From the sequence record NZ_CP040186.1: a stretch of 64,000 bases of DNA. One strand, written 5' to 3'. The DNA comes from a plasmid. The translations under genes were made by a program, and so were the position numbers. The notes below the pieces were generated by a model. The model was given only the letters and a program-made list of their open reading frames with translations, was not told where the DNA came from and ran no database searches. This document shows positions 1 to 64,000 of the stretch, piece after piece. Numbering within the stretch: position 1 is the stretch's first letter; every line of letters starts with the position of its first letter.

Positions 1-897
1 ATGCGAATGAAGAGAAATTTGAAGGCCATACCTGTTCTGGTCGCCGGTTTGTTTACCTCACAGCTTTCTATTGCGGCGGGCTCCGTCTCTGCAGATCCCC
101 ACGCCGGGCACGACATGTCTGCCATGCAGATGCCAGCAGATGAGAATTTCACTGAGATGACGTCAATGGAGCCCATTGTAACTGAGAGCAGAACGCCAAT
201 TCCGCCTGTTACCGATGCCGACCGGAAGGCTGCATTCGGCAATTTACAGGGGCATGCGATTCACGACAGTGCGATTAATTATCTGGTTCTGCTGGATCAA
301 CTGGAATGGCAACGGTCGGATAACACCAACAATTTCAGCTGGAGTGTTAACAGCTGGATTGGAGGCGACACAGATCGGATTTGGCTAAAGAGTGAAGGTG
401 AACGAAGCAATGGGGAAACGGAGGCGGCTGAAGCGCAGTTACTCTGGGGACATGCGGTTGGCCCATGGTGGGATTTGGTTGCGGGTGTCAGGCAGGATTT
501 CAGACCTGCTTCTGCCCGGACCTGGGCTGCTGTCGGTTTTCAGGGGCTGGCACTCTATAATTTTGAGTCTGAAATTACGGGTTTTGTCAGTAATGGCGGA
601 AAAGCAGCCCTTCGTCTGGGAGGAGAATACGACGTTTTACTGACTAACCGGCTCATACTCCAGCCATCCTATGAGGTGAATTTCTACAGTCAGGATGATG
701 AATCGCGGGGTCGCGGCAGGGGACTGACTGACACAGAGCTGGGGCTCCGGCTGCGCTATGAAATACGCCGTGAGTTTGCACCCTATATAGGCGTTTCCTG
801 GAATCAACTTTACGGGAAAACATCCGATATGGCGAAAAGAGAAGGTGAGAAAGACCATCAGGTAGTATTCCTGGCGGGAGCCAGAATCTGGTTTTAA
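1..897 (+). CDS. pcoB: Copper resistance protein B (outer membrane). The ORF starts at the window edge but has a Met start and signal peptide, so is probably complete.
   Basis: 298-aa ORF beginning [18 protein letters not shown] with a Met/His-rich N-terminal region, recognised as PcoB. Followed in order by pcoC, pcoD, pcoR, pcoS and pcoE. Confidence 0.9.
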
Positions 898-936
898 CGC
901 ACTGATATAAAACACTCAACTAAACAGGTAAATAAA

Positions 937-1317
937 ATGTCGATTTTAAATAAAGCCATTCTTACAGGTGGCCTCGTTATGGGCGTTGCTTTCTCTGCTA
1001 CGGCCCATCCGGAATTAAAAAGCTCTGTGCCACAGGCTGATTCAGCCGTAGCGGCCCCGGAAAAGATTCAGCTTAATTTCTCGGAAAATCTGACCGTGAA
1101 ATTCTCAGGTGCAAAATTAACGATGACGGGTATGAAAGGCATGTCATCACATTCTCCGATGCCGGTCGCGGCAAAAGTGGCGCCAGGCGCTGACCCTAAA
1201 TCGATGGTCATTATTCCGCGAGAGCCTTTACCCGCTGGCACTTATCGTGTTGACTGGCGCGCGGTTTCTTCAGATACGCACCCTATTACCGGTAATTACA
1301 CCTTTACAGTGAAGTAA
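937..1317 (+). CDS. pcoC: Periplasmic copper-binding protein PcoC
   Basis: 126 aa with a signal peptide and Met-rich motifs ([13 protein letters not shown]), matching the CopC/PcoC family. Conserved position after pcoB. Confidence 0.9.
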
Positions 1318-1321
1318 TATT

Positions 1322-2251
1322 ATGAACGACCTGATTATGATTGTTATTCGTTTTCTTCTTTATCTGGATTTGATGGTAATATTTGGATTGCCATTTTTTC
1401 AGATATATGGAATAAGCGGTGTCAGACATGAAACCTATAACCTGACTAATTTCAGGTCGTTTATAACCTTTGCTGTTGTTACAGGCATCATTCTTACTGG
1501 CATTAATATGCTCCTGGTATCTAATGCCATGAGTGGAGTAACTGACCTCAGAGAATTATCCATCCATGTTATCGAGATGGTGATAGAAGAAACTGATGTG
1601 GGTATTAGCTGGATTGTCAGGCTCTGTGCCCTGTTTACCACACTCGGTGCTTTGTTCCTTTACACTAATAAGAGAGTATTGTCCTGCCTGCTGATGACGA
1701 TGAGTGGGGGCGTGGCGCTGGCTACACTTGCCTGGGGAGGACACGCCGTTATGCATGACGGTCTGCATTACTATCTCCATTTACTGAGCGATCTGACCCA
1801 TCTCGGCGCTGCAGGTGCCTGGACAGGTGCTCTGGTTGCATTTGCTATCCTGCTGATGCGCAGAAACGAGCATAATGCACAGAGCGTCATTGTGATATCT
1901 GACTCCCTGGCAAAATTTGCCACGGCAGGAACGGTGATTGTTGTAGCCCTGATCCTGAGTGCGCTGGTCAACTATCTGTATATTGCTGAGGGTAACTTAA
2001 CTCCCTTATTCAACAGTTCCTGGGGGAGGATATTGCTTGCCAAGACGGCTCTGTTTGTTCTGATGCTTCTTCTGGCTGCAGCAAACCGGTTTCACCTGGG
2101 TCCCCGGCTTGAAGTTATGGTCAGGGAAGGGAATTATGATCGCAGCGTTGCCCTGATGCGAAACAGCATCCTGACAGAATTCGTTGTTGCGATTATCATT
2201 CTGGGCGCCGTAGCGTGGCTTGGAATGCTTGCTCCGTCTCAGATCAGCTAG
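1322..2251 (+). CDS. pcoD: Inner-membrane copper resistance protein PcoD
   Basis: 309-aa polytopic hydrophobic protein immediately after pcoC, matching the CopD/PcoD family. Confidence 0.9.
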
Positions 2252-2305
2252 GGGACAGCCAAAGCTCATGCGTGAGATTTTTACTTTCATATCAGCGAGT
2301 TGACC

Positions 2306-2986
2306 ATGCAGCGTATTTTAATCGTTGAAGACGAACAAAAAACAGGTCGTTACCTGCAGCAGGGACTGGTTGAGGAAGGCTATCAGGCCGATCTCTTTAA
2401 TAATGGCCGCGATGGTCTCGGGGCCGCGTCGAAGGGACAGTATGATTTGATAATACTGGACGTGATGCTGCCTTTCCTCGACGGGTGGCAAATCATCAGC
2501 GCACTGAGGGAGTCCGGGCACGAAGAACCGGTCCTGTTTTTAACCGCAAAGGACAACGTGCGGGACAAAGTGAAAGGACTGGAGCTTGGCGCAGATGACT
2601 ACCTGATTAAGCCCTTTGATTTTACGGAGCTGGTTGCACGTGTAAGAACCCTACTGCGCCGGGCACGCTCGCAGGCCGCAACAGTCTGCACCATCGCCGA
2701 TATGACCGTTGATATGGTGCGCCGGACCGTGATCCGTTCGGGGAAGAAGATCCATCTCACCGGTAAAGAATACGTTCTGCTTGAGTTGCTGCTGCAACGC
2801 ACCGGAGAAGTGTTACCCAGGAGTCTTATCTCGTCCCTGGTCTGGAACATGAATTTTGACAGTGATACGAATGTGATTGATGTCGCCGTGAGACGTCTGA
2901 GAAGTAAAATTGATGATGACTTTGAGCCAAAACTGATCCATACCGTTCGCGGTGCCGGATATGTCCTGGAGATCAGAGAAGAGTGA
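2306..2986 (+). CDS. pcoR: OmpR-family response regulator PcoR
   Basis: Receiver domain (ILIVEDE...[10 protein letters not shown]) plus a winged-helix C-terminus. The Met at 2306 is preferred over the TTG at 2300. Overlaps the pcoS start. Confidence 0.9.
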
Positions 2987-4383
2987 GGTTCAAAATTTCC
3001 CTGACCACACGCCTGAGCCTGATTTTTTCTGCGGTGATGCTTACGGTATGGTGGTTATCAAGTTTTATCCTGATTAGCACCCTGAATGGCTATTTCGATA
3101 ATCAGGACCGCGATTTTCTGACAGGTAAACTTCAGCTCACCGAAGAGTTTCTTAAAACAGAGACGTTCAGGAACAAAACGGATATTAAGTCATTATCAGA
3201 AAAAATAAACGATGCGATGGTGGGGCACAATGGCTTATTCATTTCTATAAAAAACATGGAAAATGAAAAAATTGTTGAACTCTATGCCAAAAATTCTGTT
3301 GTTCCAGCGGTCCTGCTTAATAAGTCGGGTGATATTCTCGACTATATGATCCAGACGGAAGAAAATAACACCGTGTACCGCAGTATCTCGCGGCGGGTTG
3401 CCGTGACGCCGGAACAGGGTAAAAGCAAACATGTCATCATTACGGTTGCCACGGATACTGGGTATCACACCCTGTTTATGGACAAACTCAGTACCTGGCT
3501 GTTCTGGTTCAATATCGGTCTGGTCTTTATTTCTGTTATTCTGGGCTGGCTGACCACACGTATTGGTCTGAAACCGCTACGGGAAATGACCAGTCTGGCT
3601 TCCTCCATGACCGTACACAGCCTGGATCAGCGTCTAAATCCCGATCTGGCTCCGCCGGAAATCTCTGAGACCATGCAGGAGTTCAATAATATGTTTGATC
3701 GCCTGGAGGGGGCATTCCGGAAACTGTCAGATTTCTCGTCTGACATCGCGCATGAGCTGCGCACACCAGTCAGTAATCTGATGATGCAGACGCAGTTTGC
3801 ACTGGCTAAGGAAAGGGATGTTTCGCATTACCGCGAAATTTTATTCGCTAACCTGGAAGAACTGAAAAGGTTGTCACGAATGACCAGTGACATGCTTTTT
3901 CTGGCACGTTCAGAGCATGGTCTGCTGCGGCTGGATAAACATGATGTGGATCTGGCAGCCGAACTGAATGAATTACGTGAGTTGTTCGAGCCCCTGGCAG
4001 ACGAAACAGGAAAGACAATCACGGTTGAAGGAGAGGGCGTTGTTGCCGGAGACAGCGATATGCTCCGACGTGCTTTCAGTAACCTGCTTTCCAATGCAAT
4101 CAAGTATTCTCCCGATAACACCTGTACAGCGATACACCTTGAGCGTGACAGTGACTGTGTGAACGTGATGATTACGAATACGATGTCCGGCCAGGTTCCC
4201 GCTAATCTGGAACGTTTGTTTGACCGGTTCTATCGCGCAGACTCATCAAGGTTCTACAACACGGAAGGCGCGGGGCTGGGATTATCAATTACAAGGTCGA
4301 TCATTCATGCTCACGGCGGCGAGCTGTCAGCAGAACAGCAGGGGCGGGAAATTGTGTTCAGTGTGCGTCTGTTAATGGATTAA
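2983..4383 (+). CDS. pcoS: Sensor histidine kinase PcoS
   Basis: 466 aa with two transmembrane segments, an H-box (AHELRTP) and an ATPase G-box (GAGLGLSI). Coupled to pcoR by an ATGA overlap. Confidence 0.9.
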
Positions 4384-4411
4384 TACCGTTATTCAGGAGA
4401 AACCCGGAAGG

Positions 4412-4425
4412 TGACAAAAATGTCA
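4412..4425 (+). promoter_or_regulatory. Putative copper box (PcoR/CusR binding palindrome) upstream of pcoE
   Basis: Palindrome TGACAAAAATGTCA about 170 bp upstream of pcoE, resembling the TGACAA-NN-TTGTCA cop box. Confidence 0.45.
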
Positions 4426-4598
4426 TCGTTCAGTCACGCGATAAACAGAGGCGGTTTTTTATAATCAGCCATAAATCAGGACAGCGTGATAATTCAATCG
4501 CCCGGTTCCTGGCGTGATGATCAACCAGCCCTGAGATCAAATGCTTTCTCTGTTATAAGCATTGATTGTTCGGGTATGAAAACACCGGAGACCCAACC

Positions 4599-5033
4599 AT
4601 GAAAAAGATCCTTGTATCCTTTATTGCCATGATGGCTGTCGCTTCATCTGCCTGGGCTGCAGAGACAATGAACATGCATGACCAGGTAAATAATGCCCAG
4701 GCGCCTGCCCATCAGATGCAATCATCCGCTGAAAAAAGTGCAGTTCAGGGGGAGAGCATGAAAATGATGGATATGAGCGGTCACGATCAGGCCGCAATGT
4801 CCCATGAAATGATGCAAAACGGCAATTCTGCCGCCCATCAGGACATGGCTGAAATGCATAAAAAAATGATGAAAGCCAAACCTGAGAACACCCAAGAAAC
4901 TGCTAAGCCATTTTCCGAAATGAGCGAGCATGAGAAAGCCGCTGTTGTGCATGAGAAGGCGAATAATGGCCAGTCTTCCGTTATTCATCAGCAACAGGCG
5001 GAAAAGCATCGCAGCCAGATCACCCAGAATTAA
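4599..5033 (+). CDS. pcoE: Periplasmic Met/His-rich copper-binding protein PcoE
   Basis: Signal peptide MKKILVSFIAMMAVASSAWA followed by a highly M/H/Q-rich sequence. Start moved to the Met at 4599, since the ORF-track start is a TTG. Confidence 0.85.
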   Translation: MKKILVSFIAMMAVASSAWAAETMNMHDQVNNAQAPAHQMQSSAEKSAVQGESMKMMDMSGHDQAAMSHEMMQNGNSAAHQDMAEMHKKMMKAKPENTQETAKPFSEMSEHEKAAVVHEKANNGQSSVIHQQQAEKHRSQITQN

Positions 5034-5086
5034 CCCGCAGCTCCACTTGTCAGACCCTCATTTGACGCCGAAGTCACTGGCTTACG

Positions 5087-5110
5087 CTCCCGTCCGGGAG
5101 CGTTTTTTTT
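5087..5110 (+). terminator. Rho-independent terminator after pcoE
   Basis: Hairpin CTCCCG-TC-CGGGAG followed by a T8 run. Confidence 0.55.
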
Positions 5111-5183
5111 ATAAGCGAAATGAATAATAATGAAAGAGTCCATACACAATGTTTTTTTTGGTCATGTCGACCTCACAATTAAC

Positions 5184-5510
5184 TTATATTGTTTGAGAAT
5201 CCTGTTCCCCGGTCATCTCCAGGGTGCATGTCGCGCCGTATCCTGAGACTGGCTGAGAATACGAATGACCGTAACCATAGAATGTGATGATACAAAATAG
5301 ATCGTATGCCGGTTCTACCGGCAGTGTGCAGATATCGTCTCCCAGCTCTGCACAATGCGTGCCGATATCATGCATGGCCAGCACATCAAATACTGCAGCT
5401 ATACGACCGATCTATGCATCCGCCTGAACAACCCCGATCTGTCTGAAGCTGAAGTCCCAGATGGCCTCCAGATCCTCTTCTGCTTTGGGTGTCAGCTCAA
5501 TCTCTTTCAT
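5184..5510 (-). pseudogene. ParE/RelE-like toxin interrupted by an in-frame TAG at 5412-5414
   Basis: N-terminus MKEIELTPKAEEDLEAIWDFSF is typical of ParE. It sits in the same frame as the 66-aa ORF at 5184-5384, separated only by one amber codon, and overlaps the upstream antitoxin. Confidence 0.45.
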
Positions 5511-5676
5511 TTGCCACCCTGGCCCTGACATTCCTCAGGAATGCATTCTTGTTCCATGGTTTCGCCTCGCCGCTGCTGATCCCTTCGGCCAGCAGATCGC
5601 GCAGTTCCTGAAGTCTGGATTCAGCCTGCTTTTCATGCAGCTCATCACCCACGTCCACCGTCATCGTACGAGCCAT
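5497..5676 (-). CDS. ParD-like (RHH/COG3609) antitoxin
   Basis: 59-aa ORF, absent from the track because it is under 60 aa: MARTMTVDVGDELHEKQAESRLQELRDLLAEGISSGEAKPWNKNAFLRNVRARVANERD. Overlaps the toxin start by 14 nt. Confidence 0.5.
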   Translation of the reverse strand: MARTMTVDVGDELHEKQAESRLQELRDLLAEGISSGEAKPWNKNAFLRNVRARVANERD

Positions 5677-5929
5677 AACCCCTCCATATCTTAATGTAAG
5701 ATTTATTCTTACATCATTAAATCAGCTTACTACGCTGCTTCCATCTCCGGCATTTTTTCAAAAAAGCCCTGCTGCAGTCTGGAGATCCGACTTTGCCTTT
5801 TTCCGGATCTGTGCAAAATGAAGAGAGTGACGCTGGAATCATAACTTATCCTATGCATCAAATTCATCCTGAAAAATGCAGATATAAAATATTGCATCAC
5901 ATTTACGCGTGTGAGATGCTGATATCAGA

Positions 5930-6544
5930 ATGCAGTCAGTAGTCGTTAACAGGGTGCCCGTAATGAAAGATGCCAAATCAAAAGACCCCTCTGAGTTGTT
6001 TAACACCATTACGGTGCGTAATGTGCCAGTTGATGTGGATGAAGCTATCACGCGGCAGGCTAAAGCCGCCGGCAAATCAAAGAGTGATTTTGTGCAGGAG
6101 TTTCTGACGGCAACATTTGGCGATCTGATCGGCAATTTCATCCGCACCAGTGAACTGGTTGCCCTGATGGACCAGGAAATGGCGAGGATGGCCGGAACAG
6201 TACTGAGCGAGCATGTTTATGATCTGGAGATGACTCAGGCCGGCCACCGGGAGTTCTGCCGTATTCTCGGGATAAAAAACAACGATGATTTGCAGCGCAT
6301 TATGCTCGCGGGGATGCCATACCTTCAGATCCGCGCCGGACAGCTGAGAGGGATTGACAGCCTGGCAAGGGGGAACTCCCTGTATGCCGCACTGCTGGTC
6401 AACGGGGCGTCCCGGGATGAAGAGACGGTACAGGCGCTTCACCGGTCACTTTTTAATATGTTCCCGGAAACTGTTTTTCAGGAAATGATTAATGAACTGC
6501 GAAAGGCAATGCGCATGGACGCTTTTGAATGGTCGCTTATCTGA
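5930..6544 (+). CDS. Hypothetical protein with an N-terminal ribbon-helix-helix (VapB/FitA-like) motif and a C-terminal domain of unknown function. The alternative start is at 5963.
   Basis: Segment ITVRNVPVDVDEAITRQAKAAGKSKSDFVQEFL resembles the RHH antitoxin fold. The remaining roughly 140 aa are unrecognised. Confidence 0.45.
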   Translation: MQSVVVNRVPVMKDAKSKDPSELFNTITVRNVPVDVDEAITRQAKAAGKSKSDFVQEFLTATFGDLIGNFIRTSELVALMDQEMARMAGTVLSEHVYDLEMTQAGHREFCRILGIKNNDDLQRIMLAGMPYLQIRAGQLRGIDSLARGNSLYAALLVNGASRDEETVQALHRSLFNMFPETVFQEMINELRKAMRMDAFEWSLI

Positions 6545-6699
6545 GACAGATATAAACGAGAAAAGCCACCCCGAGGGATGGCTTTTCCGGTACTAACTTT
6601 AACGCACGGGTCCGAAGAAATCCGCGCCTTGATGGGATAAATCTACCAGTTACTGGTACGCCCGTCAACCTGACCCTCAGTTTAGCCCGGGAGGGCTGT

Positions 6700-7626
6700 A
6701 TGCAGCTGGAAGACTATATCTCGGCCGGGCGGCTGAACATTTACACTGACGTGCTGAAGCTGAAACCTGGTGAAGAACTGGGCGGGTATAACTGGAACAA
6801 AGCCGTTTCCGCCGCCATGCAGCCGCTGATGCACTGCCTTGAGGTGACGCTGCGTAACGCCATCGATTACAGTATTCGCCATGCCCGGCTGCCCGGCGCT
6901 GCCGGACACTGGCGAACCGATACCAACTGGATCTTTGATTTACCCCGCTATATCGGTGACAAGACCTGGATACGCCAGAACAAGCGCTACAAAACCGATG
7001 CCCGTGGCCAGAAGCTCATGCATCACGGGAAACCGGTGTATGACCGGACAGCCTGGGAAGAAGACTGTATCCGTAAGGTGTCAAAACGTATCCGTGCTGC
7101 GGGCAAGGCGCCGACGGCAGAGCGGGTGATCTCCGGTCTGGACTTTGGTTTCTGGACCAATTTTCTCACGAAAAACTACGATGAACCGCGGAACCGCTCG
7201 CTCCTGTGGCCCCAGTTGCTTCCGTCGGTGTTCCCCGGCGCCCCGGCCGGCACCCCCCGTCACGTGCTGGAAAAGAAATTTACCCGTATCCGTGACTTGC
7301 GTAACCGCCTGGCGCACCATGAAGCAGTCTGGAAATTCCAGGAGGAAGATCCGGTTACCGGTGCGCCGGATTACAACCGCCCGGTATATGGTCTTCAGGC
7401 GTCCCTGCAGCTGTTGCGTCGGGCATGGAAAGATATGCTGGAGGCTCTCAGCTGGCTCAGTCCTGCAAGGCATGCTGCGTTTCTGGCAGAAGGTCATCAT
7501 CTGCGTTTCGAGGCACTGGCCACGCACGATGGTTTGCTGAGTTTCACCGGACGGGCACAGCTGATGCACGACCTGAACGTGCGGCGCAGTAAAGAGATCA
7601 GAAAATTATTGCGGGGGCTCGGATAG
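6700..7626 (+). CDS. Abi_2 (AbiD/AbiF-like) abortive-infection family protein
   Basis: 308 aa with a good RBS (GGGAGGG). The motif FTRIRDLRNRLAHHEAVW resembles the conserved R-N-x-x-A-H-H core of the Abi_2 family. Confidence 0.5.
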   Translation: MQLEDYISAGRLNIYTDVLKLKPGEELGGYNWNKAVSAAMQPLMHCLEVTLRNAIDYSIRHARLPGAAGHWRTDTNWIFDLPRYIGDKTWIRQNKRYKTDARGQKLMHHGKPVYDRTAWEEDCIRKVSKRIRAAGKAPTAERVISGLDFGFWTNFLTKNYDEPRNRSLLWPQLLPSVFPGAPAGTPRHVLEKKFTRIRDLRNRLAHHEAVWKFQEEDPVTGAPDYNRPVYGLQASLQLLRRAWKDMLEALSWLSPARHAAFLAEGHHLRFEALATHDGLLSFTGRAQLMHDLNVRRSKEIRKLLRGLG

Positions 7627-7839
7627 CAAAAAATCATCCGCCTGACCAGCCGTACCCGGATCATTGCCATTATTGGTCCCGATTTTATCCGTACCCTCTG
7701 ACCTTTCCCCTCCCTTGTGGCAGGGGATTCTTCACAAAACACTGAAAGCTGAACGGCTTCCGTTGCCATTTTCAGCAGGACATGAGGCACGTCCCACTTG
7801 CTTTCCGCATAGCCAGACATGCCATGCTGACGCAAAGCG

Positions 7840-8424
7840 TTAGTCGCTCATCCACTGAAACGTAAGTTGCTTATTAATGGCAGATACATCATCCGGCATA
7901 GCCAGAAAATAAAAATGAGGTGTTCCAGACCGCTTCAGTACCTCATAACGATGGGTCCCGTCCCCGAAATGAAATCCACCATCTTCGTGCACAGATAACA
8001 GGACCGGTGAAACAGGCCATCCTTTTGCGATATGCAGTATGGCCTTTCCGAGTTTCGGGTTGGTAATTTCCACCCAGAGGCTGGAATCTGTCAGTCGAAA
8101 GAAGGAATTAATAAGCGGGTCAAAATCAGCAAAAGAGGCTTTCCCCAGCACCAGAGAACTGAGATCAATTTGTTCACAGTCAGCAGGCTGCAATACCCGT
8201 GGACCAGGAAGGTAAATCGAATGTCTGCGCCCCGGAACAGACAGATCCCAGTTAATGTCTGTCTGTCCTGCCGTTGGCCATCTGTCCGGAGACAACCCCT
8301 CCAGGGCATCAATCTCATCATCTGAAATCCGGAACAATTCTTCCTGGTGATCGCCTTTAAACATTAAACTCAACGCTTCGGCCCACATATCGCGAGCTTC
8401 ATTGTTCTGGTCTGTCATTGCCAT
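7840..8424 (-). CDS. Hypothetical protein
   Basis: 194-aa ORF convergent with the Abi_2 gene. AGGAGA RBS lies before the ATG at 8424. No recognisable motif. Confidence 0.4.
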   Translation of the reverse strand: MAMTDQNNEARDMWAEALSLMFKGDHQEELFRISDDEIDALEGLSPDRWPTAGQTDINWDLSVPGRRHSIYLPGPRVLQPADCEQIDLSSLVLGKASFADFDPLINSFFRLTDSSLWVEITNPKLGKAILHIAKGWPVSPVLLSVHEDGGFHFGDGTHRYEVLKRSGTPHFYFLAMPDDVSAINKQLTFQWMSD

Positions 8425-8707
8425 GTTCTCCTGTACTAAGAAGGCCACATTGTGCGCCTTTTCACGCTCTGGAGCCTAATACAGGCATGTGATAATCCTT
8501 GCTTCCTACTTAGCCAGAAACCGGATCTGCGCGGCGGGAAACGCGCAAAGGATATGATAATCAAACCAAACACATAAAATCATACTGAATGTGATATTTA
8601 GCATTAAACACACAATAATATCTGATATGATATTTGAATTATTAGTAATAAATCATACATGATATGACTTTTAACCTAACCGGACATGTTCAGACGGAGC
8701 GAGCAGG

Positions 8708-8971
8708 ATGGATGAGAAAGAAGTGAATTTTTCACTCAGCTATGAGCAGCTGACCCGGATAGCGGAAGAGCGTATCCGTGAATGCAATCTGGACAGCCAG
8801 GGCGCGATTTACATCAGCGAGTCAGCCAAGGCCGGTGCCGTGCTGAGCTATTGGTATGAACTGGCCATAAATGGCTATGCCTCAGTGAATGCCATAAAGA
8901 GACAAGAGCTCATAGACGCCGATCACCTGCGCCTCAGACAACTCATCTGGCCGGAGGCGGACAAGCAATGA
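8708..8971 (+). CDS. Hypothetical protein, first gene of a two-gene cassette
   Basis: 87-aa ORF with a GAGCGAGCAGG RBS. Stop overlaps the next start (ATGA). Confidence 0.4.
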   Translation: MDEKEVNFSLSYEQLTRIAEERIRECNLDSQGAIYISESAKAGAVLSYWYELAINGYASVNAIKRQELIDADHLRLRQLIWPEADKQ

Positions 8972-9534
8972 CTCAGGCGCGCCGACCATCGCCGCTGCAG
9001 CGGCGGGTGCTGATTGTGCTGGCCGCCCTCGATGCGAAACGTCCGGGGCCGGTGGCGACGCGGGATATCGAGCGGGTGCTGGAGCAGGGCGGGGATGCCC
9101 CGGTGTACGGGCCGAACCTGCGCGCCTCCTGCCGGCGCATGGAAGCCGCGGGCTGGCTGCGCACCCTGCGCGCCCCGAACCTGCAGCTGGCCGTCGAGCT
9201 GACGGAGGCCGGTCGCGGCATTGCAGAACCGCTCTTCCAGGCAGAACGCGAGGCTGAAACGGCACGACAACGACTGACAGACGTCCGGCGTCTGCCGTTA
9301 CGCCAGACGGCTGCCGGTGACGCGGTGGAGCTGCAGCTGGGTGACGGTCATTACTCCCTGCGGGAAGCGGCCTACGTGATCCGTCTGGACGGTACCACCT
9401 GCCTGCAGCTGACGGATGCCGGCGGCATACGCCGGATAAAAGAGGGCGATCCCCTGCAGGTGGCCAGCTGGTATCAGACCTGTTTTGATGCAGGCCTGCC
9501 GGTCACCGTCCAGGTGAATGAGAGCCGGGACTGA
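8968..9534 (+). CDS. Hypothetical protein encoded by strikingly GC-rich DNA, with a possible N-terminal winged-helix motif
   Basis: 188-aa ORF with very high GC relative to its flanks. The opposite strand in the same stretch is also stop-free, which is a hallmark of high-GC DNA. Confidence 0.45.
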   Translation: MTQARRPSPLQRRVLIVLAALDAKRPGPVATRDIERVLEQGGDAPVYGPNLRASCRRMEAAGWLRTLRAPNLQLAVELTEAGRGIAEPLFQAEREAETARQRLTDVRRLPLRQTAAGDAVELQLGDGHYSLREAAYVIRLDGTTCLQLTDAGGIRRIKEGDPLQVASWYQTCFDAGLPVTVQVNESRD

Positions 9535-9564
9535 TAGCCACCACACAAGGAATATGAGCATAAA

Positions 9565-10054
9565 ATGAAAGTCACTGAACCCGGGCTGAATAAGCTGATC
9601 GATAACCTGAACACCCTGATTTGCGAGGACAGCCTGCTCACGCGCCGAGCGTGAAACGCTGGTACTGGCCGTCGCCGCTATCGGCGCCATGAAAGCGCGC
9701 GTCGGCGAAAAAGGCGATGCGCCGACCGTTGCCAGACGGGAAAAAAGGGAGAAAAAAGACCGCCAGCCTGATCCGCGTTTTCCGCGAGCCGGTCATCCCT
9801 GGCAGGAAGACGAAAAAACCTTACTGAGTGATGCGCTCGATTCGGTACCGGACGAAGAGATTGGCAGGCATCTGTTCTGGCTTTCCGAGAAACTGGGCAG
9901 AACGCCTTTCAGTGTTGCTTTCCAGATCGCGGCAATCAGGGAGCTGCAGGACGGCTGGGAGGAGCAGTTCAGGGAGATTTCGGATAACATTCGCTTGTCC
10001 GGCCTGAGCATCAGTGATTATCTTAAGCAGAACGGCACGGACCTGAACGCCTGA
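9565..10054 (+). CDS. Hypothetical protein, apparently frameshifted: ATG at 9565 and downstream frame from 9689
   Basis: MKVTEPGLNKLIDNLNTLICEDSLL... stops after 29 codons. The +1 frame continues without a break into the 121-aa ORF 9689..10054. Confidence 0.3.
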
Positions 10055-10094
10055 ATGCCATTTTCGTTACAGACAAATTATATAACTGAGGGCA

Positions 10095-10466
10095 GTGATG
10101 AAAACAGCGGTATGGGTGGTGGTGTATTTCGCGATGTGTTTTCTGCTTTTCACAGGATGGATGTTCGCCTTTGCGCAGTATGCGCCCTATAACGGGCAGG
10201 AACACGCGTTTTCTCTGACGTATCTGCTTAATTTATTTTTTCTTCATGTTGTGATGGTACCTTACTACGAGTTTATTCAGACTGAAACATACAGCAATGC
10301 ATTAATGAGTATGGCAGATGAATCCGGTCAGATGATACGTTTTCATCACGTAGTGCCTGTTCTCTGGATATATAGTCTGTCCGCACTCTTAACTTTTGTG
10401 GTCTACATTACATATGCAAAATGGTTCACTCATAACCGACTGAAAGAAAAGCATCTTCCAGAATGA
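10095..10466 (+). CDS. Hypothetical membrane protein
   Basis: 123 aa with several hydrophobic helices, in a low-GC block. Confidence 0.35.
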   Translation: MMKTAVWVVVYFAMCFLLFTGWMFAFAQYAPYNGQEHAFSLTYLLNLFFLHVVMVPYYEFIQTETYSNALMSMADESGQMIRFHHVVPVLWIYSLSALLTFVVYITYAKWFTHNRLKEKHLPE

Positions 10467-10499
10467 TATTACCGGGACACCTCAGGATATATAAAATTA

Positions 10500-10703
10500 A
10501 TGACGAAACAGGAATGGATTTTACGACTACGCCGCTGTACATCACAGGAAACTCTGGAAAGGATAATAGAAAAAAATAAATATTCCCTGACGGATGACGA
10601 ACTTGAGCACTTTAATGCCGCAGTGGATCACCGGCTGGCGGAAATGGCAATGGGGAAGTTTTATGATAAAATACCAGCAGGCGTCTGGAAATATGTTAAA
10701 TAA
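10500..10703 (+). CDS. Hypothetical small protein
   Basis: 67-aa ORF in the same orientation as its neighbours. Confidence 0.25.
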   Translation: MTKQEWILRLRRCTSQETLERIIEKNKYSLTDDELEHFNAAVDHRLAEMAMGKFYDKIPAGVWKYVK

Positions 10704-10751
10704 TACAGCCAGCATCAGTCTGTTCGCAGTTATCTCACCTGGAGCGCAATC

Positions 10752-11009
10752 ATGAATATGATATTTGAACTGATTGGATTGTTACTGGTAGTCGGATGCG
10801 CATTCTTCACCACTTTTTTCTTAGCCGCAGTAGCAGGCACTATGGTAGTTATTCTTGGATGGGGAATTTCTATTGTCACCCCGAAGGTGGTTACCTGTAC
10901 TAATGATTGCATCACTACTTTTTTTGATGCCAAACCCTTTGGCTGGCTTCTGATTGTGTTTTCATTAACCATGATGTTCTTTATTATCAGAGGTATGATT
11001 AAACGTTAG
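10752..11009 (+). CDS. Hypothetical small membrane protein
   Basis: 85 aa with two predicted transmembrane segments. Confidence 0.3.
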   Translation: MNMIFELIGLLLVVGCAFFTTFFLAAVAGTMVVILGWGISIVTPKVVTCTNDCITTFFDAKPFGWLLIVFSLTMMFFIIRGMIKR

Positions 11010-11066
11010 ATTGCCTTTAGTGTGTAGTTAAATCATCATCACAACAGCGTTAATCTGAAACTGATA

Positions 11067-11339
11067 TTGCCGGAGGGGATCATCATGACGGGAAGAGGCA
11101 TTAACACAGTACGTATCGGTGATGAAGTGAAGCACATCACCGAGCTCGATGCACTAACACTCATGCATGAATGGTCAAAGCTTAAAAAAGAAAATGCAGA
11201 CCTGTATGACTATAACCGTCAGGTTAACCGGGGGTGGCGCGGCTTTATTCTTCGCCTGATGGGTATCCATTTGCCTGAAAAAAACCGTGTTTGTCTTTAT
11301 GGCATTAATGCCAGAAAAGAATCCATCTATCCCGACTGA
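11067..11339 (+). CDS. Hypothetical protein
   Basis: 90-aa ORF with a GGAGGGG RBS. Confidence 0.35.
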   Translation: MPEGIIMTGRGINTVRIGDEVKHITELDALTLMHEWSKLKKENADLYDYNRQVNRGWRGFILRLMGIHLPEKNRVCLYGINARKESIYPD

Positions 11340-11498
11340 AGTCGTGCTGGCAGTGATAGTGAGCAGGCCATTGCAGAAGAACAGCTATAATTTGACGCTA
11401 AGTGATTGATATTTAACATAAAATGCATTAAGCGAAGTTGAGGTGTGACTGCAATATTCTAATGTCACTTTTGGGGCTGCGGATGTTTTCCTGGACTG

Positions 11499-12683
11499 TT
11501 ATGTTGTGATCCCAAGATTCTGCCGGTACTTCACCGGACTCATCGCACCTAATGATAGCTTGATACGCTTCTCGTTATACCAGCGTATGTATCTGTCCAG
11601 GAAGCAGATAAATTTTTCCAGCGTTATACCTGCCCAGTTTCTTCCCTAGAACATTTCATTTTTGACCCGCCCGAAGAAGCCTTCACACGCCGCATTATCC
11701 GACGAGCATCCTTTGCGCGACATGGACCTTATAAGTCCGGATGTGTTGATACGATCAAGCCAACCCGGCCATCGATAATGGCCACCGCGGTCGCTGTGTA
11801 TCACCGGTTTGTCATTTGCGCTGAGCGTGCCGATCGCATCATCGAGCATGGTATTCACCAGCGTTGCGTCTGGGCGTGTTCCTATCGACCAGCTCACTAC
11901 CTGGCCATCAAAGCAGTCGATAACCGGCGACAGATACACTTTTCCAGCCGGAAGCTGGAACTCGGTAATATCGGTCAGCCACTTTTCATTTGGGCTGCAG
12001 GAACTAAAATCCCGGGCGAGCAGATTTTCCGGTGCCGGGCCGATTTCTCCACAGTAAGAGCTGTATCGTCGTCGCCTGGTGTGCTTAACAACGAGCTGTT
12101 CTTCTGCCATCAGTCTGCGGACAACCTTCTCAGAAATAAACCGGTTGTTAATACGGAGCATCGCATGAAGACGTCGATAGCCGTAGCAGCGGTAGTTTTC
12201 CTCAAAGATCTCCGCCATGATCACGCGTATTTCCGCATACTTATCACTCAAGCGCTGGCTGGCTTTGTGGTAAAAATAGCAGCTGCGGGCAAGTTGCAGA
12301 ACGCCAAGCAACTCAGCAACGGGATACTTTTTCTTAAGGGCATCAACGATCTGGGTTTTCTCCCTGTTTTTCAGGGTCAGAAAGCTGATGCGCAGGTCTT
12401 TTTTTATCAGTTCATTCGCTTTTGTCAGTATGTCCCGTTCGAGCTGCAGCTGATGAACCTGCTGTCTGAGACGCTGGATTTCACCGAGCAAAGCATCCTG
12501 GTTTTTATCTTGAAGGGCAGCTTTTCGTTTGCGCATGGATTGATAAGCCTCGTCATCGATAAGGTCTTTCTTCCATTTGTACAGGACCGGGACGCTGACG
12601 CCTATGCTTTGTGCAACTTTACGCGCGGTTCCACGTCGGTTACAGAGTAAGATAATGCTCAACAGCAGCAATTTTCTGTGCAC
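11499..12683 (-). pseudogene. IS3-family transposase OrfB; C-terminus displaced by a frameshift near 11646
   Basis: The 345-aa ORF carries an HTH, leucine zipper and DDE motifs (SDRGGHY) but stops at FFGRVKNEMF. The conserved C-terminal approximately 47 aa continue in another frame to 11499. Confidence 0.55.
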
Positions 12684-12862
12684 GAGAATAGCGTTCTCTT
12701 GGCTTTAACCCCGGGTAAATCGCCCTTCTCTTCATAAATCCGAACCCAACGGCTCAGCTGTTTTGTGGATGGATATCCCAACTCCATGACAACAACGGAG
12801 GCTTTCTTTCCGTACCGGTAATAGAGTTCGACGGCCCGGATCCGGTCCTCGTATGAATGCAT
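12659..12862 (-). CDS. IS3-family OrfA N-terminal HTH segment
   Basis: MHSYEDRIRAVELYYRYGKKASVVVMELGYP... overlaps the orfB ORF by 25 nt. This is consistent with a shifted or frameshift-fused OrfAB arrangement. Confidence 0.45.
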   Translation of the reverse strand: MHSYEDRIRAVELYYRYGKKASVVVMELGYPSTKQLSRWVRIYEEKGDLPGVKAKRTLFSCTENCCC

Positions 12863-12990
12863 AAATTAACTCCTGAAAGTCCAGGAATTCGTCCGCACCC
12901 CCCTCTGACCAATCCGCTACAGTCTCGCCACCGCGATCGCTGCTTTCAAAGGATGATACTCTGACGGCATACGGAACGGAGTTTTTCTCG

Positions 12991-14360
12991 ATGAACGATG
13001 TAAACCGACTCAAGATCCTGCAGGACGTTATCGACCGGCGTCTTACCACGCGTCTTGCAGCAACCCGACTTGAGATCTCTGACAGGCACTGCCGCCGGCT
13101 ACTCGAGCGCTATCGTGAACACGGACCGCTATCGCTGGTTAACCGCCGACGTGGTCAGCCTGGTAACCGACAGTTGATGCCTGGCCTCGCTGAGCGTGCG
13201 CTGCGCATCATTCGCGAACGTTACGCCGACTTTGGCCCGACATTAGCCTGCGAGAAGCTTGCTGAGATTCATGACCTTTATCTTGCTAAAGAGACTGTAC
13301 GTAAGCTCATGACCTGGGACGGTTTATGGATCCCTCGTAAGTTACGGCCACCTCGTGTGCATCAGCCACGCCCACGTCGGGCCTGCACCGGCGAACTCAT
13401 CCAGATTGATGGCAGTGAACATCTCTGGTTCGAGGACCGTGGTCCGGCCTGCACGCTGCTCGTTTACGTTGATGATGCAACAAGTCGGTTGATGCAGCTT
13501 CTCTTCGTCAGTTCGGAGTCCACGTTCACCTATTTTGAAGCCACCCGGGGATATCTGGAGCGCTACGGTAAGCCTCTGGCATTCTACAGCGACAAAGCCA
13601 GCGTCTTCAGGATCAACAACAAGCAGGCCACCGGCGGAGATGGCCAGACTCAGTTTGGTCGTGCCATGAACGAGCTGAATATCACTGGTATCTGTGCCAA
13701 CACCAGTTCAGCCAAGGGGCGTGTTGAACGGGCTCATCTGACATTACAGGACCGCCTGGTCAAGGAACTGCGGCTCCGCGGTATTAGCGCACCTGAGGCT
13801 GCAAACGCCTTTGCTGATGAGTTCATGGAAGATTACAACCGTCGGTTTGCAAAGCCGCCACGTCACGATTTTGACGTACATCGCCAGCTGGATAACGGCG
13901 AAAACCTGCAGGTGACATTCACCTGGCGCGAGCAGCGTAAGGTCTAGAAAAACCTGACATTACAGTACGATAAGAAGCTTTATCTGCTTGAAGATAATGA
14001 ACAAAATCGACGTTTTCAGGGAAGTACATCGAGGTCTGGCAATACCCGGATGGTGACATTGAGCTCCGGGCCAACGGCACTTCCCTGCCCTTTACCATTT
14101 ACGACCGGCTTGGAGAGCTGGATCAGGGCGCCATCATCGACAACAAGCGTCTGGGACGTGCTCTGGAGATGATAAAACTGGTGCAGGACATACGGGACAA
14201 TACCCGCTCACAGGCCCTACCGTCCCTTGACGGCCAGACCTCTCGCGGAAAAAAGAAGCAACCCGGCAAGAAATCACAACGAAGTCTGGACCAGAACGAC
14301 ATGCTGGAAGCCCTGCAGCAACTCCAGACCCGGAGCAAAGACATCTTCGGCAAAGGCTGA
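12991..14360 (+). pseudogene. rve-core DDE transposase, probably ISNCY/IS1202-group, interrupted by a TAG at 13945 and a later frameshift
   Basis: 318-aa ORF (IQIDGSEH...YSDKASVF...). It continues past an in-frame amber codon as KNLTLQYDKKLYLL, then shifts to the frame of ORF 14169..14360. No clean IRs were identified. Confidence 0.5.
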
Positions 14361-14430
14361 AACATAACCTACATGCGGACATTTTAATTTAGCTGTAAAG
14401 CGGACCTTTAAAAACAGCCCAGACATAGTA

Positions 14431-14461
14431 TGTAACTCTAATATTCTGATGTCACTTTTAA
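14431..14461 (+). repeat. Second copy of the IS3-like terminal inverted repeat, in the same orientation as the one at 11444
   Basis: TGTAACTCTAATATTCTGATGTCACTTTT against TGTGACTGCAATATTCTAATGTCACTTTT at 11444, matching 25 of 29. The internal sequence then diverges. Confidence 0.35.
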
Positions 14462-14810
14462 CTCATTTAGGGAACCCTGCAAAACCTGCTTATAGTAGCC
14501 GCGCAGAAAGAATTCGCCGGTGCTCCTGTTATTAAACGAATGACGGACTGGCGTATCCTCGAAGGTGAACCTGTTTGTCATGAAAGGGATAGAAAACTTT
14601 AAAAGATGCTGAAACTGGTAGCATCAAATATTCCTGAGCAAAATAACCATCCCAAAAAATAACTTTCTTATCGAATGTGCCGTTAACCCCCTTCCCTTCA
14701 TTTAGGCCAGGGGGGATGTCGGTCTCCTTACTATCCGTTCCCTGTTTACCCGTAAGTACTTATTCGCGAACCATTTTTTTGCAATTTGACGATTATAATC
14801 ATCGGGTTTT

Positions 14811-15466
14811 TCAATGGTTTTGTTCCATTGCATAAACCTCAATTAGTCTCCAAAGCAACCGTCCCATAGGTAATCTATAAATATCGTTATGTGCACCTCC
14901 ACCTGTACCAAAAGAATTGAATTCTGTTATTCCGTTTGAGGTGTCAATGTAGTCAATCTTTCGCGGCCCGGTAATATTCTTAAATGGATCGGTACATTCT
15001 TTTGATATTTCACCACGGTTACATAATGATAATATACCATTTTTAATTTTGGCTGAGGTATCTGAGGCAGTCATACAGTGAAATGCTCTTGAGTAATCAG
15101 GATCTGTACAAGCTTTCTTATAGCTTTTATCGCCTCCAGCCGGATCAGTCCATTTCGCTATTTTAACTGCCGAATCGAATCTCGATGCTGTAAGCACTAT
15201 TTTCGTATTAACTAACGATACATAATCTCTGTATGGGGCTCCTTCATTGCCTAATGAAGGAAAGAACCTGTTTATACTCATTGCTCCCTGCAATGAAACA
15301 GCTAAATTTACTGGGCTAGTGACCATTTTTTCGTCATTTATCAATGGACTACTAAATAGCGCTCGAGTCATAGCTCGTGCACCGAAACTATGACCTATGG
15401 CGATAACAGGAAGTTTAGCCCCTGATTCACTCATGCTTTCAGGTATAGTTTTGTTGATAATTTTAT
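14811..15466 (-). pseudogene. C-terminal part of a lipoprotein alpha/beta-hydrolase (lipase/esterase-like) gene split by an ISPpu12-like insertion
   Basis: Contains the GHSFGA nucleophile-elbow motif. It reads in frame across the IS excision junction into ORF 18746..19816. Confidence 0.6.
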
Positions 15467-15553
15467 GGGTAAGCGGATTAAATGGTTGATCTTACCTTTG
15501 CATGAGAGTGAGACAGACCGGCATCTCATCGGATTATCTGGTTGATGCTTCAC

Positions 15554-15961
15554 CTACTGCTGGTGCATGTTTCCTTCGCTAATTCCAGCAAGAACCCCAC
15601 ACGCCTCAACTTCCCGGTCATCGTTGCAACTCGCTCTCAGTGAAACGAGTTGTTTCTCAAGCGCTTGCAGAGCGGTTATCTGCGACCGCACATGAGAGAT
15701 GTGATCATCGAGCAAGGCGTTGACGGCGGTACAAGGCTGATGAGGGTCGTCCTGATAGCTCTGTAGTTCGTGAATCTCAGCCAGTGACAGGCCCAGGATT
15801 CTGCAGCGACGGATGAAGGCCAGCCCCTCACCATGCTTCTCGGTATAGACACGGTAACCGTTGTCCTGCCGATCAGGCGGCGGCAACAAGCCCTGCTGTT
15901 CATAGAAGCGGATCGTCTGTGTTTCGACCCCTACCAACTGCGCCAACTGACCAATGCGCAT
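15554..15961 (-). CDS. MerR-family metal-responsive regulator (ISPpu12 passenger)
   Basis: N-terminal HTH MRIGQLAQLVGVETQTIRFYEQQGLL is typical of MerR/CueR/ZntR. Divergent from the CDF gene. Confidence 0.8.
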   Translation of the reverse strand: MRIGQLAQLVGVETQTIRFYEQQGLLPPPDRQDNGYRVYTEKHGEGLAFIRRCRILGLSLAEIHELQSYQDDPHQPCTAVNALLDDHISHVRSQITALQALEKQLVSLRASCNDDREVEACGVLAGISEGNMHQQ

Positions 15962-16035
15962 CAGCCTCCTCCCCAACGGATTCTTTACTCTATTGACCTT
16001 ATAGTAGCTTTATAGTTTTAAATGGTACCACAACA

Positions 16036-16953
16036 TTGTTCAAGTGGAGTCGTATCATGAGCAAATCCTGTGGTGGCGCCTGTGGCGGTGATGCAACGTC
16101 CGCAGCGGATACCGATATACAGGCCTCCTCCGAGGCGCCAGGGAGATGGGTCAGTGTTTATGCCGTGCCGAAGATGGACTGTCCATCAGAAGAACGAATG
16201 ATTCGCCTAGCCCTGAACGGCTTTGAGGAGATTCGGGCGCTGTCCTTCGACTTGTCGAACCGCCGGCTGAAGGTCGTGCATGACGGCGAGGTCGAGCCCG
16301 TCACCTCGAAACTGAAGACCTTGGGGCTAGGCGCCTCGCTTCAGGAAACCGTCGCTGCAAATCCGGAGACCATCAAGGCCGCCGAGTTTTCGGCAGCTTC
16401 TGCTAAGCAAGAATCCGGGACCCTGCGCTGGTTGCTCGGCATCAATGCACTTCTGTTCGTGGTGGAAATGACTGCCGGTCTGATCGCCCAGTCCACCGGC
16501 CTGATTGGAGAATCCCTGGACAATTTTGCCGATGCGGCGGTGTACGGGCTTGCCCTTTATGCGGTTGGACATAGCGTGAAAATGCAGGTACGTGCCGCGC
16601 ATCTTGCTGGTGTACTGCAACTGATCTTGGCTGTGGGCGTGCTCGTAGAGGTGGTGAGACGCTTTGTATTCGGTAGTGAGCCTGAATCGCTGGTGATGAT
16701 GGCTATCGCATTCGTCGCATTGATTGCCAATACCAGTTGTCTGCTGCTCATATCCAAACATCGGGAAGGCGGGGCGCACATGAAGGCAAGCTGGATATTC
16801 TCGGCCAACGACGTGGTGATCAACCTCGGGGTCATCACCGCCGGCGCCACGGTCGCGTGGACCGGTTCCAATTATCCGGATCTGATTATCGGCACCATCG
16901 CGGGGGGCATTGTACTTAACGGTGCCAGACGCATTTTGGCGTTGAAGGGTTAA
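16036..16953 (+). CDS. Cation diffusion facilitator (CzcD-like Co/Zn/Cd efflux) transporter
   Basis: 305 aa with a Cys/His-rich N-terminus, six transmembrane segments and a cytoplasmic C-terminal domain, matching the CDF family. Confidence 0.8.
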   Translation: MFKWSRIMSKSCGGACGGDATSAADTDIQASSEAPGRWVSVYAVPKMDCPSEERMIRLALNGFEEIRALSFDLSNRRLKVVHDGEVEPVTSKLKTLGLGASLQETVAANPETIKAAEFSAASAKQESGTLRWLLGINALLFVVEMTAGLIAQSTGLIGESLDNFADAAVYGLALYAVGHSVKMQVRAAHLAGVLQLILAVGVLVEVVRRFVFGSEPESLVMMAIAFVALIANTSCLLLISKHREGGAHMKASWIFSANDVVINLGVITAGATVAWTGSNYPDLIIGTIAGGIVLNGARRILALKG

Positions 16954-16956
16954 ATA

Positions 16957-17466
16957 ATGCTCATTATTGGCAAAAAGCTCTCGCCGTATGCCCTATTGTC
17001 CATATCGGGCCTGCTGGCAGCGTCTGATCAGGCTGTAAAGTGGCTGGTGCAGCAATCAATGGCCTATGGCGAGTATGTTTCGGTGACCCCGTTCTTTAAC
17101 TGGGTGCACCTATGGAACACCGGTGCCGCATTCAGTCTTTTTGCGAATGGTGGAGGCTGGCAGCGCTACTTTTTTATCGGAATCGCGGTAGTGGTCTCGA
17201 TTTTTCTGATCAAGCTGATCCTTGAAAATCGTCATAAAGGAGAAGCCATCGCTTACAGTCTTATCCTCGGTGGCGCCATGGGCAACCTGATTGACCGGGT
17301 CTTTCGCGGCTATGTTGTGGATTCCTTTGATTTCTATTGGCGAGACTGGCATTGGCCGGCCTTCAACGCTGATATTGCAATTGTCCTCGGTGCCTTACTT
17401 TTCGTTTCCAGCAGCTTGTTGGGTAAAAAAGCAAACACCAATGCCGAGCCGGATGGATCTGACTGA
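16957..17466 (+). CDS. lspA: Lipoprotein signal peptidase II
   Basis: 169-aa membrane protein with the conserved LspA motifs (NxGAAF, IDR). It lies immediately upstream of the ISL3 tnpA, as in ISPpu12. Confidence 0.8.
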   Translation: MLIIGKKLSPYALLSISGLLAASDQAVKWLVQQSMAYGEYVSVTPFFNWVHLWNTGAAFSLFANGGGWQRYFFIGIAVVVSIFLIKLILENRHKGEAIAYSLILGGAMGNLIDRVFRGYVVDSFDFYWRDWHWPAFNADIAIVLGALLFVSSSLLGKKANTNAEPDGSD

Positions 17467-17487
17467 CACCTACGCCTATACAACACC

Positions 17488-18777
17488 ATGACCGAACTTC
17501 CCGACAACATCCTTCACCTGCCGCAATACCAAGTACTGGGCTGCAAATCAACCGACGACGAAATGCACTTCCAGGTGGACGTGCCCGATCCCATCGCCTG
17601 CGAGGAATGCGGCGTGCAGGGTGAGTTCGTACGGTTCGGCAAGCGTGACGTTCCCTATCGTGATCTGCCCATCCACGGCAAGCGGGTCACTCTCTGGGTG
17701 GTCCGCCGCCGATACACCTGCCGGGCCTGCAAGACAACATTCAGGCCCCAGCTACCGGAGATGGTGGACGGATTCCGTATGACACTGCGGCTGCATGAGT
17801 ACGTGGAGAAGGAATCCTTCAACCACCCCTACACCTTTGTGGCGGCACAGACCGGCCTGGACGAGAAGACGGTGCGCGACATCTTCAACGCCCGCGCCGA
17901 GTTCCTGGGGCGCTGGCACCGCTTCGAGACGCCCCGCATCCTGGGCATTGACGAGCTATACCTGAACAAGCGCTACCGCTGCATTCTGACCAACATTGAG
18001 GAGCGAACCCTGCTCGACCTGCTGGCCACCCGCCGCCAGGACGTGGTGACCAACTACCTGATGAAGCTGAAAGACCGGCAGAAGGTCGAGATCGTCAGCA
18101 TGGACATGTGGAACCCCTACCGGGCAGCGGTCAAGGCTGTGCTGCCCCAGGCCCGTATCGTGGTCGATAAGTTCCATGTGGTGCGCATGGCCAACGATGC
18201 CCTAGAGAGAGTGCGCAAGGGCCTCAGAAAGGAGCTGAAACCGTCCCAGAGCCGGACTCTCAAGGGAGACCGGAAAATCCTGCTGAAACGCGCTCACGAA
18301 GTCTCAGACCGGGAGCGCCTCATCATGGAGACCTGGACAGGCGCGTTCCCGCAACTGCTGGCCGCCTACGAGCACAAGGAGCGCTTCTACGGCATCTGGG
18401 ACGCCACCACACGGCTCCAGGCAGAAGCCGCCCTGGACGAGTGGATAGCCACCATCCCGAAGGGCCAAAAGGAAGTCTGGAGCGATCTGGTCAGGGCAGT
18501 GGGAAACTGGCGCGAAGAGACCATGACCTACTTCGAGACGGACATGCCCGTCACCAACGCTTACACGGAGTCCATCAACCGACTGGCCAAGGACAAGAAC
18601 CGTGAAGGGCGCGGTTACTCCTTCGAGGTGATGCGGGCACGAATGCTCTACACCACGAAGCACAAGAAGAAGGCACCGACTGCGAAGGTCTCTCCTTTCT
18701 ACAAGAAAACCATCGGTTACGGACTGCCGGACTTCGCAGAGGAACTCAACTACGGAGTCGATCTATCAACCATCTGA
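17488..18777 (+). CDS. tnpA: ISL3-family transposase
   Basis: 429 aa with an N-terminal zinc-finger/HTH and a DDE_Tnp_ISL3 core (ILGIDELYL..., SMDMWNPY). Confidence 0.9.
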   Translation: MTELPDNILHLPQYQVLGCKSTDDEMHFQVDVPDPIACEECGVQGEFVRFGKRDVPYRDLPIHGKRVTLWVVRRRYTCRACKTTFRPQLPEMVDGFRMTLRLHEYVEKESFNHPYTFVAAQTGLDEKTVRDIFNARAEFLGRWHRFETPRILGIDELYLNKRYRCILTNIEERTLLDLLATRRQDVVTNYLMKLKDRQKVEIVSMDMWNPYRAAVKAVLPQARIVVDKFHVVRMANDALERVRKGLRKELKPSQSRTLKGDRKILLKRAHEVSDRERLIMETWTGAFPQLLAAYEHKERFYGIWDATTRLQAEAALDEWIATIPKGQKEVWSDLVRAVGNWREETMTYFETDMPVTNAYTESINRLAKDKNREGRGYSFEVMRARMLYTTKHKKKAPTAKVSPFYKKTIGYGLPDFAEELNYGVDLSTI

Positions 18778-18843
18778 GGGTGGTATCAGATTGATGGGGT
18801 GAAGGTGCCCCATCAACCATTAAATCCGTATACCCAATTTTAT

Positions 18844-19816
18844 TAAGCCAAATGAGACCAAGTTCATCTGCATCATTTGCTTTGTTTGGATAACTGACTA
18901 CATTAACAAGCCCAGTTGACCAATATGAAGGCCACGTTATACCAATCACGAGAGGTCTAAAATCACGGTTGTATTTTTCTTCCTTTGGTTCAATAACCCG
19001 TGACCTGGTAACTACCATTCTATTTAGTTTGGCTGACGGGTTCGTATCAGCCTCTTTTCGTTGCTCGAAAGAAGCCGTAATAATATTTCCAGTAATGTCA
19101 TTAAAATTTCTAACCGCCTCACTTTGTGATGTATTCCAACCCATGACGATGACCAGAATGTGGCTATAAGCTCCACTTTCAAGGTCATGCTTTAGGTTTT
19201 CTTTAAGCGCAGTTAGGCCTGAATCACTATTTTTATAAAATGAGTGTAATTTTGCATCCTCCGCTTCTTGAATAGAACTGGATATTTTGCAAGCATTCCA
19301 TCCATTTATTTTTGTTAGATCCAAACCTGAATCACCTACCAACTGTCGTGAGGTGTATGCGTTATAAACAAAGCAGTAATTATTTGTAATGTAGGGATTG
19401 TTTAGTTTATCTTTTATGATGTTAAAATCATTTTTTATAATATGAGATATAAACATGGACTTTCGGTCTTGCTTCGTGAATCCATCAATTTTATTTCTAG
19501 TGTTGTTTGTGCTATTAATTTCACTGTTTAGATAACTGTCACTGTTTAATAAACCATCATCAGATTGTTTTTCAGGCCCTCCGATAGTTTTTTTAGGCGA
19601 CTTTTCAATCCCAATAATATACCCAGGGTTATGAAGTCCCTCGCCTGATGGGTAATATAACATTGAATGAAAACTTCTAGTGGTTGAGCCATCTAGCTCC
19701 AATATTTTTTCATATGGTGCTATTACCGTATCAGTATTGCTACAACTGAGGGTCGGACAACAACAAAGCATTATTGTAAATGTCTTAGAGAAATTCATAT
19801 GCTTCCACTCTTCCAT
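18844..19816 (-). pseudogene. N-terminal part of the IS-interrupted lipoprotein lipase/esterase-like gene
   Basis: Lipobox MLCCCPTLSC and an N/S-rich region. Removing the IS plus one TSD copy joins ...LGLIWLNKI to INKTIPESMSESGAKLPVIAIGHSFGA in frame. Confidence 0.6.
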
Positions 19817-20370
19817 TTGCTGTGTTTGATAATATGTATTACATTGCGGCGGGAAATTTTAGCCAATTTGTTTTTTTACGCCTAACACAATAATGCATAT
19901 ATTCTTTTTGTTGTATGTCAATAACGATAATTAGAGATGGTGTGTTTATAAGAATTTTTTAGGTTGGTTGATTAAGCATATACACTACTATACCCAACTT
20001 CAACTTTACTATGATTACTCACTTAACCAGAGTAGCCATTTTTGAATCACTATAAAATTTAAGGCTAACCATATCTATATTCTATATTTACGCGAAGACC
20101 TAGTTATAACTGCTGAAATCTATGCTTATGAATTATTTTTTCATCTGATTAATATGTGTTTTTTTTGCATCTGCTTGTTGCATTCCGTATAAAAATCGAA
20201 TTCTTATACTATGCAATACTATTTATTGGTCGTAACTATCACTAAAACGGTATTCTACAAAATTTAATCTCACCGATGAAATAGACACTGTGTCCAGTGA
20301 ATATCTTTTATTAGTTGGCTAAGTGAAAGTATCTTTTGCTCTGTACTCACCGCGATAACCCTAACAGTTC

Positions 20371-20392
20371 GCCATGCCATGCCATGCCATGG
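20371..20392. repeat. Short tandem pentanucleotide repeat (GCCAT)x4 in a long AT-rich noncoding stretch
   Basis: gccatgccatgccatgccatgg, within the roughly 830-bp intergenic region 19817-20650. Confidence 0.6.
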
Positions 20393-20650
20393 TATGGAGC
20401 CCTCCTGCCTGGTTCTGTTGAGGCAGGGTCAGGCAAGGGGTAATTTCAAGATAGTTATTTTCTTTACTTCTTAGGCTTACCTAAGCAGCTGCTTATGTCA
20501 GTATCCCTCCACAGTCAGTACACCTTCCGTCGATAATCCGTGATCCAGTTTTATTACCAGGCATCCAATGGCTGTTGACGTTGCGGGTGCCGACGTTATG
20601 GTATAGTGCTGGTCTGCTTACGGCAGAAGTTACCTGACTAATAACGAGAT

Positions 20651-21310
20651 ATGATAACGATGAACGTCATAGTACCCCGTATGCTCTCTGTATTTGATTT
20701 TGACGGTACGTTAACGCGGCATGACAGCTTTATCCCTTTTCTGCGGTTTGCCTTTGGCAATCGGGCTTTTTCCCGTCGTATCGTCACCATGGCTCTTCCC
20801 ACGTTACGCTGTATGGGGAAGAAGATGACACGTGATGAACTGAAAGAAATTCTCATCACAACCTTCCTTACTGGGGTTGACGAGAAATGGCTATCCAAAA
20901 ATGCTGAGAAATTTTGCCAGGTCTACTGGAGTCGGCTTATGCGTCCTGCAGGCCTGATGGCCGTGGCGAATGAAGTGACTTCCGGCGCGGAAGTGACATT
21001 ATGTTCTGCTTCACCAGAAATGGTACTCAGGCCATTTGCCGACAGGCTGGGCATCAAAGTGATAGGCACACAGCTTGAGGTCAAAGAAGGGATACTTACC
21101 GGGCGTATCAGTGGGCATAACTGCCGGTGTAGCCAGAAAATTATCCGGCTGGAAAAAGAGTATGGTCCTCTGAAAGATTATCATCTGCGGGCATGGGGAG
21201 ACACACGAGGGGATTACGAACTCCTGTCAGCTGCAGCTGATCCACACTGGCGGCACTTCCATTCAACCTGGCGTCGGGGAAAAGTACCTTTCGAACTGAC
21301 TATCCGGTAA
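20651..21310 (+). CDS. HAD-superfamily hydrolase, subfamily IB (phosphoserine-phosphatase-like)
   Basis: DFDGTLT motif I at the N-terminus; 219 aa. Convergent with terF. Confidence 0.55.
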   Translation: MITMNVIVPRMLSVFDFDGTLTRHDSFIPFLRFAFGNRAFSRRIVTMALPTLRCMGKKMTRDELKEILITTFLTGVDEKWLSKNAEKFCQVYWSRLMRPAGLMAVANEVTSGAEVTLCSASPEMVLRPFADRLGIKVIGTQLEVKEGILTGRISGHNCRCSQKIIRLEKEYGPLKDYHLRAWGDTRGDYELLSAAADPHWRHFHSTWRRGKVPFELTIR

Positions 21311-21315
21311 ATTAT

Positions 21316-21332
21316 CGCCCCTTTCCGGGGCG
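21316..21332. terminator. Bidirectional stem-loop between the HAD gene and terF
   Basis: CGCCCC-TTTCC-GGGGCG hairpin lying exactly between the two convergent stop codons. Confidence 0.4.
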
Positions 21333-21337
21333 AAGGC

Positions 21338-22579
21338 TCACAGAATACCCGCTATTTTTGCCTGCTCCAGCCAGTCTTTAAACTCTTCCAGCAGTTGCTC
21401 GTACAGTACCTCATCCTTCACCGTTGCGAAGTTATCGATGGCAAAGAAGTTGCTGTTATCGATTCGCCGATCGCTGAAGGTATCCAGTTTTTCGAGAATA
21501 CCGTAATTCGAGCCGCCGAGGCCCACAAATTTCCAGAAAATGGGGTAGTTGGCCGAGCGGCGTATGGCTTCTTTGATTTCACGGGTTTTACTAATCCCAC
21601 CATCCGTAATGCAGACAACATAGACCGGCAGTGTGCTGTCCTTGAAGAAGTCGATCACCTCATTCATAACCGGCGGCTCGTTGTTCGTCCCGCCCAGGCC
21701 CGGAAGAATTTCCCAGGTTGACCGGTTTCCAGTACTCTGGATCCCGGCGATATAACCATCAAGATTGTCCAGGGTGACGTCAGGGTATTTCTTGTGACGC
21801 TCAGCAAAGCCCCATACATCCATCGCGCCGTCATCGTCGAACTGGACTGACAGAACAGCTATACGGTCGAGAACGGACTGCACATGTCCCTTTTTAAACT
21901 GGCCGGTCATAGAGCCTGAGGCATCGAGAACAAAAGCCACTCGGGCTTCAACGGTATCCAGCTTATGCTTGGCAAGAGAAACACTGGCTTTTTTTGCCAG
22001 GCTGATAAGCGCGGGGGCTTTCCCTTCCAGCTTCTTCTCCAGACTGATACGGGAAGCCTCTGACGGGGTATCAGCTGGCTGTGCAACATCAACACCATAG
22101 CTGACAGCGAGCGGCTCCAGTCCGCCGTTAAACCCCTGCCCCTGAGCTCGGAGTTTCCAGCTGTCCTTGTGTCGATAAATCTCGCCCATAATCACCGCTT
22201 TCTCACTGCGGCCATTAAGATCGACATTAAATTCAGCTGTTCCGGTTGCCGTTAGCCTGAGTTGTGACAGTGCGCTGATCGTGTCATTTCCGTCAATCAC
22301 AAGGGTTATCGCGATTTTCTGTATGGTGACAGGAATACGGTCAAGTTCAATATGAACGTTCGCATGCTGGTGGCCGGGAGATAGTCTTACACCACCACCA
22401 ACTGCACTCAGATTGTTATAGAAGATAAAGTCAGCATCGCCGGTAACCTTACCCTCTGCACTCAGCATAAATATGCATATTTCAGGTTCACTACGAAAAC
22501 CGGATGATGCCGGATAGTCAAGCCTGAGGTCCTGAGTCGATGTATGAAGCGGGATATTCTGTCCTGATTGTAATTGCAT
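21338..22579 (-). CDS. terF: Tellurite resistance protein TerF (TerD-domain plus vWA domain)
   Basis: N-terminal TerD-like domain (GEIYRHKDSWKLRAQGQGFNGGL) and a C-terminal vWA domain (VLDASGSM). It is the last gene of the terZABCDEF operon. The Met at 22579 has an RBS. Confidence 0.75.
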   Translation of the reverse strand: MQLQSGQNIPLHTSTQDLRLDYPASSGFRSEPEICIFMLSAEGKVTGDADFIFYNNLSAVGGGVRLSPGHQHANVHIELDRIPVTIQKIAITLVIDGNDTISALSQLRLTATGTAEFNVDLNGRSEKAVIMGEIYRHKDSWKLRAQGQGFNGGLEPLAVSYGVDVAQPADTPSEASRISLEKKLEGKAPALISLAKKASVSLAKHKLDTVEARVAFVLDASGSMTGQFKKGHVQSVLDRIAVLSVQFDDDGAMDVWGFAERHKKYPDVTLDNLDGYIAGIQSTGNRSTWEILPGLGGTNNEPPVMNEVIDFFKDSTLPVYVVCITDGGISKTREIKEAIRRSANYPIFWKFVGLGGSNYGILEKLDTFSDRRIDNSNFFAIDNFATVKDEVLYEQLLEEFKDWLEQAKIAGIL

Positions 22580-22666
22580 CTTTTCTCTCTGTAATGATGA
22601 GCAATACCAGTGTGTCAGCAGATACAAAAAACCCCGGGCAGGCCGGGGTTTCATATGCGCTATTTG

Positions 22667-23242
22667 TCAGATGTTGATGCCGTGCTGTTTAGCCAGCGCA
22701 CCCAGACCGCCAGCAAACCCCTGACCAACGGCTTTGAATTTCCATTCAGTACCGTGGCGATAGAGTTCGCCGAAGATCATCGCGGTCTCTGTTGAGGCGT
22801 CTTCAGACAGGTCAAAACGTGCAATCTCAGCGCCGTTATCGTTGTTCACAACACGCATGTAGCTGTTGCTGACCATACCGAAGTTCTGTTTACGGGCTTC
22901 AGCTTCATGAATAGTGACAGCAAACACCAGTTTTTTGACTTCAGCACCGACTTTAGCCAGCTCGATTTTGACCTGTTCATCATCGCCGTCGCCTTCGCCG
23001 GTACGGTTGTCACCCTGATGCTGGACCGCGCCGTCCGGGCTGGTGGTGTTGTTATAGAAAACGAAATGAGAGTCAGACAATACTTTACCATCGTCACCGA
23101 CCAGAAAAACGGAGGCGTCAAGGTCAAACGCCTGACCATCGGTGACTCGTGCATCCCAGCCAAGGCCTACAAGCGCCACATTCATGGAAGGGGCTTCTTT
23201 GGTCAGAGAAACATTACCGCCTTTTACGAGAGAAACTGCCAT
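22667..23242 (-). CDS. terE: Tellurite resistance protein TerE
   Basis: 191-aa TerD-family protein ([36 protein letters not shown]). Confidence 0.9.
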
Positions 23243-23321
23243 TTTATTGCTCCTGCTAATCGTTGTCGTCCGGGGTGGTTAATCACCCCGGAGTGAAAAA
23301 GAGTGTGAAAAGTTACTTTTA

Positions 23322-23900
23322 TCAGGACGCGTTAATGCCGTACTGCGCACAAACGGAAGCCAGACCACCGGCATAACCCTGTCCGACCGCGCGGAATTTC
23401 CATTCCGCGTTGTGGCGATACAGTTCGCCAAACAGCATGGCGGTTTCGGTAGAGGCATCTTCAGTCAGGTCATAGCGGGCGACTTCTGTCTGATTGTCAT
23501 CATTCACCAGACGGATGAATGCACCGGATACCTGACCGAAGCTTTGACGACGAGCCTGAGCATCGTGAATGGTCACGACGAAAATGATTTTGTCCACATC
23601 AGTCGGGACTGCATCCAGTTTGATTTTCAGTGACTCATCATCGCCATCGCCTTCACCGGTACGGTTGTCACCGGTGTGAGTGACTGAACCGTCGACAGAT
23701 TTCAGGTTGTTATAGAAAATAAAATCGGCGTCGCCACGAACCTTGCCATTTGCGGCCAGCAGGAATGCCGAAGCATCGAGGTCAAAGTCCTGACCATCGG
23801 TAGAGCGGGCATCCCAGCCAAGACCGACGAGAACATTTTTCATTGTCGGGGCTGCTTTGCTCAGTGAAACGTTGCCGCCTTTAGATAGTGAAACACTCAT
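23322..23900 (-). CDS. terD: Tellurite resistance protein TerD
   Basis: 192-aa TerD-family protein with Ca-binding motifs ([13 protein letters not shown]). Confidence 0.9.
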
Positions 23901-23950
23901 CAATTTATCCTCTTTCGTTAATCACATACTTATTATTAAACAGCCGGAGA

Positions 23951-24991
23951 TCAGCTTTCTTTATTTTCCGCTTCCGGTTTTTCAGGGAAGATAACGCTGG
24001 CAAGAATACCGAGCGCCAGCACGCCTAATACGACATACAGGCTGGTGGTTGCGGACAGGCTGTAGCCATGGTGCCAGATATGGTCGGAGGCATTCAGGCC
24101 AAGCTTAAACGCAATAAAGAACAGCAGGACGATAACCGCCTTTTCCAGCTGAGACAGATACTGCTTCAGAGCTTCCAGCACAAAATAGAGGGTACGGAGA
24201 CCAAGGATAGCAAACATCATTGCGCTGTAGACAATCAGTGGCTCACGGCTGACCGCAATGATTGCCGGAACGGAGTCGAAGGCAAACATGACGTCAGAGA
24301 GTTCAACGACCGCGACACACAGCATAAGAGGCGTCGCATACAGGGCGGCTTTTTTTACCCGTCCAATGCTCACATCGTTGTTTTCGGGTTTCGCCAGCTC
24401 GGCATCAACTTCTTTCTGGGTTAACAGGAACGCATGTCCGGACAGTTTCGGCCAGATAGGGAAGAACCGTTTGACCAGGCGATAGGCGAGGTGCTGGGAG
24501 TAGTCCTCAATTTCATCGCCATCATCACCGCTTTTCAGCATCATGACAGCAGTCCAGGCAACGACCACGGCAAAAACCAGTTCGACATAAGGGCCAAGGC
24601 TGAGCAGACCGGTACCAATCGCAACAAAGATCCCCCTGAAGACGATGGCCCCAACGATCCCCCAGTACAGTACACGGTGGCGATAACGGTCTGGCACTGA
24701 GAACCACGAGAAGATGGCCATCATGACGAAGAGGTTATCAACGGACAGGACCTTTTCAAGCGCATAACCCGTGACAAACAGGCTGGCAACTTCTGCTCCG
24801 TGATGGATATAGAGGAAACCGGCAAATGCCATCGCAACGATAACCCAGAAAACGGACCATAAGGCCGCACTCTTAAGGGAAATTGGCTTGTCATGTCGAT
24901 GCATGAACAGGTCAATAAAGATGGCGCCGACCGACAGCGCAATAAAAACAATCACTGTTTCAGTCGGAAAACCGATGTGTGTGGAAACCAT
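23951..24991 (-). CDS. terC: Integral membrane protein TerC
   Basis: 346-aa polytopic membrane protein of the TerC family, between terB and terD. Confidence 0.9.
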   Translation of the reverse strand: MVSTHIGFPTETVIVFIALSVGAIFIDLFMHRHDKPISLKSAALWSVFWVIVAMAFAGFLYIHHGAEVASLFVTGYALEKVLSVDNLFVMMAIFSWFSVPDRYRHRVLYWGIVGAIVFRGIFVAIGTGLLSLGPYVELVFAVVVAWTAVMMLKSGDDGDEIEDYSQHLAYRLVKRFFPIWPKLSGHAFLLTQKEVDAELAKPENNDVSIGRVKKAALYATPLMLCVAVVELSDVMFAFDSVPAIIAVSREPLIVYSAMMFAILGLRTLYFVLEALKQYLSQLEKAVIVLLFFIAFKLGLNASDHIWHHGYSLSATTSLYVVLGVLALGILASVIFPEKPEAENKES

Positions 24992-25014
24992 AGCGTACCC
25001 TTAGCGGATGTTTA

Positions 25015-25470
25015 TCAGAGGCCGAATTCAGTCGGGTCGAAGCCCAATGAACGGGCAATTTCACGAACGGCGTTTTTCTCATCCTCGTCAAAATTACCGT
25101 CGCTTTTTGCAACAGCAATACCGACACGGACTGCCAGCTGAGCCGCTTCAGGCTGGTCTTTCAGCGCGAGGATGTATTTCATCGTCTCACCTTTACCAAT
25201 TTCCAGATCAAAGTCGAAGCTGCTCACCAGTTTGTTGAAGAATTCGATAACCTCAGTCGTTTCAAAAACTTTCAGTTCTTCTGATGCCCGCAGAAAGCCA
25301 ATCATTTTCTGCTTTTCTTCAGCGCTGACGCCGTCACTGGAAACCGCGATACGGGCGCATACTGCGACTGTACCCTGCATAAATTTCTTGTTTTTGTAAC
25401 GTCCAACCTGGCGGGTCAGCTCATCACGGCCTGAGGTCAGTGCCCCTTTTACTTTGTCGAAAAAACTCAT
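25015..25470 (-). CDS. terB: Tellurite resistance protein TerB
   Basis: 151 aa beginning MSFFDKVKGALTSGRDEL, an all-helical TerB fold. Start set at the Met with an RBS rather than the upstream ORF-track start. Confidence 0.9.
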   Translation of the reverse strand: MSFFDKVKGALTSGRDELTRQVGRYKNKKFMQGTVAVCARIAVSSDGVSAEEKQKMIGFLRASEELKVFETTEVIEFFNKLVSSFDFDLEIGKGETMKYILALKDQPEAAQLAVRVGIAVAKSDGNFDEDEKNAVREIARSLGFDPTEFGL

Positions 25471-25492
25471 TTTCCGTTCCTCATCAATTTGG

Positions 25493-26654
25493 TTATTTAG
25501 AACCTTTAGACCAGCGAAACCCCCAGCCAAAGGCCTTGTCCATCTCCTCCTGGCCTCTGAAGAACTGGTTAATCCGTTCTACGCGAATTGACCCGTTGTC
25601 ATTCACCAGACGGGCAATTGCGCACAGAGTACGTTTGTTATCTCCCTCGGTCAGACGGGTTTCAATGGGGGGCTGGTCCGGTATATGGAGCGTCACCACA
25701 CCGTCAGTTTTATCCCAGCTGGGTACGCCCTGGTAGATGAAGGCATAAATCAGAACCTGATTGATTTGCTTCCACTCCCGTCCGTTAATATGCAGCCATT
25801 CGCCATCCATGGCCTCCCCGGTACGATCATCGCCCTGAAGCTGAACATAGGGCTCGTTATGATAGTTGCCAAAGGCATTGCCGAGTGCCTGGATCACGGA
25901 CTTGTGACCATCCTGAAGTTTGACGAACGCGCCCAAATCAAGGTCAATCGCTTTGCTTGAGCCAAACATCCCTCCGAGTAAGCCACCGGAGCCGGAGCCA
26001 CGATGCCAGTTAAGGTTGATGCGGATCTCGCCAAAGTTGTCCTTCTTGGCAAGGCTGATAGCCGGTTTCTCTTTGGTCAACGAGACCTTGCTTAGGCTCA
26101 CCTTATTTGGTGCAGGAGCCGGAGGCGGTGCGACTGGCGGCGGAGAGGCTGGTGCGGCATCATCAGAGACGTTCACCAAAGTGTTCAGCCAGTGGTTTGA
26201 GACCACCATTAAACCCCTGGGCAATAAACCGGAATTTCCATTCAGCATTTCGCCGATAGAATTCGCCGAGGATAAGTGCGGCCTCCTGCCGTCCAGTCAG
26301 TTCAACCTGCCCGCAGATCAGTTGAGAAGCACCACTTTCAACCAGGATAGAAAGATTATTCAGGGTCGAGACGGTATGGCTGCCGTCACAGGTCACCGTA
26401 AAAGCGACTTTCTGTACCTCAGATTTGAGGCGGCTCAGGTCAACGATAAAAGAGCTGTTATTTCCCTCAGGATGATAACTGACAGTGCTGTCGTCGTTAC
26501 GAGGCTGTCCGTAGAAGACCATATCCGCGTCTCCCTGCACTTTTCCGTCAGCAAACAGACGGAACGCGGAGGCATCAACGGGGCCACCTGAAAGGATCCG
26601 CACGCGGAGTTCCTGAGCGGGAACGGGGGCATTTCCCCCTGGTGTCAGGTTCAT
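25493..26654 (-). CDS. terA: TerA (two TerD-like domains), represented by two overlapping ORFs; there is an apparent frameshift near 26163-26248
   Basis: ORF 26163..26654 (163 aa, N-terminal TerD-like domain ending ...AQGFNGGLKPLAEHFGERL*) and ORF 25493..26248 (second domain, ...VNVSDDAAPASPPP linker...) overlap in different frames. They sum to about 386 aa, matching the expected TerA length of about 385 aa. Confidence 0.7.
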
Positions 26655-27241
26655 GCGCTGACCACTGTGTTAATGATGTCAGGGTACATATCATCGATCG
26701 TGCGTCCACTGCTGGCTTTCCCGTGGGCGGTAAAGTCCCAGTTGCCGTTATTACGGCGGAGTGAGGCAATAATAATGCCAGTATGCGCTCCCTGCTCGGT
26801 CAGTTTGTATCGGGCCAGTTCTTTGTTGGTCTGATCCACAACGCGGCAGAAAGCGTTATCAACATCATTAAAAGACTGCCCACGGAAACTGTTGACGGTG
26901 AAAGCCAGATATTCAACCTTTACAGGCAATTGGCCGAGATAGACATTGATGACCTCATCGTCACCGTCTCCCTCACCCGTCAGGTTATCGCCGGTATGTA
27001 CCACGGAGCCACAGGTCGATTTCAGTTTACGAAACCAGATCGTGTCAATTTTATTACCGGCACTGTCCAACAGAACGCAACCCGCGTCCAGATCGATAGA
27101 GTCATTGCCGCCAAAAATGTTGCCAAATAATCCTTTTTTCTTTACCGGATCCCATCCCAGACCGAACTTAAGTTGGCTGAGTGCGGATGATTGTTTGCTG
27201 AGTGATACCGTCTGGTTTTTACTTAAAGAAACCATATTCAT
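26651..27241 (-). CDS. terZ: Tellurite resistance protein TerZ
   Basis: TerD-family protein ([13 protein letters not shown]) and first gene of the operon. A roughly 300-bp AT-rich promoter region lies upstream. Confidence 0.9.
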   Translation of the reverse strand: MNMVSLSKNQTVSLSKQSSALSQLKFGLGWDPVKKKGLFGNIFGGNDSIDLDAGCVLLDSAGNKIDTIWFRKLKSTCGSVVHTGDNLTGEGDGDDEVINVYLGQLPVKVEYLAFTVNSFRGQSFNDVDNAFCRVVDQTNKELARYKLTEQGAHTGIIIASLRRNNGNWDFTAHGKASSGRTIDDMYPDIINTVVSA

Positions 27242-27545
27242 TCCTTAAAAGGTATTGACTGAGACATTGTGAAATTAGTAGTAAAGCAGGCACCATCAAA
27301 ATCATATCATGACAAAGTTCACCTGCAAGACAAAAACGGGTAGGTTTTCATAATTTACTTTAAATTACATTCAGACCTAACGAATTAAATTAGCGTAACC
27401 ATTTGATAGTATTTAAAAACACATAGTTTATCTCAAAATTATAAACAGCCAGAGTTTATCATATTATGATTGACATGGTTCGGAGGTATTCTTAGACTCA
27501 TGTATCAGTAAAACTTTTTCTCTCTTCAGGCAAAAATAATAAAAG

Positions 27546-28604
27546 ATGAAAAAAAAAATTTGGTTTATGGAAGGTTTGTCCTCCCAGCGTGACATTATTC
27601 TCGGTGTGAAATCTTTTGCAGATAAACACAATAAAGATATTCTGGTTTTATCTTCTCACCGGAATGAACGAAATGAGATCCTGTCTGTTTCAGATTCCGC
27701 ATTAATCGAACCCCAAAATGAAGATGACCGTCTTTCTTTTATTCATTCTGTCACAACAAACTATGGGATTAATGTCATTCATACCGGGCGAAACTGTAAA
27801 TGGTTCGAGACCCGCCGGGAGGAAATTGAAAATTCCTCCGTCACTCTGACAACCGGCGCGACCGGGTCCGAATGGTTCGACCTTGCAGATGAAAAAGTAA
27901 CTTTCTCGGAATACATGGCAAAAAATGGACTCCCGGTTGTGCCGTCTGTGCGAATCAACTCTCCCGACGAACTTTGTCATTTGCTCAGCCACTCCCCGTA
28001 TCCTTCTGATCGTCTCTGTATTAAGCCCGTGACCGGTATTTATGGCATGGGATTCTGGCGTTTTGATGACGAGATCTCACCGGTCGCGTTTCTGAATAAC
28101 CCCGATAACCGGGTTATACGTCCGTCGCAGTATCTGGCCGCACATGCCGAAATGGAGACCTTTACACCTCAGGTTCTGATGCCTTATTTACCGGGACCTG
28201 AATACTCAGTGGATATGGTGGTCAATAAGGGGACTGTCCTGGCCGCCGTCGGGCGGCGTAAGGAAGGCGTGCTCCAGTATCTGAAGAATGAAGGGGAAGC
28301 GATTGAACTCGCCATCACCTGCGCCCGCTTAATGAACGCAGACGGCATGGTCAACGTCCAGACCCGGCATAACGCTGAAGGGGCTCCCCTGCTCCTTGAA
28401 ATAAACATGCGCCCGTCAGGAGGAATTGGTTATACGCAGCACAGTGGCGTGAATCTGCCAGGTCTGTATGCCTTCCATAAACTGGGGTTGATGGATGAGG
28501 ATCAGGTCAGACAGTCAGCGAAAACTGATTTTTCACCGGCAGTTGTCCGCTCGGTCACTGACGTTATTCGTTACCCGGCATCATTGACTAACAGAATCAA
28601 TTAA
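27546..28604 (+). CDS. ATP-grasp family enzyme (ter-associated biosynthetic module)
   Basis: 352 aa with an ATP-grasp fold pattern (central K/E-rich motif, ...LLEINMRPSGG...). Divergent from terZ. Confidence 0.65.
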   Translation: MKKKIWFMEGLSSQRDIILGVKSFADKHNKDILVLSSHRNERNEILSVSDSALIEPQNEDDRLSFIHSVTTNYGINVIHTGRNCKWFETRREEIENSSVTLTTGATGSEWFDLADEKVTFSEYMAKNGLPVVPSVRINSPDELCHLLSHSPYPSDRLCIKPVTGIYGMGFWRFDDEISPVAFLNNPDNRVIRPSQYLAAHAEMETFTPQVLMPYLPGPEYSVDMVVNKGTVLAAVGRRKEGVLQYLKNEGEAIELAITCARLMNADGMVNVQTRHNAEGAPLLLEINMRPSGGIGYTQHSGVNLPGLYAFHKLGLMDEDQVRQSAKTDFSPAVVRSVTDVIRYPASLTNRIN

Positions 28605-28615
28605 TGGAGATAAAT

Positions 28616-29758
28616 ATGTCACTAATAGATGGATGTTCCGTTTATCAAAAGACATTATCTTGTGGGCGGATTGAGGTGAGCAGCGAGGTGTCCGATTATC
28701 CTCTTACTGATCTCTTTGATATAGCCGAAAGGCGTAATCCCAAACGCGCATTCTTGTTTGTCAGTAAAGTGCTGGGTCGCCATATTCCTGTCTCGCCTCA
28801 GGTAATGCGAGACGTTTACACAGAGCTGGCGGAGCAGTTCCTTGAGACTCTGGACGGGCCGGTTGTCTTTATCGGGATGGCCGAGACGGCTGTCGGTCTT
28901 GGGGCGGGAGTGTTTGATGAGGTGCGTAAGCATCACCCTGATTGTGTCTATCTGACATCAACCCGCCATCCCGTAGATGGCGAACTGCTGTGTGAGTTTA
29001 AAGAAGAGCACAGCCATGCCACTGACCACCTGATCTACTATCCATCCACACCGGATATGCGGCGCACAGTGGCAGAAGCCCAGACGCTGGTGCTGGTGGA
29101 TGATGAAGCCACGACGGGAAAAACGTTTCTCAATCTTCTGGCCTCATTACGTGCATCGGGTGCACTCAAGCAGGTACAACGGGTTATTGCTGTCACGCTG
29201 ACGGACTGGAGTGGAGAGGCCCTCAGTAAGCACTGCCCCCTGCCTGTTCACGCAGTATCTCTCATCTCGGGCCACTGGCGCTGGACACCCGATCCGGATG
29301 CCCCATTGCCTGTGATGCCGCCGGTCAATGTGACCTCCAGGGGGAACGTTCCGGTTACCGGAAAACAGTCCTGGGGGAGACTCGGGATGCAGATACCGGC
29401 CAGTGATCTGGGCCTTCAGGTTAAGGTTTCGCACGGAGAAAACATTCTGGTGCTGGGCACTGGCGAATTCGTCTGGGAACCGTTCCTGCTGGCAGAACGG
29501 CTGGAAGTTGCAGGCGCTCAGGTCCTTTACAGTTCCACTACCCGATCACCGATTTCAACTGGCTTTGCTATCCAGTCCGCTATTGCCTTCAGTGATAACT
29601 ACGGCCTGGGGATCCCGAATTTTGTCTACAACGTCGCCCACCAGCAGTTTGACCGTATCCTGCTTTGTACCGAAACCCCGGCGTCGAGTGTGGATCCCCA
29701 CCTGCTTGAAGCGCTTTCAGCTGTTGCTCCTGATGTAGAGGTGATTACCTATGAATAA
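28616..29758 (+). CDS. Phosphoribosyltransferase (PRTase type I)-like protein
   Basis: PRPP-binding signature VLVDDEATTGKT. The ATG at 28616 has a GGAG RBS; the track start is 28604. Confidence 0.65.
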   Translation: MSLIDGCSVYQKTLSCGRIEVSSEVSDYPLTDLFDIAERRNPKRAFLFVSKVLGRHIPVSPQVMRDVYTELAEQFLETLDGPVVFIGMAETAVGLGAGVFDEVRKHHPDCVYLTSTRHPVDGELLCEFKEEHSHATDHLIYYPSTPDMRRTVAEAQTLVLVDDEATTGKTFLNLLASLRASGALKQVQRVIAVTLTDWSGEALSKHCPLPVHAVSLISGHWRWTPDPDAPLPVMPPVNVTSRGNVPVTGKQSWGRLGMQIPASDLGLQVKVSHGENILVLGTGEFVWEPFLLAERLEVAGAQVLYSSTTRSPISTGFAIQSAIAFSDNYGLGIPNFVYNVAHQQFDRILLCTETPASSVDPHLLEALSAVAPDVEVITYE

Positions 29759-30524
29759 GCCTGTCGTATTCAGCGATCTTGATGACACCCTGTTCCAGAC
29801 TCGCCGAAAAATGGTGGATGAACTTGCCCTTGAGCCGTTCCGGACCGGCGCACTGGATCGCAGCCTCACCCCACGCAGCTTTATGACCGAAGAACAGGCT
29901 ATGCTGGTGGACTGGTTGCTGGAGCAGGCGGACCTCATCCCGGTGACGGCCAGAGGCACGGAAGAAATCAGCCGGGTGCAGATCCCCTTCCGTTCCTGGG
30001 CAGTGACGACTCATGGCGCGGTGATCCTTCGCCCGGATGGCACGCCAGACAGCGACTGGAAAGCCCATATGCTAAAGAGTCTGTCCTCCTACGCCGACCG
30101 CTTAACGTCGATGCAACATATTATCACTGAACTGATGGATGCCAGGGGAATCAATGCCTGGGCCCGGCTCAACTACGAATATGATGGCACGCCGGTGTAT
30201 CTGGTCATGAAGCACTGCGACAGCACGAAGCTTGATGAACTGAACGCCATCGGGGATGAGATCGAGCGTGTCTTTTCGACCGAAGGGTTTTACATCCACC
30301 GCAACAGCAACAACATTGCCTGGTTACCCTGTCCGGTAGAAAAAGGACTGGCCGTTTCCTGGTTGCTGGAGAAACTCCGTCAGGAACGCGGGGTTTTCCC
30401 GGTGATGGGGCTGGGTGACAGCCTGAGCGACCATCGGTTCATGAAACTGTGCAGCTGGTTTGGTCTCCCACGCCAGAGTCAGTTTGCTGAGGCTATTTCA
30501 CAGCATATTTTTGGAGAGCAATAA
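29751..30524 (+). CDS. HAD-superfamily hydrolase (Cof/sucrose-phosphatase-like)
   Basis: N-terminal motif FSDLDDTLF and a C-terminal GLGDSLSD motif. Overlaps its neighbours. Confidence 0.65.
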   Translation: MNKPVVFSDLDDTLFQTRRKMVDELALEPFRTGALDRSLTPRSFMTEEQAMLVDWLLEQADLIPVTARGTEEISRVQIPFRSWAVTTHGAVILRPDGTPDSDWKAHMLKSLSSYADRLTSMQHIITELMDARGINAWARLNYEYDGTPVYLVMKHCDSTKLDELNAIGDEIERVFSTEGFYIHRNSNNIAWLPCPVEKGLAVSWLLEKLRQERGVFPVMGLGDSLSDHRFMKLCSWFGLPRQSQFAEAISQHIFGEQ

Positions 30525-30525
30525 C

Positions 30526-31605
30526 ATGTCTCATATCACGTCGTTTTCTGGTTCGTATCATCCGGAAGATGTTCAGTTTTTGCTAAAGCCCATTGCTATG
30601 GAGATGACGCCGGTTGATCTGAAGGAAGAACTGATTCAGTCAGGAAAAATGCATTATTCCGACATGTTAAGTCAGGAGCCAGAGCCTACCCGATGGCATC
30701 TGGACCTTTTTACCCGAGCCCTGGACTCGGGAGCAGCACGGCTGGCACTGGAGGTATCTCAGCTTGCACGTGAACTGTCTTTACGCGCCGGTGATGAACC
30801 CGTGGTCCTGGTCAGTCTGGTCAGAGCCGGTGTCCCCCTTGGAGTGATGCTCCACCAGGCACTGCAGGTAATGGGAAAACGGTCTTACCATTACGGGGTC
30901 AGCATTATCCGCGATCGGGGTATTGACGTTGCAGCACTCGACTACATCGAATCACGTCATGGCACCAAGGGCATTGTGTTTGTCGACGGCTGGACGGGAA
31001 AAGGAGCCATTACCGGCGAATTGTCCCGCACACTGAAGGATCGCCCCGGTTATCCGGAACAGCCTCGCCTTGTTGTGCTGGCAGACCCCTGCGGATGTGC
31101 CTGGCTTGCCGCCAGTGATGATGACTGGTTGATCCCGTTTGGTATCATGGGCGCACCTGTATCAGGTCTGATTTCGCGTTCTGTCTGGGCCGAAGATGGC
31201 CTGCATGGCTGTGTGGTCTGCGATCACCTTCAGTCTTTTGAATGCAGTCAGATGCTGGTGAATACGGTAGCACATTTCCGCGAACAACTTGACGGGAGAG
31301 ACCTTCCCGCTTCCGGTTGGGATGCGGAGCACAATGCCGCACGCTGGAAGCTGAGCCGGGACGTCATCGGAGGGTTGGCAGTACGCTATAAGGTGGACAG
31401 TATTAACCGGATTAAACCGGGCATTGCTGAAGCGACACGGGCAGTTCTGCGCCGTGTGCCCGATCATGTGTTTGTCCGGCAGATGGCTGACCCGGATGTC
31501 GCTCTTCTGGTCGGTCTGGCAAAAGAGAAAGGGATCACAGTGACGGAAGCCGGTGAGGCTCTCGGCCAGTATCGTGCAGTTACCATCATCAAAAAGGTAC
31601 GCTGA
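30526..31605 (+). CDS. Second phosphoribosyltransferase-like protein
   Basis: Starts at MSHITSFSGSY, with ATG at 30526. PRTase-like loop IVFVDGWTGKGAITGEL. Confidence 0.55.
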   Translation: MSHITSFSGSYHPEDVQFLLKPIAMEMTPVDLKEELIQSGKMHYSDMLSQEPEPTRWHLDLFTRALDSGAARLALEVSQLARELSLRAGDEPVVLVSLVRAGVPLGVMLHQALQVMGKRSYHYGVSIIRDRGIDVAALDYIESRHGTKGIVFVDGWTGKGAITGELSRTLKDRPGYPEQPRLVVLADPCGCAWLAASDDDWLIPFGIMGAPVSGLISRSVWAEDGLHGCVVCDHLQSFECSQMLVNTVAHFREQLDGRDLPASGWDAEHNAARWKLSRDVIGGLAVRYKVDSINRIKPGIAEATRAVLRRVPDHVFVRQMADPDVALLVGLAKEKGITVTEAGEALGQYRAVTIIKKVR

Positions 31606-32561
31606 TGAAAAAACAATTCACTCCATGGGATCTCGGAGCAACGCTGTACATGCCAGCGACCCGTATGGATCTTGCCGAAGTGGTGCTGGAAAGAAAAATA
31701 CCCGGTCTGCGGTCTCTGGTGGTCTGTCTTGAAGATGCCGTCAGCGAGCATGATGTACCTTTTGCGCTTCAGAATCTCTCACTGTTTTTGCAACGACTTA
31801 ATGACGCAAAATCTCTCCATGGAGACGACGAATGGCCGTTGGTCTTTATCCGCCCCCGTCATCCGGGCATGGGCCGGTGGCTGACCGCGAATATGGATCT
31901 GAGTGTCATTGATGGTTTTGTCCTGCCGAAGTTCACCCGTTCCGCGCTGCCGGTGTGGTGGGACATCATGTCCGATACCGGGTTGAGTATGATGCCGACA
32001 CTTGAAACCGAAGAAGTCTATGACGTTCTGAAAATGCAGGCACTGGCCTCCGAACTGTCGGACCATGCCTGCAGAGAGCGAATTATCGCACTGCGGATCG
32101 GGGGTAACGACCTGATGAACGTGGTCTCTCTGCGACGGCCACGGGATCTGACTCTTTATGACACGCCAATGGGCTATGTCATTAAAATGCTTGTCTCGGT
32201 ATTTGCCCCCCGTGATTTTGCGCTGACGGCTCCCGTATGCGAGCACATTGATGACCACGGGATTATGGCGCGTGAACTGGCGATGGATATCGCACACGGG
32301 CTGGTGGGGAAAACGGCAATTCACCCGGATCAGATCAGTGTGATTGAGGGAGCGCTGAAGGTATCTCCTGGCGAACATTCTGACGCATTGAGAATTCTGA
32401 ACTCCACACAGGCGGTCTTTAAATCTCAGGGAGCGATGTGCGAACCGGCGACACACCGGCGGTGGGCTCATGGGATCCTGGCCCGGGGTCAGGTATACGG
32501 ACTGACGACAGGACAGAACACGGACGGGATGAGGTTAATCCCGTTCTCTCAGCAGCAATAA
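31605..32561 (+). CDS. HpcH/HpaI aldolase / citrate-lyase beta (CitE)-like TIM-barrel enzyme
   Basis: CitE-like motifs (LEDAV..., KTAIHPDQI). ATGA overlap with the upstream gene. Confidence 0.6.
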   Translation: MKKQFTPWDLGATLYMPATRMDLAEVVLERKIPGLRSLVVCLEDAVSEHDVPFALQNLSLFLQRLNDAKSLHGDDEWPLVFIRPRHPGMGRWLTANMDLSVIDGFVLPKFTRSALPVWWDIMSDTGLSMMPTLETEEVYDVLKMQALASELSDHACRERIIALRIGGNDLMNVVSLRRPRDLTLYDTPMGYVIKMLVSVFAPRDFALTAPVCEHIDDHGIMARELAMDIAHGLVGKTAIHPDQISVIEGALKVSPGEHSDALRILNSTQAVFKSQGAMCEPATHRRWAHGILARGQVYGLTTGQNTDGMRLIPFSQQQ

Positions 32562-32570
32562 GGGAAGAAC

Positions 32571-33794
32571 ATGGGATTTAGATTCAGGAAGTCGATAAAC
32601 ATCATTCCCGGCGTCAGGATAAATCTGAGCAATGGAGCCCCCAGCCTGAGTGTTGGACCCCAGGGGGCGTCACTGTCTTTTGGTAAGCGCGGGACATATG
32701 CCAATCTGGGGCTGCCGGGCACCGGACTGAGTTATCGTACCCGAATTGACCGGACAGTACGGGAGCGTCAGAACAGCAGAACCCAGTCTAATCCGGGACT
32801 GAGGGAAGCGCTGGAGCCGGAAGTGGAAAGGCTGATGACCGCAATAACGGCTATTACCAATATTCATGAGCTTTCCCCTTCACCCGTTGACGGTAACACC
32901 TGGGCATCGCTTGAATCACATTATCTTCAGCTCCACCAGAGGACGTTCGATCGGCCCGCGCCCGTTCGTCCTTCCAAACCTGAATACAGCCCTCTCCCAT
33001 CCGCACCAGATGAACGTTACGGTCGAGGTTTTCTGGGGGGATGGTTCGAAACCGATGCGGCTCGCACTGAACGACAGAATGAGAACCAGCGACAGTGGCA
33101 ACTGGAAGTGGCGGACGTTGAGCGCGAAAACACACGGCTTAAACAACGGTATGAGAAACAACGTATAGCCTGGGCTGAGCAGTATGCAAACTGGCAGTTT
33201 GAAGCTCAGGAACATGAAAAAAACTCTGCTCTTACTGTTAGCGTTGCACGCGAGCAGTTCCGTTCGGATGCCCGTTTCTTTGAAGACTGCCTGGCAGAGG
33301 TGCTCTCACAAACGGAATGGCCGCGAGAAACGCTTGTGACGTTTGAAGTCAGGCCTGACGAGTCAATGGTCTGGCTTGATATTGATTTACCTGAGATTGA
33401 GGATATGCCTGATAAGGTATATTCCGTCAATGCAAGGGGAACGGATATCACTGAAAAAACGATGACACAGAAAGCAGTCCGGGAGAGTTATGCAAGACAC
33501 GTCCACGGTTGCCTGATGCGATTAGCGGCTATCGTATTTCAGACGCTTCCGTTTGAAACCGTCGTGCTTTCCGGCTTTACTCAGCGGATCAGCAAACAAA
33601 CGGGTTACCTTGAGGATGAGTACATTCTTTCCTGCCGTATAGACCGCCAAAATATGGAAAAAATTAACTACACGAACCTTGAAGACGTGGACCCGATAGC
33701 AGTACTGAGTGTTCAGACGCTTGTCCGGAAAATGAGCGCCACTTTCCTGTTTCAGGCCATCGATCCTTTTACGATAAATGCAGGCACCAGCTGA
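32571..33794 (+). CDS. Hypothetical protein with a DUF4236-like N-terminus and a coiled-coil middle region
   Basis: N-terminus MGFRFRKSINIIPGVRINLS; the central region is rich in Q/E/R. No enzymatic motif recognised. Confidence 0.45.
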   Translation: MGFRFRKSINIIPGVRINLSNGAPSLSVGPQGASLSFGKRGTYANLGLPGTGLSYRTRIDRTVRERQNSRTQSNPGLREALEPEVERLMTAITAITNIHELSPSPVDGNTWASLESHYLQLHQRTFDRPAPVRPSKPEYSPLPSAPDERYGRGFLGGWFETDAARTERQNENQRQWQLEVADVERENTRLKQRYEKQRIAWAEQYANWQFEAQEHEKNSALTVSVAREQFRSDARFFEDCLAEVLSQTEWPRETLVTFEVRPDESMVWLDIDLPEIEDMPDKVYSVNARGTDITEKTMTQKAVRESYARHVHGCLMRLAAIVFQTLPFETVVLSGFTQRISKQTGYLEDEYILSCRIDRQNMEKINYTNLEDVDPIAVLSVQTLVRKMSATFLFQAIDPFTINAGTS

Positions 33795-33796
33795 CT

Positions 33797-34270
33797 ATGC
33801 AACTAAATACCCGACAGGAACGAATTTATACTCTGGCAAACTTACTGGGTACGGGAAAGCCTGTTTCTGCGGTAAAAATCATCAGCATTCTTGACTGTTC
33901 GGAACCTACCCTCAGTCGCGCCCTGAAGGAGATTCGGGAGTCCTATGCGGCGGAAATCAAATACAGTAAAGCCAGCCATTCCTATCAGTTAATTTGTCCC
34001 GGCCAGCTCGATAAAAAAACATTGCGACGGATGAATGAAGCACTCACTCAAAATGCAGAACTGAAAGCGCAGGATATTTCGACAAAGGTGGTACTGGATA
34101 AAGATCTGAAGACGACCGTTTCTTTATCCATTCGACGCCGGGTACTCCGAAAAATTGACAAACTGGCGGAACTTACCGGCACGTCCCGAAGTGAGGCGGT
34201 AGAGACCCTCGCTGAAATGAAGGTCGAGGACTTTATTAAGGCAGTTCAGTTGAAAAATAAACCAGAATAA
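33797..34270 (+). CDS. terW: TerW-like winged-helix regulator
   Basis: 157 aa with an N-terminal HTH (SILDCSEPTLSRALKEIRE). Its position between the biosynthetic module and the vWA genes matches terW of ter loci. Confidence 0.5.
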   Translation: MQLNTRQERIYTLANLLGTGKPVSAVKIISILDCSEPTLSRALKEIRESYAAEIKYSKASHSYQLICPGQLDKKTLRRMNEALTQNAELKAQDISTKVVLDKDLKTTVSLSIRRRVLRKIDKLAELTGTSRSEAVETLAEMKVEDFIKAVQLKNKPE

Positions 34271-34590
34271 AAACATTCCCGGCAGAAAATCAATCTGGGG
34301 CTACCTGGAGAATGGGCCCCCTATATCAGAACTGGTTTAATCGACCTCCCTGGGATCACAGTCAGAAATTCTTTGCGTCTTCTTTACATCGCAGTGCAGC
34401 GTAAGCTCGACTTATTTACCGATCGAGGGGGGCTGAACAGACCCAACGTTATCTTCATCAAATCATATCATTTGGACGTTAACTATCAGATTTAGGGCTG
34501 GTATTCGTGATATACAAAAGCCTATAGTCAGAGAAAAAGCGGCCAGATGTGCCACTGTTCCCCCATTATTTACCGCAAGGAACATTGTTA

Positions 34591-35229
34591 ATGAGAAGAC
34601 TCCCCGTTTACCTGTTACTTGATACATCAGGTTCAATGCATGGTGAACCCATTGAGGCTGTTAAAAATGGCGTTCAGACACTGCTAACCACGTTAAAGCA
34701 GGACCCCTATGCTTTAGAAACGGCGTTTGTGTCGGTTATTACTTTCAATTCCTCAGCACACCAGGCCGTTCCTCTGACGGATCTGCTTAGTTTCAACCTG
34801 CCCTCTTTGACCGCGAGCGGAACCACAGCGCTGGGCGAAGCCTTATCTCTGATTGCGAATCGTATTGACTCAGAAGTCATGAAAACAACAGCAGATACAA
34901 AAGGTGACTGGCGACCGTTGGTGTTCCTGATGACTGATGGCGCTCCGACAGACGACTGGCGAAAAGGCCTTAACGATTTTAAAGCAGCAAGGAAAGGCAT
35001 CGTGGTAGCCTGCGCGGCGGGCCATGACGCGGACACGGGTGTGCTGAAAGAGATTACAGAAATCGTCCTTCAACTGGATACTGCTGACAGCTCTTCTATC
35101 AAAGCGTTCTTCAAATGGGTATCGGCGAGTGTTTCTGTAGGAAGTCAGAAAGTTGACGCGGGTAAGAAAGAGGTTATCGGTCTTGATGATTTACCTCCAC
35201 CACCGCCAGAAGTGAACGTGGTTTTATAA
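34591..35229 (+). CDS. terY: TerY-like vWA-domain protein (first copy)
   Basis: MIDAS motif LLLDTSGSM...TALG...MTDGAPTD. The Met at 34591 has an RBS. Confidence 0.8.
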   Translation: MRRLPVYLLLDTSGSMHGEPIEAVKNGVQTLLTTLKQDPYALETAFVSVITFNSSAHQAVPLTDLLSFNLPSLTASGTTALGEALSLIANRIDSEVMKTTADTKGDWRPLVFLMTDGAPTDDWRKGLNDFKAARKGIVVACAAGHDADTGVLKEITEIVLQLDTADSSSIKAFFKWVSASVSVGSQKVDAGKKEVIGLDDLPPPPPEVNVVL

Positions 35230-35253
35230 GATACTAATTTTAGGGGAGAGCCC

Positions 35254-35895
35254 ATGACAGTCAGCTTACGAAAAGGGCAAGGCGTTAGCCTGCGTAAAAA
35301 TGAGTTTGATCTTTCTTCGGTCACTATCGGTCTTGGCTGGGATATTAATGAAGAAAAAAAAGGTCTTCTCGGCGGGCTTTTCGGCAAAAAAGAGGAAGAG
35401 TATGACCTTGATGTCATCGCCTTCCTTTGCAACAACGAGGGAAAGGTTACTGATCTCGGAAATGTTGAAAACGGTAAACCCACGCTGGTTAATGGCGATA
35501 TTGTCTTCTTTAACAGTCTTCGCCATAAATCTGGGCAAATCTGGTTGACCGGCGATAACCGGACAGGGGCCGGAGACGGAGACGATGAGCAAATAATTGC
35601 AAAACTAAATAGCCTCGACCCGAAGTATGAAAAAATTGTATTCATTGTTCAAATCTACAACGGCGAAAAATTACAGCAGCACTTCGGTAAAGTACAGAAT
35701 GCATTTATCCGGGCGGTGGATGGAAGAAATGTCGAAATGGCCCGGTTCGACCTTTCAGGAGGCGCATCCTTTACCGGTCAGCGATCGATGGTCTTTGCAG
35801 AACTCGTTCGGGAACCAACCGGCTGGAAACTGAATGCGATCGGTGAGCCGTCAACCTCAGATTCCTTCGTCAGCCATCTGAGGAATTTTATCTAA
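35254..35895 (+). CDS. terX: TerX (TerD-family protein)
   Basis: TerD-domain motifs GDNRTGAGDGDDE and GWKLNAIGE. Confidence 0.8.
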   Translation: MTVSLRKGQGVSLRKNEFDLSSVTIGLGWDINEEKKGLLGGLFGKKEEEYDLDVIAFLCNNEGKVTDLGNVENGKPTLVNGDIVFFNSLRHKSGQIWLTGDNRTGAGDGDDEQIIAKLNSLDPKYEKIVFIVQIYNGEKLQQHFGKVQNAFIRAVDGRNVEMARFDLSGGASFTGQRSMVFAELVREPTGWKLNAIGEPSTSDSFVSHLRNFI

Positions 35896-36534
35896 ATGCG
35901 CAGACTACCTGTTTATCTGCTCATCGACACTTCGGGTTCGATGCGTGGCGAATCAATACATTCAGTGAATGTCGGTGTTCAGGCGATGCTGAGTGCCCTG
36001 CGACAGGACCCCTATGCCCTGGAAAGTGTCCATATCTCTATCATCACCTTTGATAATGAAGCACGGGAATATGTCCCTCTGACGGCACTGGCTGATTTTC
36101 AGTTTGTGGATATTCAGGTGCCCAGTGCGGGTGGGACATTTACGGGAGCTGCACTGGAGTGCCTGATGAGTTGTGTGGACCGGGACATTCACCGGTCCGA
36201 TGGTGAGCAAAAAGGTGACTGGCGACCGCTGGTCTTCCTGATGACCGATGGTACGCCTTCTGATGCATGGGCTTATGGTGAAGCCGTTAAAGAGGTTCAT
36301 CACCGTTCATTTGGTTCCATCATCGCCTGTGCTGTTGGTCCTAAAGCTGGGCATGAGCATCTTAAGCAACTGACTGACAAAGTTGTGGCACTGGAGACAC
36401 TGGATTCGACAGCCTTTTCAGGCTTTTTCAAATGGGTCAGCGCAAGTGTGGCATCAGGAAGTTCGAGTGCGGGGGTCAATACCTCCTCAGACACGCTTCC
36501 CCCTCCTCCACCTGAAATACAGCTGGTCCTTTAA
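35896..36534 (+). CDS. TerY-like vWA-domain protein (second copy)
   Basis: MIDAS motif LLIDTSGSM...MTDGTPSD. Its start abuts the terX stop. Confidence 0.8.
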   Translation: MRRLPVYLLIDTSGSMRGESIHSVNVGVQAMLSALRQDPYALESVHISIITFDNEAREYVPLTALADFQFVDIQVPSAGGTFTGAALECLMSCVDRDIHRSDGEQKGDWRPLVFLMTDGTPSDAWAYGEAVKEVHHRSFGSIIACAVGPKAGHEHLKQLTDKVVALETLDSTAFSGFFKWVSASVASGSSSAGVNTSSDTLPPPPPEIQLVL

Positions 36535-36628
36535 GTCCTTACCGGTATGGCAGGAGGACAACCTTGCCATACATCCTTTCAGTCCATCTAAGAAGTGGAC
36601 GTAATTTATGGCGTGATGGGAGTTTCTT

Positions 36629-37669
36629 ATGAGACGGCTTCCCGTATTCTTTGTTCTGGACTGTTCAGAGTCCATGATTGGTGAAAATCTGAAAAGGATG
36701 AATGATGGCTTACAGATGATCGTTAACGATCTGCGTAAGGACCCCCATGCACTCGAAATGGCCTGGATTTCGGTTATTGCATTTGCTGGTGTCGCCAGAA
36801 CTATTGTTCCTCTCCATGATATTGTGTCTTTTTATCCCCCTCGCCTTCCTGTTGGAGGAGGAACAAGCCTTGGGGCTGCGTTACGGGAACTTACGATACA
36901 AATAGATTCTCAGGTGCGTAAAACCAACCTTGAAGAAAAAGGGGACTGGAAACCTGTGGTTTACCTGCTCACCGATGGACGTCCTACCGATGATATTTCG
37001 GGTGAAGTAAAACGCTGGAATGATTATTACGCGAAAAAAGTGAACCTGATCGCGGTAGGTATGGGGAATTCGGTAGACCTTGGTGTGCTTCGCCAACTGA
37101 CTGAAAACGTTTTACTGTTTACGGAAAGCCAGGACGGAGATTTCACGCGTTTCATACAGTGGATCACTGCTTCCGTCACGGCCCACAGCAGAAGCGTAGG
37201 AGAAGATACTCAACCGCCACTGAAACAGACCGACTATATCGTCAAACTCGCCAAAGATGAAATCACCAGAGCTTACGATGGTAACTGCGTGGTTCTGACC
37301 GGACGTTGCAGCAAAACACGTCGACCCTATCTTATGAAGTATGAACGGCCACCGGCTAAGGTATCAGGGCTTGCCTTTGACCTAAACCTGAACACCTTCA
37401 ATATTACAGGCTGCTATCCGATCGATGAAGACTACTTCTCATGGTCGGATATGGCCGCATCTGGCGTTCAGGTTAATACCAGTGAACTCCATGGCGTTCC
37501 TGGATGCCCGCATTGTGGAAACAGTAGCGCTTTCGCGATGTGCAGCTGTGGGAAGCTTCTTTGTATCGATGGTCCGGATGATGTTATCCGCCCATGGTGC
37601 GAGAAAGGACAGTCCTTTCAGGACGACGGTGGTCATTCCGATTTCAACGTTAGCAGAGGACGCGGCTGA
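36629..37669 (+). CDS. vWA-domain protein with a C-terminal zinc-ribbon-like Cys cluster (third TerY-like copy)
   Basis: vWA MIDAS motif FVLDCSESM...LTDGRPTD, plus C-terminal CPHCGN...CSCGKLLC. Confidence 0.75.
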   Translation: MRRLPVFFVLDCSESMIGENLKRMNDGLQMIVNDLRKDPHALEMAWISVIAFAGVARTIVPLHDIVSFYPPRLPVGGGTSLGAALRELTIQIDSQVRKTNLEEKGDWKPVVYLLTDGRPTDDISGEVKRWNDYYAKKVNLIAVGMGNSVDLGVLRQLTENVLLFTESQDGDFTRFIQWITASVTAHSRSVGEDTQPPLKQTDYIVKLAKDEITRAYDGNCVVLTGRCSKTRRPYLMKYERPPAKVSGLAFDLNLNTFNITGCYPIDEDYFSWSDMAASGVQVNTSELHGVPGCPHCGNSSAFAMCSCGKLLCIDGPDDVIRPWCEKGQSFQDDGGHSDFNVSRGRG

Positions 37670-39435
37670 TGAGCGAATTGAGTACGCTGGAGCATAAAAT
37701 TGTCTCTCTTATTCTGGAAGAGTCAGCGGGAAAATCAGAACCTGAGGTCGCACTACAACTAAGCAACGACCCGGCCATTTGCAAGCTTATAAATGATTTA
37801 AGAGGCTGTGTGATAAACTTGGGGACCGGGGTAGCGTTATCTGACTCCAATGCTCATAAAGAGGTTGACGCCGCATACGTCAGCGAGCAGGTAAGCAGCT
37901 TAGTTCCATTCAGTGATGAACAATCCCCATCTCCCCTTCAGAACGATGTAAACCAAGACCACGAACATGATGCACAAATGGATGTTGTACAAATCAACCC
38001 AGAACCATCCAGGCATGAGATGAATGAACCTCCCGGACATGAGAATGCTGACACGACTAATCAGCAATCTTCAGTGCAGGCAGAATCAGCGATTGCTGAA
38101 GCACAACCGGCTTTGTCAACTGCATCAGAAGCAGAGATGTCGGGCATTACAGATAGTGACGATACATCGGAAACAGCTGAATCTCACAGTCAGTCTGAGG
38201 CGATCTTACTCAGACCAGGGGAAATACCCCACAAAAAGACTGAGGAGCGTTCTCCTGCCATCCAGAAAGCACCTGACGTGTCCATTATTCTTGCAAATGC
38301 CAGGGTCGGTGAATCTTTTGATGCACTGGTAGATATCATTACTGACAGTGGCGTTACGGCAGAAGTGACCGATATTCACTTTCCCCAGGATATCGGTCTG
38401 CTCTTTTGTAAAAACGAGAAGCGCCTAAAAGGAACACCAGCATTCAGCGGAAACTTTGATATGACAGTTAAATGGTCATGTCCCTCATATCCGGATAATG
38501 AAAAAAAGTTACTTTTTGTTGTCAATCCCGACCCAAAAAGCCTCTGGAAAGTGATTGATCCCCCTACCGACACTCCTTTTTTCAAAAAGAGTATCGATCA
38601 TCGGAATATCACCTCTCCAACTGTAAATATCGTTGCTGCAAGTCGACGTGGACGTTCCCATGAACATGCAGGTACCTTCCGCGACGATGATTTTTATATC
38701 AATGTCAGTGATGAATCCGGATGGAACGTGTTGCTGGTGGCAGACGGAGCAGGTAGTGCCCGATTTTCTCGTGAAGGCTCACGCATTGTGGCTGACACCG
38801 TTGGTAATTACCTTTTCAGCCAACTAAAAGCAGAAAAGGGTCATGAAATCAAAGACAGAGTGCTGCGCTGGAACAGCGAAGATCAGCGGGCTGTATGGGA
38901 TTTCATGAATCACCATTTCAGGCAAGCTGCGTTACTGGCTGTGCATAACATCAGCAGTGCAGCAATCATGGCCCAGGACAAAGTAAAGTCATTCTCAACA
39001 ACTTTGCTGGCGACCGTCACTTTTCGTGAGGGCTCTGAACTGTTTGCTGCGTCCTTCTGGCTTGGCGATGGCGCTATTGCTGCATATGGACCGGTCGGAA
39101 AGGTCAGGGTCCTGGGAGCCCCCGATAGTGGAGAATATGCCGGACAGACACGATTCCTTGACGCTGAGGCCGTCAGTGACACTGGATTCAGTAAACGCAT
39201 CAGTATAGGTAAGTGGAATGATGTCTCTCACCTTGTTCTGATGACTGATGGTGTATCCGACCCGTGGTTTGAGACAGACAACGGACTACAGAATCCGACG
39301 AAATGGGACACGTTAATGACAGAGCTGAATCCCCTTCTCTCTGTTCCTGATCTGGCCTCATCGCAGCTGGTGGAGTGGTTAAACTTTTTCTCCCCGGGTA
39401 ATCATGATGATCGGACAATCGTTGTTCTCTGGTGA
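37669..39435 (+). CDS. PP2C-family Ser/Thr phosphatase with a long acidic, low-complexity N-terminal region
   Basis: C-terminal PP2C motifs (LLVADGAGSARFS, LMTDGVSD). Start overlaps the upstream stop. Confidence 0.7.
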   Translation: MSELSTLEHKIVSLILEESAGKSEPEVALQLSNDPAICKLINDLRGCVINLGTGVALSDSNAHKEVDAAYVSEQVSSLVPFSDEQSPSPLQNDVNQDHEHDAQMDVVQINPEPSRHEMNEPPGHENADTTNQQSSVQAESAIAEAQPALSTASEAEMSGITDSDDTSETAESHSQSEAILLRPGEIPHKKTEERSPAIQKAPDVSIILANARVGESFDALVDIITDSGVTAEVTDIHFPQDIGLLFCKNEKRLKGTPAFSGNFDMTVKWSCPSYPDNEKKLLFVVNPDPKSLWKVIDPPTDTPFFKKSIDHRNITSPTVNIVAASRRGRSHEHAGTFRDDDFYINVSDESGWNVLLVADGAGSARFSREGSRIVADTVGNYLFSQLKAEKGHEIKDRVLRWNSEDQRAVWDFMNHHFRQAALLAVHNISSAAIMAQDKVKSFSTTLLATVTFREGSELFAASFWLGDGAIAAYGPVGKVRVLGAPDSGEYAGQTRFLDAEAVSDTGFSKRISIGKWNDVSHLVLMTDGVSDPWFETDNGLQNPTKWDTLMTELNPLLSVPDLASSQLVEWLNFFSPGNHDDRTIVVLW

Positions 39436-39462
39436 GCTTAATGGGACCACAGGTGGGTATTC

Positions 39463-40962
39463 ATGGCAAATATTGTTACATGTAAAACTAAGGATGGAAA
39501 AACCATTCAGTATGTCGATGAAGTCATCGGCTCAGGCTCAATGAAGGATGTATATTTTTCTCCAGATAAATCGTACGTTGTGGCCTTCTATCATAAGCCT
39601 CAGAACGATCAGGCCCGCGAACGTATTAATATGATAACGGGCAGATACCGGCAAAATATTTTCGAACAATCAGGAGGAGATTACTGGAAAGGTCTTTTTT
39701 GCTGGCCTACAGATGTTGTCGAGCACGGCGACAAGGTGGGGATTGTGGTGCCCTCCTATCAGCAGCACTTTTTTTTCCGGTATGGCTCCAAAAATAACGA
39801 TTTTCTCGGGATCAAAGGACGGGAAAAAGAAGGAAAATGGTTCGCCAGCGCCAACAATCAGAATAAGTTCCTCGATCCTCGTGAACGGGGCAATACTCTC
39901 AACTACCTCAAAGTTTGCTTACTGTTAACCCGGGCAGTCAGACGGATGCATGCTGCAGGACTGTGCCACAGTGACCTGAGCTATAAGAATGTCCTGATAG
40001 ACCCTGAACTGGGCCATGCGTGCATCATCGATGTTGACGGGTTGGTTGTACCTGGCAAATACCCCCCTGACGTGGTTGGCACACCAGATTTTATTGCCCC
40101 GGAAGTGGTGACAACAAGCCATCTGCCAAAAGATGACGCTAAGCGTGTACTGCCAAGCATAGCCACCGACCGGCATGCGCTTTCAGTACTGATTTATATG
40201 TATCTGCTTTTTCGTCATCCCTTACGGGGTGGAAAGATCCACGACATGGACGATGAGGTGCGGGATGAATCCCTTGCTATGGGGGAAAAGGCTCTGTTCA
40301 TCGAACATCCGACAGACCACAGCAACGGGGTTAAACTCAGCCAGGTCTCCTCATTTTCTCTTCCCTGGGCCGATCCTCAGAAAATCCCTTACACCGTCCT
40401 GGGACCTTATTTAACACCGCTATTCGACCGGGCATTTATTGACGGGCTGCATGATCCGTCAAAACGGCCGACAGCGGATGAATGGGAAACGGCCCTGGTA
40501 AAAACGGTCGATTTAGTTCAGCCTTGCCAGAATGATGCCTGTGAGCAGAAGTGGTACGTTTTTTCCGGCAAAACGAAACCGGCGTGTCCTTACTGTGGAA
40601 CGCCATACAAAGGTAAGCTTCCGATCCTGAATCTGTATTCATCCAGAAAAGCAGGGTCTTTCAGGCCTGATGACCACCGGCTAATGGTCTGGAGCGGGCA
40701 GTCTGTATATGCCTGGCATGTTAACCGGCTGGTTGCACCCAATGAAAGAACAACAGCTGACCAGAAAAAACGAGTGGGGTATTTCGTTTTCCATAATGAC
40801 CAGTGGTGGCTTGTAAACGAGGGAATACATGGGTTGATGTCTCTACCCGACCGCAGAGTGATAGCCATTGGTGATAAGCTCCGTCTGGATGACAACGCTC
40901 AGTTTATTCTTTCTGCTGAGGAAGGCGGGCGATTGGTGGTGGTTCAGCTTTTGGATAATTAG
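39463..40962 (+). CDS. Ser/Thr protein kinase (Hanks-type) with a C-terminal zinc ribbon
   Basis: Catalytic loop HSDLSYKNVLID, a DVDG (DFG-like) motif, and C-terminal CPYCGT. Confidence 0.75.
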   Translation: MANIVTCKTKDGKTIQYVDEVIGSGSMKDVYFSPDKSYVVAFYHKPQNDQARERINMITGRYRQNIFEQSGGDYWKGLFCWPTDVVEHGDKVGIVVPSYQQHFFFRYGSKNNDFLGIKGREKEGKWFASANNQNKFLDPRERGNTLNYLKVCLLLTRAVRRMHAAGLCHSDLSYKNVLIDPELGHACIIDVDGLVVPGKYPPDVVGTPDFIAPEVVTTSHLPKDDAKRVLPSIATDRHALSVLIYMYLLFRHPLRGGKIHDMDDEVRDESLAMGEKALFIEHPTDHSNGVKLSQVSSFSLPWADPQKIPYTVLGPYLTPLFDRAFIDGLHDPSKRPTADEWETALVKTVDLVQPCQNDACEQKWYVFSGKTKPACPYCGTPYKGKLPILNLYSSRKAGSFRPDDHRLMVWSGQSVYAWHVNRLVAPNERTTADQKKRVGYFVFHNDQWWLVNEGIHGLMSLPDRRVIAIGDKLRLDDNAQFILSAEEGGRLVVVQLLDN

Positions 40963-41013
40963 ATACGGTTTCTCTGTTTAATCCTGACCATTGATATCAT
41001 AACGTCAATATGA

Positions 41014-41031
41014 GCCCACCTTTAGGTGGGC
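41014..41031 (+). other. Perfect 7-bp stem-loop downstream of the kinase gene
   Basis: GCCCACC-TTTA-GGTGGGC with no following T tract. Confidence 0.3.
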
Positions 41032-41130
41032 CATAAATATCGCAGCCGAAACGGAATAATTGCGGCTATAAGGTTTTACTTCAGTGACGAATAAACCTGA
41101 TGACTCATTCTAAAATGTAAAGAGCATATT

Positions 41131-43335
41131 GTGACTTTAGAACTTAAACACCCTCGTGAGATCTATCAGATTATCTCTGAAGAGCTGGACAAAATCATAC
41201 ATTCATTACAGAGCCAAAGCGGTGATAAATATTTCGATGACACCCAGGCCGACGCGCTCAAACAATTAGATCTACATCAGGCAGAGTTACGTGCTCAGCT
41301 AGTCCGGTTGGAAAAGAATGCCGAGTGGAATACGTTTACTGTCGCTTTTTACGGGGAAACCGGGGCAGGGAAATCCAGCATCATTGAAACGCTGCGTATT
41401 CTGCTTCGCGAGCCCGGAAAACTGAATGATCAACTTAATTTCCGAGCATTTCAGGAAAAGTACAGTTTAAGCGAGAGTAGTTTTCAGAAACTTGCACAAG
41501 ATACGGAACAAGCAGAGAAGAAACTTACCGGGATCATTAAGCAAATCGCAGGCGTTAGACAGGTTTTTGATCAACAGCATCTGGCCGACCTGAAGCATAT
41601 TGAGTCTCTGCAAAGTCAGGTCAATGAACATAAACGTACGGCTTCGCTGTGGCAGAAGCTACTCTTCTGGTTTCGAAAGTTGCCACAGGAAATCGAACTC
41701 GACACGGTCAGACAACATTTGCAGGATACCGTTGCCTCACATGAATGCGCTATCCGCAAGTTACTCAACGTTCAGGAGGAGGCTCGGCAGAAAAAAAATG
41801 AGTTAATTCAGAAGAATCTGGAGTCTAAAAGCCACCTGCCGGAATTGGGTGCAATGGCCGACGGTGCCATCATCGGTGATGGTAGCTCTGACTTCACTCG
41901 ACAAACTCAGCGTTATAACGTGGAGCTTGATGGTTATAAGTTCGCTTTGCTGGACGTCCCCGGTATTGAAGGTAAAGAAGGGTTAGTGCTTAAAGAGATC
42001 GAAGATGCAGTTCAAACGGCTCATGCGGTGTTCTATGTCACCAACCAGCCTGCTCCGCCGCAAACAGGTGATGATCAACGTCAGGGCACACTGGAAAAGA
42101 TCAAAACACATCTCAAAGATCAAACCGAAGTGTGGACGATTTTCAACAAGAAAATTATCAATCCGATGGCAATCATGAAACAGCCACTGATTAAAGATGA
42201 TGAAGAAAATAGCCTAGCTGAGCTCGATAAAAGAATGCATGAAAAGTTAGGTACAAACTATCGTTGCGTGTTTCCCCTCAGCGTTCTGCCAGCTTTTTTA
42301 GCCTCTACGGATCATTTTGCTCCCGATTCACAAAATGCTAAACGACGCAAAAAATTTCTTGATAGCTTTAATGCCGATGAACTTTTGGAAATATCTCACA
42401 TGCGGTCCTTTATCCGGATGCTCAGTGAAAAGTTACTGGGTAACAGTGCCGACCGAATTAAAGCCGCTAACTTCAGCCAGGCCAAAGGCAGGGTTGATGA
42501 AAGCAATGCCAAAGTACGGCATATTCACGAGATCTTCTCTACTGTGGCCGAACAACTGGAACTGGACAGTGACAATTCCTGCAAACAGCTGCGTCAAAGT
42601 TTCAGTTTGTTCCGGCACCGGCTGGAAGCCCTCAGTGCCAAATTGGTTGATGAACTGGTCATCTCCGTACGCGCTTCTGTCTACTCACTAATTAATCAAG
42701 ATATCAGCAGCGATGAATTCAAAAGTAACCTGAGAAGTTGCATTACACAGCAGCAGGATGCATTCAGCGAAAAGTTAAGAAAAGGCATTCAGGAGGACGT
42801 AGAAATATTCCAGCAAGATTCCAAAAATATACTCACACGGTTTGAACAATACAGTCAGGAATTGTTCAACACCTATGGCAAGCTCGGTGCTACAAAGTTC
42901 AATTTAGACTTTGATATCAATATCAAAATGGATAACGGTGTTAATGGATGGGGGCTGCTGGCTGGGCTGGCGGGGATTGCGCTTGCTCCTTTCACCGCAG
43001 GAGCAAGCCTCTGGGTGGTCGGGGCGGCTGTACTGACATCTCTGATTTCCGTCGGCAAGGCCCTAGTTGGATTTTTTAGTACTTCATACAAACAATCCCA
43101 ACAACGTAAAGCCACAAATGAAAATCTGGTGGTGATACGCTCACAAATACAGACAGCCATTGATTCTGCTCTGAAGGACATCACGCCGCAAATGCAGAAA
43201 ACAATTGAACAGATTGAACAGGCTCTAAAATCCCCGGGCGAGCAGGTCGCGGCTAAAGCCTGGCTCCTTAAAAGCGCTACCCAAAAACTTGACCTTCTTT
43301 CACGCCAGATCAGTAATGCAGGTAACTTGCCATGA
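41131..43335 (+). CDS. Bacterial dynamin-like large GTPase (first of a tandem pair)
   Basis: P-loop GETGAGKSS, G3 DVPG, long coiled-coil regions, and a C-terminal hydrophobic paddle (GWGLLAGLAGIALAPFTAGASLWVVGAAVL). Confidence 0.7.
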   Translation: MTLELKHPREIYQIISEELDKIIHSLQSQSGDKYFDDTQADALKQLDLHQAELRAQLVRLEKNAEWNTFTVAFYGETGAGKSSIIETLRILLREPGKLNDQLNFRAFQEKYSLSESSFQKLAQDTEQAEKKLTGIIKQIAGVRQVFDQQHLADLKHIESLQSQVNEHKRTASLWQKLLFWFRKLPQEIELDTVRQHLQDTVASHECAIRKLLNVQEEARQKKNELIQKNLESKSHLPELGAMADGAIIGDGSSDFTRQTQRYNVELDGYKFALLDVPGIEGKEGLVLKEIEDAVQTAHAVFYVTNQPAPPQTGDDQRQGTLEKIKTHLKDQTEVWTIFNKKIINPMAIMKQPLIKDDEENSLAELDKRMHEKLGTNYRCVFPLSVLPAFLASTDHFAPDSQNAKRRKKFLDSFNADELLEISHMRSFIRMLSEKLLGNSADRIKAANFSQAKGRVDESNAKVRHIHEIFSTVAEQLELDSDNSCKQLRQSFSLFRHRLEALSAKLVDELVISVRASVYSLINQDISSDEFKSNLRSCITQQQDAFSEKLRKGIQEDVEIFQQDSKNILTRFEQYSQELFNTYGKLGATKFNLDFDINIKMDNGVNGWGLLAGLAGIALAPFTAGASLWVVGAAVLTSLISVGKALVGFFSTSYKQSQQRKATNENLVVIRSQIQTAIDSALKDITPQMQKTIEQIEQALKSPGEQVAAKAWLLKSATQKLDLLSRQISNAGNLP

Positions 43336-45026
43336 ACGAAACAATCAACGCATTTAATGCCCAACAAACTCATGCTTTGGAACTTCTGCAAAAGCTTGAA
43401 GCCTTCCTACAGCAAGGGGCTCTGGCGGGAGTTCCCATCGATCCAGTGCTCAGCGGGAAAATACACAATGCAATCGCCAGTTTAGCTGATGAAAAACTTA
43501 AGGTAGCACTCATCGGCGGTTTTTCAGAAGGTAAAACCTCAATCGCTGCGGCCTGGATGGAGGAGCTCGATAAGTCGAGCATGAAGATCAGCCACCAGGA
43601 ATCATCCAATGAAGTGAAGGTGTACGACGTTGGTCAGGATTTCGTCCTGATCGACACTCCGGGGCTTTTCGGTTTCAAAGAACAGGTAAACGACGATAAC
43701 CATTCCATAGAAAAGTACAAAGACATCACAAAAAAGTACGTTAGTGAAGCCCATCTGGTGCTTTACGTAATGAACCCGACCAACCCGATCAAGGAAAGTC
43801 ACGAGGAAGACCTGACATGGCTTTTCCGCACACTCGATTTATTGCCACGCAGCATATTCGTGCTCAGCCGTTTTGACGAAGTGGCCGATGTCGAGGATGA
43901 AGATGATTATGCGCACAACCTGAATATCAAACGAACAAATGTGGCGAAGCGCCTCGGCGAAATGATCAGCCTGACCGCGCAGGAACAGGAAAACTTGTCT
44001 ATTGTTGCGGTAGCAGCTAACCCCTTTGATCTGGGGACTGAGCACTGGCTGGCGAATGGCGAGCAGTTTAAAGCGTTATCCCACATCACCAGCCTGCAAG
44101 CCGCAACTACTGATAAGATACAACACAGTGGTGGCAGCAAGGCTCTGGCTAATGACATGCGCAGCAGTGTTATCCGCGATATTTTGCACAACCAGTTGCC
44201 CGTCGCGATTGATAACGACGAAAAAATATCTCATGAAGTCCGCAAGCTCGACAGCCTGTATAGTCGTATGAAAACGGAGCTGGCACAGGCAGATCGGGAA
44301 ATCGAAAACACCGTGATTAATCTGCGAGAATTTGTCATCCGCTACTTCGCCGATCTAATCGTGCAAGCCCAGGGATGCAGCATGGAAACCTTCAGCGAGT
44401 TCTTTGAACGTGAAGTGGGCGATGAAGGTATCATCGTCAGCATGCGACTGGAAAACGAATTCAGCCGACAGATTCAGCCTATCGAACTCAACATGGAGAA
44501 AATGCAACTGAGTTTTGATATTGAAATTAATCAGTTCAATACCACCATCAAAGCGCTTGGCAAACAAGGTATCAATCATGTCCTTAAGGGGGATCTGATC
44601 AACAACAAGACCGTGCTTGGCGCCCGCGATGGTATCGTCGGCATGGGTAAGTTGTTCGGTAAAGATTTCAGCAGTGTATTAAAATTCAAACCCTGGGGAG
44701 CGACCAAACTGGCGAAAGGGGCCAATGGTGCGTTGATCGCAGTCGGTATAGCGTTGGAGGTGTGGGACAGTTACCAGCAATATCAGCGAGAACAAGCATT
44801 CCAGAAAGCCATCGCAGGTATGATTGAGAACTTTGAACAGCATCGTAAGAATCTGAAAATACTGATTGAAAAAACTCAGTTCAAGGAGCAGTTCTTTGGC
44901 GATTTGAAAAGTAATGCCAGAGAACTTGAAGCCAGTCTGAATGCGAGCAGGGAGAGTCAGCAACGGTTCCAGGCATGGCGTGCAATGGCAGAAACTATCG
45001 AAGGTGAATTCAGGAAGCTGGACTAA
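43332..45026 (+). CDS. Bacterial dynamin-like GTPase (second of the pair), translationally coupled to the first
   Basis: P-loop GGFSEGKTS and G3 DTPG. The ATGA overlap with the upstream gene indicates an operon. Confidence 0.7.
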   Translation: MNETINAFNAQQTHALELLQKLEAFLQQGALAGVPIDPVLSGKIHNAIASLADEKLKVALIGGFSEGKTSIAAAWMEELDKSSMKISHQESSNEVKVYDVGQDFVLIDTPGLFGFKEQVNDDNHSIEKYKDITKKYVSEAHLVLYVMNPTNPIKESHEEDLTWLFRTLDLLPRSIFVLSRFDEVADVEDEDDYAHNLNIKRTNVAKRLGEMISLTAQEQENLSIVAVAANPFDLGTEHWLANGEQFKALSHITSLQAATTDKIQHSGGSKALANDMRSSVIRDILHNQLPVAIDNDEKISHEVRKLDSLYSRMKTELAQADREIENTVINLREFVIRYFADLIVQAQGCSMETFSEFFEREVGDEGIIVSMRLENEFSRQIQPIELNMEKMQLSFDIEINQFNTTIKALGKQGINHVLKGDLINNKTVLGARDGIVGMGKLFGKDFSSVLKFKPWGATKLAKGANGALIAVGIALEVWDSYQQYQREQAFQKAIAGMIENFEQHRKNLKILIEKTQFKEQFFGDLKSNARELEASLNASRESQQRFQAWRAMAETIEGEFRKLD

Positions 45027-45040
45027 ATAGCATTTTCTCT

Positions 45041-45300
45041 TGAACCGCCCCGGTAATCCTGGAGACTAAACTCTTTGAGAGAGGTAAACAGGATGGCTAA
45101 AAATACACGTTTTCCTCGATATATGGCAGCAGACCGTCAGCATGGTTCTGGAATGCGAGGACGGGTATGACTCACAATGGGCAGCCCTGAGCTCCATCGC
45201 TCCGAAAATCGACTGCACGCCGGAGACCCTTCGTATCTGGTTGCTTCTGTATGAACGTGATGCTGGTGGTGGTGATGGTGGACTCTCCACTATTTAGGCG
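45041..45300 (+). mobile_element. Remnant of an IS629/IS1203-like (IS3-family) left end with a degraded orfA
   Basis: IRL-like TGAACCGCCCCGGTAATCCTGGAGACTAAACTC, then MAKNTRF... at 45083, and in another frame ...IAPKIDCTPETLRIWLLLYERDAGGGDGG. It is truncated after about 260 bp. Confidence 0.5.
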
Positions 45301-45811
45301 ACAAATACACTGGCCTGTTTGTAATCCGAGCGTCCTGTTTCTTCTTTCATGGGATAGGTTGTGACGCTGAATACCAGACAGGTCAGTTTTTACATGGTTC
45401 AACGTAATAAAGGTCTTAGACCCTGTACACGATTCTGTGTAAATGCCTTTTCTCAGTAGTGACCGTCCAGGCGATCCCCGTAGCTGGCACCGACGACCTT
45501 CGCCATGGTGGTCTGCAAATTCTCAATAAGTCTACTGTAGCCAAATCGCAGGCGGTTCAAGGAACAGCCCTTAGACAACAGACATTATAGAATTCTGTTG
45601 AGTTTTTTATTACTTCTACCTAAATAAATTTGCATATTACCGAACCTAGCCAGGCTATGGTTGACCTATTCCCAGTTGCTTGACACAGGCCGTTGTTAGC
45701 AAGATTCATGATGATTCAACTACGGACTTCTGCTCTTCGCTCATACCTGGCATCCGAGATATTTTCAGGTTTCGAAATACTCGAATTCAAGGCAACAAGT
45801 AAAAATGGCCG

Positions 45812-46882
45812 CTATCTCTCATGGCACAGTTCAAATTCGTTCAACTGCTCTAACGCTTTCGCCACACTCTGGAACATCAGATGTTTTTCCTCATGCTTCT
45901 GTGACAGCCGAGAAACGACGGTAAACACACTTCCGCTGCTCTCAGGCCAGCAGTCGTCATGAAGTGCTGGTATCAACATCTTTCTTGCTTGATGTTGCAA
46001 TGCAGGAGTCGTCAGACTACAGATGTACGTTCGTACTTCAAACTGTCTTCCAGGTGTTTTGTCTAGAAAAAGTACCACATCAGATTTACTCACCCAGTGC
46101 GACAACCCGAAGCGCAGTGCCGGGTAACCTTCCCAATGATTAAGTGCCGTTGTGACCTCATAACCACGTTCAGAAAAGTGCTCTGTCAGAAACCGTAGGC
46201 CTTCCTCCTGAAGTGATTTCACCACAGCATTTTTCAGTAACACCGCTTCCTGAATATTACGCAAATTTTCGAGAACGAAGATTTCTGTCTCTGCTGCAAT
46301 CGTATTTTTACCCATCAGTGTCTCCAGATGTAGAATGAATTCGCGCAGCAAAACCTGCCATTTATTGAGCGGGGAAGAAATGCATGCCATGCCGAGCCTG
46401 GGCGACAGAACAGAAATAAACATACTGTAGCTTATTCCTGTCCAACCGGCAGGAGCCAGTCCTTCCGGCGACAGAACCACTAGGAACGGTGTCTTATCTG
46501 GATGTTTTTGCTCCAGATACCCACTGTAATCATTGAAAGGATTGTTCAGCTGGTGCCAGATTTTATTCTCCAATACCATGGCCCATTCTTTCGACTCAAG
46601 TAGCAAATCGATTCGAGTTCCTTTCTGGGTCATAACCTCACGGGCTGGTGGAGAGAGAAGTGATGCATCAACATGGGCTGGCAGGCACTCCAGAAGGGCC
46701 CCAAGAACCAGTGTATTCAGTCCATGGGGCGCATCCGGATCAATAAAGAAAGCGAGTAAATCGCTGACAGGGTTTTCATAGTGTCCACGGGCACCAACCG
46801 AAAATATATTGGTCTCACTTTTTTCAGCAACAGGCAGTGACTTGAGGCGAGTCAGTAATTCTTCCAGAGCAGGCAGGTCCAT
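45812..46882 (-). CDS. PD-(D/E)xK nuclease-superfamily protein, function unknown
   Basis: Motif RIDLLLESKEWAMVLENKIW has the D...E-x-K arrangement. 356 aa from the Met at 46882. Flanked on both sides by IS remnants. Confidence 0.5.
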   Translation of the reverse strand: MDLPALEELLTRLKSLPVAEKSETNIFSVGARGHYENPVSDLLAFFIDPDAPHGLNTLVLGALLECLPAHVDASLLSPPAREVMTQKGTRIDLLLESKEWAMVLENKIWHQLNNPFNDYSGYLEQKHPDKTPFLVVLSPEGLAPAGWTGISYSMFISVLSPRLGMACISSPLNKWQVLLREFILHLETLMGKNTIAAETEIFVLENLRNIQEAVLLKNAVVKSLQEEGLRFLTEHFSERGYEVTTALNHWEGYPALRFGLSHWVSKSDVVLFLDKTPGRQFEVRTYICSLTTPALQHQARKMLIPALHDDCWPESSGSVFTVVSRLSQKHEEKHLMFQSVAKALEQLNEFELCHER

Positions 46883-47933
46883 CGGTTTCTCCGCAGCGGC
46901 TTTCCCTGGACAGAAACATACCAACAAAAAGAGCCTTGGCATAGGGGGGCCTGTCTGCCCGCTGGCATTGGGTGCACGATAATTGCGGTGGATTTCAAAG
47001 TTAACAGTCCGCTTCGTGCTGTGAGTTCAACCGATGGACGCAACACACTTATTGAACCGTTCTGCGGGTGATTCATAGTCTAGCGTTTTTCTCGGCCTTT
47101 CGTTGAGCTGTCTGGCAACACTGTTAAGTCTTTGCTGGCTGTGAACCGATAAGTCAGTTCCTTTTGGAAAATATTGTCTGAGCAATCTGTTTGAATCGCC
47201 ACAGATAGTCTAGACACTTCTGATAATATTGATTTTCATATTCCGTCGGTGGCATCTGATTACTCGAACCATGCCGACGCTTACTGTTATAAAACATTCG
47301 ATGTAATCAAAAATATCGCTGCGGGCTTCTTCCCGCGTCCCGTAGATCTTTTTCTTTATCCGTTCACGCTTCAGGAGCTGGAAAAAACTTTCTGCAACTG
47401 CGTTATCGTGACTGTTACCGCGGCGGCTCATGCTGCCCTCCAGTCCGTGTGATTTCAGGAACGATTGCCACTCATGGCTTGTGTACTGACTACCTTGATC
47501 AGAATGAACCTGCACCTGTTTTTGGGGATTACGTCGCCACACGGCCATCAGAAGCGCATTCAGGACAATATCTTTTGTCATCCGGGGTTGCATTGACCAG
47601 CCGATAACTTTGCGTGAGAACAGGTCAACAACTACGGCCAGATACAGCTAGCCTTCGTGGGTTCGGATGTAAGTTATGTCCGTTACCCAACGTTCATCCG
47701 GTGCTTCCGGGTTGAACTGCCGCTGGAGTTTGTTGGGTGTCACGATACTGGCTTCACCTATACGCGCTCGTGGGCTTCGATACCCGACCTGAGCCTTTAT
47801 CCCGGCACGCTTCATCAGCCGCCAGACCCGGTTAATCCCGCATTGTTGCCCGCTATCTCGCAGGTCGAGATGGATCTTGCGATAGCCATAAACACAACCG
47901 GACTCCAGCCAGAACTGTTTGATTTGTCCTGTC

Positions 47934-49155
47934 TGTAGATTCAATTGGTCAACGCAACAGTCATGTGAAAACATGTAATTGCGGAGGATTGTTGGATGAG
48001 ACGGACATTTACAGCAAAAGAAAAAGCATTTGTTTTTGAACTATGGAAGAACGGAACAGGCTTCAGTGAGATAGCTAATATCCTGGGTTCGAAACCAGGA
48101 ACCATCTTCACTATGTTAAGAGACACTGGCGGCATAAAACCCACTGAACGCAGGCGGGCTGTAGCTCACCTGACCTTGTCTGAACGCGAGGAAATACGTG
48201 CTGGTCTGTCAGCCCAAATGAGCATTCGTGCGATCGCTACTGCGCTGAATTGTAGCCCTTCGACGATTTCACGGGAAGTTCAGCGTAATCGTGGCAGGCG
48301 GCTATTACAAAGCCGTTGATGCTAATAACTGGGCCAACAGGATGGCCAGAAGACCAAAACCGTGCTTACTGGATCAGAATATGCCGTTGCGGGAGCTTGT
48401 TCTGGAAAAGCTGGAGATGAAGTGGTCTCCAGAGCAAATATCAGGGTGGTTAAGGCGAACGAAGCCGCGTCAAAAAACTCTGCGAATATCACCTGAGACG
48501 ATTTATAAGACGCTGTACTTTCGTAGTCGTGAAGCGCTACACCACCTGAATGTACAGCATCTGCGCCGTTCGCATAGCCTCCGGCATGGCAGACGCCATA
48601 CTCGCAAAGGTGAAAGAGGCACGATTAACATTGTGAACGGAACGCCAATCCACGAACATTCCCGGCATATCTATAACAGGCGCTCTCTTGGTCACTGGGA
48701 TGGCGATTTAGTATCGGGTACAAAAAACTCTCATATAGCCACACTTGTAGACCGAAAATCACGTTATACGATCATCCTGAGACTTAATGGCAAAGATGCC
48801 ACCTCGGTGAATCAGGCTCTTACAGATAAATTCTTGAGCTTGCCGCCTGAACTCCGGCAATCACTGACATGGGACAGAGGAATGGAGTTGGCCAGGCATC
48901 TGGAATTTACTGGCAGCACAGGGGTTAAAGTTTACTTCTGCGATCCTCAGAGTCCCTGGCAGCGGGGAACAAACGAAAACACTAATGGGCTAATCCGACA
49001 GTACTTTCCCAAAAAGACATGCCTTGCCCAATATACTCAACATGAGCTGGATCAGGTTGCAGCTCAGCTAAACAACAGACCGAGAAAGACACTGAAGTTC
49101 AAAACACCGAAAGAGATAATCGAAAGGGTTGTTGCGTTGACAGATTGAATCTACA
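47934..49155 (+). mobile_element. IS30 (1222 bp)
   Basis: Ends TGTAGATTCAATTGGTCAACGCAAC ... GTTGCGTTGACAGATTGAATCTACA. The transposase sequence matches E. coli IS30 InsI nearly residue for residue. Confidence 0.85.
47996..49148 (+). pseudogene. IS30 transposase split into two overlapping ORFs (47996..48319 and 48291..49148), an apparent frameshift
   Basis: IS30 transposase is normally a single 383-aa ORF. Here the frame changes in the 48291-48319 overlap. Confidence 0.6.
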
Positions 49156-50559
49156 GCGGCTTTTTTTAATATGTCCCGTTCGTCAGTAACCCGCTTCAGC
49201 TCCTTCTGGAGTCGGCGGCTCTCAGCCTGAGCATCTGACTGTTCTTTGTTGGTGGAAGAGTCCGGTCCGTACCTCTTTATTCAGGCGTAAAGACTGTCAG
49301 TAGTGATATCGAGACGTGTTGCGACGCTGGAAACAGAATGGCCTCGCTCAACAACCTGCTTTACCTATTCAATTTTAAACTCTTCGGGATAACGTTTACC
49401 GCTCATGGGCACCTCTCTTTTAATTAATCTTAAATGACTCCGAGGTGTCTGTTAAACCTGTGGCGATTCACACTACAAAATATTCGACGTTCACAATACA
49501 GATTTTATTTTCCCTGCACTCAATCACCGGTCAATTTTCCCGAATTGACCGGGAATGGTTATTCATATCGCCTTACCAGGTGATGATATTTTCATGTATG
49601 GCATATAGTTATGTCCGTTTAGAGTTTTGAGTTTAGACGGTTGATGCAGCACACTAGGTAAATCGTCCTGTAGGCGGCTACAACTGAACTGACCCCATAG
49701 CCCAGCTGTTTTATGGTCGAATACCTCGGCACACTGATGATCACTGAGGCTTTATTATTGTATATTTACTGGCATTCAACAGCATGAATGAATACGTGGA
49801 TTATCTCCTTGATGTCTTGGAAAATATCCGCATCCGCTCGTGATTCATTAGGAATGTACAGGTTGGGATTTTCAAACGTATCTGCCTGGTAAACGCCTCT
49901 TTTTTCTGATGAATAAATTTATATAGCTAAGTATATGTCCAGCCCAGTGCTCCGATAATAATTGCAAGGATGATTAAAGTAATTGCAGTTTTACGCATTA
50001 GCACGCCATAAAATGCCAGAGACATTCCGATACACAGAATTATCAACACTGGCCACATACTGAGTACAAGGTATAGATAACTTTCTACATCGTTACTAGT
50101 AGTCACACTCACATCAATATTCCTCATCTGGAATTCCATAAGTTAAATATCTCACCTCATAATATCATGCAACACCCTTGCTCTAATATTTATTGGTGAT
50201 AAAACAGCTTCAACTTGAATTAATTGCTTCTTACCATTGCGTTCAGGATAGTAAGTCGCTTGCTCAAAGTGGCAACGAGAGCTACTTTCCTGAGGTTGCC
50301 AGCTACAACCAAAGGCTAGCGCTAGATAATGAACCTGGTTCCGTTTTCAGGTTTCTGCAAGCTCGCCGCGAAACACGATAATGTTTTTGCGCAGGGTGTT
50401 ATCACAAGAGCAAAACGATACTGCTAATCACCTGACACATTTCTGAATGTTGACGCATGCAGGTATCTGTATAGTTTACCCCGGATTTCTAAAAAAAACT
50501 GCAAGCTCAGATGTATTTATACCGCAAAGTGGCATGTAGGCGCCAGCTAGAATTAAATC

Positions 50560-51459
50560 AGGTTATGGCGGTAAGGGGCGCCGAAGCCCGGCGTAGCCGG
50601 CTACAGTTTGATAGGTTCTGCCAATCCCCATCCCCGCCCTGATAAGCCATACCCACCGATAACGCTTCAGGAGCTGCTGTACGCGGTCGGAGTGGTCACG
50701 ACAAGGCGTTAGCCGCAGTCGTGGCGTATCTCCGCGTTAGCGGGCCGTAGGGCCGCTTACGAGCGTGTACCCCGGACCTCACCGCAGCACTACCCACAGC
50801 GATGACCAACCTGTAGTTACAACACCCATCATTAAAAGCGATGGTGTTCCCCGGCCTTCGGCCGGGGGCGGCGGCGCTTTTCAGTGGTGGGATGAGTTAT
50901 GTAGTTACCGCTGTGCACGGAACTGAATAGTGGTCTGAGAGGGGCTCAGTGTTGCAGGACGGCGCCGGAGGTTTGTTTAAATGGTTAATTGAATGCTGTA
51001 ACTAAAGTGCTTGCTGGTGCTGTGCCCGCCGCTTGCCGGCGGGAGGTACTTCTCGATTCTGAGCGGCGCGGGCGTTTGCGACCGCTGCCAGCGAAGGCCT
51101 CATTGAGACTGTCCACAGGACAGACGGCGAACAGGTTTTCCTTTGAGATGAAAGAGATTCAGATCTTTAAAAGAAGTACAGAGCAGGTATTTAAAGGGAA
51201 CCATGCGGTCTGTAATTCTTTCGACGGGCACCCAGGAAACGTGTCGGGTGTAGCCTTGTGAATAGTTCCCTTGCAGTTAAATGTGTATAAGTAAAATCCG
51301 GTCAAAAAACCGGGGCCGGAGACCTGAAATTTCATCCACGAAAAGGAAAAATCAGGAGGTGGCCGTGGTGGCTGTTACAGGAATGGTCAGAAATCAGGCA
51401 ACTGCAGAAGACGGGCGAGCGAAAGTCTCCGGCGTCGGCCGGATAAAAAAGTGGGAGGT
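50560..51459. promoter_or_regulatory. Probable IncFII origin region downstream of repA1, including a GC-rich structured segment
   Basis: Position relative to repA1. Contains the strong hairpin CCCCGGCC-TTCG-GCCGGGGG followed by GCGCTTTTCAG at about 50843-50880. Confidence 0.3.
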
Positions 51460-52332
51460 TTATATGGGCTCGGGGTACGGCGCCAGGCGGGTATAGTTAT
51501 TGCCCCGGGATATCAGCATTCGTTCCGTCACACGTCGCTCCACCTCACGCTTCAGCGCGTCATGATCGCCTCTGAAGCGGCCGGTGGCATATTCACGGGT
51601 CAGCTGCTGACGAACGCGCGTCTCTATATCCTTACGCTGGCGTGAAGCATCCCGGCGAGCTGTCGCTCGCTTCTGGCCATGTGATTTACGCTCAGCCTGG
51701 TAGCTACGAAAACGCTCGCGTACAAAACGCCAGGATTTAGCGATCAGCTCGTCCATTTCCAGTTGTGGCAGGCTCTGCTTTTTACGCTGTTTGTTTTCCC
51801 ACTCCACACGGCTACGACGCGCGGCCACGACAGCGACATCTGACACATCCAGAGCCTGAAAAAGAGCCGGCGTGAACGTCATGTCGGTCGGGATGTTACA
51901 GCCAATCTGCGGGTCATATTCCGTGGTGTAGGTGATCAGGCCCAACTCGGACATAAAGCGCAGCGCACGGGTCGCCCGCGAGATAGAGAGATTGCCACTT
52001 GCGGATTCCGTGGCCAGCCCGCACTCGATGGCCATATTGGTAATCGAGCGCTGCACGCGATTGGCCAGCGGATCATAATGGAAGCACATTGCCTGCAGGA
52101 GCGCGTCAATTGCACGTCGACGCAGTATAGGAGGCATGCGGCGGCGCTTACCCAGTGAGCGGGCAAAAGCAACATGGATTGAAAAATCAAAGGTAGCGGT
52201 GAAGCCTTCGGCTTTGGCCATCAGCTTACGACAGAACGGCAGTGTCTTTTTGCCTTCACGCGCCATAAAACGCGGCTCGGCATTTTTAACCTGAACGTAA
52301 TGAAATGAGTTTTCTGAATTCTGGTCAGCCAC
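51460..52332 (-). CDS. repA: IncFII-family replication initiator RepA1
   Basis: 290 aa, recognisably RepA1 of R100-like plasmids (FCxKLMxKAxGFT..., RRRMPP, GLITYxTEYDP, [14 protein letters not shown]). Confidence 0.9.
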
Positions 52333-52611
52333 CGCTTCCTGCGCTTATGTTGCACGGAAGGAGTGAGCACAGAAGGTCTTGAACTTTTCTGAGCATGAAT
52401 CTATACTCCCTGCATAGAGCAACAGCTTCTATGCAGTTTTGAAAGGCCCCGTTAATCTTTTCGCTCCGCCAAGAATGAAGAAGATTATCGGGGTTTTTGC
52501 TTTTCTGGTTCCAGGTAAATTCCCCATCCGAACCAGTTCCCTGCCACCTTGCGGCGTGGCCAGCCAGAAATCTCTAAACGATCAGTAATCTAGCACTCAA
52601 AGCCGGATGGA
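52333..52611 (-). ncRNA. copA: IncFII copy-control region: repA leader with the putative antisense RNA copA/incRNA locus
   Basis: Assigned by position between repA2 and repA1 in an FII-type replicon. The RNA itself could not be verified by eye. Confidence 0.3.
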
Positions 52612-52881
52612 TCAAGAATGTGACGTCGTTACATCAATTCCAAGCTTCGCGGACTCCATTTCAATAAGCCTTTCAATCATTTCTGCCTGAGTAATTCCTT
52701 CACTCTCACACATGATTTGAAGCTGATTTTTAAGTGAATCGCGCACAAACACCCTCACCTCTTTGTGCGTCGTTTTTTTACGCGCAACAGCCTTCTGCTG
52801 CCGTTCTGCAGCAGAAAGTGGTTTCCCTTTTCTGTAGGGGCGTTTAGATGAGGAAGTAACTGCGTTTATGGCCTGTGACAT
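52612..52881 (-). CDS. copB: RepA2/CopB transcriptional repressor of repA1
   Basis: About 89 aa beginning MSQAINAVTSS..., basic and helical, located directly upstream of repA1. Confidence 0.7.
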   Translation of the reverse strand: MSQAINAVTSSSKRPYRKGKPLSAAERQQKAVARKKTTHKEVRVFVRDSLKNQLQIMCESEGITQAEMIERLIEMESAKLGIDVTTSHS

Positions 52882-53021
52882 CTCTGCCTCCTCAAGCATT
52901 TAACTAAATACCTGAACAAAGATACTACAGCTGGCCTGATGCGGCGAGTGGCTATGTTATTTTTTGTTATATAACCTAATCTCCGTTGGCGCGAAGTTCA
53001 GGTTAAAAAACGTAACGATTT

Positions 53022-53588
53022 TCAGTACGTACTCTGCCAGTCCGTTCCCTGTGCCCAGCGGGATGCCCAGTGGTTCAGGTAACTGTGGGCGACAACCGGG
53101 TCATCCCACACGACCAGCACATTCTCTGAATTCGAACGGTCCGCAGCCCGACTGAAATTGAAAGAGCCGACCTCGGTATTGCGTTTGTCTGCGACGATCA
53201 CTTTGTCATGAAGGATCGTATATACGTCGACGGTGCGGACAGGGATACCCGCGCTGACCAGCACGTTCATGGCGGCCACACTGGCTTTCCCGGTATTCGC
53301 CTTCTGGTCCAGTACTACCCTGATATCCACTCCACGCCGTTTTGCCGCAATAAGCGAGCGAGTCACCTCCGGCGACGTGAAGGAGTATCCCATCAGGCGG
53401 ATTTCCTGCTGCGCTGAATCGATGGTCTTCAGGACCAGCTGCAGGGCCGTTCCTTCCGGGGAAAAGCCGGTCTCGATGGACGCGGCGTTGACTGCCGGCA
53501 CTGGCGTGTAAAGCGCCAGACTGAGCAGTCCGGGCAACCACCACCGGCTGGCTGGGGTTTGACGGGTCGTTCTTTTTTCTATACTCAT
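53022..53588 (-). CDS. Secreted phospholipase-D-family endonuclease (Nuc-like)
   Basis: Signal peptide plus the HxK(x)4D motif ILHDKVIVAD, matching the PLD nuclease fold. Confidence 0.8.
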   Translation of the reverse strand: MSIEKRTTRQTPASRWWLPGLLSLALYTPVPAVNAASIETGFSPEGTALQLVLKTIDSAQQEIRLMGYSFTSPEVTRSLIAAKRRGVDIRVVLDQKANTGKASVAAMNVLVSAGIPVRTVDVYTILHDKVIVADKRNTEVGSFNFSRAADRSNSENVLVVWDDPVVAHSYLNHWASRWAQGTDWQSTY

Positions 53589-53594
53589 ACGATT

Positions 53595-53786
53595 TCACTC
53601 CTGATGACATTCAGTGATGTCGTGTCGGTGCTTCAGAAAATCCCTCACACACCTGACCAGTTTCTCTGAATCCCGCTCCCGCAACAGCGGAATGCCGGCC
53701 TGGCGAAGTACCTCTTCCAGCAGAATATCCCGGCGTACCCGATGTTTTTTCAGGTGCGAGGCATCATCCAGTTCGACAGCGGCCAC
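53595..53786 (-). pseudogene. C-terminal fragment of a DUF2726-like protein
   Basis: ...VELDDASHLKKHRVRRDILLEEVLRQAGIPLLR resembles the DUF2726 C-terminus. No N-terminal partner is present. Confidence 0.35.
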
Positions 53787-54096
53787 AATGGCAAAGGTCG
53801 TGATAGGGGTCAGCTTGGATATCGAAAATTATTGTACTATAAGGACTTCCCCGGCATGTCAAAGCCGGTATTTATGGTTTCTGTCTGCTCTTCAGTAAAA
53901 ATAAAGGGGAGAGACTGCGGTACTATAAACGGCCATGATGAATCGTCATCGATTCGGGCCCTGATGAAAGACGCGCGTGAGGTTCTAGTTCGTTAAGCGG
54001 ATACGTATATCCTGTACAATAGCCAGATAGGCCTCACGGGGTCTAACCCTTTATCATCAACGAATTGCAGGTCAGATGGTTATACAGCTTCGAGCT

Positions 54097-55085
54097 TTAG
54101 TTGACTGAGTACAGCCGGAAATCATCACCGTAATGTAGTGATGCCCAACACAGCCGCGCATTTTTGGCGGCGATGGCCACAACAGCCCGCCAGTACCCTC
54201 TGCGCTCAACCAACATACAAACCCAACGGCTGAATGAGTCAGTCCTTTTCCCGGCGCCAATAAGCACTGAACGAGCCCCCTGAACCAGAAGCGTTCGCAG
54301 ATACGAATCACCGGCTTTTGTGATCCTGCCGAGTTTCGACTTTCCCCCGCTGCTGTATTGTGATGGCGTCAGCCCCAGCCAGGCTGCCAGTTGACGTCCA
54401 TTTTTAAAATCATGTGCATTACCGATACTGGCGACCAGTGCACAGGCCGTTGTGGGACCAACGCCCTTTAGCTCCATCAGCCGCTGACTGCGATGATCTG
54501 TTTTGGCTATGTGGGACAAAATTCGGTCATATTCAGTGATGTTAGCTTCAATGCGATCAACGTGTTCCATCAAATCATCAACACATTGCTGAACCTGAAG
54601 CGGTAAAGAGCTCTTCTGCACAGAAACCATGTGGCGCAGGGCATCAGCACTTTGTGGCGCGATGACACCGAATTCAGATATCAATCCTCGCAGACGATTA
54701 TACGTTGCTGTTTTCTCTTCGATAAAACCCTGACGGGTACGATGTAAACACTGCATGGCCTGCTGGCTTTCGTCTTTCACTGGTACGAACCGCATATGCG
54801 GACGACGAACAGCTTCACAGATAGCCTGAGCATCAGCTGCATCATTTTTTCCTGATTTTCCGGCCATACGATAAGGCGATACAAACTTAGCAGCCATCAG
54901 ACGTGGCTCATGACCATACTGCCGAAACAATCTTGCCCAGTAGTGAGCCCCGGAGCATGCTTCCATCCCGATAACACAGGGAGGCAAACTTGCAATTAAC
55001 TCAGGAAGTGCAGCACGCGATACTTTAGGCTTAACCAGAACTATGAGACGACAATAACTCAGTCCGCCTGGTGCTGATTATTCTG
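54097..55085 (-). pseudogene. IS110-family transposase, N-terminal about 20 to 30 aa missing where the IS21-family element begins
   Basis: DEDD-type N-domain (VIGMEACSGAHYWAR) and C-terminal HhH domain (LMELKGVGPTTACALVASIGN). Upstream coding continues to about 55085 without a start codon. Confidence 0.6.
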
Positions 55086-55134
55086 GCCGGTTTTGTAATC
55101 TGAATGTCATGTACATGCTCCAACAGGAAATGGC

Positions 55135-56634
55135 GTGACGCTCAATACTTCTCAGGTCAGTTACTACATGACTCAACGTAAAAAAGGGGCAACCCAGCAT
55201 ATCTCGGCCATGAAGGCCGGTATCTCTGTCCGATCTGGTCGCCGGATCGAGAAAGATCAGTGGTCGAAAGCCGGTGAACGCCACTGGCGAACGCGTAAAG
55301 ATCCACTTGAAGCTGTGTGGGACAGCGAGCTTGTCCCTTTACTGAAAGAAAGGCCTGCTCTGATGCCAACCACGTTGCTGGAAATGCTACAGGATAAATA
55401 TCCTGGTCAGTACCCCAACAACCTCCGCAGGACAATGCAGCGGCGGGTCCGTGAATGGAAGTTGCAATATGGTGCGGAGCAGGAGGTCATGTTCCGCCAG
55501 CGGCATCAACCCGGGTTGCGTGGTCTGTCTGACTTTACTGAGCTGAAAGGCGTAGTTGTCACCATCGCCGGTAAGTTGTTGGCGCATAAGCTGTATCACT
55601 TCCGCCTTGAGTGGAGCCACTGGAGCTGGATGCGGGTTGTGCTGGGTGGGGAGAGCTTCTCTGCCCTGGCTGAAGGGTTGCAGGAGGCGCTCGGTCAGTT
55701 AGGCGGCGTGCCGTCAGAGCACAAAACTGACAGCCTGCGGGCCGCGTGGAAACACCGGGGTGAAGACGGTCAACGGGAACTGACAGAGCGTTATGCCGAG
55801 CTCTGCCGGCACTACGGTATGCAGGGCGTGCACAATAATGCCGGACGGGGCCATGAAAACAGTTCGGTGGAGAGCGCTCACGGGCATCTGAAACGGCGGA
55901 TCCGCCGTGCGCTGATACTACGCGGTAGCAACGACTTCAGTACGCTTGAAGAATACCGTGCCTTCATCACTCAGCAGGTCATGCGGCATAACCGCAATAA
56001 TCAGGATCTGGTTAAAGAAGAGCAGCCTCATCTGAAGCCGCTGCCGCTTCGTCGCAGCGCCGACTATGACGAACTGACGGTGAGGGTCAGTAGCAGCAGT
56101 ACCATCAACGTCAGGCACGTCATCTACAGCGTCCCTTCCCGGCTGGTTGGCCAGCTTCTGCGGGTCCGGTTATGGGATGACCGTCTGAGTTGTTACGTTG
56201 GCAGTAACGAAGTCATGAACTGTCCCCGGGTCAGACCCGAAAAAGGCAAGACGCGGGCACGGCGAATCGACTTCCGGCATGTGATCGACAGCCTGGCAAA
56301 AAAGCCCGGGGCGTTCTGCCATGCGACACTGAGAAACGACATCCTGCCGGATGATGAATGGCGAAAACTATGGCGCCGTCTGTGCAACCACCTGGAGCCC
56401 GAAATGGCTGGCAGACTGATGGTACACGCACTGAAACTGGCTGCGGGGTATGACGATATCTCGGTCGTGGCACGCGGGATGGAGCAGATGCTGAATACCC
56501 CAGGCGAACTGGATCTGAACCGGTTGATGCGGTTCCTGGGAATAAAGGAAAAAGAGCTACCGCCCGTCAGTGTCGTTCAGCATAACCTGAGCAGTTATGA
56601 GCAGTTGCTGCGTGGAAAAGGAGGTCTGCAGTGA
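55135..56634 (+). CDS. istA: IS21-family transposase IstA
   Basis: 499 aa with an N-terminal HTH and a DDE integrase core. Confidence 0.85.
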   Translation: MTLNTSQVSYYMTQRKKGATQHISAMKAGISVRSGRRIEKDQWSKAGERHWRTRKDPLEAVWDSELVPLLKERPALMPTTLLEMLQDKYPGQYPNNLRRTMQRRVREWKLQYGAEQEVMFRQRHQPGLRGLSDFTELKGVVVTIAGKLLAHKLYHFRLEWSHWSWMRVVLGGESFSALAEGLQEALGQLGGVPSEHKTDSLRAAWKHRGEDGQRELTERYAELCRHYGMQGVHNNAGRGHENSSVESAHGHLKRRIRRALILRGSNDFSTLEEYRAFITQQVMRHNRNNQDLVKEEQPHLKPLPLRRSADYDELTVRVSSSSTINVRHVIYSVPSRLVGQLLRVRLWDDRLSCYVGSNEVMNCPRVRPEKGKTRARRIDFRHVIDSLAKKPGAFCHATLRNDILPDDEWRKLWRRLCNHLEPEMAGRLMVHALKLAAGYDDISVVARGMEQMLNTPGELDLNRLMRFLGIKEKELPPVSVVQHNLSSYEQLLRGKGGLQ

Positions 56635-57386
56635 GCAATATCCATCACCTGGAACGCAGCCTGCGAAAACTGCGCCTGACACGCGTTGGCGCGGAATGGC
56701 ATGCGCTGGAAAAACGTGCGCTGGCAGAGGGGTGGACCCCGTCACGCTATCTGCTGACGCTGTGTAATGAAGAACTGCTGTGGCGTGAAAGCGAAAAGCT
56801 GCGCCGCTATAAAAAGGAAGCCCGGTTGCCGGTCGCGAAAACCCTGGGTGAATATGACTTCGCCCAGGTGCCGGAGCTGAATGCAGCTCAGTTCCGGCAG
56901 CTCTGCGAAACGACAGACTGGGTTGATGCAGGTGAAAACGTCCTGCTGTTCGGCGCCAGCGGGCTGGGGAAAAGCCATCTGGCGGCAGCGATCGTGGATG
57001 GCGTTGTAGGTCAGGGCTACCGGGCCCGGTTCTACAGCGCGGGAGAGCTGTTGCAGGAACTGCGTAAAGCCAGAGCTCAGCTGAAACTGAATGAGCTGTT
57101 ACTGAAACTGGATCGCTATCGGGTGATAGTGGTGGATGACCTCGGTTATGTCAAACGCGACAACGCGGAAACCGGTGTGCTGTTCGAGTTAATCGCTCAT
57201 CGCTATGAACGAGGGAGTCTGGTGATCACCAGTAACCATCCGTTCAGCACATGGGGCAGCATCTTCGTGGATGAGACGATGGCAGTAGCGGCGGCCGACA
57301 GGCTGATCCACCACGGATATATGTTCGAACTGAAGGGAGAAAGCTACAGGAAAAAGACGGCAAAGGCAGTAACCAGCGCGACTTAA
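56631..57386 (+). CDS. istB: IS21-family ATP-binding helper IstB
   Basis: Walker A LLFGASGLGKSHLAAAI and Walker B VIVVDDLGY. Confidence 0.85.
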   Translation: MSNIHHLERSLRKLRLTRVGAEWHALEKRALAEGWTPSRYLLTLCNEELLWRESEKLRRYKKEARLPVAKTLGEYDFAQVPELNAAQFRQLCETTDWVDAGENVLLFGASGLGKSHLAAAIVDGVVGQGYRARFYSAGELLQELRKARAQLKLNELLLKLDRYRVIVVDDLGYVKRDNAETGVLFELIAHRYERGSLVITSNHPFSTWGSIFVDETMAVAAADRLIHHGYMFELKGESYRKKTAKAVTSAT

Positions 57387-57434
57387 CGTCGCACTAAAGG
57401 ATGCGGCCAGAATAGTTGGCGCCAGTCGGCAAAA

Positions 57435-58070
57435 CTAGTTGACGTCTAATACCAGGGATTTCAGCGCAATACGGTAAGCATCCTGGACATTACGATAGGC
57501 GGTAACGTCGGGCCTCCACGAAGCCAGGGTACGGATCAACTGCATCCTCGTGAGGTGACGTATCTGGTCACGTAGCTCATCCGGGGCAGAAACGATATTC
57601 ATCTGGATCATTTGGAGTGCAATACGTCGCGCAGCAACAGCCGTTTTGCGGCAGACTTTCAGGACACGCAACGCTTCAATCATTCCGCTACGAGTTTTTG
57701 GTGTGACGGTTCGTATGCGTGAAAAAGCTGCGTGAGCAGCACATTCTGCATCAATGGTATCGCTTTTACCTCGCTTACGGCGTTCCATTTTATCTGGTGC
57801 TGTGACCTCCAGAACTTCCACTCCGGTACTCTGGAGATAACGCAATAAACCTGCACCGTAGGAACCTGTGCATTCAATTCCGATGCGCTTAACAGTTCCG
57901 AAAGATGCCATCCAGACCAGCATCTGACGGTATCCCTGACGTGTTGTCGCGAAAAACTCACTACCCAAGACCCGATTATTTTGATCAACCACAGCAGCAA
58001 CATGTAAATCTTTATGCGTATCAACGCCACCAACGACAGGTGATAAATGAACTAGTTTTGCCTTTGCCAT
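57435..58070 (-). pseudogene. N-terminal 211-aa fragment of a different IS110-family transposase
   Basis: N-terminus GGVDTHKDLHVAAVVD and IGIECTGSYG match the DEDD N-domain. The C-terminal HhH domain is absent. Confidence 0.5.
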
Positions 58071-58352
58071 GGGTTATTCCTGTACCTGCAATTATTCGTC
58101 ATTTCCCCCTGACGATAACCCGGACAGGACAGTAAAGAGACAAGCCGTCAGGCCCTTCTTGAGTCACGCGTATCGGTGAGGAGAAGCCTCGCATGGAGTA
58201 CTTCCTGATAACCGACGGGTCCAGGGAAAGACATATTACTGGTCGTTCAGAGTGTGAGTCAGGAAACCGGGAAGCCTTCACTGCATCAGTGATCCACCGG
58301 TCAGGCAAAACAGCAAGCATGATGATGAAAACTGACGCTGATATTCTTACTA

Positions 58353-59265
58353 TCCGAATGAACCAGCACCTGATTTTCGGGATTACGCCGCCATACAGCC
58401 ATCAGCAGTGCGTTCAGGACAATGTCCTTTGTCATCCGGGATTGCATGGACCAGCCGATAATTTTGCGTGAGAACAGATCAACAACAACGGCAAGATACA
58501 GCCAGCCTTCGTGGGTCCTGATGTAGGTTATGTCCGTTACCCAACGCTCATCAGGAGCATCCGGATTGAACTGTCGCTGGAGCCTGTTGGGTGACACGAT
58601 ACTGGCCTCGCCTTTACGTGCCCGCGGGCTTCGGTATCCGACCTGAGCCTTTATTCCGACACGTTTCATCAGTCTCCAGACTCTGTTTACTCCGCACTGT
58701 TGCCCGCTGTCACGCAGATCCAGATGGATTTTGCGATAACCATAGACGCATCCCGATTCCAGCCAGAACTGTTTAATCTGTCCTGTCAGTCTCAGGTCTG
58801 CCTGATGGCGTTGTGAATGCGGCTGCTGAAGCCAGGCGTAAAAACCACTGGGATGAACATCCAGCACCCGACAGAGCAGGCGAACAGGCCAGCAACAGGA
58901 GTTGTCACGGATAAAGGCGTACCTCAGTCGGACAGCTTTGCGAAGTACGCCGCGGCTTTTTTTAATATGTCCCGTTCGTCGGTAACCCGTTTCAGCTCTT
59001 TCTGGAGACGGCGGATCTCGGCCTGAGCATCTGACTGTTCTTTATTAGTGGAAGAATCCGGACCGTACTTCTTTATCCAGGCATAAAGGCTGTGGGTGGT
59101 GATATCGAGACGTGTTGCAACGCTGGCAACAGAATAACCGCGATCAACAACCTGTTTGACTGCTTCAGTTTTAAACTCTTCGGGATAACGCTTACCGCTC
59201 ATGGGCACCTCTCTTTAAGCCATCTTAAATGACTCTGAGGTGTCTGTTAAACCCGTGGCGATTCA
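58353..59265 (-). mobile_element. IS3-group element copy 2, truncated within orfB
   Basis: Right terminus ...CCCGTGGCGATTCA at 59265. Intact orfA at 58924..59208 (MSGKRYPEEFKTEAVKQVV...). orfB at 58301..58867 loses homology after ...QVLVHSD. Confidence 0.55.
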
Positions 59266-59944
59266 ATTCTTGATGCAGTTGCCATCTACTATTTCAAACT
59301 GAATGCCCCTGTCACCATCGTAGTGACTACGTTTCTGGTATTATTCGGTTTATCGTTTGCATACGTAGATACCACAAAGCGATCAGAACGGCACTTTGCC
59401 GAGCGGCGTAAAGCACAGGCGCAGGGCGCGACATTTTCGATGATGTGGGATGCCCTTGATTCGGATGCTAAACAGCTTTTTTACCAAAAAATTGATGTGG
59501 AAAGTGCATCCAGCGAGTTTAAGTCCAGATACCAGCAATTGCAGAACGAAATCAGTTACTGGGACAAGGAGATAGAGCGTCTACGTTAATCAGATTAACA
59601 GTGACTGGGTGGGCCGCAAGGCACTACCCCCATTTTTTCCTTAATGTCGATAATGTCACACTCCATGCAGAGCAGAAAAAATCCCGTCTAATAATTCAAC
59701 GGCTCGTTTATCAACTCTTTGCCAAGGACTCCGAGTCGCTACATTACGTCCGAGAAATAAAGCTCTTGGTCATTAACGCATGTGCAGGCATAAACTCTGG
59801 GTTATATCGACTGGCGGAGTTGCTCGCCAATGGTTGCAGTCAGGAATTAGCAATGACTGCTTGTGGCACACAGCGGAGAAGCAAATGAGATGGTTGTCCG
59901 CAGACTCCTGGAGTCGATTAAAAAATCAGAATACAGAAAACCAT

Positions 59945-60427
59945 TCAGACTTTTATCGGGAATAACAATGTCAGCGTGTTGACTATGGAAGGCTCAAAGC
60001 CAAAACGGGTGTAAAAACATTTAACTTCTTCATTCAGCGCATGCACGGCCAGTGCTCTCACCCCGACCTGAAAGGCAATGTTTTGCGTACGGTATATAGC
60101 ATCCTTAAGAAGTGCGGCACCAAGCCCATTCCCGGACCAGGCCTGGTCGATGGCAAGCCGTCCCAGGACAATGACCGGAATGACTTCAGGCGCGTTGCGT
60201 CTATAGGCCCCAGGCACTGTGTTACGGTGGACGCTACCCGAAGATAAACAATAATAACCGATGACCCGGTTCGAGTTTTCTGCGCAGACGACATAGACAC
60301 GGGAAATGCCGGTACTGTGGTTTCTGAGAGCCTTCTTCTTTAACCACTCATTAAGGGCAGGCTCCTGGCAGCAGAACTCAGCGATGTTATGTTCAGCCGT
60401 CAGGGATTCAGGCGCTCTCATTCCCAT
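59945..60427 (-). CDS. GNAT-family acetyltransferase toxin (TacT/KacT-like)
   Basis: 160-aa GNAT fold, immediately downstream of, and overlapping, a DUF1778 antitoxin gene. Confidence 0.7.
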   Translation of the reverse strand: MGMRAPESLTAEHNIAEFCCQEPALNEWLKKKALRNHSTGISRVYVVCAENSNRVIGYYCLSSGSVHRNTVPGAYRRNAPEVIPVIVLGRLAIDQAWSGNGLGAALLKDAIYRTQNIAFQVGVRALAVHALNEEVKCFYTRFGFEPSIVNTLTLLFPIKV

Positions 60428-60696
60428 GGTGATTTGCGGTTCATCAGGTTATCGATTCTCGCCTGGCGCTCCGGCGTTATTGGGGCGTCAAGCTCTTCAA
60501 TAAACGCCTCAAACTGATTGTCATTGAGGAGGAACAGTCGTTGATCAAGTAGAATGTCCTGTGCTTCCCTGCAGGCAACCTCAAGCATAAAATCAGTCCG
60601 TGATTTTGAGACCAGGCTTGCGGCCATGTCGATCAGGTCACGCTGTGATGTTTTGGCCCGGATATTGATCGGAGCTTCACGAACGTCTGGTTTCAT
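60418..60696 (-). CDS. DUF1778-family antitoxin (TacA/KacA-like)
   Basis: 92 aa with an RHH-like fold, overlapping the toxin start in the classic TA arrangement. Confidence 0.7.
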   Translation of the reverse strand: MKPDVREAPINIRAKTSQRDLIDMAASLVSKSRTDFMLEVACREAQDILLDQRLFLLNDNQFEAFIEELDAPITPERQARIDNLMNRKSPWE

Positions 60697-61110
60697 AGAT
60701 ACCTCATGTTTAGCAGATTTATATACGATTATAGCCTTTGTATATAGAAACGCTATACAAATCTGTCATGCTTTCGTCGGTTAGAAACACAAGCCGCGTT
60801 GTATCATCATGCATCATTCAGGACTGATAAAGTTATATCCAACTGATAATGTCATCGAGCTGCTGGTTGTCAGTTGGCCGCAGTTTTAAAAACAGCTGCA
60901 GCGACGTAGTCCTGCATTTTCTCGGTTGAAGAGCCGACACCATCAACTGATCCCATTCCCTGCCTGCCATAATCTGTCAGCACTCTTCTGCCGCTGCCGG
61001 TAAAAACTGCTTTGCTTCGATACTCATAAACTTTCTCCATGATTCAGTCACACGTCAGGCCCATATGTAAAGTGGGGTCAGACGCTTGAGAACAAGCCGG
61101 TTATTCGCAT

Positions 61111-61479
61111 TCAGAGAGAGGGGATCTCTGAGTATTTATCCATAGTTCGTTTTTTATCGATACGTATCTGTCGCCACGCCTGAAAGTCCGGGCGTGTTTC
61201 CGCCATCCTGACGACTTCAACAGAGAAAACCTTATATTTGCCCTGCTGCAGGGGTACGCCAAGCCAGCGGCGTATGGCGGCATCTGTCCACAAACGGGAG
61301 TTATTAAGTCTGTAGACGGTGATCCATTTTTCTGACCATGCATCAAATTTCTGGCATCGCAGCTGATACCGTCGCTCTTCTTCCCGTCTTTTCCAGTCGC
61401 TGTCTACAGCAAACTTTCGGTGACCAACAAAAATCCCCTGGACTTTGCCCATGCCCGCTATCCACTGGAATGTCGTCAT
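61111..61479 (-). CDS. Hypothetical protein
   Basis: 122-aa ORF. It is followed on the same strand by an unlisted 56-aa ORF at 60870..61040 (MEKVYEYRSKAVFTGSGRR...). Confidence 0.35.
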   Translation of the reverse strand: MTTFQWIAGMGKVQGIFVGHRKFAVDSDWKRREEERRYQLRCQKFDAWSEKWITVYRLNNSRLWTDAAIRRWLGVPLQQGKYKVFSVEVVRMAETRPDFQAWRQIRIDKKRTMDKYSEIPSL

Positions 61480-61770
61480 TTCCCACGGTATCAGGGGTCC
61501 GCTTGGAAAACGGAATCTATGGTCACTCCCGTTTTTGCAACACCGATTTTGACGACAAGTTGGCTTGCTTGAATCTATCCGGCGTCTGAATGGGATTTTA
61601 TTCCCGCGCCTTGATGAGTTCCGCGCCTGATGAACCTCCAGAAAATATACGGCTTCAATGAGCCTTTCCGTTTTACAGGTTCCTCAACAGGCCGGTGGGC
61701 CGTTAGTATCATCAATATCAGTATTCGCAAAACCAGATCAGTAATTCTTTAAACCGGTGTATTTCTGCCG

Positions 61771-62776
61771 TTATGCTACATAAGTTTGCTGTCGTGCCGT
61801 TAGGGCCCAGGCTATTCTGGCCAGCTTGTTTGCCAGAGCACAAGTGACGACAAAGTTGCTTTTCCGGCACAGTAAATCCCTGACCCAATCGGCCAATTTG
61901 CCAGACTGGTGTTCCAGTTTTTGTATGAATACCCTGGCACATTGAACCAACAAAGTTCGGATCTTTTTATTACCTCGCTTACTAATTCCCAGCAATGTCG
62001 TCCTACCTCCCGTGCTGTACTGCCGAGGTACAAGCCCTGTTGCCGCCGCAAAGTCACGGCTGCTGGCGTACTGCTTCCCCGTCGCCAATCTCAGTTGAAA
62101 TAGTACTCGCTGTCAGTGTTCCGACGCAGGGAATGCTCAGCAAGCGCTGTCCAACCTCATCTTCGTCCAACTTTCGTTTCAACTGGGATTCCAAATCTTT
62201 AATCTGCTCAACAAGATAGTGATAATGCTGTTGTAATTTCAGCAATAACTGGCTGAGGTAAAGAGGCAAACTATTATCCTCAAGAATGGTACTCAGTCGG
62301 CTAATAACGGCAGCTCCTCGGGGAACGCTAATGCCAAATTCCAGCAGAAAAGCATGCATTTGATTGGTTGTTTTTACCTTATCCTGAACCAGGGATTCAC
62401 GGACACGATGCAGAGCCCGCATTGCCTGCTGAGATTCCGTTCTGGGCTGCACAAAACGCATAGACGGACGCGATGCAGCTTCACAAATAGCTTCGGCGTC
62501 GACAAAGTCGTTTTTATTGCTTTTAACGAACGGGCGGACAAATTGTGGTGATATCAGCTTTGGGGAATGCCCCAACTCTTCCAACTTGCGTGCCATAAAG
62601 TGAGAACCGCCACAGGCTTCCATTGCGATGGTTGTAGCGGGGCATGTCGCCAAAAATTCGATCAACTTTGGCCGGGTAAATTTTTTACGGTAAACAGCCT
62701 TCCCGCGACGATCCTGGCAATGAATATGGAAAGAGTTTTTACCCAGATCGATACCAATGAGCGCAATGTTTTCCAT
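61771..62776 (-). pseudogene. IS110-family (IS4321/IS5075-like) transposase split into two ORFs (62054..62776 and 61771..62088)
   Basis: N-terminus MENIALIGIDLGKNSFH, DEDD domain and C-terminal HhH domain. The frame changes in the 62054-62088 overlap. Confidence 0.65.
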
Positions 62777-63083
62777 GATAGTTCTCCGAATGAAAGCCTG
62801 TCCTCAGCATAGTACCGGGAAGGAGGGAGTGACCATCTCATTAAAAATCCCACGCTAAGGTGATTTATTGTTCATTGTATGGTGCTGCCTTACTTATCAG
62901 TACCCTATCGTTAAACTTTTTCTTTTCACAACAAAGATGAAATTTTGCCCGTATTGCCCCGACTCTGTTGTTCCTGTTATCTACCAATGAAGAATTAACA
63001 CTAAACGAATTCGATATAACATATATGTTTTTGACTTCCTGGTTTAGAAGCGCGACACTATTCATTCAACGCAGGAGGTCACG

Positions 63084-63437
63084 ATGTCATCAATTTCACC
63101 CCTACAACTCTTTAAAAGCCTGTCCGATGAAACCCGTCTGGGTATCGTCCTTCTCCTCAAAGAGATGGGTGAACTATGCGTATGCGATCTCTGCACGGCG
63201 CTGGAACAGTCGCAGCCTAAGATCTCCCGTCATCTGGCGATGCTACGTGAAAGCGGATTGTTGCTGGATCGCAAGAATGGGAAATGGGTTCACTACCGCT
63301 TATCTCCGCATATTCCTTCATGGGCTGCTCAGGTTATTGAGCAGGCCTGGTTAAGCCAACAGGACGACGTACAGGCTATCGCCCATAAGCTGGCATCAGC
63401 TAACTGCTCTGGTAGCGGCAAGGCTGTCTGCATCTAA
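63084..63437 (+). CDS. arsR: Arsenical resistance operon repressor ArsR
   Basis: 117-aa ArsR/SmtB wHTH with the metal-site ELCVCDLC motif. Confidence 0.9.
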   Translation: MSSISPLQLFKSLSDETRLGIVLLLKEMGELCVCDLCTALEQSQPKISRHLAMLRESGLLLDRKNGKWVHYRLSPHIPSWAAQVIEQAWLSQQDDVQAIAHKLASANCSGSGKAVCI

Positions 63438-63478
63438 AAAATTTGCCTGAACATATATGATTTTTCAAATGTGAGGTG

Positions 63479-63847
63479 TTCATGATGAAAACGTTAACGG
63501 TGTTTGACCCGGCTATGTGTTGCAGTACCGGCGTCTGCGGTACAGATATTGATCAGGTTCTGGTTGATTTTTCTGCGGATGTACAGTGGCTAAAACAGCG
63601 TGAAATTCAGGTTGATCGTTATAACCTGGCACAGCAACCCATGAGCTTTGTACAGAACGAAAAAGCCAAAGCATTCCTTGAGGCATCCGGGGCTGAAGGG
63701 CTTCCATTGTTGTTGCTGGATGGAGAAATGGTGATGGCGGGGCGTTATCCGAAACGCTCAGAGCTGGCCCGCTGGTTCGGAATACCGCTGGAGAAAGTAG
63801 GATTAGCATCTAAAAGCTGCTGCGGTGGTAATACTTCTTGTTGCTGA
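63479..63847 (+). CDS. arsD: Arsenical metallochaperone and secondary regulator ArsD
   Basis: N-terminus [19 protein letters not shown] with vicinal Cys pairs and a C-terminal CCGG...CC. Confidence 0.9.
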
Positions 63848-63863
63848 AATGTCAGGAGGACAT

Positions 63864-64000
63864 ATGAAATTTTTACAGAATATCCCACCTTACCTGTTTT
63901 TTACCGGTAAAGGGGGCGTCGGTAAAACCTCTATTTCCTGTGCCACCGCTATCAGCCTGGCGGAACAAGGCAAGCGGGTTTTGCTTGTCAGCACCGATCC
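63864..64000 (+). CDS. arsA: Arsenite-pump ATPase ArsA, 5' end only (truncated by the window edge)
   Basis: N-terminus [30 protein letters not shown] carries a P-loop. Confidence 0.85.

Follow-up and report, generated by a model that had tools for sequence, protein, structure and literature searches.

The name Eleos (formerly "Dynamins") refers to a system made up of LeoA and LeoBC (10.1101/2022.12.12.520048). Of the two-gene dynamin operons, 60% have known defence systems as neighbours, and the system of Bacillus vietnamensis, a Firmicute, protects against the jumbo phages AR9 and PBS1 and is inactivated by a P-loop mutation in either gene (10.1101/2022.05.11.491447). Defence has been shown for the Bacillus Eleos only, in B. 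subtilis and against just those two jumbo phages (10.1101/2022.05.11.491447); on the mechanism of Eleos or its link to jumbo phages, nothing was found in the literature after 2022 beyond these two preprints. ETEC H10407 encodes LeoC, LeoB and LeoA in the tia pathogenicity island, with the first protein split into LeoC (206 aa, carrying a C-terminal membrane anchor) and LeoB. The ETEC LeoABC proteins have been linked to vesicle-associated secretion, and LeoA alone, which showed neither nucleotide nor lipid binding, is reported to be periplasmic (PMC4159319). Other tandem or fused paralogous dynamin-like proteins (DLPs) include DLP1/DLP2 of Campylobacter jejuni, BDLP1/2 of Nostoc and DynA of B. 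subtilis, all of which combine a GTPase head with a helical neck and trunk and with a hydrophobic paddle. DynA consists of one fused housekeeping polypeptide with two heads.

The window analysed here, a stretch of 64,000 nucleotides from the plasmid record NZ_CP040186.1, carries two dynamin-like genes on the same strand (Table 1). Judged by sequence, the pair is a canonical two-gene Eleos system, leoBC then leoA, since both proteins gave strong full-length matches to the corresponding models. The PADLOC LeoBC model (PDLC03841) matched the first protein with E 1.7e-154, aligning 8-600 of its 601 positions with residues 2-732, and the separate LeoC and LeoB models covered residues 9-251 and 197-727, respectively. 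The second protein matched the PADLOC LeoA model (PDLC03839) with E 3.4e-173 over residues 1-561, NCBIfam NF041922 (LeoA/HP0731) with 679 bits (cutoff 325), Pfam DLP_helical with 3.6e-117, and PDB 4AUR, the crystal structure of ETEC LeoA, with E 2.1e-62 over residues 5-522. The pair is already a described system, and standard defence finders would call it automatically.

Table 1. Features of the leoBC-leoA region (nucleotide positions in the window; residue numbers for protein motifs)
Feature	Position	Strand	Evidence or detail
TerY-P triad (two vWA/TerY proteins, PP2C phosphatase, Ser/Thr kinase), end of ter cluster	35896-40962	+	Pfam VWA, TerY_C, PP2C_2, Pkinase
TerY-P kinase	39463-40962	+	
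Hairpin GAGCCCACC-TTTA-GGTGGGCC, 3' end of ter/TerY-P block, outside cassette	41013-41033	+	
Eleos cassette (63-bp leader, leoBC and leoA), ~3.96 kb	41068-45028	+	DNA homology to chromosomal islands
Cassette leader, 63 bp	41068-41130	+	Presumed native promoter and RBS (AAGAG 7 nt before GTG)
leoBC	41131-43335	+	734 aa, GTG start; fused LeoC+LeoB dynamin-like GTPase
LeoBC G1/P-loop GETGAGKS	residues 75-82		
LeoBC DxxG (DVPG)	residues 275-278		
leoA	43332-45026	+	564 aa, ATG start; LeoA/HP0731-family dynamin-like GTPase
LeoA G1/P-loop GGFSEGKT	residues 62-69		
LeoA DxxG (DTPG)	residues 108-111		
LeoA short paddle-like hydrophobic stretch	residues 460-478		
IS3-family (IS629-like) left end and orfA remnant, abutting leoA stop	45029-45290	+	77-80% identity to annotated E. 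coli IS3-family elements
Rest of cassette downstream flank, displaced by IS remnant	45419-45480	+	90% identity to Kosakonia L002 13899-13960
PD-(D/E)XK nuclease gene, PADLOC candidate PDC-S26	45812-46942	-	PADLOC PDLC04981 E 3e-133; Pfam PDDEXK_4

The two reading frames are real genes and not chance ORFs because RefSeq annotates the identical two CDSs, the orthologues in Kosakonia and Yersinia have the same lengths and a conserved start, and dN/dS of the pair against these orthologues is 0.09-0.26. Both genes are under purifying selection. They overlap by ATGA at 43332-43335 (CTTGCCATGAACGAA), through which leoA is translationally coupled to leoBC, and the pairing is strictly conserved, with LeoA directly following LeoBC at 84/84 loci. 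Each PADLOC model also matches the other protein (3.7e-21 for the LeoA model against LeoBC and 4.2e-18 for the LeoBC model against LeoA), indicating that the two are paralogues. The preliminary description had reported two large overlapping GTPase genes, each with a canonical P-loop and DxxG motif followed by long helical stalks, and had proposed an Eleos or LeoA/LeoBC-type tandem dynamin pair. Both genes lie where it placed them and both motifs are intact in each protein; the stalks are represented by DLP_helical in LeoA and by long helices in the structural model of LeoBC, and the proposed identity is confirmed.

The G1 and DxxG motifs of LeoBC are invariant in 18 homologues, and G4 is atypical in both proteins (NKKI, with no Asp, in LeoBC and SRFD in LeoA). 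Pfam Dynamin_N scores 29.3 bits on LeoA, over the cutoff of 27, and 17.8 bits on LeoBC, under it. A LeoBC profile compared with the sequences of solved structures gave just P-loop-level likeness to IRG/TGTP2 and apolipoprotein-like coiled coils; an AF2 model and Foldseek were needed to classify the fold. Besides a GTPase domain, the model (pLDDT 77) shows a long helical stalk and a paddle that is disordered, and its top PDB matches are the BDLP structure 2J69, IniA and SynDLP (E about 5e-6 to 5e-3), with low global TM-scores of about 0.2 against solved DLPs. The long helices (439-521, 527-567 and 631-730) are arranged around a Gly/Ala-rich hydrophobic segment of 50 residues (603-652; Kyte-Doolittle maximum 1.85), and together with DLP_helical in LeoA they provide the helical neck or trunk and the paddle of the dynamin superfamily. 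A C-terminal hydrophobic paddle had been ascribed to the first protein. The hydrophobic segment is indeed present, but it is subterminal and not at the extreme C-terminus since a helix of ~80 residues comes after it. The spacing between the P-loop and DxxG in LeoBC is ~190 residues, with a long helical hairpin (about 115-234) inserted between them, a point absent from the preliminary description. The tip of this hairpin is conserved and hydrophobic (SLWQKLLFWF, residues 172-181).

The extent of the transferred segment was defined by homology. Similarity to a chromosomal island of Kosakonia cowanii (93.4%) and to islands of Yersinia enterocolitica (89.5%) is continuous, beginning at 41068 and stopping at 45028-45032, and the homology of other ter plasmids ends at 41070. 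Since island homology begins where ter-plasmid homology stops, the pair occupies a discrete mobile cassette, probably joined by recombination to the last part of the ter/TerY-P cluster. The earlier proposal that it was acquired as accessory cargo is borne out, and the IS629-like remnant said to bound its far side does directly abut the LeoA stop. The remnant interrupts a flank that is contiguous in Kosakonia, where the L002 segment listed in Table 1 follows the leoA stop directly. The same cassette resides in a chromosomal defence island in Kosakonia, with TmtA (Tiamat), PD-Lambda-3 A and B, and Lamassu LmuA and LmuC as its neighbours, and the Yersinia copy lies within an integrase-bounded island; in the window the flanking genes are TerY-P and the PDC-S26 candidate. 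The leader is conserved in Kosakonia and Yersinia at about 92% identity, is missing from other ter plasmids, and presumably contains the native promoter. A consensus promoter scan called none within these 63 bp, and the number of sites in the promoter/terminator scan was not above that in shuffled sequence.

With the Eleos of Millman et al. 2022 the locus shares the co-directional leoBC-leoA order, a full-length match of each protein to its PADLOC model, an intact P-loop in each GTPase, and an orthologous cassette in a defence island. The representative assayed comes from a Firmicute, whereas the window copy is gammaproteobacterial, plasmid-borne and known from sequence. The ETEC genes are similar in having LeoA last, in the LeoA homology and in a paddle-like, Gly-rich hydrophobic tip. 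They differ in genomic context and in the first protein, which is a single 734-aa chain in the window; at the position of the LeoC anchor, LeoBC has the conserved hairpin tip, not a full transmembrane segment. A split system of the ETEC LeoABC type was rejected on the basis of this single ORF and the lack of any hydrophobic window of at least 19 residues at the LeoC/LeoB boundary. In Pseudomonas and Stutzerimonas, LeoBC is 45-52% identical over all 734 residues and is followed by LeoA (65-70%), but there LeoBC begins with an additional alpha/beta-hydrolase domain (DUF726/DUF900, about 280 aa) and its hairpin is longer, neither of which applies to the window protein. By analogy with the Campylobacter and Nostoc pairs and DynA, heterotypic oligomerisation on a membrane would be expected, although these proteins belong to a different subfamily with remote, fold-level similarity (TM about 0.2). 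A DynA-type assignment was rejected because the two window proteins come from separate ORFs and their cassette is transferred horizontally.

It is likely that the window carries a self-contained Eleos system and that its cassette of ~3.96 kb recombined onto the end of the ter/TerY-P cluster in a heavy-metal-resistance plasmid (IncFIA/FII) found in Raoultella and Klebsiella. Judging from published relatives, the Gly/Ala-rich paddle would hold LeoBC at the inner membrane, with the hairpin tip possibly acting as a second membrane anchor, and LeoBC would recruit soluble LeoA to form a heterotypic dynamin-like oligomer. By remodelling or sealing the membrane in a nucleotide-dependent manner, such an oligomer may then interfere with phage infection. 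The points counted against this explanation are the atypical G4 of both proteins, the low global TM-scores, the lack of a called promoter in the leader, validation in Bacillus only, the secretion link of ETEC LeoABC, and disruption of leoBC by an IS in one of the plasmids that carry it.

The homology of LeoA to ETEC LeoA across its full length invites the idea that the pair is a vesicle or secretion factor, serving not immunity but the release of periplasmic cargo or outer-membrane vesicles. This is unlikely, as the window has no tia or pathogenicity-island context, the other homes of the cassette are defence islands and an integrase island, and reading the N-terminal sequences by eye revealed no obvious signal peptide in either protein. 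Moreover, Millman et al. recast the Leo operon as a defence system from the 60% co-localisation and from direct assays (10.1101/2022.05.11.491447). The hydrophobic paddles of the two proteins are consistent with direct activity on membranes, as would be the case for a general guardian of membrane integrity that seals pores made by antibiotics or phage lysis and delays lysis, in the manner of DynA and without specific sensor-effector immunity. We regard such a function as quite unlikely because the sporadic occurrence of the pair, its horizontal transfer and its location in islands are the hallmark of dedicated defence genes, whereas DynA is one housekeeping protein and not a mobile two-gene cassette; mechanistically, though, this alternative overlaps with the Eleos reading more than it excludes it. 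Finally, the dynamins could be accessories of ter/TerY-P, mending or remodelling membranes after damage by tellurite, colicin or phage under control of the adjacent kinase and phosphatase. As the earlier mention of a pair directly downstream of the ter stress-response kinase implied, leoBC starts 168 bp after the TerY-P kinase gene and is read in the same direction. A role in envelope or phage stress is plausible for both modules, TerY-P having been reported as an anti-T7-like system (PMC7699616). The intervening hairpin (fold of its 76-nt region -23.6 kcal/mol, z = -3.0) has no U-tract, was not called as a terminator in the scan, and is kept in K. pneumoniae pINF201.2, a plasmid without Eleos. 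Since, in addition, no promoter was detected in the leader, leoBC may be transcribed by read-through from the ter operon.

The distribution of the two modules makes this last role very unlikely. A megablast search of plasmids with the kinase region returned 988 records, and the pair is present in just four, all nearly identical IncF plasmids from Raoultella and Klebsiella; the 984 others are without it. When the window TerY, PP2C and kinase proteins were compared by tblastn with the 83 other LeoBC-LeoA loci, including 10-kb flanks, there were no matches (0/83). The sharp breakpoint at 41068-41070 marks a recent junction of two unrelated segments, and the cassette apparently works as a unit in chromosomes without ter. 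One of the four plasmids tolerates an IS-disrupted leoBC and retains the kinase, so the Eleos system is dispensable. A conserved partnership with ter/TerY-P was therefore rejected, and the "ter-adjacent pair" of the preliminary description does not hold as a conserved arrangement: the adjacency is incidental and Eleos is independent of ter. The TerY-P assignment itself rests on Pfam domains and the literature because PADLOC left the vWA and PP2C proteins unmatched and matched the kinase weakly. A lead from Helicobacter pylori, suggested by the LeoA/HP0731 name and by a paper dealing with TerY-P and a dynamin, was discarded since that paper places the dynamin-like CrfC homologue and TerY-P in separate gene clusters.

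On sequence grounds, the locus would add one plasmid-borne enterobacterial example to the Eleos family, and it reveals no new link between dynamins and tellurite resistance. Eleos can travel on conjugative heavy-metal-resistance plasmids; this is rare, with LeoA homologues on 8/72,556 plasmids, and 5,426 complete E. coli genomes contained no near match to the pair. The compact native cassette, with its defined boundaries, is clonable for assays of Eleos in E. coli or Klebsiella, including assays against therapeutic jumbo phages.

TerY-P, Eleos and the PD-(D/E)XK gene make a small defence islet at the end of the ter cluster. Cooperation among the three, for instance with kinase signalling or nuclease action coupled to membrane sealing by the dynamins, is an unlikely prospect, as is the notion that a conjugative IncF Eleos gives Klebsiella and Raoultella transferable protection from jumbo phages. 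The PD-(D/E)XK gene and the TerY-P triad are modules independent of Eleos. The PD-(D/E)XK module (45726-47044) is found in about 300 plasmids without Eleos, and tblastn of its protein against the same 83 LeoBC-LeoA loci and their 10-kb flanks gave 1 match. In Pantoea conspicua a PD-(D/E)XK gene lies directly downstream of LeoA, a weaker lead that this gene may be a recurrent third partner of Eleos.

The two overlapping genes leoBC and leoA lie on the plus strand of the window. The preliminary description had reported tandem GTPase ORFs overlapping by ATGA, and coordinates and sequence agree with it: 43326-43340 reads CTTGCCATGAACGAA, in which ATGA is common to the leoBC stop and the leoA start. 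The P-loop and DxxG motifs claimed for both proteins are intact (GETGAGKS at residues 75-82 and DVPG at 275-278 of LeoBC; GGFSEGKT at 62-69 and DTPG at 108-111 of LeoA), and G4 departs from the usual motif in both (NKKI in LeoBC, SRFD in LeoA). The hydrophobic membrane paddle described for the first protein is a Gly/Ala-rich stretch of 50 residues at 603-652 (Kyte-Doolittle maximum 1.85), and LeoA has a shorter hydrophobic stretch at 460-478. RefSeq annotates the same two CDSs on an identical plasmid, leoBC as "hypothetical protein" and leoA as "LeoA/HP0731 family dynamin-like GTPase". Gene lengths, GTG start and overlap are all unchanged in the Kosakonia and Yersinia orthologues of both genes, against which dN/dS is 0.09-0.26. 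The observation is thus confirmed, and the two genes are not a chance pair of ORFs.

Coordinates of features in and around the cassette (leoBC and leoA from the ORF table)
Feature	Position	Strand	Remarks
GC-rich hairpin GCCCACC-TTTA-GGTGGGC	41013-41033		Perfect 7-bp stem, without U-tract, 3' of kinase gene
leoBC	41131-43335	+	GTG start, 734 aa
leoA	43332-45026	+	ATG start, 564 aa
IS3/IS629-like left end and orfA remnant	45029-45290		Adjoins LeoA stop
Displaced flank piece, 62 bp	45419-45480		Contiguous in Kosakonia, cut off by IS remnant
PD-(D/E)XK nuclease gene	45812-46942	-	PADLOC candidate family PDC-S26, E 3e-133
Abi/ParDE region	L087 (pHH15_1 locus) 13778-14704 = pHH15_1 155677-156603		Inside first ~8 kb of window

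Both proteins belong to the LeoA/LeoBC family, as had been proposed, and the HMM searches called for earlier returned significant dynamin and Eleos matches from PADLOC, Pfam and NCBIfam. LeoA matches the PADLOC LeoA model (E 3.4e-173), NCBIfam NF041922 "LeoA/HP0731 family dynamin-like GTPase" (679 bits, cutoff 325), Pfam DLP_helical (3.6e-117) and, over residues 5-522, the sequence of the ETEC LeoA crystal structure (4AUR; 2.1e-62); its match to Pfam Dynamin_N is barely over the cutoff. LeoBC matches the PADLOC LeoBC model along its full length (E 1.7e-154), and the split models cover residues 9-251 (LeoC) and 197-727 (LeoB). The protein is split in ETEC H10407, with the P-loop and Switch 1 in LeoC and the rest in LeoB (PMC4159319). 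LeoBC is the fused form of this protein because it matches both the full-length and the two split models. Each window protein also matches the PADLOC model of the other, at 1e-18 to 1e-21, so the two are paralogues. The pair thereby differs from ETEC LeoABC, whose first protein is split, and from the fused form represented by B. subtilis DynA. It possesses every feature of Eleos that can be read from sequence and is a new copy of this already described system rather than a new kind of system.

No sequence-detectable relative of LeoBC was found among solved structures, so the protein was modelled from an 18-sequence alignment (mean pLDDT 77, pTM 0.58). In the model, a long helical hairpin (helices 115-170 and 185-234) lies between the P-loop strand of the GTPase core (69-75) and its other strands, which follow from residue 260. 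The stalk consists of very long helices (439-521, 527-567 and 631-730), and confidence is low at 593-649, the position of the hydrophobic paddle. The best Foldseek matches in the PDB are Nostoc BDLP (2J69/2J68), mycobacterial IniA and SynDLP (E about 5e-6), followed by G-alpha subunits and then by MxA/MxB, mitofusins and the Campylobacter DLP1/2 pair. G-alpha subunits are retrieved because their helical insert interrupts the G domain where the LeoBC hairpin does, after G1 and ahead of the remaining G motifs. The fold match is supporting evidence that does not decide the matter, since global TM-scores are low (about 0.2), which is expected of elongated proteins with hinges. In the 18-sequence alignment the hairpin tip RTASLWQKLLFWFRKLP (around 170-186) is conserved: S172 never varies, and W174 and K176 hardly vary. 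The tip, within the region of residues 95-250, is also hydrophobic (SLWQKLLFWF), and hairpin arm length differs among LeoBC homologues. ETEC LeoC ends in a hydrophobic membrane anchor where the window LeoBC has the hairpin tip. We infer that the tip may be a second membrane contact of LeoBC.

The window region is 100% identical to pHH15_1 of Raoultella planticola, a conjugative IncFIA/IncFII plasmid with pco, cad, ter, mer and ars genes. Three related plasmids of Raoultella and Klebsiella share the region, and no other copy turned up among 72,556 plasmids and 5,426 E. coli genomes. Upstream of leoBC, at 35896-40962, a TerY-P triad (two vWA/TerY proteins, a PP2C phosphatase and a Ser/Thr kinase) closes a complete ter cluster. 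Of the 988 plasmids that have the kinase region, mostly of Klebsiella at about 80% identity, only 4 have the dynamin pair. Synteny was surveyed in 80 species-representative LeoBC loci with 10-kb flanks and three close relatives. LeoA directly follows LeoBC in 84 of 84 loci, an obligate pairing, and homologues of TerY, PP2C and the kinase were found in the 10-kb flanks of none of the 83 LeoBC loci outside the window plasmid. Homology to K. pneumoniae pINF201.2, a ter plasmid without Eleos, runs through the kinase gene and the conserved hairpin and ends at 41070. Islands in the chromosomes of Kosakonia cowanii (93.4%) and Yersinia enterocolitica (89.5%) are homologous to the window from 41068 to 45028-45032. 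The junction between the ter-type and island-type segments is therefore 3 bp (ATA), and the mapped ends make the pair and its 63-bp leader a discrete, mobile cassette of ~3.96 kb. These island homologues bear out the suggestion that the pair arrived as accessory cargo. The hint of a special ter-linked function is not supported, as the survey across ter-bearing plasmids gave no conserved linkage; the ter adjacency is incidental, and the pair does not qualify as a component of the ter cluster.

The hairpin 3' of the kinase gene is kept in ter plasmids without Eleos and possibly forms the 3' end of the ter/TerY-P operon; the 76-nt hairpin region folds at -23.6 kcal/mol (z = -3.0). Since the hairpin lacks a U-tract, read-through into the pair from the kinase operon is possible; no promoter was called in the 63-bp leader.

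The Kosakonia cassette is flanked by a Tiamat TmtA homologue and, at its opposite end, by PD-Lambda-3 A and B and Lamassu (LmuA, LmuA, LmuC, SMC-like). The island that holds the Yersinia cassette has a tyrosine integrase at its boundary and includes AlpA, RadC and CbtA genes. These settings are as expected of a defence cassette and agree with the report that 60% of two-gene dynamin operons adjoin known defence systems (10.1101/2022.05.11.491447). Plasmid carriage is rare: at an E cutoff of 1e-20, LeoA homologues turn up in just 8 of 72,556 plasmids. In pNUITM-VR1_2 (L086 7638-12332), one of the four plasmids, an inserted IS3-family element splits leoBC into a 636-aa "GTPase" fragment plus a tail of 106 aa; this plasmid therefore does not need leoBC. 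Its PP2C gene is truncated too. Most Pseudomonas and Stutzerimonas LeoBC homologues (P0020, P0025 and about 80 more; loci L005-L011 and others) are 1000-1081 aa, versus 734 aa in the window. At the N-terminus they add a DUF726/DUF900 alpha/beta-hydrolase domain of about 280 aa, which the window LeoBC lacks, and their hairpin is about 67 residues longer. The window LeoBC is the minimal form. The hydrolase domain, of which no description was found in the Eleos literature examined, could be an effector (lipase or esterase).

A two-gene dynamin operon of Bacillus vietnamensis shields B. subtilis from the jumbo phages AR9 and PBS1, and protection is lost upon P-loop mutation in either gene (10.1101/2022.05.11.491447). 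The name Eleos, defined as LeoA plus LeoBC, was given later (10.1101/2022.12.12.520048). Phage defence by B. subtilis DynA requires membrane binding (PMC12998192). ETEC LeoA on its own showed no binding of nucleotide or lipid, and heterodimerisation with LeoBC is central in the proposal of Michie et al. (PMC4159319). From this literature and the anatomy of the window proteins, membrane binding, heteromerisation, nucleotide specificity and a phage phenotype are predicted for the pair. Membrane-associated LeoBC, in contact through the paddle and perhaps also the hairpin tip, would recruit LeoA. Nucleotide hydrolysis in the heterotypic assembly would drive membrane remodelling or sealing and so block or delay productive infection, most plausibly by large phages. 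A generic, DynA-like membrane-sealing role overlaps with this mechanism and differs mainly in specificity. The pair might instead have the vesicle or secretion role put forward for ETEC, but its genomic context in the window lends this no support. Membrane repair coupled to ter is disfavoured, being opposed by the synteny (4/988 plasmids, 0/83 loci) and the breakpoint at 41068-41070.

It is improbable that TerY-P, Eleos and the PDC-S26 nuclease work together as a defence islet that can be transferred. In favour of this reading, TerY-P belongs to a reported type of anti-phage system with activity against T7-like phages (PMC7699616); PADLOC v2.0.0 gave no match for the vWA or PP2C proteins of the window TerY-P. 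The PD-(D/E)XK gene is in a separate module (45726-47044) carried by about 300 plasmids without Eleos and neighbours Eleos at 2 of 84 loci (the window and Pantoea conspicua). The P. conspicua homologue (L041 5407-6486), 49% identical, follows LeoA immediately and in the same orientation.

The IS629-like remnant said to bound the pair on its far side is present, as an IS3/IS629-like left end with orfA. The stretch from the pco copper-resistance operon to the ter cluster holds possible further defence or addiction cargo of the plasmid, namely an "Abi family protein" gene and the toxin-antitoxin pair ParDE. IS debris at 47210-47974 (minus strand) comprises two fragments of an IS3-family orfB. An IS30-like transposase at 47996-49148 (plus strand) is in two overlapping ORFs of 107 and 285 aa, which suggests a frameshift.
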